In this document: piece by piece, positions 1 through 64,000 of the stretch
How the letters are laid out: the number at the start of each line of letters is the position of its first letter
Position numbering within the stretch: the first letter of the stretch is position 1
NCBI GenBank assembly: GCA_963706595.1
Contig: OY970166.1
Span: forward strand, 1,472,001 to 1,536,000
DNA length: 64,000 nucleotides
Direction of reading: 5' to 3'
Source: an uncultured cyanobacterium
GTDB lineage: Bacteria > Cyanobacteriota > Cyanobacteriia > Cyanobacteriales > Nostocaceae
The notes under the pieces: model-generated
What the model saw: only the letters and a program-made list of their open reading frames with translations
Databases searched by the model: none
What the model was told of the DNA's origin: nothing
Program-made: the position numbers and the translations under genes

Positions 1-323
1 AAATTTGCCCCATCCATCGTTACACGGTCAACTAAAGCGCCTTCAAGATTGGCATTTTCCAAATTAGCATTGAGTAAAACACCCTTAGTCAGAATCGCAT
101 TTTTTAAATTTGCACCTTGAAAATTTGCCCCCCGCATTTCCGCCGCCACAAAAGTGCCACCAGCTAAATCGGTGTTAGAAAAATCACGATTTTGGAGACT
201 AGCATTGCTGTAATTAATGGTGTTGATTTGAGCAAAAGCCGGTTGAGGATTGATCAACACCCATAACCAAGCCAACACGAAAATCACACACAAACTTAAT
301 AATCGCAGTAAAAACTTTTTCAT
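1..323 (-). CDS. Pentapeptide repeat protein with signal peptide (runs off window start)
   Basis: Manual translation from ATG at 323: MKKFLLRLLSLCVIFVLAWLW...PAFAQ then A(N/D)LxxA-type pentapeptide repeats (GANFQGANLKNAIL, NANLENANLEGA). Confidence 0.85.
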   Translation of the reverse strand, partial: MKKFLLRLLSLCVIFVLAWLWVLINPQPAFAQINTINYSNASLQNRDFSNTDLAGGTFVAAEMRGANFQGANLKNAILTKGVLLNANLENANLEGALVDRVTMDGAN

Positions 324-401
324 AACTTTACAAACTTAATTGATCATCATTAGCCAATAGTCTAATAGACTCTTACCGCTACGCGGAAACTAAAAGTCAA
401 A

Positions 402-446
402 TAATGACCAATGACTAATGACCAATGACTAATGACTAATGACTAA
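402..446. repeat. STRR-type heptamer tandem array (AATGAC[T/C])n
   Basis: About six tandem copies visible; the last copy contains the stop codon of the LCP gene. Confidence 0.9.
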
Positions 447-1957
447 TTCCAATCTTTACCGATCCGAATTGTCAGATCAGATCCTAAATCCCCGGTGGAC
501 GACACGTCAATTTGACCCAAGCCGATGACTTGTTGTAGTTCAAGTCCAGAAACGCGATCGCCTTTTTGGACTATAATCTGAGTTTGCCTTTGGGTATCAG
601 GCCAATCCGACACCGCATAAACATTTGTAAAACCTTTTTCTTTGAGATCCTCAATCACCTTTTCAGTTAGCTGAGGTTGATTGGAAGCGTTTTGAATCGC
701 AATTGTGAGGTTATTAACTGGACGCAAATCTGGCTTCATCCCAGGTACATCTACCCCAACATAATTATTCAATAGATTCTGTTGTCCATTCAGATTTAGC
801 CAATAACTATTGGGATCTTGACTGAATCGGCTGAAATTACCCGGCAGAATAGTCATTTGCAAATTATCCCGTTCCAGGTTCACAGAATAATTTGCCAAAG
901 CCATCATTTCTTCTATTTTGAGATTTGTGTCAAAATATTTCCGCATCAGGCGGGTTAATTGCGGTAATCTAGGTAAAACAGTAGGACTATTGAGACGTTG
1001 CAGTAACGCTGTGATCAGGGCTTGCTGTCGTTGTACTCTAGGTAGATCCCCTAGTCCGGCTTCTCGGAACCGGGCAAACGCTTCCGCCTTTTCACCATCA
1101 AGAGTTTGCCAACCACTGACCAAATTAATAGATAACTGACTGCTGGTGTGTTTATATTCCATTTCTTGGGGTACAAAGACATCAACCCCATCCAATTGAT
1201 CAACTAGCTGCCTTAAACCACTCGTAGAAATACGGATATAACGATGAATAGGGGCATTGTTTAAAGTCCGGCTGACTACCCGTGCTGCCAAAACAGGACC
1301 TCCTTGAGCATTGGCATCAGAGACCCTAGTCAACCCTTTTTCGGGGATAGCAATCATCGTATCCTTGGGAATTGACAATACCCGCATAGTTTTATCACTA
1401 GGGTTGAGCCTGACTAGCAACATAGTATCGCTAGTGCCAGCAAAACTTTCTGGTGAACCATCAACCGTACCTTGAATGGGATCAACTCCCATAATTAAGA
1501 TATTCATCGGTCGTGATAGTTTATACTGGAGGATATTTCCCCATACATCCCCTGGCAATGGCACTTTCTGGTCATCTTTGCCAGAAAATCCTAATTCTTC
1601 ATCTGTTCGGTCTAAATTGCTCCACAGTGGAGTCCACAGCGCCAAAGTCGATACCAGCAGACCTGACAAAACTATCCCCACCGCTACTGTCAGTGTCCAC
1701 AGTAGCCATCGAGGCATGGTTAAGCCTAATCTCTCGTAAAGCTCGTTGGGAATTGCACCCACAGAGTCAACAACACTACGGGAAACATTTTCTGGATCAT
1801 GAGTTACTACCTCCAGATTTGAGGCTGATGGCTGCTGAATTCCTAGCTCATTTTCTGCCCATTGTACTTGTTGAGGTCTTTCCTCTAGTTCTAGTTCTAA
1901 TTCTGGTACTTGTTGAGACGGCACCTGATTGTCTGACCATTGAAATTGTTTAATCAC
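443..1957 (-). CDS. LCP (LytR-CpsA-Psr) family protein with C-terminal LytR_C domain
   Basis: Single TM helix, NILIMGVD, SDTMLLV, LSIPKDT, LDGEKA...RFR...GDLPRVQRQQ, C-terminal DLTIRIGKDW. Confidence 0.9.
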   Translation of the reverse strand: MIKQFQWSDNQVPSQQVPELELELEERPQQVQWAENELGIQQPSASNLEVVTHDPENVSRSVVDSVGAIPNELYERLGLTMPRWLLWTLTVAVGIVLSGLLVSTLALWTPLWSNLDRTDEELGFSGKDDQKVPLPGDVWGNILQYKLSRPMNILIMGVDPIQGTVDGSPESFAGTSDTMLLVRLNPSDKTMRVLSIPKDTMIAIPEKGLTRVSDANAQGGPVLAARVVSRTLNNAPIHRYIRISTSGLRQLVDQLDGVDVFVPQEMEYKHTSSQLSINLVSGWQTLDGEKAEAFARFREAGLGDLPRVQRQQALITALLQRLNSPTVLPRLPQLTRLMRKYFDTNLKIEEMMALANYSVNLERDNLQMTILPGNFSRFSQDPNSYWLNLNGQQNLLNNYVGVDVPGMKPDLRPVNNLTIAIQNASNQPQLTEKVIEDLKEKGFTNVYAVSDWPDTQRQTQIIVQKGDRVSGLELQQVIGLGQIDVSSTGDLGSDLTIRIGKDWN

Positions 1958-2061
1958 AAATTATCTCCCCACTCAACCACTCCCTAAAGGTATGTTAATC
2001 GAAGCCATAAAGCTTGCCAGGGCAAAAGCTCACTGTACACTGATAATGATCTGAGCTAGGT

Positions 2062-3138
2062 GTGTATGACAACATGAGTAATTCACTGTTCCCTGTAATT
2101 CTTGCCGGTGGCAAAGGTGAGCGTTTTTGGCCCCTGAGTCGCAAAGACCGACCCAAACAATTTTTAAGTCTTGATGGTAGCTCTAGAAGTCTATTACAAG
2201 CAACTGCCGATAGACTAATTACAGTTACAAACGGTTGGAATGACCTCTGGGTGATTACTTCCAGTCAGGTAGCCGCCGGGGTGAGACAACAACTACCTGA
2301 ACTGCCATCTCAAAATTTATTAATTGAGTCACAAGGGCGAGACACCGCCGCAGCCGTGGCTTGGGCAAGTTTAGAAATTAAGAAGCGTTACGGAGAAGAC
2401 GCTATCATCGGCTTTTTTCCTTCTGACCACTGGATAGCTGATCAAGAAGCGTTTAAACGCACCTTAGATGCTGCTACCCAACTAGCGGCAAACACGGAGG
2501 CGATTGTCACTTTGGGAATCAAGCCTACTTTCCCATCAACTGGTTACGGCTACATTGAACAAGGCGAAAACATTGGTAGCTTTAATGATTTGCCAGCCTA
2601 TCACGTCAACCGCTTTACTGAAAAGCCCAACCGTGAAACAGCAGAAGCTTTTTTATCTACGGGGCGTTTTAGCTGGAATAGTGGAATGTTCGTGTTTCGG
2701 GCTGGGGTTGTTCTCAAGGAACTATATACCCATGCACCAGAAATCATCGAACCCTTAGAACAACAAGGCCCTGATATATATCCTCAGTTGCTTAAACAGA
2801 GTATAGACTATGCACTCATGGAAAAAACAAATTTAGCATACGTCTTGCCAGTTGAATTTGGTTGGGATGATTTAGGAGACTGGAATGCACTGGAGCGCTT
2901 ACTGAAAAAAGCCGATAATCCCAATGTGGAACTAGCTACCCATGTAGGGTTAGATACGCAGGGTGCGATTGTTTATGCTACTAATTCAGAAGATGTAATT
3001 GTTACAATTGGTTTAGAGGATGTGGTGATTGTGCGCGATCGCAACGTTACTCTAGTTGTCAACAAAAATCGTACCCAAGAAATTAAGCAGATTCTCAAAA
3101 CCCTCGCAAATGATCCCCGATTTACTGAACTCTTGTAA
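2062..3138 (+). CDS. manC: Mannose-1-phosphate guanylyltransferase
   Basis: PVILAGGKGERFWPLSR, PSDH, TGYGYI, FTEKP, WNSGMF, SIDYALME, GWDDLG. Start may be ATG 2074. Confidence 0.92.
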   Translation: MYDNMSNSLFPVILAGGKGERFWPLSRKDRPKQFLSLDGSSRSLLQATADRLITVTNGWNDLWVITSSQVAAGVRQQLPELPSQNLLIESQGRDTAAAVAWASLEIKKRYGEDAIIGFFPSDHWIADQEAFKRTLDAATQLAANTEAIVTLGIKPTFPSTGYGYIEQGENIGSFNDLPAYHVNRFTEKPNRETAEAFLSTGRFSWNSGMFVFRAGVVLKELYTHAPEIIEPLEQQGPDIYPQLLKQSIDYALMEKTNLAYVLPVEFGWDDLGDWNALERLLKKADNPNVELATHVGLDTQGAIVYATNSEDVIVTIGLEDVVIVRDRNVTLVVNKNRTQEIKQILKTLANDPRFTELL

Positions 3139-3319
3139 CTGTTAAGCTTGAAGAGTTAAAACCCTGAGCAGAGGTTAAAGATTTGTTGCCTCTATTATAA
3201 CTGGAATGTCTGTTTTCAAGACTAGGGATTAGGGAATAGGGGCTAAAGACTAAAAGATACAGCAAATTCTTCTCCATTCCCTAATCTTTCCATCCCCCTC
3301 ATATCCCCATTTCCCCACA

Positions 3320-4966
3320 ATGTTCCTCACCCAAACTGTTCCTCGTCAAAGAGAAATTATCGAAGTCGTCCTTCGCAATGGCTGGGACTATATGCGAAGG
3401 CTGCTGACTGGTGGTAAAGCTGATGAACCCCAGCTACCCACACCTGCGGTTTTAAAGAATATTCTTGTGGATTTGGGGCCAGTGTATGTCAAGCTGGGTC
3501 AGCTACTTTCTACCCGTCCCGACTTACTCAACGCCGCCTACATTGAAGAACTTTCCACTCTCCAAGACGAAGTACCGCCAGTTCCTTGGACAGAAGTAGA
3601 AGTATTCATCCGTAAGCACCTCAAACGCCCCCTGGAAGAAACCTTCCGTGTCATTAATCCTGTACCAGTAGCGGCGGGATCAATCGCCCAGACTCATCGC
3701 GCCACATTGGTAGATGGTCGAGAAGTAGCTTTGAAAGTGCAACGTCCGGGAATTGCGCTCACTGTTGCTCAAGATATTGCTTTAATTCAAGGAATTGCTG
3801 ATTTAGTCGCCCGCACAGATTTTGGGCAAACCTACGAAATTAAATCCGTCGCGGCAGAATTTACCAAAGCTTTAGAAGACGAGTTAAATTTTACCCTAGA
3901 AGCTGGTTTTACCGACGAGCTGCGAGGTAATTTATCTCGTAGTCACTGGTTTGATCCCACACAACTGGTAGTTGCAGAAATTTTTTGGGACATCACCACC
4001 GAAAAGTTATTAGTCATGGAATGGCTGGATGGAGTCCCGTTGCTGTCAGCGAATTTAGTCAGCATTGAAAACGGTAAAACTGCTCATACACAACGTCAAG
4101 AAATCACGACTTTGTTATTTCGAGCTTTTTTCCAGCAATTATATATTGATGGTTTCTTTCATGCTGACCCCCATCCTGGAAATTTATTTTATCTCGCAGA
4201 TGGTCGCATTGCCCTTTTAGATTGTGGCATGGTGGGTAGGCTTGATCCCCGCACTCAGCAGATATTAACAGAAATGCTCTTAGCAATCATTGATTTAGAT
4301 GCGGGGCGATGCGCGCAATTAACTTTACAGTTAGCCGATTCTTCTCAGCCGGTGATTTTGTCACGGTTAGAAAATGATTATGATCGGATGTTGCGGAAGT
4401 ATCATAATGTCAACTTGGGTGAAATGAATTTCAGTCAGGTAATTTATGAAATTTTGCAAGTCGCCCGTAACAATAAAATTCGCTTACCCAGCAATATGGG
4501 TTTATATGCTAAAACCCTGGCAAATTTAGAGGGGGTAGCCCGTGCATTCAACCCAGAAGTTAACTTATTTGACGAAGTACAGCCATTAATTACAGACTTG
4601 TTTCGGCGGCAATTATTAGGCGATAATCCAGTGCGATCGCTATTAAGAACAGCCTTAGATATTAAGAGTTTATCATTACAATTTCCCCGGCAAATTGAAC
4701 TGTTATTAGATCGAGTTACATCCGAAACCTTACAGTGGAATCTCTCCCTGCGTGGTTTAGATGGTATGCGGCGCACTCTAGATGATGCCGCTAACAGATT
4801 ATCCTTTAGCATCTTAGTAGGTTCTCTAATTATGGGAGCAGCCATTATTTCCACCAAAACCCAAACCACTCAACTTTCCTTTTTGAGTAGTGTCTTGTTT
4901 GCTGCGGCTAGTTTATTAGGTTTGTGGCTAGTTTTTAGTATTTTGCGGTCTGGGCGTTTAAAGTAA
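3320..4966 (+). CDS. ABC1/AarF/UbiB family atypical kinase
   Basis: LGPVYVKLGQLLSTRPD, AAGSIAQTH, VALKVQRP, FFHADPHPGN, LLDCGMVG, two C-terminal TM helices. Confidence 0.93.
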   Translation: MFLTQTVPRQREIIEVVLRNGWDYMRRLLTGGKADEPQLPTPAVLKNILVDLGPVYVKLGQLLSTRPDLLNAAYIEELSTLQDEVPPVPWTEVEVFIRKHLKRPLEETFRVINPVPVAAGSIAQTHRATLVDGREVALKVQRPGIALTVAQDIALIQGIADLVARTDFGQTYEIKSVAAEFTKALEDELNFTLEAGFTDELRGNLSRSHWFDPTQLVVAEIFWDITTEKLLVMEWLDGVPLLSANLVSIENGKTAHTQRQEITTLLFRAFFQQLYIDGFFHADPHPGNLFYLADGRIALLDCGMVGRLDPRTQQILTEMLLAIIDLDAGRCAQLTLQLADSSQPVILSRLENDYDRMLRKYHNVNLGEMNFSQVIYEILQVARNNKIRLPSNMGLYAKTLANLEGVARAFNPEVNLFDEVQPLITDLFRRQLLGDNPVRSLLRTALDIKSLSLQFPRQIELLLDRVTSETLQWNLSLRGLDGMRRTLDDAANRLSFSILVGSLIMGAAIISTKTQTTQLSFLSSVLFAAASLLGLWLVFSILRSGRLK

Positions 4967-5051
4967 CCCTTGTGTTTGCCAAAGCAATCATCAATACAGA
5001 TAAATAATTGAAGTGCTTATCTGTATTTATCTGTAGTTTCAATATAAAATT

Positions 5052-6032
5052 ATGTCAATTATCACCGTTGAAAATCTGAGTAAATTTTACCCAGTAGCTG
5101 TTAAAGAACCAGGGCTAAAAGGCACACTCACCCACTTTTTTCGGCGTACCTACCGCCCCATTAAAGCAGTACAAGATGTTTCCTTTGAAATAGCACCTGG
5201 TGAAGTGGTGGGTTTTTTGGGGCCAAATGGTGCAGGTAAAACCACCACCCTAAAAATGCTTACAGGGTTAATTCATCCTTCGGAAGGTAAAGTCAGAGTA
5301 GCGGGATACGAACCATTTCTGCGCCAAGAGGCATTTCTGCAAAAAATCACCTTGGTAATGGGGCAGAAACAGCAGTTACTGTGGGACTTACCAGCACTCG
5401 ATTCTTTGAAAATTAATGCTGCTGTTTACAACATCTCTAATAAAGAATTTCAAAAGCGAGTCGGGGAATTAACAGAGATGCTGACCTTAGAAGGTAAGCT
5501 GACCCAACCAGTGCGGAAATTGTCATTAGGTGAACGGATGAAAGCAGAACTGTTAGCAGCACTTTTGCACCATCCTCATGTCTTATTTCTGGATGAACCG
5601 ACATTAGGACTCGATGTAAATGCACAGGTAGCGGTGCGCGATTTTTTGCGCGAGTACAATCAGCGTTATCAAGCCACTGTATTATTAACAAGTCATTACA
5701 TGGCTGATATTACTGCTTTATGTGAGCGTGTGCTGTTGATTCACCAAGGAAAGTTGATGTATGACGGTAGTCTAGATGGACTGCTGAAAAATTTCGCCCC
5801 CTACCGGGAAATTCATATTGAGTTAGCCGAACCGCTACCCAGAGAAAAACTCATGTTTTATGGTGATGTCAAACTTTTAGAGGGGCGTGCAGTCAGCTTT
5901 ATGGTACAGCGAGAAGCGCTAACTCGCACAGTATCCCAGATTTTGAATGATTTAGAAGTCATCGACTTAACAGTGACTGAGCCGGCAATAGAAGAAGTGA
6001 TTGGCAGGGTTTTTCATGCAGGTGTAGTGTAA
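5052..6032 (+). CDS. ABC transporter ATP-binding protein
   Basis: GPNGAGKTT, LSLGE, LFLDEPT, TSH. Confidence 0.93.
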   Translation: MSIITVENLSKFYPVAVKEPGLKGTLTHFFRRTYRPIKAVQDVSFEIAPGEVVGFLGPNGAGKTTTLKMLTGLIHPSEGKVRVAGYEPFLRQEAFLQKITLVMGQKQQLLWDLPALDSLKINAAVYNISNKEFQKRVGELTEMLTLEGKLTQPVRKLSLGERMKAELLAALLHHPHVLFLDEPTLGLDVNAQVAVRDFLREYNQRYQATVLLTSHYMADITALCERVLLIHQGKLMYDGSLDGLLKNFAPYREIHIELAEPLPREKLMFYGDVKLLEGRAVSFMVQREALTRTVSQILNDLEVIDLTVTEPAIEEVIGRVFHAGVV

Positions 6033-6045
6033 CTCATATCTTGCA

Positions 6046-6193
6046 CCTGGCGACTGGAAGTCACGGCTACACAGGCGAAACCCACCTACGTGGGTTCAAA
6101 ACCCTTGTTTTTCCGTTAGTCCGCGTAGGCGGACTTTGTTTGTATAGCCGCGTTCGCCCTTGGCGTTGCGTTAGCAATATTCTAATCGCCAGG
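6046..6193. repeat. REP/MITE-like inverted-repeat element with a ~25-nt insertion in the right arm
   Basis: Ends CCTGGCGA...TCGCCAGG; ~50-nt imperfect arms, each with an internal palindrome (ACCCACCTACGTGGGT / GTCCGCGTAGGCGGAC). Confidence 0.75.
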
Positions 6194-6246
6194 GCTTGGT
6201 GCTGAGTAGTACCTTATAGTTAAAACTAGGGAATTTTAAAATTTCT

Positions 6247-7035
6247 GTGAAAAAAATTATTAGAAAAATCTTGACATTTCTTTCTGTTTACTACGCCTAT
6301 ATGCTTGAGTATCGGGCAGAATTGATATTATGGGTTTTGGCTGGGGCTTTGCCAATTATCCTCATGGGTGTATGGATACAGGCGGCACAAGGTGGACAGT
6401 TTGGTTTAACACCTGTGGATTTTGCCCGTTACTTTATTACGGTTTTCTTTGTTAGGCAACTTACTGTTGTCTGGGTAATTTGGGATTTTGAAAAGGAAGT
6501 AGTAGAGGGTAAGCTGTCATTCCGATTATTACAACCCATAGACCCAGTATGGCATCACGTGGCGGGTCATATTTCTGAAAGAGTTGCTCGTATACCGTTT
6601 ATATTGCTATTAGTTTTCTTGTTTTTCATCCTCTATCCCCAGGCTATTTGGTTGCCGAATTTGGGGCAGTTTTTGCTGTTTGGGTTAGCGGTGACGTTAG
6701 CTTTTGTCTTACGGTTTATAATTCAGTACACCTTTGGTCTGTTCGCCTTTTGGACAGAACGTGCTAGCGCTTTAGAAACTTTTTGGCTGTTATTTTATTT
6801 ATTTTTGTCAGGGTTAATTGCGCCTTTAGATGTGTTTCCTGAAACTGTGCGAACAATAGTCATGTTTACGCCTTTTCCTTATTTGATTAATTTCCCAGTT
6901 AGTCTTTTAGTGGGGCTACCTGTGGATGTAGTGCGGGGATTTTTATCACTTGTGGGTTGGATATTGTTGTTTTTGGGTGCAAATCGTCTGCTGTGGCGTG
7001 CGGGATTAAAACGATATTCAGGTATGGGTGCTTGA
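6247..7035 (+). CDS. ABC-2 type transporter permease
   Basis: Six hydrophobic segments, G.LS..LLQP and FLSGLIAPL..FP motifs, downstream of the ABC ATPase. Confidence 0.85.
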   Translation: MKKIIRKILTFLSVYYAYMLEYRAELILWVLAGALPIILMGVWIQAAQGGQFGLTPVDFARYFITVFFVRQLTVVWVIWDFEKEVVEGKLSFRLLQPIDPVWHHVAGHISERVARIPFILLLVFLFFILYPQAIWLPNLGQFLLFGLAVTLAFVLRFIIQYTFGLFAFWTERASALETFWLLFYLFLSGLIAPLDVFPETVRTIVMFTPFPYLINFPVSLLVGLPVDVVRGFLSLVGWILLFLGANRLLWRAGLKRYSGMGA

Positions 7036-7038
7036 AAG

Positions 7039-7080
7039 AACCTCACCCCCAGCCCCTCTCCTTGCTAAGGAGAGGGGAGA
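7039..7080. repeat. Dispersed hairpin repeat (AACCTCACCCCC..CCCCTCTCCTT-N3/4-AAGGAGAGGGG)
   Basis: Near-identical copy at 29835-29875; related copies near 19814-19857, 57779-57819 and 57857-57890. Confidence 0.8.
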
Positions 7081-7170
7081 TTAGATTTTTTTTCGTAACT
7101 CATTTAAAGTTAGAATTGATCTAAAATATTGTTATCAATGGGTTAAATTTTGGCAGGTTGAAAAAATTAG

Positions 7171-7632
7171 ATGACAGCACCTCAACCAAAAGTCTCAACA
7201 AACTCCCAACTTTATGACGAAGATTTTTATCTCTGGCTAGAGACGACGGCTGAACAACTCAAAGCAGGTAAATTTGCTGAAGTTGATTTAGCCAATCTCA
7301 TTGAAGAAATTGAATGTATGGGGAGAAGTGAAAAAAGATCATTAGAAAGTAATTTAGTTATTTTATTAATGCACTTGCTGAAATATAAATATCAGCCAGA
7401 CAAACGCACCAATAGTTGGCTTTCTACTATATTTGAGCATCGGCGGAGATTAAATAAAAACTTGCAAGATAGTCCAAGTTTAAAAAACTACTTTTCTGAA
7501 ACATTTGCAGAGTGTTATCAAGATGCACGTCAACAAGCAGCCATAGAAACTGGATTATCACTTGATACCTTTCCTGTAGAATCTCCCTTCACCACCGATG
7601 AATCTTTGCATCAAGACTTTTTACCCGAATAA
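7171..7632 (+). CDS. DUF29 family protein
   Basis: LYDEDFYLW, DLANLIEEIECMGRSEKR, HLLKYKYQ, SPSLKNY, A.ETGL...FP..SPF. Confidence 0.9.
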   Translation: MTAPQPKVSTNSQLYDEDFYLWLETTAEQLKAGKFAEVDLANLIEEIECMGRSEKRSLESNLVILLMHLLKYKYQPDKRTNSWLSTIFEHRRRLNKNLQDSPSLKNYFSETFAECYQDARQQAAIETGLSLDTFPVESPFTTDESLHQDFLPE

Positions 7633-7667
7633 CTCCCTACTCTTACTCTGGTGCGCCTTTTTTGCAT

Positions 7668-7735
7668 AGTAGGGTGGGTTAGGCGCACGATATGACATGA
7701 TAAAAATGAATAGGATATTACGCCGTAACCCACCA
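7668..7735. repeat. REP-like hairpin (GTAGGGTGGGTTAGGCG...CGCCGTAACCCACC)
   Basis: GTAG-headed imperfect inverted repeat; a related short copy lies at 60074-60103. Confidence 0.65.
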
Positions 7736-7815
7736 TTTACACTTCAAAACAGGTAAATTTTCTGAAGTTGATTTAGCCAACTAAATTCATATTTTCCATT
7801 ATAAAAGTCAAGAAA

Positions 7816-8781
7816 TTAGTATGTAATCTTCATATAAATTGGTTGCTTGTCAAATTTTAATTGTTCAATCTGTAATAGTTTTGGTTCAATGTGCTTATCC
7901 AATAAAGGATTTCGATAATCTAAAGTTTTTTCTTCCTTTTCTAACTGTTGTTTTTGATAATTAATACTAGATTTGTGATAGACAATACCTATAATAGCTA
8001 TTGTAATAATTAAAACTATAGCGAAGACTTTTTTTGTAAAAAATAGTTGGGGAAAACTTTTAATAAAACATGAAAAATCATTTTTTTTTAACTGGTCTGC
8101 GGGTACTCCCTGCTGTACATTATCCCATGCTTCATCGTCTGCATTAATTAGGCTTGATAAGCCTCGCCAAACTTTATATTTTTGTAAGTGCTGCTTTTTA
8201 CTTACTCCTGTTACCACCACCAATAAAGAATCTTTATTTGGTAAAGAGCCTAACGTTAAAAGTTCATCTGCTAACTTTGGTTTTTTGTCAAGATTTCCAA
8301 ATTTCTGGTAAAGGTGTTCTTTTGGCACTTCTTTTTGTTTTTTTTGCCCTCCTTCTGAATGTTGATTTAAAAACTCTTTAAGTTCATTTTTTTCTACAAA
8401 AAAACCGCCTTGATCCTCTTTTGTTACAATTGCATTTATTGTGCTACTTAACTTGTCTGACAGTGCTTCAATTGTGAGATTCAAGAAAAATTTTTCCTCA
8501 GAACTGTCACCTACACATACTATAGAATTACGAATTTTACGATTTCGGTTATCTGTGCGTTGAGATTCTAGACCATTTACTAGGAGAAGTAACTTATTCT
8601 CATCCTTAATTCTACATAAAACTATTGCAAATGCATTATTATCTATTAAATGATTAACTTCTTCTGGAATAGGAGGATCATTAGGATCATTATAAGAGTT
8701 ACCATCCTTCTCATAACATTTTAGCCAATAATAATCTTGAGACAATCCACGGCTTTGAACGTAAATATCTATCTTACGCAT
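7816..8781 (-). CDS. Hypothetical protein with C-terminal TM helix; third gene of the GTPase operon
   Basis: 321 aa ORF, TM segment VFAIVLIITIAIIGIVY, starts 2 nt after the stop of the upstream GTPase. Confidence 0.75.
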   Translation of the reverse strand: MRKIDIYVQSRGLSQDYYWLKCYEKDGNSYNDPNDPPIPEEVNHLIDNNAFAIVLCRIKDENKLLLLVNGLESQRTDNRNRKIRNSIVCVGDSSEEKFFLNLTIEALSDKLSSTINAIVTKEDQGGFFVEKNELKEFLNQHSEGGQKKQKEVPKEHLYQKFGNLDKKPKLADELLTLGSLPNKDSLLVVVTGVSKKQHLQKYKVWRGLSSLINADDEAWDNVQQGVPADQLKKNDFSCFIKSFPQLFFTKKVFAIVLIITIAIIGIVYHKSSINYQKQQLEKEEKTLDYRNPLLDKHIEPKLLQIEQLKFDKQPIYMKITY

Positions 8782-8783
8782 AA

Positions 8784-9851
8784 CTATCTTTTATTTATTT
8801 TAAGTAAATTAGCACCCTGCAAAACTGCAAAAGCACCAGTATTTTTACAGCCATTGCTGAAATCCAATATTGCTTCTTTCAATGCATTATCTCTACCAAA
8901 ATAATTTAGTATGGAATTGATAATTGGCACACGCCGCTTTTCAATATGTAACCTTAGTAAAAAGCGCAAAAGGTATCTTAGTGGTTGTTCATTATCTCTA
9001 GGCTGATATACGTCTTTATAATCTTGCTTGCAGAAGCAAAAAATAGGTTTATGATCCTTGTCATATTTAATGCTAGAAAAAATTACACTACCTAAAGTTT
9101 GCACAGGAGTAACAACTACAGCGATATTAGGAAGTAAAGCATCAGCACTAAAAAACTCAAGCAAATTTGCATATTTTTCTCTAACACATCTTAGCAAATT
9201 GTTGGCATCTTTATCATTTTGCAGATAACTTTCACATTTGACAGGTACAAATATTACTAGCCTTGGGGAATCTAAATTTTGGTAAGCTTGTTTAAATAAA
9301 TTTCTTAATGTATCTGGTATGTTAAAGTATTCATGCCATTCACCATTAGTTTCCATCAAAGCTGGTGTATCGATTGCAATAATAACAGCTGCTGATTCTT
9401 TGAGAAAAGTTTTAACTTTGTTTATGTTCTCCACATTCTTTTGTGTTCCGTCTATGTAAGAACCTGGATAATCTTGAAACTCAAGCCTTAAGGAAGGAGA
9501 TACGCCAGTTTTTCCTAAATCAAAAAAGAAAGAACGCGGTTCAGGTGTACCTGTAACTTCATCTGTAAATTTAATGGTACTACCAGTAAATCTTTTTAAC
9601 TCTGCTAACCGTTGAGTAATAATTGCCTGATTTACTTCATTCTTTACATCATCAGGCATTGTAAGTTGGAGATTTGTCTGTCCAATAATTTTATCAAACT
9701 GGTCATACATAGAAGCTAAAAGGCTAGTTTTTCCTACACCTGAAGCCCCTAACATAGTTATTTTCAATGTTTGATTAGGTTCTTTATTTGCTGTAAATAA
9801 TTTGGCGAACATAGTTTTTAAACGTTGAGAAATTTGTTTGAACCTTAGCAT
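8784..9851 (-). CDS. TRAFAC-class P-loop GTPase
   Basis: G1 GASGVGKTS, G3 DYPG, G4-like PVKCE. ATG 9851 sits 1 nt after the upstream stop (ORF track starts at 9884). Confidence 0.8.
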   Translation of the reverse strand: MLRFKQISQRLKTMFAKLFTANKEPNQTLKITMLGASGVGKTSLLASMYDQFDKIIGQTNLQLTMPDDVKNEVNQAIITQRLAELKRFTGSTIKFTDEVTGTPEPRSFFFDLGKTGVSPSLRLEFQDYPGSYIDGTQKNVENINKVKTFLKESAAVIIAIDTPALMETNGEWHEYFNIPDTLRNLFKQAYQNLDSPRLVIFVPVKCESYLQNDKDANNLLRCVREKYANLLEFFSADALLPNIAVVVTPVQTLGSVIFSSIKYDKDHKPIFCFCKQDYKDVYQPRDNEQPLRYLLRFLLRLHIEKRRVPIINSILNYFGRDNALKEAILDFSNGCKNTGAFAVLQGANLLKINKR

Positions 9852-9852
9852 A

Positions 9853-12052
9853 CTATTTGAGAAATAACATATTATTGGATTCATTTATTGAAAGTGTTTT
9901 TTCTATTAAAGTTAACCATTTTTCTTTGATTTGAGAATTTTCCACTAAAAATTTAAATTCTTCTGGCCGTACTTGTGTCCGAACTTCAAATAAGAAAATT
10001 CGCCATTCTTTCTTTGATTTTTCTGCCCGAAGCAGTCTATCTACAAATTCTTCTACCATTGCAAATGCAGCTTGACTGGGTTCTGGAAGCAAATCTTGCA
10101 ATGCTTGCTCACATTTATAAACTGCTTCTAGATAAATAACTTCTAATGTATCGAAAACATCCTGATCTGATGGATTTCTGGGAATGTGTACTGCTAAATT
10201 TGGAGTTAAACCATCAAGATGTTTGCGGATTCTATGCTGAACTAAGCCTCTGTATGAAATTTGAAAATCTGAGATAACTTGAAATCCTTCTTTAAGGCTA
10301 CTTAAGTTACTAGGTATTTGGTTGGCTACGGATTTAAGAAAATTAGAACCTCTTTCTCTTGTCAAACCTCCAAGAAAACACTTCTCAACCAAAACTTGTG
10401 TAACTTGAGCTTTTATTCCTTCTATAGTATGTTTTAATCCATCATCTAGAGATAGAAAGCGATAAGATAGCCTTGTGCGAATTTCATGCAAAAAGTCACT
10501 GTATGCAGATGAATAAGAACCACACTGATTAGCTTTTCTGTGAATTTCTTGAAGATTGGGAATACCAGGATTATTTCGACAGTCTTTAAAAATAGCTTCT
10601 AATGATTGCTTAAAATTTTCATCCCCTTCATCACGTCGGTTGCTTAATTTTTCTAATAGATCCTCTTTTAAACTATTTGTGATTGCATCCCAAAAATCAT
10701 CAAACAAATCATTAAACAAATTAAAAAATATAGTTTCGTCTGAGGTTATCAACATTTTATTAAAAATGCCTCGTACTTTGCACAATGCTTCTTTCACCGT
10801 ATTCTGAAGCTCGGTAATATTCTTTTGACAATCAGCAGCATAGTTTTGATCTAAAGACTCAATATGATTAGTCAGATAGTTGAGAATTATATCAAAAACT
10901 CTGTTAGCATCATCTGAATTGGAGCAATCAGCTATTTCACACTGGACAACTTTTATGGTATCAATAGTTGACTTGAGCTTTTCACAGCCTTCCAGGTTAT
11001 CAGTCCTAACACTATGATTGAGAACCATGAAAGACCTGTCTGACAGATTATTCATAGCTTTTGCTGCTTTATCATAAAAGTCTGTATCTAATTTATCCCA
11101 TTGATATCTTAATGAATCTGGTCTGCGGATGAATAAAACTACATCAACTTGATTTCCTAAAGTATTTAAAATCAGGCTCATCTCCCAATTTGGAGTCCCC
11201 TAAACCTGGTAAATCTACTAAAGATATTTGTCCGACATCTGAATTTTTAAAAGGACATAATATTTTGACTTCTCGTACTGCTAGATGTTCAAAAGTAAGT
11301 AAATTATCATAGTGATCACGTTTTTGAATGACATATTTGGAAATTTCTTCTTTTTTAATGATTAATCTACGGGGAAGTCCCGGCTGAAGTAAATGTTGGT
11401 ATTGATTTATATTAGAATGATAATCATCTTTGAGATGTTTGTACATTCTTTCATTGGTAGCACTAGCTCTTTCATTGGTAGCATTAGCATCGATTACTTG
11501 AGTTTGAGGAAATTTTTGCAGAGCAAAATCATTCAGGTTTAGGGGTTTATTTTCCAAACCTAGCTCTTTATAGTAAGGATAAATTACTTCTTCAAGAAAG
11601 GAGTTTTCTGAATGTATGATAACTTCAGTTACAATTTCTCCTTGGTGATTTTCAATAGTGCTGCGAACAGCAGTACAAGCGCCTCCTTTTAATGCTGGAA
11701 TTTCATTATCAGTGAGTCCACTTAAACTTTTAAGTAGTGTACTTTTTCCCTGTCCCATGAATCCAATCACTCCAATATTAAGAGTGTGGCGAGAAATCCG
11801 TTCTCGAAGAGTGCCAATTTTTTGACATTCGTCATCAATTTTCTTGTGAATTTCTGTAAAATCTAGTTCTTGTAAAGATTGTTTAACATTGCAGTCCTCA
11901 ACTCTTGTTAGTAGTTCATTGCGGTAAGCTTCTAAATTTTTAAGTTCTGAGGAAAGAGATTTTAAATTAGCCTCAGTATCGGCAATTTTGTTTACCAAAG
12001 GACGACGCTTTTCAATAATGCTGGCTATTTTCCTAGTTCTATCTGTGTTCAT
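9853..12052 (-). pseudogene. Dynamin-like GTPase split by a frameshift near 11178 (ORFs 11144-12052 and 9853-11181)
   Basis: N-terminal coiled coil, G1 GFMGQGKST, G2 ACTAV and G3 DLPGLGD in the first ORF; the fold continues (VDVVLFIRRP, FMVLNH, helical stalk) in the overlapping second ORF. Confidence 0.75.
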
Positions 12053-12286
12053 TGGATGATGTATAAATATTACTTCAGCACTGATCTATAGTTAGGGAAA
12101 AGCTAAAAGAGGCAAATTTTAAAATAACATCCTAAAAATAGACCTTTTATCTCCCTAAAGCTATTGTTCCCACATAAATTCAAAAATGAACACTTCGTGA
12201 TGATGTAATTTATGGATAAAAAAAATGGACACTGATAAATCGGTGTTTATCTGTGTCCATCTGTGGTTGATTAAATTACCCGAAAA

Positions 12287-13906
12287 TTATTCCCATTCTA
12301 TGGTTCCAGGTGGCTTGGAGGTAATATCATAAACCACACGGTTAACACCTTTCACTTCATTAACAATGCGGTTAGAAATGTCTTCTAATATATCGTAAGG
12401 TATGCGCGCCCAGTCAGCAGTCATACCATCTTCACTGGTAACTATGCGGAGGACAATGGGGTAAGCATAGGTACGTTTATCACCCATTACGCCAACACTG
12501 CGAATTGGTAATAATACGGCAAAGGCTTGCCAAAAATCGTGATATAAACCACGTTTGTTAATTTCTTGGCGAACAATTAAATCAGCATCACGGAGAATAT
12601 TTAACCGTTCGGGGGTGACTTCCCCTAAAATACGAATTGCTAAACCAGGGCCGGGGAAGGGTTGGCGTTGGACAATTTCTTCTGGTAAACCAATGGAACG
12701 CCCCACTTTGCGGACTTCATCTTTAAAGAGTTTCCGCAATGGTTCTACAAGTTTAAACCGCAAGTCTTTCGGTAAACCACCAACGTTATGATGACTCTTA
12801 ATTTTTACTGCTACCCGTTCGCCAGTTTTGGGGTCTACGTTGGTATCAGCAGACTCGATGACATCGGGATATAGTGTACCTTGGGCTAAATAGTCAAAGT
12901 GTCCCAGGCGTTTGGATGTTTCTTCAAATACTTGGATAAATTCATGTCCGATGCGGCGGCGTTTTTCTTCGGGGTCGGTGATCCCCTCTATCATGTTGAG
13001 AAAGCGATCGCGCGCCATGACATATTCTACAGGAATATGAAACTGTTCTTTAAATAGTTTCAATAACCGTTCTGGCTCTAATTTACGCATAAAGCCTTGG
13101 TCAATAAACACACAGGTCAATTGCTCCCCAATAGCTTTATACAACAAAAACGCCAAGGTGGAAGAATCAACTCCCCCAGATAAGGCTAACAGTACCCGCT
13201 TATCACCAACTCTGGCGCGAATTTCCCGAATTGCTTCTTCAACAAATGCCTCTGTTGTCCAAGTAGGTTCACAATCGCAGATATGATAAACAAAGTTGCG
13301 AATTAATGGTAAACCACCCAGAGAATGTACTACTTCGGGATGGAACTGGACACCATATAGTTTCTTTTCGTGGTCAGCGATCGCCGCACAGGGAGTATTA
13401 TCTGTATGGGCTAACAATTCAAACCCTGGTGGCATTTTGGTGACTGAATCTCCGTGACTCATCCACATGGTAGTCCCATCTTCGACGTTAGTTAATAAGT
13501 CGGTGGGGTCATCTATATATAATGATGCTTTGCCATACTCACCTCGATCAGCTTTGGCTACTTCCCCATCAAGTTGGTTAACCATCAACTGCATTCCATA
13601 GCAAACACCCAGGATGGGAATGCCTAAATTCCAGATTTCTGGATCACAATGGGGAGCGTGATCATCATAAACTGAACTTGGTCCACCGGAAAGAATGATG
13701 CCTTTGGGATTTAGTTTTCGTAAATGTTCAGGTGTCGTGCGATAAGAGAGAACTTCGGAGTATACTTGAGTTTCTCGTATCCGACGCGCAATTAGTTCGG
13801 AATATTGCGAGCCGAAGTCTAGAATTACAATGATTTGACGATCTAGCCGCCCCAAATTTTCCGTTTGAGGCGCTTGTTCGGTTTGTAGAGTCACCGCTGT
13901 ATTCAT
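12287..13906 (-). CDS. guaA: GMP synthase (glutamine-hydrolysing)
   Basis: [46 protein letters not shown]. Start at MNTAV is preferred over the ORF-track start. Confidence 0.97.
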
Positions 13907-14138
13907 GATGGGGGGAGTTGTAGATGTAAGGTAGATGTTCGTTCTTTGGTCTAAACTAGATCCCACTTATCGCCTGGTTGAGCTGGTAAATGGTTGGTTG
14001 AGTGGATAGCCCACAAACGCGAGGTTGAACGCGCTTGCTAGCCTATGCTGATGGCATGGTATTAAAAAGAATGATTTAACTGAGAATGACTACGGAAAAA
14101 AATATGTATTTGGATTATTTATGATTATTCATAATAAA

Positions 14139-15254
14139 TTAACACAATTTTTCCATTAAGATACAACCGATTTTGCTCTTGATGATAATTTGGCGATCGC
14201 GATCAAAAAGCATCGAGCCGCAGACTGTGGTATCTTTACCTCTACTGCTATGACTTTGAATGTATTCTAAAGAACGCGTATCAATAGCTTGAGCGATCGC
14301 ACTATAAATTTGATTCACCCAATCGCTACCTGTGTCAGCATCTAAAGATTTTAAGTATTTTAATGCTGCTTCAGCTGTAGAACTATTAAATACAGTGTGT
14401 ATGTCTTCTGATTTTAAACCTACGAGGGCGCAATGGGCGGCTAAAATTTCCCGCCGACCATCAGCCAAGTGATGATGGGTGTGAAAAATTCCCCCGGCTA
14501 ATTTCATCAGCTTCCCGTGATAGCCAAATAATAAGATTTCTTTAACACCCAAAACATCAGCTTCTACTAACAGTGGTCCGAGCCAGTTAGCAGTTTTTAC
14601 CAGTTGTTCGGGATTAATACCGAGTTTACGCGCCAAATCCAGACCATTTTCACCAATACAAAAGACCAAAGTTTCAAACCGACTGGCTTTATCTTGTAAT
14701 TCGCTGCGAAAAGTGGCTAATTGATCTGGTGTACTTAAAGGTTGAGAAATACCAGTTGTCCCCAATAGCGAAAGTCCTTCCACCACACCAAAGGCAGAAT
14801 TAGAAGTACGAACAGCAAGCGATCGCCCTTCAGGTAGAATAATACTCACCGTGATTTTCTCTTCAGGTGCTAACATTCGGCTGAGGTTTTCTTGTAGCAA
14901 CCTTTGAGCATAAGCATAAATCGCCGGCTGATTACCAGCATTTAGCTGTATCCCAATCCCTTCCCCACCTTGAATAATTACACGTTCCCCGTCTCCGGTT
15001 CTCCATTCCACTAACGCCCAAATGGGAGTATTTCTAGTTAAATCGAGATTATCACCCGGTTCGCTACGAGTAATCGCCAAAGCCATATTTTCAGATAGTC
15101 CTGCTACCTGTTCAATCGGTATTTCTGCTAATTGCGCTGGTGAAATCAAATCCACCGACACAGATGTGAGAGGTTGACGATGGCGCAACCAGTGTAACGC
15201 CGCAATAGCCGAAGCACAGGCAAAAACCGGGAGAGTGTATCCAGAACGAGACAT
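14139..15254 (-). CDS. cbiD: Cobalt-precorrin-5B C1-methyltransferase
   Basis: RSGYTLPVFACA, GDNLDLT, GGEGIG, GLSLLGTTG, GYHGKL.KLAGGIFHTH. Confidence 0.93.
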   Translation of the reverse strand: MSRSGYTLPVFACASAIAALHWLRHRQPLTSVSVDLISPAQLAEIPIEQVAGLSENMALAITRSEPGDNLDLTRNTPIWALVEWRTGDGERVIIQGGEGIGIQLNAGNQPAIYAYAQRLLQENLSRMLAPEEKITVSIILPEGRSLAVRTSNSAFGVVEGLSLLGTTGISQPLSTPDQLATFRSELQDKASRFETLVFCIGENGLDLARKLGINPEQLVKTANWLGPLLVEADVLGVKEILLFGYHGKLMKLAGGIFHTHHHLADGRREILAAHCALVGLKSEDIHTVFNSSTAEAALKYLKSLDADTGSDWVNQIYSAIAQAIDTRSLEYIQSHSSRGKDTTVCGSMLFDRDRQIIIKSKIGCILMEKLC

Positions 15255-15255
15255 T

Positions 15256-15432
15256 AGGGAATGGGGAGTGGGGAGTGGGGAGTGGGGGGGAGAAGAGGCA
15301 GGGGTGCAGGGAGCAGGGAGCAGGGGGGGAGAAGAGGCAGGGGTGCAGGGAGCAGGGAGCAGGGGGGAGAAGAAGGTAACTTCCCAATGACTAATGACTA
15401 ATGACTAATGACTAATGACTAATGACCAATGA
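15256..15432. repeat. Composite heptamer repeat cassette: (GGGGAGT)n, (GGGAGCA)n blocks, (AATGAC[T/C])n
   Basis: Directly visible; same architecture as 34562-34706. Confidence 0.9.
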
Positions 15433-15721
15433 CTTCAAAGAGTAAACCTTCCATGGCTTCCGCAGAAATTCCTTGTTGGATATAACTGGGGGATTCAGGA
15501 TTGTAAGGACTTTTGAGGCGGTCAACACTGATAATTATGGCTTCATCTGGAATAACTGGCACATCGGGGTCAAATGCAGTGGGACGCATCAAGGAACTAG
15601 AAAAACCTTTAAAAATGGCAATTTGATCTTGCTCATCAGCGATTTTCACAGTTACTAGTAAGACTTCTTGGGGGCGTTTAATGGTGTATTCTTCCAGCCG
15701 CTTACCAATGGAATTATTCAT
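15419..15721 (-). CDS. Conserved cyanobacterial hypothetical protein
   Basis: 100 aa ORF with LEEYT..RPQEVL, IFKGFSSSLM.PTAFDPD and PYNP motifs, co-oriented with its neighbours. Confidence 0.75.
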   Translation of the reverse strand: MNNSIGKRLEEYTIKRPQEVLLVTVKIADEQDQIAIFKGFSSSLMRPTAFDPDVPVIPDEAIIISVDRLKSPYNPESPSYIQQGISAEAMEGLLFEVIGH

Positions 15722-15727
15722 CTTTCC

Positions 15728-16321
15728 TTACTGTTGTGTCGCTGAACGTCCCTGTTTGCCCAGCTTAACCAGGACAAAGTAAGTCAAGCACACTATATAA
15801 ATTACTAAACTCACGATGCCCAAAAAGCCTAAAAAAGTAGGCGTGCTGTTGTAATGGAAATATTGTTTAAAGAGTAAGGGTGCTTCTAACCAAACTTGGC
15901 AATAAGGAGTTTTGATTGCGGTTTCTGACACAGCACACCCCAAAAATGGAATCAGTGCGATCGCACCTAAAATAGAATAAACAGTGATTCCCCAGCGCCA
16001 AGAGTTAAAAGTCAGCTTTAAAGGGGTATTTGCTTGATAATCGATTTCATCATTCAGATCAACCCAAAACCACAGGGAAATGGGAATTAAAATTCGCGCC
16101 ATCCAGCCGGAGAGAAAACCAACTGGATACTGAGCAATCATCAAGTAAATTGTGATGGCTAGCAGACTGGATACTCGCCAGTAGATGGTTAACAGGCGTT
16201 GCATCCCTTCGGCTTTTTGTACAAATGCCCAAATTAGCAGAATTAGCGGAATAAATACTAAAAATAACAATGCCAGTCGATAGTCAATCCAGACAAACTG
16301 GCGAAACCAAACTTCATTCAT
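15728..16321 (-). CDS. DUF3177 family membrane protein
   Basis: VWIDYRLA.LF...PL.LLIWAF, YWRVSSLLAIT.YL, SLWFWVDLNDEI. Confidence 0.8.
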   Translation of the reverse strand: MNEVWFRQFVWIDYRLALLFLVFIPLILLIWAFVQKAEGMQRLLTIYWRVSSLLAITIYLMIAQYPVGFLSGWMARILIPISLWFWVDLNDEIDYQANTPLKLTFNSWRWGITVYSILGAIALIPFLGCAVSETAIKTPYCQVWLEAPLLFKQYFHYNSTPTFLGFLGIVSLVIYIVCLTYFVLVKLGKQGRSATQQ

Positions 16322-16702
16322 AACTTTTTTTTAGATTAGCAATAATAAATTTAAATCAATTATTCTGAGACTTGCTTAATTTCTCGTAAAAAAAACAAGC
16401 AACTGGCAGAAGTTAAACTTAAATATCTGCCGTAATCCTACAGCGCCATCGGGAGAGTTACGGAACTCGCCCCGAAGTTATGAACTAGTAAGTCCAAAAA
16501 AACCCCAATCTTTAAGTTGCAAAGATGTTCGTATTCAGGATCATATACTCTGAATAGAAACTTCCTAGACTGATCCAAACCTAGAATTTCTCATAGGCAT
16601 GGGTTTAGACTGGATATGGGGTTAACGCCAAGGTGGAAGATATCAGTAAGTAGATTCTAGTTGCTTGCTGATGCGGCAAAAACAAATTTACCGACTCGCT
16701 TT

Positions 16703-16936
16703 CTAGTCTTCGTAAACCCGGCACTCAGCAGCTTCTGGGTTATCGTCACAGTACTGTTCTAGTGAATTTTTGGGCTTCTTGCTACGCTGGTGGGCGGCTT
16801 CAGCTTGTAGTTCTTCCACTGCATCCCAAGCAGCAGCACACTCAGCCGAGTTGCTACCTGAAACGTCACAGATAGTCCGAGCTTGTTCTACTTCTGTTTC
16901 GATTGTTTCTTGGATTTTTTCTTGGATGTCGCTCAT
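16703..16936 (-). CDS. cp12: Calvin cycle regulatory protein CP12
   Basis: AWDAVEEL core, N-terminal Cys pair, C-terminal YCDDNPEAAECRVYED. Confidence 0.95.
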   Translation of the reverse strand: MSDIQEKIQETIETEVEQARTICDVSGSNSAECAAAWDAVEELQAEAAHQRSKKPKNSLEQYCDDNPEAAECRVYED

Positions 16937-17206
16937 AGTTTAGTCTCTTTGTGTAATTTTCGTACCAGTATAGAAAAACTTGAAGAATGGCATCTTTTTG
17001 TTCTATCGTTAACCATTCTAACCACTTAGCAGTTACGTTAAGTATTTTAGCTTAATGATCCATCCTCAACACAACAGTTCGGGATCTAGAAAAGCATTAT
17101 TTGTAGTATCCGTACTATAAAAGTATAATCATACAATAGATTTAGTGTATGTAGTTGGGGCAAAATAAAATACTACTAGACTAACAAAAAAATTAGCCCA
17201 AAATTC

Positions 17207-18445
17207 ATGGCAGACCAAATGCAGTGGGCAAATGCCCTATCAACCCGTCCTTCTTTAGAAGCAGCTGTTACAGATGTAGTACAACAGGCTGTCTCGTCGT
17301 TAACAGTACCTGCTGATTTAGGGCTGGTATTCATTTCGTCTGCTTTTGCGAGTGAGTTTTCCCGGCTTTTACCTTTGCTGGCTGAACAACTTTCAGTACC
17401 GATAATGATTGGCTGTAGTGGTCTTGGGGTAATTGGGACTACAACTACAGGAGAACCTCAAGAATTAGAGTCACAACCTGCTATCAGCCTGACATTGGGG
17501 CATTTGCCGGGTGTAAATATGCAGGTTTTTCATGTTCTGGCAGAAGAATTACCTGATTTGGATAGTTCACCAGATGCTTGGATAGATGTAATTGGTGTGG
17601 AACCATCTCCCGCGCCCCAGTTCATTTTGCTGTCTAGTGCCTTTTCTTCAAGAATCAATGATTTATTGCAGGGGCTAGATTTTGCCTACCCTGGCTCGGT
17701 AATCATTGGGGGACAAGCTAGTTCTGGGGGTGCAAATAGTCAGATAGCTCTGTTTTGTCATGATGCTGAAGGGGGGCAGTACCAACGCCTGTATCGTGAG
17801 GGAACAGTGGGCTTGGCATTAAGTGGCAATATTGTTTTAGAAACTATTGTGGCTCAAGGGTGCAGACCCATCGGCCAGCCGATGCAAGTCACAAAAGCTG
17901 AACGTAATATCATTCTGGAACTGGATGAAAAAGTGCCTCTGGTGGTATTACGAAATTTGATTAGTAGCCTGAGTGAACAAGATCGAATGCTGGCACAGCA
18001 CTCTTTGTTTGTGGGCATAGTGATGGATCAATTTAAGCTTTCTTTACAGCAGGGAGATTTTTTAATTCGCAGCATCTTGGGGGTAGATCCATCTGCTGGG
18101 GCGATCGCGATTGGAGATGTTGCTCGTCCTGGTCAACGCTTACAATTTCAACTACGTGATGCCGAAGCCTCGGCTGAAGACCTGGAATTACTTCTAGAAC
18201 GGTATCAAAATCAACAACTTTCCCAGCCCTCGGCGGCGGCGGCTTTCATGTTTTCCTGTGTCGGTCGTGGTGAAGGTCTTTACGGCAAGTCCAATTTTGA
18301 TTCGGAGTTATTTAGACGCTACATTCACGATATACCCATGGGTGGCTTTTTCTGTAATGGCGAAATCGGCCCTGTTGGTGGTAGTACCTTTGTACATGGC
18401 TACACCTCAGTTTTTGGCATTTGCCGCCAAATGACTGCTGAGTAA
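17207..18445 (+). CDS. FIST N/C domain protein
   Basis: IGCS..GVIG, IIGGQAS, VAQGCRPIG, FSCVGRG, GFFCNGEIGP, HGYTS. Confidence 0.9.
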   Translation: MADQMQWANALSTRPSLEAAVTDVVQQAVSSLTVPADLGLVFISSAFASEFSRLLPLLAEQLSVPIMIGCSGLGVIGTTTTGEPQELESQPAISLTLGHLPGVNMQVFHVLAEELPDLDSSPDAWIDVIGVEPSPAPQFILLSSAFSSRINDLLQGLDFAYPGSVIIGGQASSGGANSQIALFCHDAEGGQYQRLYREGTVGLALSGNIVLETIVAQGCRPIGQPMQVTKAERNIILELDEKVPLVVLRNLISSLSEQDRMLAQHSLFVGIVMDQFKLSLQQGDFLIRSILGVDPSAGAIAIGDVARPGQRLQFQLRDAEASAEDLELLLERYQNQQLSQPSAAAAFMFSCVGRGEGLYGKSNFDSELFRRYIHDIPMGGFFCNGEIGPVGGSTFVHGYTSVFGICRQMTAE

Positions 18446-18456
18446 GTTTCTTTGTG

Positions 18457-19626
<1,170 letters not shown>

Positions 19627-20139
19627 TGATTTATATGATAATGTGAGAAGATTGCTAAAAACCCTTTTCTACAAAGTATAACGCTTGCTTGTAAATCTTG
19701 TTTATTACCACTTGTAAGTCAGATTTGTCTCTAATTAGGTCTGATGAGGAATATGAATTAAATAACTTGCAAAGAAAGGTTTTTGACCTCACACCGTCTT
19801 TGACTTGAGTAAAACTCTCCCCTCTCCTTGATCAGGAAACGGGTTAGGGGTGAAGTTCTATATTTTATTAAATTTGCACACTTTCTGCTTGCTTGATTTT
19901 TCTGATTTATTCCGGCTTTATAGCTACCTAGATACTTTAAGTTTAGAAAAAAAATAATGGCATAAAGCAAATTTAATTAAGTCATAAATCCAAAGATCCC
20001 CCACTTTTTGAAGAAATCGGGGATCAGATCCAATGTTTGTGTTGGCAGAAAGTAATATCATGAGTATTGCGATCGCTTCGCAGCGCTGACGCGATCGCCT
20101 ATTCACGCTCGTTTTCTGAACCAAGGAGAAGTATCAATT

Positions 20140-20787
20140 TTGGCAGTAGTCCGAGTCCGCCAACACGTAAACCCACTGGCTAAAAAGTATCAAACGCCAG
20201 CAAATGCCCTAGAATGGGAAAAAGTTTATCCACAGCCAAACCAACCACTACATTTAGATATTGGCTGCGCTAAGGGCAGGTTTTTGGTGCAAATGGCGCA
20301 AATAGAAACCGACTGGAATTTTCTGGGTTTAGAAATTCGGGAACCGTTGGTGGTAGAAGCGAATCAGTTACGCTGTGAGTTGGGTTTAACAAATCTCCAT
20401 TATTTATTTTGCAATGTGAATAACTCGTTGAAGTCGCTGTTAACTTCTCTACCTACAGGCACTTTACAGCGTGTAAGCATTCAATTTCCTGATCCTTGGT
20501 TTAAAAACCGCCATGCTAAACGCCGAGTAGTACAACCGGAATTAGTGGCAGAATTAGCTCATTATCTGGCGGTTGGGGGCGTTGTGTTTCTGCAATCAGA
20601 TATTGAGTTTGTCGCCGTGGAAATGCGCGATCGCTTTGCCGAAAATCCCGCTTTTGAGCGAGTGGGTACAGCAGAATGGTTAACACAAAACCCTTTACCA
20701 GTACCGACAGAACGGGAAATAGGGACTCAAAATAAAGGTGAACCAGTATATCGGGCTATGTTTGTCAAAAAAACTTCAACACCCTAA
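20140..20787 (+). CDS. trmB: tRNA (guanine-N7)-methyltransferase
   Basis: [39 protein letters not shown]. Confidence 0.95.
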
Positions 20788-20851
20788 TTTATCTGTAATT
20801 TGCTAAAATTTCCTCAACGATAATTTTAAAACAGGGCAACTCTTCATCACT

Positions 20852-21835
20852 ATGCCAACATCTGCAACTGACGCTCAAGACGCAGCAGCGATCCAAGCCG
20901 CAACAGCAGGGGTTGCTGTATGCGATCGCTCGCATTGGGGGCGCATCCGGGTTTCTGATGATGACCGTCTGCGGTTTTTACACAATCAAAGCACTAACGA
21001 TTTCCAAAGCCTCCAGCCAGGACAAGGCTGTGATACCGTAATGGTGTCATCCACTGCCCGCACCATTGACCTAGTGAGTGCATACATTCTAGAAGATGCA
21101 GTTCTATTACTAACTTCCCCTAGCCGTCGTCAATCTCTCTTCCAATGGCTAGATCGGTATATCTTTTATGCTGATAAAGTGCAACTAAAAGATGTCACAG
21201 ATGAAACATCAACCTTTAGCCTCATCGGGGCAAAAAGTGATGCAATTGTGGAAAAATTGGGTGCTGGGGCGATTATTGGTAAACCCTATGGTAATCATCT
21301 AAAAATTGACGGGGTAATGGTGGCTGTGGGTAGCGGCTTGGCTGAACCAGGATATACGCTGATTTTGCCCAATTCACAAAAAGCGCAAGTATGGCAGCAG
21401 ATTTTAGAATTAGGGGCAGTAGAATTGAGCGATCGCGCCTGGGATATGTTACGTATTTTACAAGGAAGACCAGCCCCAGATGCGGAACTTACAGATGATT
21501 ATAATCCTTTAGAAGTGGGTTTATGGCAAACTATTTCTTTTAACAAAGGTTGTTATATCGGTCAAGAAACCATCGCCCGGTTAAATACATATAAAGGTGT
21601 AAAACAGTACCTCTGGGGTATCCGGCTGAATGCACCAGTGGAAGTTGGCAGTGCGATTACAGTTGGGGATGAAAAAGTTGGTAAGCTGACCAGTTATACT
21701 GAAACTGCAAATGGTCATTTTGGACTAGGTTACATTCGCAGCAAAGCTGGTGGTGTAGGTTTAAAAGTCCAAGTCGGAGAAACTGAAGGTGAAGTTGTAG
21801 AAATACCATTTGTTTCTCATGAATACCCACAATAA
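20852..21835 (+). CDS. ygfZ: Folate-binding protein, YgfZ/GcvT family
   Basis: KGCYIGQE signature, DRLRFLHNQSTN. Confidence 0.9.
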   Translation: MPTSATDAQDAAAIQAATAGVAVCDRSHWGRIRVSDDDRLRFLHNQSTNDFQSLQPGQGCDTVMVSSTARTIDLVSAYILEDAVLLLTSPSRRQSLFQWLDRYIFYADKVQLKDVTDETSTFSLIGAKSDAIVEKLGAGAIIGKPYGNHLKIDGVMVAVGSGLAEPGYTLILPNSQKAQVWQQILELGAVELSDRAWDMLRILQGRPAPDAELTDDYNPLEVGLWQTISFNKGCYIGQETIARLNTYKGVKQYLWGIRLNAPVEVGSAITVGDEKVGKLTSYTETANGHFGLGYIRSKAGGVGLKVQVGETEGEVVEIPFVSHEYPQ

Positions 21836-21974
21836 ACAATTAAAAATTCAAAAGATAAATATAAAATTTCCTCCTATGTTAATTACATATTCATCTGCGT
21901 TCATCTGTGTTTATCTGCGTTAAATAAATCTTCTCTAACCCATTCTATCCTCGCCAGTTTCCCCAAATAAAATC

Positions 21975-24900
21975 ATGAAAACAGTCACCGCATTGCAAGC
22001 TCGTTTGGAACATTATTACCAGCAAATCAAGACGATTATTCTAGCGCGTCAAAATCCCATTACTGGTTTGCTTCCTGCGAGTACCGCAATAACCGCCCAC
22101 GGTGATTATACAGATGCTTGGGTACGAGATAACGTTTACAGTATTTTGGCAGTTTGGGGTTTAGCGCTGGCATACCGCAAGATTGACGAAGACAAGGGAC
22201 GCACCTATGAATTAGAGCATAGTGTCACCAAGCTGATGCGGGGGCTACTATTTGCGATGTTGCGTCAATCCCATAAAGTGGAACAATTTAAACATACTCA
22301 GTCGCCCCTGGATGGCTTACACGCCAAATACAACACCGCTACGGCCGATATTGTGGTTGGTGATGATGAATGGGGACATTTGCAACTTGATGCTACATCT
22401 ATATTTTTACTGATGCTGGCACAAATGACCGCTTCGGGATTGCAAATTATTTATACCCTGGATGAAGTAAATTTTGTGCAGAACTTGGTTTACTACATTG
22501 GCCGGGCTTACCGCACACCAGATTACGGTATTTGGGAACGAGGTAATAAAATTAATCATGGTAGTGCGGAGTTAAATGCTAGTTCAGTCGGTATGGCGAA
22601 AGCCGCTTTAGAAGCTATCAATGGACTAGATTTGTTTGGTGTGCGTGGTAGTCAAGCCTCAGTAATTCATGTCCTCCCCGATGAAATCGCCCGCGCCCGA
22701 ATTACTTTGGAATCTCTGTTACCCAGAGAATCGGCTTCTAAAGAAATTGATGCCGCACTATTAAGTATTATTAGTTATCCAGCCTTTGCTATTGAAGATG
22801 TGAAACTGCGCGAACGCACCTTTAATGATATTGTGACTAAACTCCAAGGAAAATACGGCTGCAAACGCTTCTTACGTGATGGACACCAAACGGTTTTGGA
22901 AGATGGCCAACGTTTACATTACGAACCTGGGGAACTGAAGCAATTCGAGCATATTGAATGTGAATGGCCTTTATTTTTCACTTATTTATTTTTAGATGGG
23001 CTATTTCGTGGTGACAGCCAGCAAGTTCAAGATTACCAACAACTTTTACAGTCATTATTAATTGAACGTGATGGAGTGGGTTTATTACCAGAACTTTATT
23101 ATGTACCAGCCGAAAACGTAGAAGCTGAAAGGTTACAACCACAAACTCAAACTCGCGTACCTAATGAAAATGTCCCTTTAGTCTGGGCGCAAAGTTTATA
23201 TTTTCTCGGTCAGCTATTAAATGAAGGCTTACTAGCCGTTGGAGATATTGACCCTCTCGGAAGACATTTGTGTGTCGGAAAAAACCGGGAGGCTTTGGTA
23301 CAAATTGCTTTACTAGCCGAAGACGAAGAGTTACAAGAAAAACTCGAAGTTTATGGAATTGAAACTCAAACACCCAAGCAAGTAGAACCAATTCAAGTCA
23401 GAAAAGCTGGCGAACTTTCCGCTATTTATACTCAAATTGGTAAGAATAATAAACTAGGTTTAACTGGTCGTCCAGTGCGGCGATTGCGGAGTTTGACCAC
23501 ATCTCGATTTTTTCGGATTCACAATGAGACAATTGTCTTTTTACCTTCGTTTTTGGATTCCCAACAGTTTTATTTAACCCTAGATTACCACTTTTTGCTC
23601 GACCAAATCAGAAGTGAATTGGCTTATATTCAAGATTATTGGCTTGATTTAGGTCGTCCGACTCTGACTTTAATGTTGACTCATACCATGTTAGAAATCG
23701 GTTCTGAGGCATTATTAGCACTGATGCAAGAACTGAAAGATGGTGTATGTAATGGTGTCAAGGTAAAATTGGGACGACTAAATCAACTGATGCTGACAGC
23801 CAGGATGCAAAGGATTGATTTTCTCCCAGATGCGGACTTCTCCCAATCACCGATGCAAAACGCCGGACCTCGTTGTTATTACTTAGCTTATCATCCTGGG
23901 GAAAACTGGCGTTTAGGACATACCCAAGAGTTCCAGATGGAATGCGAAACTAACTTGGGATTGTTGCTTTCTTCTTTGCGTTCATCGGAAAATATCTATG
24001 AACAAATTGAGTTATTACAAACTTTAATTCGTTTGCAGGGGCTAACTTTTGATACAGGTTTTGGTGGTCCACAGCGTCCTGTGACAGCAGCCGATTTACT
24101 AGATGAAGTTTACACCAAAGCCGGAGATTTAGGCATTTGGGCGGTAGTCCGTCGGGCGGCGGGATTAAGACAAATGGTTGATATCAGCTTGTCAGATACA
24201 GTCACGAGTATTTTGGTACGGGGTAAACAAATCGCTGTGGGTAGAGCTTACAGTCAATCCTCACTGATTTCTGTACCGATGCCCCACCGGGAAATTACTG
24301 AGAAAATTAATAATTTTTGTCGTGAAGATATTCGCGATCGCGTCCTCACACAAGAGATTATCATTTATCTTGGGGTCTTAATGCGATCGGAACCGGAACT
24401 ATTTCAAGGATTGCTAACTCTGAGAGTCGGCTATCTGATCTTATTAATTACCAGTGAATTAGCGCAAGAATTGGGTGTAACTCAAGATGAAGCCTATGAA
24501 CGCTTAATGGAACTTTCACCCTTTGAGGTGAAAATGCGCTTACATCAAGTATTAACAGGTTACACAGGTATCAGTAAATTATTACGCCAACAGGAATCAC
24601 TGCACGTTAAGCAAAAAGAAACTGATATTGCTTGGGTAGTGCTACCGACTGAAAAACAAGAAAGTCCAGTTCCCCCAGATGGCTGGCGGAGATTTCGCCA
24701 AGCAGAAGGAGGGCTAAACCGCGTCCCCAAAGACTTCTTCCAGCAGGTTTGGCTATTAATGAAACATTGTAAAGGAATTGTAATTGGCGATAAACTAGAG
24801 CGCCGCAATCGTTTAGATAGTGAATTGATTTTATCGGAAATGACCCCAGGCGAAAAGAACTTTGCCCTGAGAATCGAGCATTTACTGAATAAAATTGAAG

Positions 24901-25181
24901 CTCCAGAATACCGCAAAGTCAATATTGAAGCCTTAATGGAACTAGCCACAATTGTCGCCAATAACCCCAGCCTACAAATTGAAGAGTATATAGTATTAGA
25001 CGTATTAATTGGCCATGCAGTCAGATTAGCATGGTTAGAACAACATTCTGAAAGAGGCGATCGCTATGATGAAGATAAAGCCTCAGCCTGGAACTCCTTT
25101 TATAACACCTCACCCCAAGATTCCGTGAACTATATATTGAAAGCCTTCAGATTCTTAACAGAATTTGTCCAAGAGATTTAA
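21975..25181 (+). CDS. GH15-like protein related to phosphorylase kinase alpha/beta subunits
   Basis: AWVRDNVY, WGHLQLDATS, DYGIWERG, LLPRES.SKEIDAA, YGCKRFLRDG, IECEWPLF, TPGEKNFA, PEYR. Confidence 0.88.
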   Translation: MKTVTALQARLEHYYQQIKTIILARQNPITGLLPASTAITAHGDYTDAWVRDNVYSILAVWGLALAYRKIDEDKGRTYELEHSVTKLMRGLLFAMLRQSHKVEQFKHTQSPLDGLHAKYNTATADIVVGDDEWGHLQLDATSIFLLMLAQMTASGLQIIYTLDEVNFVQNLVYYIGRAYRTPDYGIWERGNKINHGSAELNASSVGMAKAALEAINGLDLFGVRGSQASVIHVLPDEIARARITLESLLPRESASKEIDAALLSIISYPAFAIEDVKLRERTFNDIVTKLQGKYGCKRFLRDGHQTVLEDGQRLHYEPGELKQFEHIECEWPLFFTYLFLDGLFRGDSQQVQDYQQLLQSLLIERDGVGLLPELYYVPAENVEAERLQPQTQTRVPNENVPLVWAQSLYFLGQLLNEGLLAVGDIDPLGRHLCVGKNREALVQIALLAEDEELQEKLEVYGIETQTPKQVEPIQVRKAGELSAIYTQIGKNNKLGLTGRPVRRLRSLTTSRFFRIHNETIVFLPSFLDSQQFYLTLDYHFLLDQIRSELAYIQDYWLDLGRPTLTLMLTHTMLEIGSEALLALMQELKDGVCNGVKVKLGRLNQLMLTARMQRIDFLPDADFSQSPMQNAGPRCYYLAYHPGENWRLGHTQEFQMECETNLGLLLSSLRSSENIYEQIELLQTLIRLQGLTFDTGFGGPQRPVTAADLLDEVYTKAGDLGIWAVVRRAAGLRQMVDISLSDTVTSILVRGKQIAVGRAYSQSSLISVPMPHREITEKINNFCREDIRDRVLTQEIIIYLGVLMRSEPELFQGLLTLRVGYLILLITSELAQELGVTQDEAYERLMELSPFEVKMRLHQVLTGYTGISKLLRQQESLHVKQKETDIAWVVLPTEKQESPVPPDGWRRFRQAEGGLNRVPKDFFQQVWLLMKHCKGIVIGDKLERRNRLDSELILSEMTPGEKNFALRIEHLLNKIEAPEYRKVNIEALMELATIVANNPSLQIEEYIVLDVLIGHAVRLAWLEQHSERGDRYDEDKASAWNSFYNTSPQDSVNYILKAFRFLTEFVQEI

Positions 25182-25276
25182 ACGCAGAGTCACGCTAAGG
25201 GAAACGCAAAGTAGCGCAGAGCCAGATTCTTCTTTGCGAACCTCTGCGCGAACCTTTGCGAACCTTTGCGTTTAAA
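25178..25276. repeat. Inverted array of ACGC(A/T)(A/G)AG-type repeats between convergent genes
   Basis: TTTAAACGCAGAG...CTTTGCGTTTAAA ends; possible bidirectional terminator. Confidence 0.6.
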
Positions 25277-25279
25277 CTC

Positions 25280-25561
25280 TTACTCAACAGATACAGCATC
25301 CACATCAACAGTTTCAGAGCTAGGTTCCTCAGAACCCTGACCAGCCTTCCAAGCAGCGAGGGCTAACCCAGACAGCTCAGAAAATAGCACGGACAACAGC
25401 AAAACGTCATCAATTTGACCGAGAATGGGTATAAAATCAGGAGCAATATCTATAGGGCTGAGAATATAAAGCAGTGTTGCTAAAACTACCCACCAACGAT
25501 ACATGGGATTACGAAGCAAATTGCGATACCAATCGTACAGTAATGGAATTGAAAATTTCAT
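25280..25561 (-). CDS. YkvA/DUF1232 family membrane protein
   Basis: YILSPIDIAPDFIPILGQIDD. Confidence 0.9.
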   Translation of the reverse strand: MKFSIPLLYDWYRNLLRNPMYRWWVVLATLLYILSPIDIAPDFIPILGQIDDVLLLSVLFSELSGLALAAWKAGQGSEEPSSETVDVDAVSVE

Positions 25562-25817
25562 GTCTTGATTCTCCAGTTATTTTTAATTTTGACAAATTAT
25601 TTTAGAAGTTCCCGGTAGAAATAACCGCCCCACCTTCTAATTTTACATTTTTGCCCGTATTGTGTTAATTTAATACATATTGCCAACGGTGTTTAAGTAA
25701 TATCCATAAGGTAGAGCGTGATGGTATTCGCTAGTACTGGATGTTTTAAAAGATTTAGATGATTTAGAAAATACCTATATGCAACTTTTGGCTCTATACT
25801 TTTTGTGATTTTCATCT

Positions 25818-26372
25818 ATGGAAGAAACAGTTCACGAATACTTTTTCAGAAACTTTACCGTAGTAACGGCAACTATATCCGCCGCAGATTCCCTTCCTGA
25901 GACATCCGGTATTTATGCTTTCTATCATGCGTTTGATTTTTTAGAAAACAACTTGTCTGAGTATATAGATACTCGTATAAAAAATACAGTATTTAAAACA
26001 AAGTTCTCTGAGAAAGATAACAGAAGTAAGTTTATTGTCGATACTTGTGGAGAGTCAGTTGGGTTGTCTCCAAAAATGGAGCAATTTATCAAAGCTGTTT
26101 CTCAGCCGAAAGAACGAAGAATTTTAAAAAATCTCCTAATCTCATGTAGCATTCTGCAACGCCCAGATTACATTGGTACTGCAATCAACTTAAGAAATAG
26201 ATTTATTCAGCATTTAGAACGAGACGATGGTTTTTTCTCAAAGTACGCAGAATCAAGGCAGAATGATGAATTTTTATTCATTTGTTTACCTTGCCCAAAA
26301 AACATTTCTAGAGAGTTAGAAAGTCTGTTAATTCAACTATGTCAGCCTAAGTTTAATACACAAAGAAGTTAA
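25818..26372 (+). CDS. GIY-YIG family nuclease with long insertion
   Basis: LPETSGIY (GIY at aa 31-33), YIGTAINLRNRFIQH (aa 118-132), C-terminal ELESLLI..QPKFN. Confidence 0.75.
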   Translation: MEETVHEYFFRNFTVVTATISAADSLPETSGIYAFYHAFDFLENNLSEYIDTRIKNTVFKTKFSEKDNRSKFIVDTCGESVGLSPKMEQFIKAVSQPKERRILKNLLISCSILQRPDYIGTAINLRNRFIQHLERDDGFFSKYAESRQNDEFLFICLPCPKNISRELESLLIQLCQPKFNTQRS

Positions 26373-26375
26373 AAA

Positions 26376-27992
26376 ATGGAATTAGATAATCAGTCTCCAG
26401 AGACTATAGAATATAAGGCAATCAGTGGTAACTTTGGTGAGGTTAGGTACTTCATAACAACTCTTGATCAAAGTGATGCCGTTGAAAACCTTAGATTTGC
26501 TGATGATATTCAAGGCAGTTGGAGTTTTTCTGAACGCGTTCAAAGAAAACTAGATGAAAATAGGGCAAATACAGAAATATTCTCTTACCTAGCGCAGGGT
26601 GGAATTCGCTTTTTTAATTCAATTGTAGTCGTACTTTTGCCAAACTCGAATGATCAAAGAGAATTTTGGGACTTCTCTACAGTTAGTAGTCAGGGAAAAA
26701 CTGTTGAAAAATGGGTTAATTTAAAGCTATATAAGAATGTAGCTAGAATTGTCATTGATGGTCAACATAGACTTCTTTCATTAAAGAGACATTGGAATGC
26801 CCATACGGGAAAAGAGCCTTTGAACACTCAACAAATCAAGGAAAATTTCAGTTGTTTAGATACCTTTGATATACCAGTCGTTTATCTAGTGTTTGGAAAT
26901 CTTGGCAGAGTTGGTCATTCAGAGTTAAGCGAAACTGTAAGAGATGAGATAATTAAAGCAACTCGTAATATATTTACAGTTATAAACAAGACTGCAAAAT
27001 CAATTGATAAACAAACTCAATTATTACTTGATGACAGTAAAATATCCGCATTAATTCCTAGAAAACTTTTAGAGGAAGGAGTTCTTGAAGATAGATTCGT
27101 TAAATGGTCTTCCAAATCCCGAAATTTAACGCAATCAGAACCTTACCTAACGACTCTAGACTTGGTGAGCCAATGTACTATTGAACTATTGAAAGATTAT
27201 CCAAAGCAAGCTTTAAAAAAATCATTCAATTCACCAACAGAGCGTAATATTGCTCTGGAAACTTATTATGAATCTCATCCTAAACTTCATGAAATAGGTA
27301 CAAAAGTATTGCTTAAGTGGTTTTTCACTGAACTTCAGCCATTCAAGGATTGGGTATCTCAGATTAGCTACGTAGGTATAAATATTCCTATTCAACCGGA
27401 GCAACCTCGATTAAATGCAAGTCAAAAAGCAAGTCTAAAAAAATTACGAGAGTCCAGCATTTTGTATACTGTTCTAGGGCAAAAAATTCTTTTTTTCGCT
27501 ATTTCACGCTTCTTGCTTGGAAAATTAAGCGCGGAGTATCGTATTCCAAAAACTCTTAACGCCATCTCCCTTAGTATTACTAAAATGGATAAAGATGGTT
27601 TTTTCGGACGAGATCAATCTCATTGGTCTCATGTTCTAGTGGGGACAAATGAAAACCTAACCATAATAACTAGAGGATCTGGATATGAGAAATGTATAGA
27701 ACTTATTAGAATGATATTATCTAATTCCTCTGATGGCGTGAGAGAATTGATAAAGCGTACTAAAGAAGATGTAAGCAATGAGGTTAACTGGAATGAAAAT
27801 CAGATTTCCACTTGGAGAAAAGATTTTCATGTGATATTACCTGAAGTGGAATTCATTGATGAGCAGATAAAGGAATCTTCTCAATCAGATGACTCCTTTG
27901 CTGAAGTTCGAGATTTGCTTGACTCTTCTGAGGAGGACGAAGAGGAATCTGATGAAATTGAAGATGATGAGGATATTTTTAAAGAAACTTGA
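26376..27992 (+). CDS. DGQHR-domain (DndB-like) protein with acidic tail
   Basis: VQR.LDE.RA..I..YL, FFNSIVV, IVIDGQHRL, IFTVINKTAK; tail SSEEDEEESDEIEDDED. Confidence 0.85.
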   Translation: MELDNQSPETIEYKAISGNFGEVRYFITTLDQSDAVENLRFADDIQGSWSFSERVQRKLDENRANTEIFSYLAQGGIRFFNSIVVVLLPNSNDQREFWDFSTVSSQGKTVEKWVNLKLYKNVARIVIDGQHRLLSLKRHWNAHTGKEPLNTQQIKENFSCLDTFDIPVVYLVFGNLGRVGHSELSETVRDEIIKATRNIFTVINKTAKSIDKQTQLLLDDSKISALIPRKLLEEGVLEDRFVKWSSKSRNLTQSEPYLTTLDLVSQCTIELLKDYPKQALKKSFNSPTERNIALETYYESHPKLHEIGTKVLLKWFFTELQPFKDWVSQISYVGINIPIQPEQPRLNASQKASLKKLRESSILYTVLGQKILFFAISRFLLGKLSAEYRIPKTLNAISLSITKMDKDGFFGRDQSHWSHVLVGTNENLTIITRGSGYEKCIELIRMILSNSSDGVRELIKRTKEDVSNEVNWNENQISTWRKDFHVILPEVEFIDEQIKESSQSDDSFAEVRDLLDSSEEDEEESDEIEDDEDIFKET

Positions 27993-28381
27993 TAACCACT
28001 ATTGCTAATGCGATCGCTATTCCCGCAGAAGGAAATGATTTCAAACCTTTCTTTCAGCGATGTGGCAAATGTTACTCTATCAAAGAACAAGATGGTTGCT
28101 CTATGTGCGGTTAGCCGATAAACCCAGCATTGACATTGAACCCTTTGCTATCCCTCACTACAGACAAACAATTCTGGCAACATTACCCATTAGCACTGAA
28201 CTGTTATCAGAATTGAAAATCAAATGCTCTGCCCCAGGTAGTATGGAAGACGCTAGTGTTTATCTGTCGTTAAATATCTGTCCGACGATTTTGTATAAGA
28301 ATATGGTAATCATGCATTAATCTTTAAAATTAAAATGCTTTGGGATTGTTGCTGTAGAAGTGGAGGGAGGAAACCTAACCA

Positions 28382-29150
28382 GTGGATATTTTAGATTTGT
28401 TTGAAAAGGGCGGGCCAGCCATGTGGCCCTCTGCTTGTCTTGTCAGTGCTGTCGATCAGTGTGATTTTCGAGCGCCTGTGGTTCTGGTTGCGAATCATGA
28501 CTCAAGAAAAGGAAATAGTGGATCGTGTCCTCAAAGCTGCCCAGGATAGTTGGGAAGTAGCGGCGAATATTGCCAGAAATGCCAGCCATCAGCCTGTGGG
28601 ACGGTTTCTCTATGCCCCCTTAAGCTACCCGAAACGTGACCCAGAAACCTTTCGACTAGCACTGGAGTCCACCGCCGAAGATGAATTAGCAGGAATGCGC
28701 CGGGGTGAAAAACTTTTAGAAGCCATAATCGCCCTCTCACCTCTGTTGGGATTGCTGGGGACAGTTTTGGGTTTAATCCAGTCCTTGCGTTCAATTCGCA
28801 TTGGCGATTTGGGAACCGAATCTACTGCTGGTGTGACTACTGGTATTGGTGAATCTTTAATCAGTACTGCTACTGGATTGATAGTTGCGATTATCAGTTT
28901 GGTCTTTTATCGTCTATTCCAAAGTTTTGTAGTTGACCAAGTTAAAATTTTTCGCAAAGCGGGAAATGAGATGGAATTGTTATATCGTCAGTCTCCGCCT
29001 GACTATGACAAAATTGCCTCAGTCATCGTGGAGGAATCTTCACGAGAAAGTGCTGATCCTCCCCGCAAGCGAGATAAAAAACTGTTTCCTAAACCTCCTG
29101 AACCCACGAATACTCCTGATTCCTTAGATCCTGTAGATCCTGAGAAATAG
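28382..29150 (+). CDS. exbB: MotA/TolQ/ExbB proton channel protein with apparent +1 frameshift at 28427-28429
   Basis: GGAGG RBS then GTG 28382 reads VDILDLFEKGGPAMWP; the body (PLLGLLGTVLG, GIGESLISTATGL) is in another frame; followed by exbD. Confidence 0.85.
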
Positions 29151-29189
29151 TTAAGAATTCCCCACTTGAACCAGGCGTAATGTGAAACG

Positions 29190-29771
29190 ATGAAAGTTAA
29201 TCTCCAAACTCCAGTTGAAGAAACACAAATTCAAATCCTCCCGTTAATTGATGTCGTTTTTTGTATCCTGACGTTTTTTCTGTTAGCAGCTTTGCAATTT
29301 ACTCGACAACAGGCAATTAATATTGATTTGCCCAAAGCTAGTACAAGTACAGTTGCTGGTGCTACGTCACAGAGTGCTACTCAAATTGTCACTATTGATG
29401 CTGTTGGTAATCTTTACATCGAAAAACAGCCTGTACAACGAGAACAGTTAGCACAAGGCTTAAGGCAATATCTCCAAGCTAATCCTGGTGGAACTTTAGT
29501 GCTAAATGCATCACGCACAGCCACCTATAATGATGTGATTGAAATCTTAGATTTGATGCGGCAAGTAGGAGGCGATCGCGTATCCTTGGGGATTATCCCC
29601 GGCCCATCTCAACTACCCAACGACTCATTTAATCCCCCTAACTTTCCCATGAGTCCGGGAGAATTACCTGCACCAGTTCCGGGAGTTAATCCTGATTTGA
29701 TGTCTCCCGTTCTGCCCAACGAACTAGCGCCCCAAATACCTGTAGCACCTGAAACAACTCCTACCCCTTAA
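29190..29771 (+). CDS. exbD: ExbD/TolR biopolymer transporter with Pro-rich tail
   Basis: ILPLIDVVFCILTFFL, IDLPKA, YNDVIEILD. Confidence 0.9.
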   Translation: MKVNLQTPVEETQIQILPLIDVVFCILTFFLLAALQFTRQQAINIDLPKASTSTVAGATSQSATQIVTIDAVGNLYIEKQPVQREQLAQGLRQYLQANPGGTLVLNASRTATYNDVIEILDLMRQVGGDRVSLGIIPGPSQLPNDSFNPPNFPMSPGELPAPVPGVNPDLMSPVLPNELAPQIPVAPETTPTP

Positions 29772-29834
29772 AGGTGAGGTTGATGAACAAAAAGACAAAA
29801 TTTCTCCTGAAAGTGCGGATTTAATTAAGTACAA

Positions 29835-29875
29835 AACCTCACCCCCAACCCCTCTCCTTACCAAGGAGAGGGGAG
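29835..29875. repeat. Dispersed hairpin repeat, same family as 7039-7080
   Basis: AACCTCACCCCCAACCCCTCTCCTTACCAAGGAGAGGGGAG. Confidence 0.8.
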
Positions 29876-30020
29876 GTAAACCTAAAGATATCCGAAATAA
29901 ATTCTGTTTATAAAAAAATATCTGTTAATTTACAAATAATTGGTTAAGCTTCAAAAATTTCTTTATCGTCAGACTTAGTAATTTAGCGCCAATTACCGTT
30001 CGCGTTTCAAGGTTTGTGGC

Positions 30021-30383
30021 ATGAATATTGTGACGCTTTTAATTGTTTGGGTAGTAACATCTATCAGCTTGTTGATTATTAGTAGGCTGCCCTTCGGAGT
30101 TGAGGTTGACTCTCCACAAAAAGCCTTTTTTGCGGCCGCAGTTCTCGGTATTGTCACAGCAGTAGTAAGACCAATTTTAAGCCTCATATTTACATTACCA
30201 GACTTACTTACTCTTAACTTGTTATCCGGCATTTTCACTTTTATGATTGCCGTTGTGTGTTTTAGTATCGCGGCTTGGCTAGTTGAAGGGTTTCGCCTAC
30301 GTTTTGGAATCTGGAGTGCTGTACTAGGGGCTTTTGCTCTGACTATCATCAACAGCCTGATTTACAAATTGTTAGGCGTGTAA
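30021..30383 (+). CDS. Four-TM membrane protein of the 'phage holin family' (YvlD-like)
   Basis: GVEVDS...AFFAA.VLG.V...VRPIL, VEGF....IWSAVLGA. Confidence 0.8.
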   Translation: MNIVTLLIVWVVTSISLLIISRLPFGVEVDSPQKAFFAAAVLGIVTAVVRPILSLIFTLPDLLTLNLLSGIFTFMIAVVCFSIAAWLVEGFRLRFGIWSAVLGAFALTIINSLIYKLLGV

Positions 30384-30391
30384 ATAATTAT

Positions 30392-30511
30392 TAATTCGTA
30401 GTTCGTAATTCGTAATTAATTAAGGTTACAACTCCTCAATCTATTTATGGAAAAAATAAAGTTTTTTCCGTAGATAACAATTACGAATTACGAGTTATCA
30501 ATTACGAATTA
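30392..30511. repeat. Inverted heptamer arrays (TTCGTAA)n / (TTACGAA)n between convergent genes
   Basis: Three copies on the left and three to four on the right, in opposite orientation. Confidence 0.7.
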
Positions 30512-31210
30512 TTCAGTTGGGGGAGCAACTGGGGTACTTGTTTGTTGTAGACGCTGTTCGCGTTTTTTGCGATCAGCCGAAAGCATATCTGCCATCACTA
30601 TGAGCGCTTGAGCCATCTTTTCTAGGTTAGAACTGTATAGTTCCAAATCCTTGCTGAGTTTTTCATCAGATAGATGTAAGCCCGCCGCAATAGCTTTGAA
30701 TGCCTCAGTCCGTTGCTTTTCATCCTTGACTAATTCCGGATCGGACTGTTCTAACAACGTGAATAAACCAACTGCAAATAAACGGCTGTATTTAAACTCA
30801 GGATTGTTAGCGATCGCTTGCAATTGTGCTTGCAAGTCAGAATCTCGATCCAAATGAGTGGTTTGGCTTAACCATGCAATTAAATCATTCCCTGCTAGGT
30901 CTTTAGCTATAGCTTGTAGCCGTTCAGCATCCTGACGGTAGCGTTGCGGATCTTGTTCTAAAGCTTGACATAAGGATTGGAAAATCGATTCCTGATCTCG
31001 TTCTGGTAGGTAGCCTTGCATAAAGCGGTCAAAGCTTGTGACGACACCCAAGGCATAAATTGGATTGTAGGTAAAACCGCTATTGACTGATAGTAGATGC
31101 ATTTCTACCATCAACTCTTCTACCACCCGACGATAAATTGTGTTAATTGGCCGGGTGTGAAGAGAGTAAAAAGCTCGCTTTGTATCTGAAACAGTACGGA
31201 CGTTATTCAC
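30509..31210 (-). CDS. psb29: Photosystem II biogenesis protein Psb29/Thf1
   Basis: TVSDTKRAF, IYRRVVEELMVEMHLL, FKYSRLFAVGL, KDLELY.SNLEK. Confidence 0.95.
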   Translation of the reverse strand: MNNVRTVSDTKRAFYSLHTRPINTIYRRVVEELMVEMHLLSVNSGFTYNPIYALGVVTSFDRFMQGYLPERDQESIFQSLCQALEQDPQRYRQDAERLQAIAKDLAGNDLIAWLSQTTHLDRDSDLQAQLQAIANNPEFKYSRLFAVGLFTLLEQSDPELVKDEKQRTEAFKAIAAGLHLSDEKLSKDLELYSSNLEKMAQALIVMADMLSADRKKREQRLQQTSTPVAPPTE

Positions 31211-31303
31211 AAATAAAATGTTAAGAATGTTAAGGGCGACGTTATTATATTTTGTCGCTTAAAGGCTACTTTGCCAAGTTCAGGTTTCCGATCAGTGTCA
31301 TCT

Positions 31304-31900
31304 ATGAGTTTTGCGCCAAATTTAATTGCCCTGGGTAAGTATTTAGCTGGTAAATTCGATAATCGAGAACAAGCTTTAGCAGATTCGGCTTGGTTTGTGC
31401 ATCTACATCTTTGGCAAAGACCAGTGGATCTGTTTACAGAAGACAGTATCACCTTGTTTGCCGAGCAAGCTAATATTGTCAAACTAGACCATCCCTATCG
31501 CCAGCGAATTATGCGGTTGATGTCGGGAAGCACCTCTGATGCACCATTGCAGCTACAATACTATATGTTCAAAGATCCCAGCGCCTTCAGTGGTGCAGGT
31601 CATAATCCGGCTTTACTCAAAGCATTGACGGTGGATCAATTAGACTTACTACCAGGCTGCATCCTCACAGTTAGCCAACAAACATTAGCTGTAAACAGCT
31701 ATAAATTTACTGCTACTCAACCTCCAAATACTCGTTGCTGCTTTAGTTATCTTAACCAGACTGTCCAAGTTGCTTTGGGATTTGCAGCCACAGCCGCAGA
31801 ATTTAACAGCTACGACAAAGGAATTGACTCTGATACTGGAAAAGCCACCTGGGGAGCAATATTAGGGCCTTATCGCTACACCAAGCGAGAACAGTATTGA
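31304..31900 (+). CDS. cpcT: Phycobiliprotein chromophore lyase, CpcT/CpeT family
   Basis: LAGKFDNREQA, PYRQR, LPGC, SYDKG.D...G...WG. Confidence 0.85.
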   Translation: MSFAPNLIALGKYLAGKFDNREQALADSAWFVHLHLWQRPVDLFTEDSITLFAEQANIVKLDHPYRQRIMRLMSGSTSDAPLQLQYYMFKDPSAFSGAGHNPALLKALTVDQLDLLPGCILTVSQQTLAVNSYKFTATQPPNTRCCFSYLNQTVQVALGFAATAAEFNSYDKGIDSDTGKATWGAILGPYRYTKREQY

Positions 31901-31955
31901 AACTCTGTAGTTTCTTGTGAAGACGCGATTAATCGCGTCTCTACCAAGCAGTCTC

Positions 31956-32324
31956 TCAACTGGCGATACTACGAGGTACACCTTCTAAAGCTTCCTCTTG
32001 GGTTTCAAAGATTTCAAATACTGTATCCATCATTGTCACTTCAAACACAAGTTTTGCTTCTGGATGTACATTACAGATGCGGAAACTGCCGTTGACTTTA
32101 TCAGCATCACGCATCCCCGCCACCAAAGACGTGAGACCAGAACTATCAATAAAATTTACCTGACCAAGATTGACCACAACATGGTGACTGAGTTTGGAAA
32201 TACATTCCTGTAACTTCAAACGAAACTGCCAAGCTGTGGTGATGTCTAAGCGTCCGGCTGGTGTTAAGACAATAACGGTATTGTCGTCTTGGGTTGTATA
32301 AGTGGTTTGTTCTATTTGAATCAC
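31956..32324 (-). CDS. STAS domain anti-sigma factor antagonist
   Basis: GRLDITTA, VNFIDSSGL; GGAGG upstream of GTG 32324. Confidence 0.9.
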   Translation of the reverse strand: MIQIEQTTYTTQDDNTVIVLTPAGRLDITTAWQFRLKLQECISKLSHHVVVNLGQVNFIDSSGLTSLVAGMRDADKVNGSFRICNVHPEAKLVFEVTMMDTVFEIFETQEEALEGVPRSIAS

Positions 32325-32654
32325 TAAGCCTCCCTGTGGCACTAATCTAAATTTAGTTTGGGATTGGTGAGCCAAAAAAATTTGTTTTGAGAATTTTTAC
32401 TTTCACATCACGAGAAAAATTTCCAGTGAAGTAAGTTAATTGACTCACCAGCCACAAAATTATCCATTCCTGTGACTTGAATTAACAAGATCCAGGTGAT
32501 ACCTACTACACTTTTTGCAAGCAATAGAGTGTAGGTTTCTCAGTGACTCCTGCGATTCGCATCGGACATTTCCTGAGTTTTAGCTTTACATCCCCGTCAT
32601 GCCTCATCGGTGACATTTAGTAGTTTAACTCACCACAACACTGATGAGTAGCTT

Positions 32655-33698
32655 TTAAGCGCTGGGTGTCCAATTTACCCAATCTTGAGGTTTTAGAAAA
32701 GTTTCATACAACTCGGCTTCTGGAGTATTGGGTTCTGGCTGATAACCGTATTCCCAACGCACCAAGGGGGGTAAAGACATCAAAATAGATTCTGTGCGTC
32801 CGTTGGTTTGGAGTCCAAAAATTGTGCCTCGGTCATAAACCAAGTTAAATTCTACATACCGGCCGCGACGATACAGTTGGAAATTCCGTTCGCGATCGCC
32901 ATATTCAGTCCCTCGTCGCCGTTCCACAATTGGCTTGTATGCAGGCACAAATGCTTTACCACAATCTTGCACCAAAGCAAATAAATCTTCCCAAGTGCGG
33001 CTGGCTGGTGCGCCCACTGCGTTACTATAAATAGCCGCATGGCCATTGGGGTCAGGACCACGATATAACAGACCCTGGCCATCTTGGTAATCCAAAAACA
33101 GACCACCGACACCTCTGTTTTCGTCCCGATGCTTCAGGAAAAAATATTCATCACACCAGCGCTTAAACACTGGGTAATACTCTGGGTGATGTTGGTCGCA
33201 AGCCTGCTTGAGTGTGTGGTGAAAATGCGCGGCATCTTCAGCAAAGGGGTAATAAGGTGTTAAATCAGCACCGCCACCAAACCACCACACTGGACCAGCT
33301 TCAAAATAGCGATAATTCAGGTGAACTGTAGGCACATAAGGATTTTTTGGGTGTAACACCAGAGAAGTCCCCGTAGCATAAAACCCATGTCCTGCCGCTT
33401 CTGGACGTTGGGCTAAGATCGAGGGGGGTAACTGAGAACCCCAAACTTCAGAAAAATTTACACCAGCTTGTTCAAATACTGCCCCATCACGCAGCACACG
33501 CGATCGCCCGCCACCTCCTTCTGGACGTTCCCAACTGTCTTCGTGAAACTTACCGACACCATCCAGTTCTGCCAGTTGTTCCGTAATTTCATCTTGTAGC
33601 TGTTTCATAAACTGACTGACTCTAGCTTGAGAGTCAGTTCCAGGTAAAAACTTGGATGGTGTTGCTTCTACAGTTGGCGTTTGCGAGTTAGTCAACAT
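32655..33698 (-). CDS. hemF: Oxygen-dependent coproporphyrinogen III oxidase
   Basis: [55 protein letters not shown]. Confidence 0.97.
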
Positions 33699-34057
33699 AG
33701 ATTCCCGAACCTAAATTACAATTTTCAAAAAGCCACAAATTAATTAATTTAAACATTTGTGGGTAATACAAGCGAATAATCAGGCTGAATTGCCTAATTT
33801 ACTTTTTTCTTACTTGTGAGCATTTGTGCCATTGATGGGTATGACTAAAGTTATTTTCCCTCAAATGCGTATAGGCTTGTATATTGACCGAGTTTTGTTT
33901 GTACTTCTTGATATAAACATTCTGGTATCAATACCAAACTCTGGTTAATTAGTCTAGTAAGCGGTCTCTACCTTGAGGCCTAGGTCAGGTCTTGTGATCC
34001 AGGGTTACTCACCATACCAGAGTGATCAGCAAGTGCATAGCGAGGAGGATTAGGCAG

Positions 34058-34564
34058 ATGCGAAGTTGGTTATCCAAATTCATCCACCGCAAACATCGTC
34101 GGTTTTGCGCTTCTCTGGTCAAGACCTATCGAGAAATTAGTTCTGCTTCTGTAGATCAAATGTGGCTGAAGGTAGTTGACTTAACAGACGTTTCCTGGCA
34201 TCCACTGCTCAAAAGTACCAACGTTCCCTACGGATTAGTACCCAAACCCGGATTAATTTACCAAGCAGTCACACGCTTTTCGCCCATTCCCATCCGGATT
34301 TTCGTAGAGCGTGTTAAACCTAACGAAATGTTAAGTATCCGAGTCATGGCCATTCCTGGAATCGAAGAACGGGTGACTTACCGAGTCGAGTCCACAGTGT
34401 GCGGCACTTGTTTATCTTATTCAGTAACCCTCCGGGGTTGGTTATCGCCCCTGATTTGGTCATTATCCCGCCCTTATGCAGATCGCGTGGCCCGTTCCTT
34501 AGTAGAGTATGTAGAAAACACCGCATTGCAAACCTTGTCAGTCCAGAAAAATTCACTGTTTTAG
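34058..34564 (+). CDS. SRPBCC/polyketide cyclase-like family protein
   Basis: SSASVDQMW..V.DL.D.SWHP pattern; GAGGAGG upstream of ATG 34058. Confidence 0.7.
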   Translation: MRSWLSKFIHRKHRRFCASLVKTYREISSASVDQMWLKVVDLTDVSWHPLLKSTNVPYGLVPKPGLIYQAVTRFSPIPIRIFVERVKPNEMLSIRVMAIPGIEERVTYRVESTVCGTCLSYSVTLRGWLSPLIWSLSRPYADRVARSLVEYVENTALQTLSVQKNSLF

Positions 34565-34706
34565 GGAGTGGGGAGTGGGGAGTGGGGAGTGGGGAGTGGG
34601 GAGTGGGGGAAAGAGGCAGGGGGGCAGGGGGCAGGGTGCAGGGGGGAGAAGAGGCTAACTTCCCAATGACCAATGACCAATGACTAATGACTAATGACTA
34701 ATGACG
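34562..34706. repeat. Composite heptamer repeat cassette (second copy)
   Basis: (GGGGAGT)n, GGGGCA blocks, GAGAAGAGGCTAACTTCCC, (AATGAC[C/T])n. Confidence 0.9.
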
Positions 34707-34784
34707 TTCCAAAGAAAGTTAAGATTTGAGGAGATGATAATAAAATTTTCTTAAATTTGTTACGGCAGTAACAGTGAAAACAGT

Positions 34785-35855
34785 ATGTACGATGTTCTCG
34801 ATTCCGGCTCTGTCTTAGATGTTTTGCGACCAGTAGAAGACCCAGAACTCCGCAAGAGTTTGGTGGAACTGAATATGATTCGCAATGTCAAAATTGACGC
34901 TGGCAAGGTTAGCTTCACTTTGGTATTGACTACACCCGCCTGTCCCTTACGGGAATTTATTGTTGAAGATTGTAAAAAAGCTGTTAACAAGCTACCTGGC
35001 GTTACAGAGGTAAAGGTAGATGTAACCGCAGAAACACCCCAACAAAAAAGTTTGCCTGACCGGACTGGGATTACTGGGGTAAAAAATATTTTCGCTGTTT
35101 CCAGTGGTAAAGGCGGTGTAGGGAAAAGCACTGTAGCGGTGAATGTGGCTGTGGCTTTAGCCCAAACCGGGGCTAAGGTGGGTTTACTGGATGCCGATAT
35201 TTACGGTCCTAACGACCCGACTATGCTGGGGCTAGCTGATGCGGAAATTGTGGTGCGTTCCACAGATAAAGGTGACATTCTTGAACCTGCTTTTAATCAC
35301 GGTGTCAAATTAGTGTCAATGGGCTTTTTGATTGACCGAGATCAGCCAGTGGTTTGGCGGGGACCCATGCTGAATGGGGTAATTCGGCAGTTTCTCTATC
35401 AAGTGGAATGGGGCGAACTGGACTATTTAATCGTGGATATGCCACCGGGAACTGGTGATGCTCAATTAACTTTAACTCAATCAGTACCGATGTCAGGGGC
35501 AGTCATTGTGACTACACCGCAAAATGTCGCCCTGTTAGATTCACGTAAAGGTTTGCGGATGTTCCAGCAAATGAATGTGCCTGTTTTGGGAATAGTAGAA
35601 AATATGAGCTACTTTATTCCGCCGGATATGCCAGATAAGCAGTATGACATCTTTGGTTCTGGTGGTGGTTCCAAAACAGCCGCTGAGTTGGGAGTGCCTT
35701 TATTGGGGTGTATTCCTTTAGAGATTTCCACCAGAGTAGGCGGTGATAACGGTGTGCCGATAGTTGTTGCTGATCCTGATTCAGCTTCAGCCAAAGCATT
35801 AAAGGCGATCGCGCTGAATATTGCAGGTAAAATATCAGTTGCGGCTCTGACATAA
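34785..35855 (+). CDS. mrp: Mrp/NBP35 Fe-S cluster carrier ATPase
   Basis: LTTPACP, SGKGGVGKST, DADIYGP, WRGPML, DMPPGTGD, ENMS. Confidence 0.95.
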   Translation: MYDVLDSGSVLDVLRPVEDPELRKSLVELNMIRNVKIDAGKVSFTLVLTTPACPLREFIVEDCKKAVNKLPGVTEVKVDVTAETPQQKSLPDRTGITGVKNIFAVSSGKGGVGKSTVAVNVAVALAQTGAKVGLLDADIYGPNDPTMLGLADAEIVVRSTDKGDILEPAFNHGVKLVSMGFLIDRDQPVVWRGPMLNGVIRQFLYQVEWGELDYLIVDMPPGTGDAQLTLTQSVPMSGAVIVTTPQNVALLDSRKGLRMFQQMNVPVLGIVENMSYFIPPDMPDKQYDIFGSGGGSKTAAELGVPLLGCIPLEISTRVGGDNGVPIVVADPDSASAKALKAIALNIAGKISVAALT

Positions 35856-35944
35856 TCAATTGGGAGTTTTTGTCTGATTCCTGGGTCATAGCCTGGGAAT
35901 ACAGATCAAGAATGGGCAATCAAATTCAAGTTTAAAATCACACA

Positions 35945-37258
35945 ATGTTGTTAAACCGTTCGCGCCCCAAAAATGGCTGGAAATATTGGGTTAAGCCCTG
36001 GCAACAAGTAGATTGGCTACTATTTTCCCTGGTAATTAGTACCAGTATGTTTGGTGGTCTGATGATTCTGAGTACGGAACTCAGGCAACCAGTGGCTGAC
36101 TGGTGGTGGCATTGGGGAGTGGCTGGAATCGGCGTTTTGATCGCCTTATTTTTAGCTCGTACCCGGTATGAAAATCTGATTCAGTGGCATTGGGTAACAT
36201 ACGCCCTCACCAACATCAGTCTGATTGCCGTGATGATTATTGGCACTACCGCCAATGGGGCGCAGCGATGGATTACTATTGGTAGTTTCAACGTGCAGCC
36301 TTCGGAATTTGCTAAAATTGGGATAATTATCACCTTAGCGGCTGTATTACACAAACGCACAGCTTCTACTCTCGAAAGTGTATTCCGCGCTTTAGGAATC
36401 ACGGCTATTCCTTGGGCATTAGTATTTTTACAGCCAGATTTGGCAACATCCTTAGTATTTGGGGCTATCGTCTTAGGAATGTTGTATTGGGCAAATGCTC
36501 ATCCTGGCTGGTTGATACTGATGATTTCGCCAATCATTTCTGCCATTCTTTTTAGTATCAGTTGGCCTTTGTCAGCGCCGATAGTTTCATTTCATCAAAT
36601 ATCTTTCGGACTTTTAGGATTAGTTTGGGTAATCGCTATGGGCATTTTGGGTTGGCAAACTCTCCCCTGGCGTAGATTTGGCCTGAATGGTATTGGTGCA
36701 TCAGCCCTCAACTTCTTAGGTGGTGAATTAGGAGTTTTTGCCTGGAACCATATATTGAGAGACTATCAAAAAGACCGCCTGACTGTATTTCTCAAGCCTG
36801 GATACGACATTCTCGGCGTTGGATATCACCAACACCAATCTCGCATTGCTATAGGTGCTGGTGAAGTTTGGGGATGGGGTTTGTTCAAAGGACCAATGAC
36901 GCAATTAAATTTCGTCCCCGAACAACATACAGACTTTATTTTCTCCGCCGTGGGTGAAGAATTTGGTTTTGTGGGTTGTTTAGTACTGCTGTTTATCTTC
37001 TGCTTGATTTGCTTTCGCCTATTGCGTATCGCTGAAACTGCTAAAGATAACTTTGGCTCATTGTTAGCTATTGGTGTTTTATCAATGATTGTGTTTCAGC
37101 TAATTGTGAACGTGGGTATGACCGTTGGTTTAGCACCTGTAGCGGGAATTCCCCTACCTTGGATGAGTTACGGACGTTCAGCGATGCTGACTAATTTCAT
37201 TGCTTTAGGCTTAGTAGAATCAGTAGCAAACTTTCGCCAAAGACAAAAGTATTATTGA
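35945..37258 (+). CDS. rodA: Rod shape-determining protein RodA (SEDS family)
   Basis: GAQRWI, QPSEFAK, LQPDL, PEQHTDFIFS..GEEFG, GIPLPWMSYG.S. Confidence 0.93.
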   Translation: MLLNRSRPKNGWKYWVKPWQQVDWLLFSLVISTSMFGGLMILSTELRQPVADWWWHWGVAGIGVLIALFLARTRYENLIQWHWVTYALTNISLIAVMIIGTTANGAQRWITIGSFNVQPSEFAKIGIIITLAAVLHKRTASTLESVFRALGITAIPWALVFLQPDLATSLVFGAIVLGMLYWANAHPGWLILMISPIISAILFSISWPLSAPIVSFHQISFGLLGLVWVIAMGILGWQTLPWRRFGLNGIGASALNFLGGELGVFAWNHILRDYQKDRLTVFLKPGYDILGVGYHQHQSRIAIGAGEVWGWGLFKGPMTQLNFVPEQHTDFIFSAVGEEFGFVGCLVLLFIFCLICFRLLRIAETAKDNFGSLLAIGVLSMIVFQLIVNVGMTVGLAPVAGIPLPWMSYGRSAMLTNFIALGLVESVANFRQRQKYY

Positions 37259-37306
37259 TTTTATATGTGGGGTGGGCATCTTGCCCGCCCTTATGTACGA
37301 TTGATA

Positions 37307-38353
37307 TTAATTTAAATCAAGCTTTGAACTTTCGGTTTCATTATTCTGCACATAAACATCTCTGACAGGAAAAGGAATTTGGATGCCTTCTTGTTGATAG
37401 CGTTTATGCAATTTCTTAATAAATAAATGCCTAGCAATTTGCTGGTCAAAATATTCATTTACTCGCATATATAATTTAAAATCTATACTAGAATCATTAA
37501 AAGTATGAAATCTAATATTAGGTTCAATATCCATTAAATCTGGGGCAATTTCTTGCATGACATCTTTGGCTACTTCTACAGTCACTCTTTCGACTTGTTC
37601 CAAATCACTATCGTAACCGACACCCACATCCATTGTTAGAGTAATCACCTTAGCTGGGAGATGATAGTTAGTAAAAATCGCCGATCCTAGCCGAGAATTA
37701 GGTACAATGATGATATTGTTTTTAAGTTCTTTAATAGTTGTATTTCGCCAAGTAATATCTGTAACGTATCCTTCATATCCATCATCTAATTTGATATAAT
37801 CGCCTGTTCGGACTTGCTGAGAAACAATTAGATAAAAACCAGAAAATAAATTTGTTAGTGTATCTTGCAGCGCCAAACCAACGGCTAAACCACCAACGCC
37901 TAAAGTTGTGACTATAGGGGTAACTTGTATACCTACAGTTTGTAAAAGGGCAAGTGTTCCTAAGATTAAAACAGCAATCTTTGCTAAGTTAGAAATTAAT
38001 GATGCGGGTACTCCTGCGGTTCTCTGAATGAATAAATTTACAAACCCAGCCGTCAATCTAGCCAAGACTAAAGTAACTGAGTAGAGAAATATGGCTGTAA
38101 TGGTTTTTTGCAGAAGACTTTTCAGATCATCAGTGATATTTATAGCAGAATAAACAATTGCACCGGAAAAACCTGCTAGCAAAAACCACAGAAAGGTCAT
38201 GCGGTGTAAGGCTTGAAATATTATTTCACTACCTGGGATATCTTTTTCAACAACAAATTTTCTCAGTTTTCTGAAGATAACTTTTTCCCCAATTACCCCA
38301 GATAGCAAGCCAATTAGAATAAATGCTATTGGTACAATCCATTGCTGTATCAT
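37307..38353 (-). CDS. Small-conductance mechanosensitive channel (MscS family)
   Basis: LGVGGLAVGLALQDTL.NLFSG, GDYI, ITWRNT, IIVPNS, GIQIPFP. Start at MIQQW is preferred. Confidence 0.92.
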   Translation of the reverse strand: MIQQWIVPIAFILIGLLSGVIGEKVIFRKLRKFVVEKDIPGSEIIFQALHRMTFLWFLLAGFSGAIVYSAINITDDLKSLLQKTITAIFLYSVTLVLARLTAGFVNLFIQRTAGVPASLISNLAKIAVLILGTLALLQTVGIQVTPIVTTLGVGGLAVGLALQDTLTNLFSGFYLIVSQQVRTGDYIKLDDGYEGYVTDITWRNTTIKELKNNIIIVPNSRLGSAIFTNYHLPAKVITLTMDVGVGYDSDLEQVERVTVEVAKDVMQEIAPDLMDIEPNIRFHTFNDSSIDFKLYMRVNEYFDQQIARHLFIKKLHKRYQQEGIQIPFPVRDVYVQNNETESSKLDLN

Positions 38354-38522
38354 TAATTTTCGAGTTGAGATTTTGACTGAAAAATTTAAGGCATTTATTT
38401 TAGTGATGCCATTATTGCTAGATTTTACCTTGTTTACCCCACTTTTTCCCATCAACTGGTAATTTTGAGGTAGTTGATTAATAAGTATATTTGGAATCAG
38501 CTTATGGTTGATAATAGATATT

Positions 38523-39440
38523 ATGGAATTGCCAATTATTTACCATCCAGATTATATTGCACCATTGCCGGCTGGGCATCGCTTCCCCATGTCCAAGTTC
38601 GGACAACTCTATGAATTGCTTTTAGCTGAGGGTGTGGCGCAAATTGAACAATTTCACACACCAAAACGCCCACTTTCGGAGTTAATCGAGTTGGTACATA
38701 CTCCAGAGTATGTGAAGGCTTACTGTGAGGGAACTTTAGAACCTAAAGTACAGCGTCGAATTGGCTTACCTTGGAGTCCAGCCTTGGTAAATCGTACCTG
38801 TGTAGCGGTTGGTGGTACAATACTGACGGCTCAGATGGCACTCAGTCAAGGTTTAGCTTGTAATACGGCTGGTGGTACTCATCATGCTTTTCCTAGTTAT
38901 GGTTCTGGTTTTTGTATTTTCAACGATTTAGCGATCGCTTGTCGAGTTTTACAAAAATTGGGGCTTATACAGAAGGTTCTGATTGTTGATTTGGATGTGC
39001 ATCAAGGGGATGGTACGGCTTTCATTTTCCAGGGGGATGAGAGTGTGTTTACTTTTTCGATGCACTGTGAGGTGAATTTTCCCGGTACTAAACAAGTTAG
39101 TGATTTGGATGTTCCCCTAACTGTGGGTATGGAGGATGATGCTTATTTGCAAACTTTGGCGAATTATTTACCAGATTTGTTAACTGCTATTCAGCCTGAT
39201 TTAGTATTATACGATGCTGGGGTAGATCCTCATATAGGCGATCGCTTGGGAAAGTTGGCTTTGAGTGATACGGGGATTTTTCGCCGGGAAATGCAGGTTT
39301 TAAGTACCTGTGTGGCTGCTGGCTACCCTGTGGCTTGTGTGATTGGTGGGGGGTACGCTGATGATATGAAGTCTCTGGTTTGGCGACATTCTTTGCTGCA
39401 TCGGGCGGCTAATCAGGTTTATCATCAATATAGATTATGA
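38523..39440 (+). CDS. Histone deacetylase family protein
   Basis: HRFPM.K, GGTHHA, GFCIFND, DLDVHQGDGT, AGVD, GGGY. Confidence 0.93.
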   Translation: MELPIIYHPDYIAPLPAGHRFPMSKFGQLYELLLAEGVAQIEQFHTPKRPLSELIELVHTPEYVKAYCEGTLEPKVQRRIGLPWSPALVNRTCVAVGGTILTAQMALSQGLACNTAGGTHHAFPSYGSGFCIFNDLAIACRVLQKLGLIQKVLIVDLDVHQGDGTAFIFQGDESVFTFSMHCEVNFPGTKQVSDLDVPLTVGMEDDAYLQTLANYLPDLLTAIQPDLVLYDAGVDPHIGDRLGKLALSDTGIFRREMQVLSTCVAAGYPVACVIGGGYADDMKSLVWRHSLLHRAANQVYHQYRL

Positions 39441-39745
39441 ATTAGTTTCACGCAAAGGCGCAAAGACGCAAAGGAAGAGGGAGGAAGAGATTTCGGCGCA
39501 GTTTTATTCTGTGGTTCTTTATTTGTTCTTTAATGGCTAAACTATATGAGTAACGAACCGCAAAGGACGCAAAGTACACAAAGAAAGAAGGAAAGAAGGA
39601 AGCAAGAATAAATTCAATGTGGTTTTATGATGAAATATTATATATCTTTATATATCTTTATCTGTGTTCATCTGCGTTTCCTTACTTCTTCCTCAACAGC
39701 TAAAGTTGATTATCTCACTCTATATCAGTAATTTTAAGAGTATTT

Positions 39746-42700
39746 ATGCCCACTTTTTCTAACAATCGTAATTTCCAAGACTGGAGCTATAAATGTGTTG
39801 GAGCAGTGGCGAAAAATGAGATAATAGATTTATTGGGTGATCATGTTTGTCTGTTTTATGTGCGTCGTCAAGGTGCGGGTAAACATCAAAATGAGGAAAT
39901 TTGGCAGTTAACAATTGCTACGGATAGAGATGATTTTCCTTTACCTGGAAAGCTGGAAACGCAAGGTAAGACTTTAGGGTTAATTGCTGCTATTCAAGAA
40001 GATGGGCGTGGTGGGTTAAAGGTTTTATCTACTCGTTTATTACAAGTTTCACGGGGAAACGCTGATGGTTATTCTGTTCCTTTTTCTTTGCGTCTCCTAC
40101 CTCATGATAAACATCGTTTAGGTATTCCGAAAGCTGCATTGGCACGTGTAGAAAAGATGCCAGTCTGTGGTGATCATATCCCGACTGAAGAACAATTGCA
40201 AGCTTGGAAGGCATTTTTGCAAGTTGAGGAAAATATCGCTAAGGCGCGTCAGTTTTGTGTGGCTTTTGTGGGGAATGATTATGGCAATAATACCAGACAA
40301 ATTACTTTTGAGGTAGATGTTAATTCGGCTACTCTTGATGGTTCTGAACAAAATTATTTAAATGTCTCTAGTTTCTGGGAACGGGTAAACCGTTCAAAGA
40401 ATCAAGAAGTGAAACTTTCGGAAACTGTTCCTACAGGAAAATTTACTCATAAAATTCCTAAGTTTGGTTCTATTGAAAAAGTTGACCCGAAAAATTGTTT
40501 AATTAAAGTGAAAGTAGAACGGGAATTAGCTGAATATATCGCTACACAACGTTATCAGCCACCCGTGAAAGGATATTTATTTTTTGATGCTGCGGGTGAT
40601 ATTCAACAAGTTCGCCGGAAGAAGGAAGCTTTAGAACAATTAAAGCACGGAAATACTCAAAATCCTTATTTGGGTAACTTTTTATTCGACGCTTCCCAAG
40701 CTAGACGGATGAAGAAAACTGTGGAACTTAAAGCGGATGATTTGTTATTATCTTCTGCTAATGCTGGACAAAAAGCCGCAGTGGAAAAGGTGTTAGGGTC
40801 TGAGGATTTAATTCTGATTCAAGGACCGCCGGGAACTGGTAAAACTACCGTAATTGCTGAAATTTGTTATCAAATAGCTTTGCGGGGTGGGCGTACTCTC
40901 ATCGCTTCTCAAGCTAATTTAGCTGTGGATAATGCTTTGAGTCGATTAGTTCACAACCCAGTTATTCGGGCTGTTCGCAAAGGACGCGCTGAGAGAGTTG
41001 GGGAAGAAGGACAGCCCTTTTTAGAAGACCAAGTTATTGAAACATGGTTGGAAAATACGGCGACTGACTGTGAAAGTAGTCTAGATAAACGTCTGGAAAA
41101 TGTGAGATTTTTGGGAGAATTGTTGGCAGCTTTCCCACAATTTACAGATTATTTTAACTTAGAATTAGAGTTAAATCAGCAACAAATTCAATTAAATCTA
41201 GAAAAGGAAACTTTAGCGGAAGACTGTAAAATTCAAGCAGCAAGTTTTGAGGAAGGTTTAACTCGGAGAAATCAAGTAGAATCAATTCAGTTAGGTTTAG
41301 ATTATCTCCTGAAAAATGCACCGCATATAAATTGGGAAGCGCCTGAAGTTCAAAATTGTTTACCCTATCTTCAGCCTTATACAGAAAATAACATTGTCGT
41401 CCAAGATTTTTTAACCAATGTTCGTCAAGCTATCAAGTGGACTGATGAACTGGGTTTAGTTCGTCCTACTTATGGTGCTTTTGGTTTAGCTGTTTGGTTG
41501 CGTGAAGGTGTAGCTGATAAAATTGCTGATTTTAACATAGCATTCGGTTACGCCCAAGATGCTATTTTAATAATGTCAGAAGTTGCAGAAGTGGTTTCGG
41601 CTATTCCCCAAAATTCTCAAAATCTGCATTCACCGGAAATCGATGAACAGGAATTTATCAGCACACGACAAATTTTACAACAAAAAATTCAAGGTTGGCA
41701 AAATCGTCAACGAGAAATTGACTATGTAATTGCAGCTATTAAGGAATGGAAGTCTACTGCACCTGTGGTATTATATCAAATAGTTAAGGAATCTCAGCTA
41801 TCGGGACAAACATTAACTGAAGATTTGCTACAATTGCCCTTGGGTTTGTTGATGTTTGCTAATCAATTAAAATTAACTATAGTCCCCAAAAAAATTCAGC
41901 TTAATTTACCAGATTTTCCAGCTTTACAAAAAGCCTTAACTTATGAGACTGAGGGCGGCTTTGCTGATAGAATCGGTAAACAATATCATTTTAGTTACTT
42001 TTTAGAGCAAAATTTTAGTCAAATTCCCATTGTGCTATCAGCGAGCGATCGCACTCAATGGCGTAAAATCTATGAAGAGTTCAAAAATTATCAACTCCTC
42101 AACCCAAATCAGCGCCAATTACTGGTAGAAAATACTCAGTTGTTTTTGCTGAGAATGCAAACAGTATATGGTAAAGCTTGGGAATTGAATAATCTCGACG
42201 CTATTGTGAAACAAGTTAGCGAAGACTTACTCGCGAATATCCTCGCAAATGCGCGTCAATGTATCGCACGAGTTAAGACTGAAACTGAACAGCAGCTTAA
42301 GTCTTTCCAGCAGCAATTAATTGAACTTGAGAAACAGAGAACGACTCAAGCACAAATATCTGCTACGTCTTCTCAAATCGAAGCAGCAAATATCAAGCTG
42401 GCACAGATGATCGAAATGTTGCAATTACTCAACCAGCAGCAAAATGTCCCGGATAAATTACGGGCTTTAGTTACAGAGTATCTGACAACGCAATCAAAAA
42501 TTTGGGAACATTCTTCAGAATTTGCAACTCAGGTCAAGGCTGGGGTATCTCATCTCAGCAATTTGGAAAGTTTAATTTCATCAATTGCACCTTTCCCAGT
42601 CTTAGAGAATATCAAAAATTCTTTAGATGAGCAAGTCACAATTATAGAACAAGAAAATACGCTTGCTCAAAAAGAACTCAAAAAAATTCAAGCCCAAATC

Positions 42701-43972
42701 AAGAAATTAGATAAACAACCAGAGATACAGCCAACGGAAGATTTAATTTTATCAAGAAATTGGTGGGAAAATTTCTGGGAAACCATACCGGATAAGTTTC
42801 AGCCAGCAGATATCCATCCAGATTTATTTAATCTGGAATTTCTACTCAGGGTAAAAAACCAGTTTGATGTTTGGCGAAATCAACTCACGGAAGAAGAAAC
42901 TTATCTCAGCCGCTACCAGGATTTTACCAAAGATTGGATTGCTAAAGTTAAAAATCCATCAGAGCGCGATCGCAACGATTTAAGACGTATTTATTTAGAT
43001 AATGCTAACGTCGTCGGAATCACTTGCGTACAAGCTGCAAATTACAACTTTTCCCAAGAGTTCAAAGCCTTTGATGTCGTCATCATCGATGAAGTTAGTA
43101 AATGTACTCCACCAGAGTTACTCATCCCAGCTTTAAAAGGTAAAAAATTAGTCTTAGTCGGCGACCATCGACAATTACCACCGATGCTTGATACTAGCAC
43201 GGTAGAAGAAGTGGCGCAATCACTGGGAAGTACCAAAGCCGAACTGCAATTTTTAGAAGAATCGTTATTTAAAATTCAGTTTGAAGCTGCGGATAAAAGC
43301 GTCAAACAAATGCTGAATACACAATATAGAATGCACCCCTTTATTATGGGGGCGATTAATCAGTTCTATCAGGGTAAACTAGAATGTGGACTTTTGGAAC
43401 CTGACACCCAACGCGCCCATAATTTAACAGGTGAAATTATCCAAAAAAATCACCATCTTGTTTGGGTAAAAATGCCCAGAGAAGATGAATTTCAAGAAGA
43501 ACGGGAAAATACTTCTTATTTTAATCCTCGTGAAATTGATGTGATTGAAAACCTCTGTCAGCAATTCGAGCAGACTTGGGCTGCTAAAATTGCCAATGGG
43601 GAACCTAAAAAAGAAATTGCCGTAATTACATTTTATGGCGCACAATTGAAAAAAATTGAAGAACGTTTACAACCTGAACTTTTTCCTTCCTTGGAAATTC
43701 GCACGGGTACAGTTGATAGATTTCAGGGAATGGAACGCGCTGTGGTAATAGTAAGTATGGTGAGGAATAATCATCAAGGTGATGTTGGTTTTGCCAAGAA
43801 ACCAGAACGAGTAAATGTGGCGTTTTCTCGCGCCCAAGAATTACTGGTAATTGTCGGTTGTCATGATTTATTTACCCGTCAAGGGGGAAAAGTCGGAGGT
43901 ATGTATTTAGAGATTTCTCATACTGTAGATAGTCAAGGAGGTTTCGTTGATGTTTCTCGCTGCTGCGGCTAA
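39746..43972 (+). CDS. SF1 helicase, UPF1/DNA2/NAM7-like, with large helical insertion
   Basis: GPPGTGKT, SQANLAVDN, IIDEVSK, VGDHRQLPP, QYRMHP, TVDRFQGME, RVNVAFSRA. Confidence 0.9.
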   Translation: MPTFSNNRNFQDWSYKCVGAVAKNEIIDLLGDHVCLFYVRRQGAGKHQNEEIWQLTIATDRDDFPLPGKLETQGKTLGLIAAIQEDGRGGLKVLSTRLLQVSRGNADGYSVPFSLRLLPHDKHRLGIPKAALARVEKMPVCGDHIPTEEQLQAWKAFLQVEENIAKARQFCVAFVGNDYGNNTRQITFEVDVNSATLDGSEQNYLNVSSFWERVNRSKNQEVKLSETVPTGKFTHKIPKFGSIEKVDPKNCLIKVKVERELAEYIATQRYQPPVKGYLFFDAAGDIQQVRRKKEALEQLKHGNTQNPYLGNFLFDASQARRMKKTVELKADDLLLSSANAGQKAAVEKVLGSEDLILIQGPPGTGKTTVIAEICYQIALRGGRTLIASQANLAVDNALSRLVHNPVIRAVRKGRAERVGEEGQPFLEDQVIETWLENTATDCESSLDKRLENVRFLGELLAAFPQFTDYFNLELELNQQQIQLNLEKETLAEDCKIQAASFEEGLTRRNQVESIQLGLDYLLKNAPHINWEAPEVQNCLPYLQPYTENNIVVQDFLTNVRQAIKWTDELGLVRPTYGAFGLAVWLREGVADKIADFNIAFGYAQDAILIMSEVAEVVSAIPQNSQNLHSPEIDEQEFISTRQILQQKIQGWQNRQREIDYVIAAIKEWKSTAPVVLYQIVKESQLSGQTLTEDLLQLPLGLLMFANQLKLTIVPKKIQLNLPDFPALQKALTYETEGGFADRIGKQYHFSYFLEQNFSQIPIVLSASDRTQWRKIYEEFKNYQLLNPNQRQLLVENTQLFLLRMQTVYGKAWELNNLDAIVKQVSEDLLANILANARQCIARVKTETEQQLKSFQQQLIELEKQRTTQAQISATSSQIEAANIKLAQMIEMLQLLNQQQNVPDKLRALVTEYLTTQSKIWEHSSEFATQVKAGVSHLSNLESLISSIAPFPVLENIKNSLDEQVTIIEQENTLAQKELKKIQAQIKKLDKQPEIQPTEDLILSRNWWENFWETIPDKFQPADIHPDLFNLEFLLRVKNQFDVWRNQLTEEETYLSRYQDFTKDWIAKVKNPSERDRNDLRRIYLDNANVVGITCVQAANYNFSQEFKAFDVVIIDEVSKCTPPELLIPALKGKKLVLVGDHRQLPPMLDTSTVEEVAQSLGSTKAELQFLEESLFKIQFEAADKSVKQMLNTQYRMHPFIMGAINQFYQGKLECGLLEPDTQRAHNLTGEIIQKNHHLVWVKMPREDEFQEERENTSYFNPREIDVIENLCQQFEQTWAAKIANGEPKKEIAVITFYGAQLKKIEERLQPELFPSLEIRTGTVDRFQGMERAVVIVSMVRNNHQGDVGFAKKPERVNVAFSRAQELLVIVGCHDLFTRQGGKVGGMYLEISHTVDSQGGFVDVSRCCG

Positions 43973-45725
43973 ACCTATTGACGACAAACTGATAAATTTA
44001 GCAGAGGAAATTACCGCGCAAAATCCTGACTTATCAGTTTTAGCCGCTAGGGAATTTCGTTATAGTTTGCATCAAACTCCTGTAGAGTTATCTATTAAAG
44101 AACCGCGCGAATTTAATGTCCTCGAAGAATTTATTATCCGGGCTGGAATTGAATTTACACCTCCACCCACAGAGGACGAATTAGCATCTATATTAGGACT
44201 TGATTCTATATTTGTTCGCAGTACAACTGCAAATTTGCAAGCGTTACAAACTCTATCTGCAACCTCGCCGATTACAGTTACAGATGAAGGACGAACTTTT
44301 TACGCCCAAGGTTCTGTACCACAGCTTCCCTATCCTATCCAAATATATGCTGTTTCCGATGCTTTAGATGGCAAGCTCACATTTCATGCTGAAGCATTAA
44401 ATGATGCTCCTTTAAATCTACCTGATTTAGCTGATTTTATCAAGATCGCCCGTAAGATTAATGATATATCTGCTTTATCAATTGAGAAGTTACAAAAATG
44501 TATTCAGTTGTCAGGGTTAGATTTTCATGTCCCCGAAATCGGGAAAATTGTGACTAGCTGTAAGGTTATCGCCCCAGCGCAAATAATTTGGAAAAATATA
44601 TCTTTGTTTGTAATTGGCGATGCAAAGGAAGATAAATTAAGTATCCAAATCAGAAATGGGAAGCAAATTTTAGCATCAGCATCCAAACGCATGGAAGTGT
44701 TGCAAGGTAAAGGTAAAATTCCTTGGCAAGCTTTATGCAAATTGTCCCATGAATCCATTGATTTGGAGCGTGAAGCTACTCTAAAATATAAAAATGCCGA
44801 AATAGAATCTAGGCTGGAAAAACTTAGCCAGGAAGCTCTAAAGTTAGGCGATGCTGAAGTTATTACCGCTTTTGAAGAGGCTTTAAATTCTGCAAAACGT
44901 CAAATTATCATTTACTGTCCTTGGTTAAGTAAAGCTGTTTTTCATAAAGATTTTTTGAAGCTGTTGCAACAGTTAGCCGATAACGGTATCTGGATTTTAA
45001 TTGGATATGCAATTTCACCAGAAGCAGCAGATGTAGAAAAAAAACTCCGCGCTATCAAAACGCCTCATGGTTTACCCTCGTTACAATTTTTCGAGTTAGG
45101 AAAATCCCCTGTTAAAGAAGTTATAATTGACCAAAAAATTCATTTTTATGGATTCTTTAATTCTGTAAACTGTGGTGGTGAATATTTACCAAATGGTGAG
45201 TCTGTTTATCAGGTTACTATTCCCCAACAAGTAGCCGAAGCATATCAATTTATGGCTCATGGTTGCCAAAATCATGCCGAAACCCAATGGAATCTGGCTT
45301 TGGAAAAACGCGATTTTCAATTAGCTGCTGAAGCTTTGTGCGTTTTGGGGGCGTTGAATATGCAAAATATCGCACTTCAGGAAATAGCAGAAAGCAATTG
45401 GTTGGAACTTCTCCCAGTGTGGTTGAATATCGTATTTCACGATTTAATGTCACAAAAAATTATAGATGATTCCATAAATTTCACAAATGCTCTTTCTCTG
45501 CTGAGTCAGCTTTCTGGGGAGTCAGCTTTTATTGATCAGTTACAGCAGGGATGGCGGAAAGTTATTCAGGCGATCGCATCTGTTCAACCTGAATTTGCTT
45601 TAAGCTTACTTAGTGATCAAGTGTGGGCGGATTTTATCCGTCTCAAGATTGCTCAGGAGCATGATTCGCGCGATAAGTTTATTTTACCACAAAGTAAACC
45701 TTTAAGCAAGAGGAAAGGGAAATAG
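43947..45725 (+). CDS. Helicase-associated protein with N-terminal HTH-like region and degenerate PLD-like domain
   Basis: Overlaps the helicase stop by 26 nt; EDELASILGLD (HTH-like); LNSAKRQIIIYCPWL; PVKEVIID-x6-GFFN in place of HxKxxxxD-x6-GSxN. Confidence 0.7.
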   Translation: MMFLAAAAKPIDDKLINLAEEITAQNPDLSVLAAREFRYSLHQTPVELSIKEPREFNVLEEFIIRAGIEFTPPPTEDELASILGLDSIFVRSTTANLQALQTLSATSPITVTDEGRTFYAQGSVPQLPYPIQIYAVSDALDGKLTFHAEALNDAPLNLPDLADFIKIARKINDISALSIEKLQKCIQLSGLDFHVPEIGKIVTSCKVIAPAQIIWKNISLFVIGDAKEDKLSIQIRNGKQILASASKRMEVLQGKGKIPWQALCKLSHESIDLEREATLKYKNAEIESRLEKLSQEALKLGDAEVITAFEEALNSAKRQIIIYCPWLSKAVFHKDFLKLLQQLADNGIWILIGYAISPEAADVEKKLRAIKTPHGLPSLQFFELGKSPVKEVIIDQKIHFYGFFNSVNCGGEYLPNGESVYQVTIPQQVAEAYQFMAHGCQNHAETQWNLALEKRDFQLAAEALCVLGALNMQNIALQEIAESNWLELLPVWLNIVFHDLMSQKIIDDSINFTNALSLLSQLSGESAFIDQLQQGWRKVIQAIASVQPEFALSLLSDQVWADFIRLKIAQEHDSRDKFILPQSKPLSKRKGK

Positions 45726-45931
45726 TGTCACGCAAAGGCGCATCAGCGAAGCGAAGCACGAAGTGCGTTAGGCGCAAAGGAAGAATTAAGCTCTGTGTCC
45801 TCTGTGCCTCTGTGGTTCGTATCAAAAGTTAATTGTTAAATAATTCTAAATTTTAAGTTAATTTAAATGTAGATGCAGAAATTCGTCTAATTCGATACAA
45901 TTCTTAGATTAGGAGAGGCGAGGAGAACAAA

Positions 45932-47071
45932 GTGGTCCTATTAAAAGGCTTCGAGATTGAGATGTATACTGGTACGCCTCAAGGTGAAATAGTCGGTCTC
46001 TCCGACAAAATTGTGGCTTCTTTGGATGGGTTTGTGCGGGAACCGGATAGCCGCAATGTGGAATACATCACAGACCCATTGCATAAATACGAAAACTTAT
46101 TGTGTGCTTTGTTACGTCCTCGGCGTAATTTACGGTCTTTCCTTCAGGGTTTGGGTAATTATACTCTGATTCCTGGTAGCACTTTGTCTTTGGGTGGCAG
46201 CGATCGCTTTTTTCGCTCTAACCCCGATAACCCTTATCATGACTACATTGAACATACCTACGGGACGCAGGTGGTTACTGCCAGTGTTCATATTAATATC
46301 GGTATCAGTGACCCAGAAATATTAATGCGGGCTTGTCGGTTGATTCGGTTAGAAGCCCCTTTATTTCTGGCTTTGAGTGCTTCCTCTCCTTTCCTGGATG
46401 GTAAAGCTACCGGTTATCATTCCAGCCGTTGGGCTGTGTTTCCCCAAACTCCCGCCCATGTACCGTTATTTACTAGCCACGCCCATCATATTCAATGGGT
46501 TGAGGAACAAATAGCGGCGGGAACTATGCAAAATGTCCGCCATTTATGGACATCGGTAAGACCAAATGGCGATCGCCGTCCTCATGACCTGAATCGCCTG
46601 GAATTACGCATTTGTGACTTGGTTGCCGATCCTATTGCTTTACTGGCAATTTCAGCCTTCCTAGAAGCCCGTTTGTTGCAGTTAATCGAAAACCCTGACC
46701 TCGATCCTTTAACTCAAAGCACTTTCTCTCCTGAAGAATTACTTGCTATCACCGCCCAGAATGAAACAGCCGCAGCTACTGCTAGTCTTGATGCTCAATT
46801 GATTCATTGGCAAGACGGTAGAACTATCCTGGCGAGAGATTGGATTTCTGAACTATATGAAGATGTTTGGGCGATCGCTAAACAACATGGTTTTAGCTGT
46901 TTCCTTTCGCCTTTGCAGAAAATTCTCCGCGAAGGTAATGAAGCCCAACAGTGGTTACAACTCCATTCAGTCGGTTTTGATTCCCAGCGTGTGATCACTC
47001 AGGCGATTGTGGCTACTGAAGAACGCGAAGTTGAACTAGAAAACAAATTGTGTTCGCCTCTGGTAGCTTAA
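45932..47071 (+). CDS. gshA: Glutamate--cysteine ligase
   Basis: LKGFEIEMYTG, EPDSRNVEY, TASVHINIG, SASSPF, LW.SVRPNG, RLELRICD. Confidence 0.92.
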   Translation: MVLLKGFEIEMYTGTPQGEIVGLSDKIVASLDGFVREPDSRNVEYITDPLHKYENLLCALLRPRRNLRSFLQGLGNYTLIPGSTLSLGGSDRFFRSNPDNPYHDYIEHTYGTQVVTASVHINIGISDPEILMRACRLIRLEAPLFLALSASSPFLDGKATGYHSSRWAVFPQTPAHVPLFTSHAHHIQWVEEQIAAGTMQNVRHLWTSVRPNGDRRPHDLNRLELRICDLVADPIALLAISAFLEARLLQLIENPDLDPLTQSTFSPEELLAITAQNETAAATASLDAQLIHWQDGRTILARDWISELYEDVWAIAKQHGFSCFLSPLQKILREGNEAQQWLQLHSVGFDSQRVITQAIVATEEREVELENKLCSPLVA

Positions 47072-47331
47072 CTGTTCTGTCTTCATTCTCAAGATAGATT
47101 TTGCGAGAGAAACCCCAAAAATCTTTTCTCTCCCAAAAATTCTTGATGTCTCATATCAGCCAAAATATTTCCATCAGCAGGTTTTGAGAGAATTTACCTT
47201 TAGTTTAAAAAATTTAATCTTTAGGTATTATTTGATATTTATTAAAAAAACCTATCAATGGACTCTATCATTAGATAGAGTTAGACTATTTTTAGTATAC
47301 ACTTATACAAGCACAGTAATTTCACCGAACA

Positions 47332-47793
47332 ATGCCCCAGGTCGTTTTAGTTTATCCGCAAATCCCCCCAAACACAGGCAATATTGCGCGTACTTGTGCC
47401 GCTACGGGTACAGAATTACATTTAGTAGCACCTTTGGGGTTTGAAATCAGCGATCGCTACCTCAAAAGAGCCGGTTTAGATTACTGGCCTTATGTTAAAC
47501 TGCACCATCACGAATCCCTAGAAGCCTTTAAAGCCACGTATCAAGAACGTGGCGGAAGATGCTTAGGCTTCACTGTCAGAGGCAATTTTAATTACACCAG
47601 CTTTCAATTTCAAGCCGATGATTGGTTGCTTTTTGGCAGCGAAACCACAGGCTTACCATCCACAATTTTGTCAGATTGTGATGCTACACTCTATATTCCA
47701 ATGGCAGAGCCTCATGTTCGCAGCTTGAATCTTTCAGTTAGTGTAGCCGTAAGTTTGTTTGAAGCCCGTCGTCAATTGGGTTATTTACTATAA
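47332..47793 (+). CDS. trmL: tRNA (cytidine/uridine(34)-2'-O)-methyltransferase
   Basis: PQIPPNTGNIARTC, KRAGLDYW, FGSETTGL, RSLNLS. Confidence 0.95.
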   Translation: MPQVVLVYPQIPPNTGNIARTCAATGTELHLVAPLGFEISDRYLKRAGLDYWPYVKLHHHESLEAFKATYQERGGRCLGFTVRGNFNYTSFQFQADDWLLFGSETTGLPSTILSDCDATLYIPMAEPHVRSLNLSVSVAVSLFEARRQLGYLL

Positions 47794-48584
47794 CCATAAT
47801 TTTATTCAGTAAATTTACTTAATCAAGTAAAATATCAATCCTAGAGTGTGATTTATGCCAGCAAAATACACTCTGGGTCAAAAAAAAGATAGTTATAACT
47901 TATACAAAAGATGTGTTGATCGTACTTTTAGTGATAAATACTCACCAAAACCAGCAGGTTAATATAAGAAATTTGTATATCAAATTCGAGACTATACCGA
48001 ATTTACATGATAAATTTTGATGAACTTAAATCGGCATCATCAGCAGAATAAAAATGATAGAACCTTTTCTTGTCATGTATTTGAGCTATTTTTGTCGAAT
48101 AGGTAATTTCCAGGACGACAAAAGTAGTTAGAAGTTTGTACGGTTGATTTTTAGGGATGAATCAACGTAAAGTCTCCTCTTGGGAAGGCGGATCAAGTAG
48201 AAAAACCTTGAAGATATCTACAACAGAGGGCATAGCTTTTCCAGAAGTGGGATTCACTATATTGCTGACAGCCGCAATGGACTTGGTGAATATATAATAA
48301 TTATTCTTCAGTCCTAGCAAGCGTTGCACAAGAAGTGAAGACAACAAATGGTCAAAAGCAAAAGTTCTATGGTGTGTAGGAGTGAGTGGACAAGTAAGCA
48401 CAGCAATTTCTGAGTTTTGCTAACAAGTGTGAACTTGTCTAAATCAGAGAAGCAAGTTAATCTTGCGTAAGTATCTCTGGTGAAAGTGATCTTGATCTAT
48501 CGTTCGATGCGATCTAAATCATAGAGTAGTATCCCACTGAAAAATCGAGATCAGTTAAGCGCTAGTGATCATAGGAGGTCGTCT

Positions 48585-51288
48585 TTGAAACGAGCATTGA
48601 AAAAAAGAGAAAAGGCTGTGCTGAAAAATACCCCCAGCAATGATGATGCCCCAGTGGAACACCTAGAACACCTAAAAATTGTAGTAAGTCCCAAGGTTAA
48701 CCGCCGGGTGCGGACAAAAGCCGCCATGATTGGTCTGGCTATCTCAATGGGAGCTACCAGCCTTTTGGTGACTCGACAAAGCGATCAAGCCCAAGCAGCA
48801 GCGCCTGTAGGTAGCCAAAAGGCAGCCTCAACAATTCCTGCTGCTTCTGACACTACAGCGAAATTTGCTCCCACAACGCTGAAGACTCAAACAGTCTTAT
48901 TAGCCAGCGTGCCAGAAAATCCTGTCATCGTGGAACCAACAGCAATTTCGCAGTTACCGGGGCTTGAAGCTAAATGGCAAGTTGCGGCCAGTGGACTGTC
49001 TGTGCAAGTTCCTGTTCTGACATCAGAATCTCACAAAACAGCATCTGACAAAACTTCCTTAAATTTACAAGAACCAGTATCACAGGGATTGTCAACCCCA
49101 ATGCCACCCAATGAGACAGTACAAGAACTGTCCAATGGCGATCGCATTACTGACGAACCAACTGCAAACCTAACAGGCGAGCCACAAACACAGGCACTCA
49201 ACAACACAGAGGCCAGTGATGAAATTAATGCTCAACTGAAGGCGCAGCAAGAATTTGCCATAAATCGCTTACAAGCAAAATCGAACCGTTTAAGAAACAG
49301 TCTGGCGGAGTTGCGGTCTGAGGAGACCCTCGTTTTATCAAAAAATGACAATGCTTTAACACAGCCGAAAACCACAGAAAAAGCGCTCTTAATCAGCGCT
49401 AGTGAAACGGCAGTAGAAAAGCCATCAACTTTCAACAATGAGAAGGACAGCACAGAAAGTTTAGTATCAGGGTTAAAAGAAACAAGAGAAACCAGTGCAT
49501 CGAACCGGCAAGCCGTCACAATACCCGTACCAGCAATACGGCAAGCTGTGGAATTATCGGGTAACTCAGGTTATGAAGTTAAACCTGGAGACACATTAGC
49601 CGCGATCGCTAGTAGATACAATATTTCAGTTTCCGAACTAATCAGGGCAAATGGTCTTAGCAATCCGGATCAACTGAAAATTAGCCAAATACTGATTATT
49701 CCTGTTAATCATCAGGTTAACCCCTCTAAAACGATTCAGATACCAGTCGTAGTTAACTCCAATAGCGCCTATTCCAGTAATACGCGTCAGGTGAACTACA
49801 CAGCAAACACTACTAGTATCCGCCCCAATCTACCTGTTGCTTCATCATCTGCGAATAACAACAGTGTGACTATCCCCGTACCAGTAATCGCCAATAACCA
49901 GATACAGGTAAATGGTGTTGTAGCGGCAGAGACAGAACCTAGTAGTTCTAATGCTCTCGGACTAGGTGGTGATACACCAGTACCAACAATTTTTGCCGAA
50001 ATACAGCAGTCTCGAAAATCGACTGAGCCAGCGGCAAGCACAAAAGATCATCAAGGTCTGCGCGTCTTACGTGCCGACATCCAAAGATTACGGGAGAAAC
50101 ACAGCAACCAGAAGTCTGGGAATGCAATCAGGCCAGCCGCTACTGAACGTGAGAGAGCTGCCGTGCCGATTCCTGTTGCTCAAACAAGCAGCCTACAAAC
50201 GGAAATCCAAAGATTACAGGAGAAATACCGCAGCCAACAGTCTGGAAATGCCACCAGTCCAGCCGCTACTGAACGTGAGCAAGCTACCGTACCAGTCTCT
50301 TTTCGCTCAAACAAGTAGCCCAGAAGCGGAAATCCAAAGATTACGCGAGCAATACCGCATCCAACAGTCTGGGAATGCAGTCAGGCCAGTTGTGATTGAA
50401 CGTCAGCAAGCAGCCGTGCCGACTCCCGTTGCTCAAACAAGTAGCCCAGAAGCGGAAATCCAAAGATTACGCGAGCAATACCGCATCCAACAGTCTGGGA
50501 ATACAACCAGCCCAGCCGCTACTGAACGTGAAAAATCTCCTATAGCAATTCCTGTTGTTAAACCGAATCGCACCACGGCTTCTCAACCCGCTTCAGCCCA
50601 AAAGAATGCGTCGATTCCCATTCATGTTCCCAGCCTGAATTTACCAGGCTATGGTCAATCTGCTAGTTCCCAAATCCGAACTCGTCGTCCCAACGAGGCC
50701 ATCAATCCAGAGTTCTCCGCTAGTATCAATGGATCTACTAGAAGAACAATTCCTAGTGGTGCTGATATCTCAGATACTCTGGGAAACTTGCGGGGAAGCA
50801 GAGTTACTCCACAATTACGGCCACAGTTACCGCCTTTGGCAGCAGTGGAACAATACTTACCCAGACCAATTGACGCAACTACACCTCCCCCTTCAACCGC
50901 TTCAACAACCTATATTTGGCCAGCAAAAGGTGTACTCACCTCTGGCTATGGTAGACGCTGGGGAAGAATGCACAGGGGTATTGATATTGCTAACGCTACT
51001 GGCACGCCAATTTACGCAGCCGCTGACGGTGTGGTGGCAAAATCTGGCTGGAACAGAGGTGGTTTCGGTATCCTCGTGGAGATTCGCCACCCAGATGGCA
51101 CTATGACTCGCTATGCTCACAATAGCCGGACTTTGGTGCGAGCAGGTCAACAAGTGACCCAAGGGCAACACATTGCTAACATGGGTAGCACTGGTTTCAG
51201 CACTGGGCCACACACTCACTTTGAAATTCACCCAACAGGTAAGGGAGCAATCGATCCTATTGCCTTATTACCAAAAGACCGTCTGTAA
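48585..51288 (+). CDS. LysM + M23 peptidoglycan DD-endopeptidase (NlpD-like), apparent +1 frameshift at 50300-50303
   Basis: LysM (YEVKPGDTLAAIA..Y) in ORF 48585-50318; M23 (HRGIDIA, YAHN, STGPHTHFE) in ORF ending at 51288; joined through 126-bp repeats. Confidence 0.88.
50079..50532 (+). repeat. Intragenic 126-bp (42-aa) tandem repeat, about 3.6 copies
   Basis: ATCCAAAGATTAC recurs at 50079, 50205, 50332 and 50458. Confidence 0.9.
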
Positions 51289-51319
51289 TTCTTTACCTAC
51301 GATAATTATCTTATTTGTT

Positions 51320-51342
51320 GAGGGAGCCAAACTCCCTCTTTT
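51320..51342 (+). terminator. Putative intrinsic terminator after the M23 gene
   Basis: GAGGGAG-CCAAA-CTCCCTC followed by TTTT. Confidence 0.55.
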
Positions 51343-51359
51343 GCTGTCTATACTCAGCA

Positions 51360-51794
51360 CTAGCTGTCAAATATTTCTGCCTTTGTCCAAAACTGCTTGA
51401 GAATTTCTCCTGGCTGACGATCCCAAGTATCGATATGCTCGTATATTAAAGTGTCTTGGTTGAGTTTATATGTCGAATAGCCATTGAAAAATAGCCGGGC
51501 TTTCCAGGGAACACGCAAAACTCCGCGAACTGTCCACTTGGCTAAAATAGTATCCTTGGCTGGCTGTGATACTTCATGCAAGTCAAAATAAATTTGCGTA
51601 AAAAATAGCCGGGCGTGAAATCGCAAAGTCCAAAATATAATACGATAGTTGAATTTCCATTTAAATTTATTTACAGGGTCTTGAAAGTAGATATCCTGGG
51701 TATAAATATCATAAGAAATATCTTTGTCAAAAAGTGTTGGTAAATCCTCTTGAAGTGTTTTAATTACTTGTTCAATCTGCAATTGAGATTCCAC
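51360..51794 (-). CDS. DUF2358 (NTF2-like) protein
   Basis: DLPTLF...SYDIY..DIYFQDP.NKF, Y.HIDTW. Confidence 0.82.
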   Translation of the reverse strand: MESQLQIEQVIKTLQEDLPTLFDKDISYDIYTQDIYFQDPVNKFKWKFNYRIIFWTLRFHARLFFTQIYFDLHEVSQPAKDTILAKWTVRGVLRVPWKARLFFNGYSTYKLNQDTLIYEHIDTWDRQPGEILKQFWTKAEIFDS

Positions 51795-51914
51795 GCATCT
51801 TGTCCTTTATCAAAAATTATTTAACACAAAACTATCTCTTAACGGATACCTGGGCGAGAAAAATAATACATAATTTGTTATACACACAGGTCATATCTGG
51901 AAAAATACAAAATT

Positions 51915-52778
51915 ATGTCTGTAATCCAGAATTCGTGGAAACATGAATATATAGTCACCAATGGCGTTAAACTGCATTACGTCACCCAAGGATCAGGTCC
52001 ATTAATGCTGATGTTACATGGGTTTCCGGAGTTTTGGTATTCTTGGCGGCATCAAATCCCAGAATTTGCCCAAGATTTTCAAGTTGTCGCCCTGGATTTA
52101 CGTGGCTACAACGATAGCGATAAACCCAAAGACCAATCAGCTTATGTGATGGATGAATTGGTTAAAGATGTGGCGGGGGTAATTCAAGGTTTAGGATACG
52201 ACAAGTGTATCTTAGTTGGACATGATTGGGGTGGTGCGATCGCTTGGTCTTTTGCCTATGCTCACCCCGAAATGGTAGAGCGATTAATTATCCTCAACCT
52301 ACCTCACCCTGCCAAATTTACCCAAGGCTTAGGCACTTATCAGCAGTTACTACGCAGCTGGTATATATTCTTATTTCAGCTACCTTGGCTACCAGAATTA
52401 CTTCTACAATTGTCAGACTACGAAGCCATTGAAAAAGCTATTCAAGGCACAGCATTTAATAAAAGCGCTTTCACCGCAGCAGATATTGATGCTTATAAAA
52501 ACGCTGCTGCAAAACGTGGTGCGACCACAGCCATGTTGAACTATTATCGTAATATTTTTCAAAGCTTATTCCGCCAGAAAACTTGGGGAATTTTAGCTGT
52601 CCCTACACTGATGATTTGGGGTGAAAACGATACTGCCCTGGGAAAAGAACTCACCTACGACACTGCCGCCTATGTCAATGACTTCCAAATTAAGTATATT
52701 CCCCATTGCGGACATTGGGTACAGCAAGAAAAACCTGATTTAGTCAATCAGTATATGCGGGATTTTCTAGTGCTTTAA
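51915..52778 (+). CDS. Alpha/beta hydrolase, epoxide hydrolase-like
   Basis: LHGFPEFWYSWRHQ, DLRGYN.SDKP, GHDWGG, GHWVQQE. Confidence 0.93.
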   Translation: MSVIQNSWKHEYIVTNGVKLHYVTQGSGPLMLMLHGFPEFWYSWRHQIPEFAQDFQVVALDLRGYNDSDKPKDQSAYVMDELVKDVAGVIQGLGYDKCILVGHDWGGAIAWSFAYAHPEMVERLIILNLPHPAKFTQGLGTYQQLLRSWYIFLFQLPWLPELLLQLSDYEAIEKAIQGTAFNKSAFTAADIDAYKNAAAKRGATTAMLNYYRNIFQSLFRQKTWGILAVPTLMIWGENDTALGKELTYDTAAYVNDFQIKYIPHCGHWVQQEKPDLVNQYMRDFLVL

Positions 52779-53090
52779 ATCACTAAATATTTTTATAAAT
52801 AGTGCCATTTTGTATTAGGAAAATACTGATTAATATCTCTGATCCAACTATGCAAAGTGGCACAACTTCTTCAAAATATTTAACATTAGTTTAATAGTCC
52901 GATTTGCGCTGATTTGACTGGTCGCTAATAGCCCAAAACCATAGTCAATACTACTTTCCACATTACCAGAGCATTGGTTGCAGATCACAATTGGCTTGTG
53001 TGTTCCCGCAATAACTTTCGGCAATTTAGTGAGATAATACAATCGTGAGGAAAAGAACGGATGTAGTTTAATCACGAAGGGGAAAATAAT

Positions 53091-53549
53091 ATGAAACTCC
53101 AGCTATTCGCGGCTTTAGCCTTAGCGACTCCCCTAATTTTTAGTAGCATAGTTAAAGCTGGCAATTCCCAGGACTTACAAAAGCTAAATTTGACTAGAGA
53201 ATGTGTCCAGTGCGATTTATCAGGAGTTAACCTCAGAGGCGCGCATTTAATTGGTGCTGACTTACGAGGAGCAAATCTCTCTGGAGCTAACCTCGAAGGA
53301 GTCAATCTCGAAGGCGCAGACTTAACTAATGCGAATTTGAAAGGTGCAAATTTAACTTCAGCTATGCTGACTAACGTTAATTTCAAACAAGCCAATCTCG
53401 ACGGAGCAAATCTGACTCGCGCTCAAATTTACGACTCTAATGTATACGGAGCATCAATGGATCAGATGATCATCACTGATGCCGAAATCTATCACACTGG
53501 CATCGGTATTGGTGGAGATGAAGCTAAGATGTTACCCGATTGGGACTAG
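53091..53549 (+). CDS. Pentapeptide repeat protein with signal peptide
   Basis: Signal peptide, C..CDLSG, repeated A(D/N)LxG. Confidence 0.92.
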   Translation: MKLQLFAALALATPLIFSSIVKAGNSQDLQKLNLTRECVQCDLSGVNLRGAHLIGADLRGANLSGANLEGVNLEGADLTNANLKGANLTSAMLTNVNFKQANLDGANLTRAQIYDSNVYGASMDQMIITDAEIYHTGIGIGGDEAKMLPDWD

Positions 53550-54473
53550 TACCGCAAGGCGGAAGTCAAAAGTTTACCATGAGCGCAGCCGAAGGGTCAA
53601 AAGTCTAAAGTCAAAAAAATTATTCGGTGGTAGTTTGATTTTCGCCGTGTTGGACTAGGCTGAAGTCTAAAAAAATATAAATTAAGTTGGGCATAGGGAT
53701 AAAAGAAATTGCTATTGGCAAGCAATATCCCTAAGTTCGCCCTTGTTAAGAATATTTGACTTAAAAGAAATATAGCAATCGCCAAGGAGGTTAAGACATA
53801 AACGGATAATCAAACTTAGACACCACTCGGTTTTTAACCCACTCCCAACTCCCTACTCCCTACTCCCCAGCTATAGCTACTTGTCTTCATTTAGACAAAT
53901 CGAAATATAACCAGACATCAATATCATAAAACAAGTACATTTTTTAGTATAGAGGAATACATAAAAAGTTTTATTACGGATTAATATTAATTATCAATGA
54001 GTTAATTGACGAAGACGGCTTAAGATAGCTTTAATATCAGATAAAATCGGCTTTTAAGCTTGTATAAATGTGAGGTAGTCTGATTTTGGCCTTATTTGTG
54101 CTTGAATGAGTACGACTGTCAGAACCCCGTTGTCAAGATAGGTGGCTATGGGCGGAGTGCAGGCTACGCCAATGTGGCTCACCTTGAGATAGCTGATCTG
54201 ACACGGTAATGCGTCTGTGTAGATTCACAAAATCCCGCACTCAGAAAGCTGATTTTCAAATATCTGGACGCTTTCTGACTTCTCTCCTCATACTGTCTGT
54301 CTACCTTGTAGTTGATGCAGTAGAGTCTGATGAGGCAATTATGGTTATAGGAAACTAAAACCTTTTGTGGATCAAACACAAGTTGTACTAATGCCCTCGT
54401 GCATTGCCTAATCAACAGCCTTCTGGTGGTAATTGTCACAGATTAGATAAACTCAACTGTTAAATTTATAGGA

Positions 54474-54917
54474 GTGAAAATGCAAGAATCAGAATTCACA
54501 GAAACCAAATCTCAAGAGACAGCAGTGCCAAATATCAATAACCAAACAGGAACCATTACCAAACTCCAGCCTCCTGTGCAGTCTCAAGAACAATGGCAAC
54601 AATACGGCGAACAAATTTCTGGTTTTTTAGCAACACTCCCTGAATACCTGGGAAGCTTCTTTAACCAATATAAGCAGCCCCTGGTTAGTGTCGGTTTAAT
54701 TGTGGCCGCAATTGTTTCGGTGAAAGTACTCTTGGCAGTATTAGACTCTTTGAATGATGTTCCTTTAGTCGCACCGACTTTTGAATTGATTGGTATTGGC
54801 TACTCGGCTTGGTTTGTTTACCGCTATTTGCTCAAAGCCTCAACCCGCAAAGAGCTAACTAGTGAAATCACCACGCTGAAATCGCAAGTTGTCGGTAAAA
54901 ATAATCCAGAAGCTTAA
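54474..54917 (+). CDS. curT: CAAD domain thylakoid curvature protein (CurT-like)
   Basis: LDSLNDVPLV.P.FELIGIGYSAWFVYRYLL....RKEL. Confidence 0.85.
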   Translation: MKMQESEFTETKSQETAVPNINNQTGTITKLQPPVQSQEQWQQYGEQISGFLATLPEYLGSFFNQYKQPLVSVGLIVAAIVSVKVLLAVLDSLNDVPLVAPTFELIGIGYSAWFVYRYLLKASTRKELTSEITTLKSQVVGKNNPEA

Positions 54918-55003
54918 TATCTTCTTTGTCGCTATCCTTTACTGTACTAGGGTAGCCATTCTCTAAATGTAGCTGTTGACAAAAACTACAATTTATGCAT
55001 ATT

Positions 55004-55029
55004 AAGGCGCTCTTTGAGCGTCTTTTTTT
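55004..55029 (+). terminator. Intrinsic terminator after curT
   Basis: AAGGCGCTC-TTT-GAGCGTCTT followed by a T run. Confidence 0.65.
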
Positions 55030-55271
55030 ATCGGTGATAAATTCAGGCGATCGCTCTCTCGCTTTTTTGTGATTCAGTCATATAGCAAAGTTCTGATTTC
55101 TGAGTATAAACCTAGTCTCTGTAAGGTTTTGAGATATCAACACTGTTATAACCGATATGGCTAAGGCTATATATTGCGATCGCCTTGCTGCTGCGATCGC
55201 CTCCGGCGGGGCGAGCTTATCGCACTGGCTCAGGAACTTGTAGAATATAGGCGATCGCCCGATCTAATCCT

Positions 55272-57698
55272 TTAATTACGAATTATTTTCTTAGCGAATT
55301 GCCAAAGTAAATAAAACGGTAAAGTTACAATACCCAGTAAAATTTGTAGAAACTGATTGAGCCGTCGTTTCCAAATAGCAATGGGAGTTAACTTTTTTCG
55401 CAGAATTGCCAAGTTTTCTCTAATTGTCGCTGTAGTGGGATGATTAACCCCTAATACCCGTTGACACATCTCCAAGGCTTGAATGTAGAGGGGTTCGGCA
55501 TCACTGTAGCGCCCTTGACTATAGTAGAGTAAGGCTAAATTGTTCAAGCTAGTAGCCAGATCAGGATGGTCGCCGACAAACAAGCGCTGTCTCATCTCCA
55601 AGGCTTGAATGAAACGGGGTTCGGCTTCACTGTACCGCCCTTGACTGTTGTAGAGAAGAGCTAAATTGTTCAAGCTAGTAGCCAGATCAGGATGGTCGTC
55701 GGCAAACAAGCGCTGTCTCATCTCCAAGGCTTGAATGAAACGGGGTTCGGCATCACTATACCGCCCTTGAATATCGTAGAGTGCAGCTAAATTGTTCAAG
55801 CTAGTAGCGACATCAGGATTGTCGCCGCCAAACAAACGCTGTCTCATCTCCAAGGCTTGAATGAAACAGGGTTCGGCATCACTGTACCGCCCTTGACTGT
55901 TGTAGAGTGCAGCTAAATTGTTCAAGCTATTAGCCAGATCAGGATGGTCGCCGACAAACAAGCGCTGTCTCATCTCCAAGGCTTGAATGAAACGGGGTTC
56001 GGCATCACTGTACCGCCCTTGATTGTTGTAGAGTGCAGCTAAATTGTTCAAGCTAGTAGCGACATCAGGATTGTCGCCGCCAAACAAGCGCTGTCTCATC
56101 TCCAAGGCTTGAATGAAGAGGGGTTCGGCTTCACTGTAACGCCCTTGATTGTTGTAGAGTGCAGCTAAATTGTTTAAGCTAGTAGCGACATTAGGATGGT
56201 CGCCGACAAATAAAGCTTGGCAAACATTGACACATTTCTCATACCAAGGTTCTGCTAATTGATATAGTCCTTGTCCTTTATAAAATCTTGTTACTCCTAC
56301 AAATATCCCAATTACTTGATTATTGGGAACTGATGCTGGGGAATTTATCTGTGTTTCACCTGCTTGCTTAATCTCAGCAATTATCCTATTTCCCAAGTCT
56401 TCAATATGGGGAACAACATCCTTGATGCGTTCGATATCCTCAGAAGTGGGTGATTGGGGAAGGCTTTGAGCTACCGTTATCATGGCAGAAGCAAAGGTTG
56501 TTTCTAAAACTGATTTTATTTCCCCAGAATTAGTTAACTGTTCTTGCAAGAACCATTGCACCAAAGCATGAATTTTATAATATTCTCCTTCTGTAGCTTC
56601 TACCAGTTGCAGCAAGTTACGTGCGTAAAGTTGCTTTTTGGCTGCGTTTATTTCCTCTTGTGACCAAGTTAGTTGTGTTGCTGCTGCATCTTCTGCTTTC
56701 CCGCCATCTGTCGCCACCCAATTCACCAAATCCCAAAGAATCTGTTGGGGAGCAAATAAACTCAAAAATTTTCCTAATTGTTGTGTGAGGGGGTCAAGTT
56801 TTTCCCAAGTTAAGGTAAACGCTGCTTTGACTCCCAGTTGCGCTTGACCAATGGTAGAATCTGGCTCTCTTTGTAAAGATATTTCAGCTAATTTTTGGGT
56901 TTTTAACCTCTCAAACATTGTATTCAGAGATAGTCCTGGGTCACGGACTAAATAACCTCCGACTAACTCTATCCCCAAAGGTAAATATTCCAGACATTTA
57001 CATATTGCAGTTGCAGCTTCTAATTGATTTTCAACTCGCTTGTCTTTGTTCCCTAACAATCGTTTTAACAGTTCTAATGCTTGTCCTGGTTCTTTTTCTG
57101 GAGAAAGAACATCTAAAGAAATCTCTTGAATAAAATTCGGGTCTAAATTTCGTTGTATGGTTGTCACCAAAACGCGAAAGCGTTGATCTTCGGGTAAGAC
57201 TTGGCGGAGGTTGGCTAAGTCTGTGACATCATCGAAGACTATTAATATAGGCAAGGTAGAGTCAGGATATCTAGACCAACACCAAGCAACTTGTTCTTTT
57301 AGGCTTAACAGTTTGCCCCCTAGTTCTTGGGGAATCTTGAAACCAAGATTGATAAAAAATTCCAAGATTTCAGCAGCAAGATTACTGTTGCGATCATTGA
57401 ACCAAGCAATACCGCCATAATTATCTTGATATCTTTTGGCGTATTGGGTAACTAATTCGGTTTTACCTACGCCTCCCATCCCTGAAATTGCCACATAATT
57501 TCCACGCTGCAAGTCTTCATGCACTCGTGTCAGTTCCTGTTCACGTCCGACGAAATGAACAGAACCACGATCAGGAATATATTTTGTGGGAGTTAACTGT
57601 TTCTGACCCTGAATAATTTGAGTATCAATGTTAACTTGACTACCAGGAGCAGCATAAGCACCAATTTTGTCCGCAAGCTTCCCAGAGTCGTTAAACAT
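55272..57698 (-). CDS. NB-ARC (STAND) NTPase with TPR repeats; NLR-like protein
   Basis: FVGRE.EL, GMGGVGKT, LIVFDDV, VLVTT, YLPLGIEL, IHALVQ, six near-identical 42-aa TPRs; only ~45 aa precede the NTPase domain. Confidence 0.93.
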   Translation of the reverse strand: MFNDSGKLADKIGAYAAPGSQVNIDTQIIQGQKQLTPTKYIPDRGSVHFVGREQELTRVHEDLQRGNYVAISGMGGVGKTELVTQYAKRYQDNYGGIAWFNDRNSNLAAEILEFFINLGFKIPQELGGKLLSLKEQVAWCWSRYPDSTLPILIVFDDVTDLANLRQVLPEDQRFRVLVTTIQRNLDPNFIQEISLDVLSPEKEPGQALELLKRLLGNKDKRVENQLEAATAICKCLEYLPLGIELVGGYLVRDPGLSLNTMFERLKTQKLAEISLQREPDSTIGQAQLGVKAAFTLTWEKLDPLTQQLGKFLSLFAPQQILWDLVNWVATDGGKAEDAAATQLTWSQEEINAAKKQLYARNLLQLVEATEGEYYKIHALVQWFLQEQLTNSGEIKSVLETTFASAMITVAQSLPQSPTSEDIERIKDVVPHIEDLGNRIIAEIKQAGETQINSPASVPNNQVIGIFVGVTRFYKGQGLYQLAEPWYEKCVNVCQALFVGDHPNVATSLNNLAALYNNQGRYSEAEPLFIQALEMRQRLFGGDNPDVATSLNNLAALYNNQGRYSDAEPRFIQALEMRQRLFVGDHPDLANSLNNLAALYNSQGRYSDAEPCFIQALEMRQRLFGGDNPDVATSLNNLAALYDIQGRYSDAEPRFIQALEMRQRLFADDHPDLATSLNNLALLYNSQGRYSEAEPRFIQALEMRQRLFVGDHPDLATSLNNLALLYYSQGRYSDAEPLYIQALEMCQRVLGVNHPTTATIRENLAILRKKLTPIAIWKRRLNQFLQILLGIVTLPFYLLWQFAKKIIRN
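55443..56198 (-). repeat. Six tandem 126-bp TPR-coding repeats with high nucleotide identity
   Basis: (H/N)P(D/N)xAxSLNNLAxLYxxQGRYSxAEPxxIQALEM repeated six times. Confidence 0.95.
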
Positions 57699-57723
57699 AA
57701 ATATTTCAGATAAAAATAATCAT

Positions 57724-58011
57724 TGTGGGGTGGGTGTCCTCACCTCACTTTTCACATCATCTGGAAAAACCAAAGCGAAACCTAACCCCCTAGCCCCCTT
57801 CCCTACCAGGGAAGGGGGAAAATTCAAAGCCTCTCCAATATCAAAGTTTTTCCTTTTCCCTCTCCTCGTAGGAGAGGGCTAGGGAGAGGTAGGGGAGCGG
57901 TTTGGAGAGAGGTTTTCCAAATCCTGTCCTCACCCGCCCAAAACAGGCAAGACTTGTACTGAGCTTGTCGTTCGCGTAGCGTGGCGTTAGCCATAGTATG
58001 CCTGTTCCACA
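57724..58011. repeat. Cluster of nested small dispersed repeats between the effector and NLR genes
   Basis: Two CCCC/GGGG hairpins, TGTGGGGTGGG..GTCCTCACC (related copy at 37267), and a 24-nt unit at 57971-57994 related to 6153-6178. Confidence 0.65.
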
Positions 58012-58036
58012 AGAAAATTGAAGACAATACTTCAGC

Positions 58037-58435
58037 TTAAAAAGACTGATTTTGAATATTTCCTGTCCCTCCAGGCATGACTACCTGACCAATTTTGTCA
58101 GCCAACTTTTGCAGATTAGGCATAGCCAGAATTTCTGCAAACTTGGGATTGGGTTCTGCTTTTGCGGCTGCTGCCAATTCCTGTGCAGCTTGTGCCACTT
58201 CCGGATCAGCCTGCGCCGCAGATTCCACCTCAATAACAGCTTTGCCATAATCTAGGGGTTGTTCTGGTGCTTTCTCAATTGCAACGACAGTTTGAGGAGA
58301 GTGTTTTCTCAGCTTGACAAGAAATTGACCAGTTTTATCCCATAAAACATCGCATACCTTTTCGCCCGTTTTTTCTAAGGCTTTGGTGGCGACTACAGAC
58401 CCAATGGCGATCGCAGCAGTAGTTAAAGGTTCCAT
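58037..58435 (-). CDS. Small helical protein, putative Bell/HeLo-like effector, with a C-terminal motif shared with the adjacent NLR
   Basis: Hydrophobic N-terminal helix MEPLTTAAIAIGSVVA, LW, ADPE.A..; C-terminus KLADKIGQVVMPGGTGNIQNQSF. Confidence 0.7.
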   Translation of the reverse strand: MEPLTTAAIAIGSVVATKALEKTGEKVCDVLWDKTGQFLVKLRKHSPQTVVAIEKAPEQPLDYGKAVIEVESAAQADPEVAQAAQELAAAAKAEPNPKFAEILAMPNLQKLADKIGQVVMPGGTGNIQNQSF

Positions 58436-58615
58436 CTTCTTGAGGTAGAGGCTATTCTTTATAATACATAGCTTTTATGTATAATTTCGTAATTAAAGGG
58501 ATGTGGGCAAGTTGGGAAGAAGAGGGAGAAGATTATCGCACTCGCCCAAAGTCTTCCCCCTGAAACCTGCACTTGATGCCGTTTTACCTTGTCTGCTGGC
58601 AATTTCTGAGCCTAT

Positions 58616-59902
58616 TTACAAGACGCGCAGTAAACTGGGAATACTATCGATCGCCTCTAAATTCTGAATTTCTGCCAAGGCTTGTCGGAAATCGCCTTCT
58701 CGCACATCGTGAGTGACAACCACAATTTCTGCTAGTCCTCCCTGAAAGCCTGTTTGGACTACTGACTCTAAACTCACGCCATAGTTACCAAAGCAAGTAC
58801 CCAATTTACCAATGACTCCGGGTTGGTCTTTAGTCAGGAACCGGGCATAAAATCGCGTTACAAGTTCGGTGATGGGTGCAATTTCACAGTAATCTTGGTG
58901 TCCACAAGTTAATAGTGGATTGGGGTTAGTTGTACTGGTTTTGAGAACAGCAACTAAATTCAAGATATCCGAGGTGACGGCACTAGCTGTCGCACCCGCA
59001 CCTGCACCGGGGCCAAAAAACATTACCTGCCCTATGGGTTCTCCTTCTACGAGAATGGCATTATAAACACCATTAATACTGGCTAACGGATGTGTTTTGG
59101 CTACTAAAGTGGGATGCACTCTGACGGAGAGGGGAGATGAAGGTGTGTATTGTTTAGCGATCGCTAACAATTTAATCACAAATCCCAATTTTTCGGCGTA
59201 GGTAATATCTGTCTTACTAACTTGCCGAATGCCTTCACAATAAACATCTTCTAAATTGATGCGTCCATCAAAGCCTAATGATGCCAGAATAGCAATTTTA
59301 TCGGCTGCGTCTAAACCGTCTACATCTGCCGTGGGATCAGCTTCGGCATAACCTAATCTTTGAGCATCAGCTAAGACATCACTGAAGTTGCTGCCTTCGG
59401 TTTGCATCCTGGTGAGGATGTAGTTAGTTGTACCGTTAACGATGCCTGTAATAGTATTAATACGGTTAACGCTTAAGGACTGCTTGAGGGGTTGAATCAC
59501 TGGGATTCCGCCGCCTACAGCCGCTTCTAACATCACATATACCCCGGCTTGGTTGGCAGTTGTAAAGATTTCTGCCCCAAAACGCGCGATCGCGGCTTTA
59601 TTGGCGGTGACGACGTGTTTACCATTTTTTAAAGCTTGGAGAATGAGCGATCGCGCTGGTTCCAGTCCCCCAATCAACTCCACAACAATATCTACCGCCG
59701 GGTCATTGACAATAGACTCTAAATCTGTAGTTAAGACATCGGCTGGTAATTCTACATCCCGAATTTTAGCAAGCGATCGCACACCCACGCGATATATTTC
59801 TACTTCCTGCAATAACGGGTTGCGTCCCACCACATCTTGCAGTAACTGCACCGTACCTGTGCCGACAGTGCCTAAACCTAATATTCCTAGTTTCACTCCC
59901 AC
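58616..59902 (-). CDS. hom: Homoserine dehydrogenase with ACT domain
   Basis: GLGTVG, HVVTANK, EAAVGGGIP, NGTTNYIL, GYAEADPT.DV.G.DAA.K, GPGAG. Confidence 0.95.
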   Translation of the reverse strand: MGVKLGILGLGTVGTGTVQLLQDVVGRNPLLQEVEIYRVGVRSLAKIRDVELPADVLTTDLESIVNDPAVDIVVELIGGLEPARSLILQALKNGKHVVTANKAAIARFGAEIFTTANQAGVYVMLEAAVGGGIPVIQPLKQSLSVNRINTITGIVNGTTNYILTRMQTEGSNFSDVLADAQRLGYAEADPTADVDGLDAADKIAILASLGFDGRINLEDVYCEGIRQVSKTDITYAEKLGFVIKLLAIAKQYTPSSPLSVRVHPTLVAKTHPLASINGVYNAILVEGEPIGQVMFFGPGAGAGATASAVTSDILNLVAVLKTSTTNPNPLLTCGHQDYCEIAPITELVTRFYARFLTKDQPGVIGKLGTCFGNYGVSLESVVQTGFQGGLAEIVVVTHDVREGDFRQALAEIQNLEAIDSIPSLLRVL

Positions 59903-60162
59903 AAATTTTGCACCCTATTTTTTGAGTTCTGAGAGCAACATTCTGAGTGCTTCCTGATTTATACTAATTAGCCTGCTAATCACGGCTTTGTTGGTATAAG
60001 CCCCAGAAATTGCTTCCTGTGGGTAAATCCAGCACTGAGAATTCTGTTCTCAGTCTGTCTATATAAAACAATTGTAGGGTGAGTCAAGAATAACCCACCC
60101 TACTTATTAATGATTATCCTTTGTTAATCGCCGCCGTCTAATAACTAAAGCTATAGACTAAC

Positions 60163-61527
<1,365 letters not shown>

Positions 61528-61695
61528 TTAACCGTTTCTCAAAAAAAAATTCTTTCCTTTTACCAGTTTTAGTGTACCGAATTTTCGGATACCAAAACTA
61601 GCTCTCCGGGAAAGCGGCATCATGAGCTAATGCCGTGCTAGGTTCACTCACCAAAGACATACAAGGATAGCAAAAAACACACCTGTTCCCCTTCT

Positions 61696-61737
61696 AAGGT
61701 AAAGGATAAGCCTTTGGCAGAATGTTAATAATGAGTC
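61696..61737 (-). promoter_or_regulatory. Putative NtcA-type promoter of petH (non-canonical box)
   Basis: Minus strand: GAC-N8-AAC, exactly 22 nt, then TACCTT (TAN3T), about 190 nt upstream of the ATG. Confidence 0.5.
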
Positions 61738-62530
61738 AATTTAATCTTTTTTTCGTGAACTGCTATTCCTATCAAGGAGATAGCTTTCAACCACCCAAAG
61801 GGCAAGACCCAATGACCTATAGCTTGGCAGTTTCCTTTTATACGACTATTAAAATAGACTTACCTTTCGGTAACACTGGCTGAAACTCCTATATCCTGCT
61901 GGAAAAAAAACAGGGTTTTGGGCTTCTAGTCTTAACTCAGAAACACCTACAATCAGTTTCACTTGATGTGAAACATCTGTCAACCTCTATGAGTGCCTTG
62001 CTCAAATGAGCGCCTGAAACTCTGATGATGCGGATTGTGTAACCTGATCATTCTGAGGTTGAATCTGTCGAGCATTGCCATAGCGCTCAGGCAAATTTTC
62101 CCCTGATCAGAATAAGTTTGCTACTCAAATAAATTATACTTGATCAACTTGACGCATTTAGGACAAAACTCAGTAGACGAAGTTGACACATCACTTTTAG
62201 GGGTGATCACAGGTGGCTGAAAATTGATAATTTAATCATTAGTGATGCTTGGAAAAGCAGGAGATTGTTTATGACAGCAAATCTTGTTATAGAATACCCC
62301 CTTCTGTTAAAATCAAATACACCACTAGGATTAAATACTTACCAGCCAGCAAGGAATTAAGTATAAGTCGGATGAGAGACAACTATAGTTTAGTTGTATG
62401 CCCATCTAGATATTCCATAGCCCTGCTGAGTAGCAAAAACACAGGATCAACCAATGGGGTAAACTCCTGGTTTAAAAATCTTCTGTGTGAAAAAATATTG
62501 ATTGACACATTTAGTATTTAGAGGAAATTT

Positions 62531-63535
62531 ATGACAACTAAGCCGGAACGCGTGGTATTGATTGGAGTAGCCGGAGACTCTGGATGCGGTAAATCTACCT
62601 TTTTACGTCGTTTAATAGATTTATTTGGTGAAGAGTTCATGACGGTTATCTGCTTAGATGACTATCATTCCCTAGACCGCAAACAGCGCAAAGAGACTGG
62701 GATAACTGCACTTGACCCCAGAGCGAATAATTTTGACCTGATGTATGAGCAAATCAAAGCGCTTAAAGAAGGTCAAGTGATTTCAAAACCGATTTATAAC
62801 CACGAAACCGGGATGATTGATCCACCGGAGCGTGTGGAACCAAATCACATCATCGTTGTGGAAGGTCTCCATCCTTTATATGATGAGCGCGTGCGATCGC
62901 TACTTGATTTCAGTGTCTATTTCGATATTAGTGATGAAGTCAAAATTGCCTGGAAAATCCAACGCGATATGGCAGAAAGAGGACATCGTTACGAAGATGT
63001 CTTAGCTCAAATCAATTCTCGTAAACCCGATTTTGAAAAATTCATTGAGCCACAAAGAGAATACGCTGATGTAGTGCTTCAGGTATTACCTACAAACCTG
63101 ATTAAGAATGATACAGAACGTAAGGTGCTGCGGGTACGTATGCTCCAACGTGAAGGCAAAGAAGGCTTCGAGCCAACCTACCTATTTGATGAAGGGTCAA
63201 CAATTAACTGGACTCCCTGCGGACGTAAACTAACTTGTTCATACCCCGGTATGCAAGTATATTATGGTTCTGATGTCTACTACGGTCGCTACGTCTCAGT
63301 ATTAGAAGTAGACGGTCAATTCGACAACCTAGATGAAGTTATTTATATCGAAACCCATCTAAGTAAGACATCCACAAAATATGAAGGTGAGATGACTCAC
63401 TTGCTACTTCAACACCGCGAGTATCCAGGTTCCAATAACGGAACTGGGTTGTTCCAAGTGCTGACAGGGTTGAAAATGCGCGCCGCCTACGAGCGCTTGA
63501 CAGCAAAAGAAGCCAAACTAGCAGTTCAAGTTTAA
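62531..63535 (+). CDS. prk: Phosphoribulokinase
   Basis: GVAGDSGCGKSTF, ICLDDYH, YNHETG, EGLHP, WKIQRDM.ERGH, PCGRKLTCSYPG. Confidence 0.97.
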   Translation: MTTKPERVVLIGVAGDSGCGKSTFLRRLIDLFGEEFMTVICLDDYHSLDRKQRKETGITALDPRANNFDLMYEQIKALKEGQVISKPIYNHETGMIDPPERVEPNHIIVVEGLHPLYDERVRSLLDFSVYFDISDEVKIAWKIQRDMAERGHRYEDVLAQINSRKPDFEKFIEPQREYADVVLQVLPTNLIKNDTERKVLRVRMLQREGKEGFEPTYLFDEGSTINWTPCGRKLTCSYPGMQVYYGSDVYYGRYVSVLEVDGQFDNLDEVIYIETHLSKTSTKYEGEMTHLLLQHREYPGSNNGTGLFQVLTGLKMRAAYERLTAKEAKLAVQV

Positions 63536-63562
63536 GTCAGCAGTGCTTGTGGCGCAGATTTC

Positions 63563-63591
63563 GGGGGTACTTCTGGGTTTCCCCCTTTCTT
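63563..63591 (+). terminator. Possible intrinsic terminator after prk
   Basis: GGGGG...CCCCC stem followed by TTTCTT. Confidence 0.45.
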
Positions 63592-63865
63592 AGATAAAAA
63601 AATAATATTTACTGCTAATCACCTATCTCTCACCATTTGCCATACTACAAGTTTTGTCATCAGAGCATTGAAAATGCTGATAGATACCAGTAATAAAATC
63701 TGATTCTATTCGCCAAATACTTAATCTAAATGTGTAACTTTTAAAAAATAAAGTAAATACTAACTGCTGAGTGCGTAAATCTTGTTATGATTTCATAAAT
63801 TAGCTGCTGAACTAAATATTAACCAAATTTAGCCAGCAACAATCTTTGAAAAGGAGGAATCCTCT

Positions 63866-64000
63866 TTGTCTAAACGCTATTTATTTACCTCCGAATCGGT
63901 TACCGAAGGTCATCCAGATAAGATTTGCGATCAGATTTCTGATACTATTCTCGATGCCTTACTAACAGAAGATTCTAGCAGTCGTGTGGCGGCCGAGGTA
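63866..64000 (+). CDS. metK: S-adenosylmethionine synthetase (5' part, runs off window end)
   Basis: AGGAGG RBS, TTG start, [25 protein letters not shown]. Confidence 0.95.

Follow-up and report, generated by a model that had tools for sequence, protein, structure and literature searches.

Two adjacent genes in the window, the whole 64,000-nucleotide stretch of an uncultured Nostocaceae genome that was analysed here (contig OY970166.1), probably form a two-gene BASS5 amyloid-signalling module, in which a seed provided by an NLR would template the tail of a Bell-like killer protein. We put the probability of this reading at about 0.75. The genes have the layout of such a module, their terminal motifs match, the motif belongs to the BASS5 set, and both motif copies are conserved across genera. 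The features of the pair are as follows.

58037..58435, minus strand: gene of the 132-aa Bell-like effector (ATG at 58435, stop TAA at 58037-58039; ORF call)
58124..58435, minus strand: predicted helical domain, effector residues 1-104, the N-terminal helix MEPLTTAAIAIGSVVATKALEK being hydrophobic and residue 2 a Glu (AlphaFold2)
58040..58108, minus strand: effector-side BASS5 motif KLADKIGQVVMPGGTGNIQNQSF at the protein C-terminus (21-aa core 58046-58108)
57699..58036, minus strand: intergenic spacer of 338 bp, mostly dispersed short repeats (blastn against the own genome)
55272..57698, minus strand: gene of the 808-aa NLR-type receptor (ORF; Pfam NB-ARC and TPR_12)
57618..57680, minus strand: NLR-side BASS5 motif KLADKIGAYAAPGSQVNIDTQ, NLR residues 7-27
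56856..57539, minus strand: NB-ARC NTPase domain, residues 54-281, with P-loop GMGGVGKT at 73-80 (Pfam PF00931, E 1.6e-12)
55413..56384, minus strand: TPR sensor region, about residues 439-762, seven TPR_12 stretches (Pfam TPR_12, E 1.6e-120; TPR_10; TPR_NPHP3)
55275..55391, minus strand: hydrophobic NLR C-terminal tail ...AIWKRRLNQFLQILLGIVTLPFYLLWQFAKKIIRN (ORF translation)

A terminal motif shared by neighbouring genes

The two genes are collinear on the minus strand and lie 338 bp apart. The 132-aa protein ends in ...NLQKLADKIGQVVMPGGTGNIQNQSF, followed by TAA, and translation of the neighbouring frame gives MFNDSGKLADKIGAYAAPGSQVNIDTQ as the N-terminus of the NB-ARC/TPR protein, the 808-aa ORF opening with MFNDSGKLADKIGAYAAPGSQVNIDTQIIQGQKQ. 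An earlier note, made from the DNA letters, had placed matching blocks at 58046-58108 and 57618-57680. These coordinates are exact, and the two 21-aa blocks align without gaps at 12/21 identities. The best ungapped BLOSUM62 segment between the last 45 aa of the effector and the first 45 aa of the NLR scored 55, a value reached by 0/2000 shuffled NLR N-termini (mean 19.9, sd 4.05, max 45). KLADKIG occurs at exactly two sites in the six-frame translation of the 5.57-Mb genome, namely the two motif copies. The same note had seen no further similarity between the proteins; in agreement, tblastn of the small protein against its own genome revealed no likeness to the NLR beyond the motif stretch (second match, residues 95-130, E 0.19). 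Complex prediction with two copies each of NLR residues 1-40 and small-protein residues 95-132 gave a score of 0.01.

The motif is BASS5

Whether this motif matched a described BASS family or was new had been left undecided in the earlier note. Judged by its sequence, it is BASS5 of Dyrka et al. and hence already published. The README of the PMC8086366 archive equates class C07 with BASS5. Listed under C07 are an NLR N-terminus, MFNDSGKLADKIGAFAAPGSQVNIDTQIIQG, that is one residue off the window NLR over 31 listed residues, and PNPKLAEILAMPNLEKLADKIGQVVMPGGTGNIENMSF, which is the small-protein C-terminus at locus L013 and other loci; entry C07_s037 of the BASS5 set is the C-terminus of an orthologous small protein. 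The class assignment rests on these near-identical entries in the authors' archive. The pair also has the arrangement of a BASS gene pair, with the motif at a small-protein C-terminus and an NLR N-terminus within 5 kb. According to the accessible text of the preprint (bioRxiv 10.1101/2020.01.06.895854), BASS motifs are rich in G, N, Q, V and I, measure about 21-25 aa and occupy extreme termini. The same text reports prion behaviour and fibrils for BASS1 and BASS3, and conversion of Bell-side motifs by NLR-side motifs. By analogy, BASS5 would form amyloid, and the pair would act by pore formation and killing, with a possible anti-phage role.

Since the motif belongs to published BASS5, the gene pair is an ordinary one, and a catalogued family gains a further genome by it. 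As a clean single-copy module, it is useful for testing amyloid formation and NLR sensing.

Receptor and effector

By Pfam, the larger protein combines NB-ARC with TPR_12 and thus has an NLR architecture (NB-ARC or NACHT with TPR or WD repeats). About 50 residues precede the NTPase, so that the NLR has no space for an effector domain of its own, as the first reading of the letters had proposed. Relatives have C-terminal tails similar to its hydrophobic one. Beyond this NLR, tblastn found one further weak NB-ARC-like match in the own genome. None of the best 25 of the 36 Pfam families on the NLR was HET-s, RHIM, Ses_B/PP or NACHT_sigma, and these fungal and metazoan prion-motif models did not match the small protein at E<=1 either. 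This is a weak test because short motif models are insensitive.

The effector gene is single-copy in its genome (tblastn). At E<=1e-3 its product has 732 homologues; identity is 76-100% and length 131-132 aa among the best 120. AlphaFold2, run on a 106-sequence alignment (mean pLDDT 80.1, pTM 0.71), predicted helices at residues 3-23, 29-45, 47-54, 63-76, 78-92, 97-103 and 106-118, their count depending on how kinks are handled. Ten-residue blocks over residues 1-100 had pLDDT values of 81-93; the motif tail was unstructured and of low confidence (pLDDT <50 at residues 118-120 and 122-132). The model thus bears out the hydrophobic N-terminal helix claimed earlier, as the first helix of a predicted helical domain spanning residues 3-118. 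The family consensus, MEPxTxxAxAIAT, combines an acidic position 2 with a hydrophobic first helix. In the accessible text of the preprint (bioRxiv 10.1101/2020.01.06.895854), a hydrophobic first helix together with an acidic residue, Glu at position 2 or an acidic residue at 3, is the Bell/HeLo signature, and ONI86675.1 is the seed of the Bell profile. The size of 132 aa and the predicted helices across residues 3-118 also fit the description of a Bell domain, and C-termini of orthologues are present in the authors' Bell-side set (PMC8086366 archive).

Searches by family and fold gave no name for the small protein. There were 0 Pfam families at E<=1, and Pfam across 106 relatives revealed no family common to them. 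Foldseek of the model against the PDB returned nothing at E<=1e-3. The best hit of a wide VIA-align search (Z 5.2) lay among unrelated helical proteins, as expected of helical-bundle noise, and HeLo, MLKL, Rx-CC and Bab did not stand out. Sequence-profile matches in the PDB, to alanine/glutamate-rich designed or repeat helices only, were judged spurious. PF20701 HetE-N, found in 20% of the members of one Atlas cluster, was unconfirmed by Pfam on the 106 relatives and was rejected. Atlas matches were to unnamed cyanobacterial clusters only. Those relatives of the small protein that are long represent fusions of other kinds.

Spacer, neighbourhood and conservation

Compared with its own genome by blastn, the 338-bp spacer gave 71 matches, self included. 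A repeat of about 94 bp (57743-57836) accounts for up to 41 overlapping genome matches, own spacer included, and one of about 85 bp (57943-58027) has 7-14 genome copies. We found no terminator-like site on the minus strand of the spacer. Neighbouring genes in the window encode a homoserine dehydrogenase, FNR, a CAAD protein, a pentapeptide protein and a hydrolase. These are housekeeping genes and no defence island, so the context gives no defence hint.

We then compared 81 loci (80 fetched plus the window). The motif lay on both a small gene and its NLR in 47/81, which answers the check asked for in the earlier note, namely whether the motif recurs at the C-terminus of effectors and the N-terminus of NLRs in adjacent genes. 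The predictions of that note that computation can address were all borne out. The two-motif loci span many Nostocales genera, with records named Nostoc, Nodularia, Anabaena, Tolypothrix, Calothrix, Westiellopsis, Komarekiella and others. Effector and NLR lie 28 to 606 bp apart in orthologous loci. K7, K11 and G13 of the NLR are invariant in the 36 sequences of a 36-row alignment. Pair-specific covariation was absent from the two-gene class (own-pair identity 9.9/21 versus 9.8 for cross pairs).

Relatives with both proteins in one frame

One motif copy was present in 23/81 loci, a syntenic Nodularia locus included; the element described here lies outside the window. At one-frame loci the motif runs into an invariant in-frame TGA, a covarying hairpin stands beyond a spacer of 8 nt, and the coding sequence of the NLR goes on in the same frame. 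That a single frame encodes both the motif-bearing effector and the NLR in these relatives is independent evidence tying the two proteins together. An RNA model of the element matched 68/151 sampled genomes of the family, and the own genome holds no copy. Its statistics refer to 52 hits, 46 of them distinct. The stop is TGA in 52/52 hits, versus TAA 49, TAG 3 and TGA 1 in the two-gene class. The +4 base is C in 42/46 distinct sequences, and the triplet after UGA is CUA in 25/46 and CUG in 12/46. The hairpin starts exactly 8 nt past the stop in all element sequences and consists of 5 bp; 99.1% of its cells are paired, and UA and CG covary (26/18). A pseudoknot of the loop GGGGA with a downstream UCCCC (78% of cells paired) and a lower stem containing the UGA itself (88%) are both possible; neither displays compensatory change. 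The element has the features of a readthrough signal: a conserved leaky-type stop context, a 3' structure about 8 nt on, and coding sequence on both flanks. As such a signal it would be used modularly, with Bell-like or CHAT effectors upstream and NB-ARC, NACHT or kinase receptors downstream. No Rfam family was found at L066:5300-5600, the one locus scanned. A literature search, including a term search of the accessible text of the Dyrka preprint, found no paper describing the element.

The likeliest reading of this arrangement is programmed UGA readthrough, which would yield both effector and effector-NLR from one frame. On sequence grounds, we further consider it rather probable that this locus has two interchangeable layouts, the split pair being one of them, and that the relatives' UGA and hairpin act as a Sec-independent readthrough signal.

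Less probable, though it carries real weight, is that the UGA is an ordinary stop, the NLR being made from an internal start or being a pseudogene, and the hairpin serving as a processing or stability signal. Such a start is available, as an in-frame ATG/GTG/TTG precedes the P-loop in 40/42 P-loop-bearing hits, mostly at codons 32-39 after the TGA. However, these codons are absent from the first 17 codons in 49/52 hits, and a conserved FVGR motif lies between the element and the candidate starts. The same stretch varies by codon position in the order 3 > 1 > 2 (0.138/0.065/0.199; 0.311/0.197/0.480) and aligns with translated residues of the window NLR. Folding of five elements as single sequences gave energies no better than those of shuffles (z -1.19 to +0.72), and the downstream frame is short in 7/52 hits, both of which would suit an ordinary stop. 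An ordinary stop would fit poorly with the invariant TGA, given the stop usage of the two-gene class, and with a downstream frame that is always frame 0 at zero spacing. Among 21 candidates we found no natural fusion in which a sense codon takes the place of the UGA; the single match, P0271, was a two-gene-type NLR.

We rejected a selenocysteine reading of the TGA. SelA was present in 0/5 genomes with 4-5 element copies, and tRNA-Sec scored above the Rfam cut-off in 0/5; nine fetched sub-threshold matches were tRNA-Ser, Tyr and Gly.

If readthrough occurs, one mRNA would give many free effector-BASS and few effector-BASS-NLR molecules with an identical motif, in a ratio set by recoding efficiency. 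This would explain the matching motif and the skewed stoichiometry of receptor and effector, as well as annotated motif-bearing small proteins beside NLR genes in which both a motif and a proper start seem to be missing. The element would then be a structured, cis-acting, Sec-independent bacterial UGA-readthrough signal, and the few recoding mechanisms listed for bacteria would gain another. Our data suggest that a conserved recoding element may drive the expression of many amyloid-signalling NLR modules in cyanobacteria.

Proposed mechanism and alternatives

In the amyloid-signalling reading, which draws on the BASS family and its analogues in fungi and E. coli, a trigger (phage, or some other cue of non-self or stress) would be sensed by the TPR region, and oligomerisation of NB-ARC would gather the N-terminal motifs of the NLR. 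The gathered motifs would fold into an amyloid seed, on which the small protein's tail would be templated into the same fold. The helical domain with its hydrophobic first helix would thereby be freed for membrane attack, causing cell death. Against this explanation we counted the 338-bp spacing (tempered by the inserted repeats that make up the spacer), the lack of a fold match, the lack of a consistent Pfam match for the small protein or its relatives, the lack of pair covariation and neighbours that give no defence hint.

Some of these points would suit a different function, in which the motif is an ordinary docking peptide (beta-strand addition, inhibitor or adaptor), nothing is templated and the small protein is no killer. 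We regard this as unlikely. Neither the accessible text of the Dyrka preprint nor that of PMC8086366 section 13 has a BASS5 peptide among the motifs assayed; Foldseek and VIA-align matched the small protein to no known pore-forming executioner, and the two copies, identical at just 12/21 positions, show no pairwise covariation. Yet composition and layout are those of the BASS classes as given in the accessible sources (G, N, Q, V and I; about 21-25 aa; extreme termini), the authors' own profiles grouped the motif with these classes, and sister classes are reported there to form prions and fibrils. Moreover, NLR and free effector of the one-frame relatives would bear one and the same motif copy, and this is more in keeping with homotypic stacking than with lock-and-key recognition.

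It is very improbable that the similarity is a functionless relic of a local duplication or gene fission, because both motif copies are conserved: 47/81 loci of many genera keep them, at spacer lengths of 28 to 606 bp, with NLR K7, K11 and G13 invariant in 36 sequences. In favour of such a relic, the NLR-side copy stands at the position of the single pre-stop motif in one-frame relatives, and the window NLR retains the 3' flank of their RNA element, AGTTAACTCCCACAAAATATAT, so that the second copy probably arose by rearrangement of a one-frame locus.

Comparison with known systems

The closest counterparts of the amyloid-signalling pair are the BASS5 Bell/NLR pairs of Dyrka et al. (PMC8086366), with the same motif class and near-identical listed sequences. 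As far as the accessible text describes them, they also share the layout, a helical protein of about 130 aa with the motif at its C-terminus and a collinear NB-ARC/TPR protein with the motif at its N-terminus, and the type of taxon, filamentous cyanobacteria. The spacing differs: the same sources place 57% of published BASS pairs <=10 bp apart (10.1101/2020.01.06.895854), whereas the window spacer has 338 bp of inserted repeats.

A similar principle is described, in the accounts accessible to us, for HET-S/NWD2 of Podospora anserina and fungal NLR/HeLo pairs, where the N-terminal amyloid motif of the NLR templates the matching C-terminal motif of a membrane-targeting helical executioner encoded by the adjacent gene. 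HET-S/NWD2 belongs to the HRAM motif family, its effector having two pseudorepeats and a HeLo domain. The window effector differs in its single motif copy, its Bell-like domain and its motif family.

Bab/Agp of E. coli likewise consists of two adjacent genes with a common amyloid motif and mediates abortive infection through amyloid (accessible text of bioRxiv 10.1101/2024.11.07.622273). Among systems of this kind in the sources accessible to us, none but Bab/Agp has a demonstrated role against phages. Its motif is named BASS11 there and its host is a unicellular enterobacterium, as against BASS5 in the window. PDB profile, Foldseek and VIA-align searches found no sequence or fold link between Bab/Agp and the window small protein.

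The element of the one-frame relatives recalls two further systems. In the accessible text of PMC7026636, bacterial SECIS is a stem-loop immediately 3' of an in-frame UGA. The relatives' element is like it in its in-frame UGA, the conserved hairpin just downstream and a possible UGA-containing lower stem, and unlike it in that SelA (0/5) and tRNA-Sec (0/5) were lacking from element-rich genomes. Type II readthrough signals of eukaryotic RNA viruses consist of UGA followed by CGG or CUA and a stem-loop about 8 nt 3' (Firth and Brierley, accessible text of PMC3542737). Our element differs from them in its place on a bacterial chromosome, its short 5-bp hairpin (with a lower stem or pseudoknot possible) and the putative nature of its readthrough. 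Both have the UGA, the CUA context and the hairpin at 8 nt, and the relatives' element, as with type II signals, would give an abundant short product and a rare C-terminally extended one.

A BASS5 pair in the window

The earlier note had proposed a candidate amyloid-signalling pair, a small helical effector and an adjacent receptor (NLR) that share a motif. We analysed both genes, which encode the following features:

58037-58435, minus strand: small ORF, 132 aa, ends ...NLQKLADKIGQVVMPGGTGNIQNQSF, then TAA
58046-58108, minus strand: 21-aa motif block of the small protein (ORF translation)
57618-57680, minus strand: 21-aa motif block of the NLR (ORF translation)
55272-57698, minus strand: NLR ORF, 808 aa, starts MFNDSGKLADKIGAYAAPGSQVNIDTQIIQGQKQ

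Both blocks lie exactly where the note had placed them and align without gaps at 12 of 21 identities. When the last 45 aa of the small protein were compared with the first 45 aa of the NLR, the top-scoring gap-free segment reached 55 (BLOSUM62); with the NLR N-terminus shuffled 2,000 times, the score never exceeded 45 (mean 19.9, sd 4.05). Across all six frames of the 5.57-Mb genome, KLADKIG is encoded at two sites, both in this pair, and each of the two genes is single-copy in the genome. Pfam assigned NB-ARC (residues 54-281) and seven TPR_12 stretches to the NLR, and no family at E<=1 to the small protein. Behind the TPR region, the NLR ends in a conserved hydrophobic tail (window 55275-55391, ...LQILLGIVTLPFYLLWQFAKKIIRN) that relatives share and that might anchor the protein in a membrane, which would be unusual for an NLR.

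Whether the motif matches a described BASS family had been left as a question, and the answer is yes: it is BASS5, cluster C07 in supplementary file 1, the PMC8086366 data archive, whose README equates C07 with BASS5. The C07 entry PNPKLAEILAMPNLEKLADKIGQVVMPGGTGNIENMSF is identical to the small-protein C-terminus at L013, a locus from another genome, and at several other loci, while the NLR-side entry MFNDSGKLADKIGAFAAPGSQVNIDTQIIQG is one residue off the window's NLR. BASS5 is described from Actinobacteria as well as Cyanobacteria. The window pair is real and a member of this already published class, and its interpretation as a signalling pair is supported. From sister classes and analogues we infer that the pair would act by amyloid templating, membrane attack and defence.

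AlphaFold2 (106-sequence alignment; mean pLDDT 80.1, pTM 0.71) modelled the small protein as helical over residues 3-118, with confidence low in the tail that follows (from about residue 118). The N-terminal helix is hydrophobic and position 2 is Glu; a hydrophobic first helix with such an acidic residue is described as the N-terminal signature of Bell, HeLo, MLKL and RPW8 (Dyrka et al., bioRxiv 10.1101/2020.01.06.895854). Structure comparison yielded no specific match: Foldseek with the model returned nothing at E<=1e-3, and the top VIA-align score (Z 5.2) fell among unrelated helical proteins. Relatives of the small protein had no common Pfam family. Its probable Bell membership rests on sequence features and on the authors' Bell-side set, which includes orthologous tails. 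Four database relatives carry a Bell-like N-terminal domain fused, motif-free, to large proteins (P0176, P0224 and P0238, 823-901 aa; P0151, 700 aa), with a ...GxxGAGKST P-loop or HEAT-like repeats as partners, as judged by eye.

Conservation and spacing of the pair

At E<=1e-3, 732 homologues of the small protein turned up in the database; at the 50% identity level it has 250 representative clusters. The best 120 of the 732 share 76-100% identity, are all named hypothetical proteins and come from Nostoc, Tolypothrix, Fischerella, Calothrix and similar organisms. Among 81 loci, 80 from species genomes plus the window, the motif was co-conserved on both genes of orthologous pairs in 47, with the small gene followed by a collinear NLR, so that the pair passes the check proposed in the earlier note; one of the 47 is L001, where the NLR-side copy is KRADKIG and lies outside the search pattern. 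Another 23 loci had a one-frame layout with a single motif, and 11 were contig ends, truncated or rearranged (L005, L022, L029, L031, L032, L042, L043, L049, L053, L062, L065). In two Nostoc metagenome bins (L042:4953-8162 and L049:5001-6662) the small ORF is joined directly to the NLR at about NLR residue 269, with loss of the two motifs and of the NB-ARC half that holds the P-loop; this looks like a deletion derivative. Pair-specific covariation of the motifs was absent: identity was 9.9/21 for own pairs and 9.8/21 when pairs were crossed, a result of the near-invariance of the effector-side motif, with 17 distinct forms versus 34 on the NLR side.

The two genes are separated by a 338-bp spacer composed mostly of short dispersed repeats, which are MITE-like with inverted repeats:

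57743-57836: spacer repeat 1, about 94 bp, up to 41 overlapping genome hits including the spacer's own, identity up to 96%
57943-58027: spacer repeat 2, 7-14 copies

No terminator-like site was found on the coding strand of the spacer. Since the spacer is made of repeats and the intergenic gap at orthologous loci ranges from 28 to 606 bp, the wide spacing is a later insertion into a pair that elsewhere is tight. The neighbouring genes encode a homoserine dehydrogenase, CpcD-FNR, a CAAD protein, a pentapeptide-repeat protein and an alpha/beta hydrolase; the surroundings are no defence island.

A conserved TGA element in relatives

At the one-frame loci (23 of 81), the small ORF ends in another variant of the BASS5-type tail (such as ...NVFQGNTFNAPVTFN, ...IVNFAQRDINVETQNINI or ...AQNQTIDQRGSTFNI) and stops at TGA, after which the NLR frame continues directly, in the same frame and without a second motif. 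The sequence from the stop onwards is conserved (TGA CTR NAG TCG YCC GAA CGG GAA CGG RCA AAG TTA) and contains a 5-bp hairpin beginning 8 nt 3' of the TGA. A covariance model built from 22 one-frame sequences gave 52 hits on the collected loci, corresponding to 46 distinct sequences:

L066:5430-5479: TGA element
L071:5430-5479: TGA element
L059:5394-5443: TGA element
L056-L110: 49 further hits

Within the window's family, the model had matches in 68 of 151 genomes sampled (at most five copies per genome) and none in the window's own genome. In a phylum-wide sample, 10 of 151 genomes were matched (7 of 17 in the family, 3 of 133 outside). At all 30 loci fetched from the family search, the TGA lay between an upstream ORF and an open frame behind it, in phase with both. 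The same was true of 8 of 11 additional loci taken from the phylum-wide search, the other three not being located by the search pattern. The upstream ORF is mostly Bell-like (CHAT in two), and the downstream frame encodes NB-ARC/TPR, NACHT/HEAT or a protein kinase.

TGA was invariant in the 52 hits. Among the 46 distinct sequences the +4 base was C in 42, and the following triplet was CTA in 25 and CTG in 12. Two-gene (KLADKIG) small ORFs stop at TAA (49), TAG (3) or TGA (1). Within the hairpin 99.1% of cells were paired; one pair was U-A in 26 sequences and C-G in 18, with rarer double changes at two more pairs. No shuffle reached the covariation score, which carries the tool's caveat of related sequences, and a MAFFT alignment made independently of the structure agreed. 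Support for the hairpin is good; a pseudoknot is no more than possible, and so is a lower stem taking in the UGA. Single-sequence folding energies were unremarkable. At L078:1336-1411, an in-frame TGA separates a Bell-like ORF from a more distant NLR (36% identity); the sequence 3' of it is divergent and was not matched by the model.

The window aligns collinearly with L071 (record title Nodularia chucula CCY0103), the flanks on both sides sharing 89-93% nucleotide identity. The two loci diverge only from small-gene codon ~103 through NLR codon ~34:

L071:5309-5463: 155 nt; one motif, TGA, element
57599-58127 (window): 529 nt; motif, TAA, repeat-laden 338-bp spacer, ATG, second motif

The window's NLR retains the 3' flank of the element (AGTTAACTCCCACAAAATATAT), and its motif copy occupies the position of the pre-stop motif in L066 and L071. 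Together with the collinearity, this makes the two layouts alternative forms of one locus, which favours a shared role for them.

Possible translation beyond the TGA

In 45 of the 52 hits the frame behind the TGA stays open for 300 codons or more, or until the locus ends. Between codon 15 and the P-loop, the three codon positions varied by 0.138/0.065/0.199 and 0.311/0.197/0.480 in two length groups, a coding pattern that was absent within the first 14 codons after the TGA, where the RNA element lies. ATG, GTG and TTG were lacking from the first 17 codons in 49 of 52 hits; of the 42 hits with an identified P-loop, 40 had at least one of these codons in frame ahead of it. The usual start candidates are at codons 32-39, behind a conserved ...IPYRGSxxFVGRExEL stretch whose aligned counterpart in the window's NLR is residues 40-57. 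No database protein spanning the junction was found among 21 candidates.

Selenocysteine at the UGA is unlikely, as neither SelA (0/5) nor a tRNA-Sec over cut-off (0/5) was found in genomes with 4-5 element copies, and nine fetched sub-threshold tRNA-Sec matches were tRNA-Ser, Tyr and Gly. Rfam matched no family at the one element locus scanned.

We consider it somewhat probable (roughly 60%) that the element is a programmed UGA readthrough signal. The terms 'readthrough', 'read-through' and 'stop codon' do not occur in the preprint (bioRxiv 10.1101/2020.01.06.895854), and a full-text literature search, with subscription papers and the preprint's journal version outside it, returned nothing relevant on UGA readthrough in NLR or amyloid-signalling genes of cyanobacteria. 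The one-frame element of the relatives, including the syntenic Nodularia locus, is the part worth following up. Type II readthrough of eukaryotic RNA viruses is described as UGA, then CUA, with a structure from about 8 nt 3' (Firth and Brierley, PMC3542737), and the relatives' element has the same UGA-CUA with a structure about 8 nt downstream.
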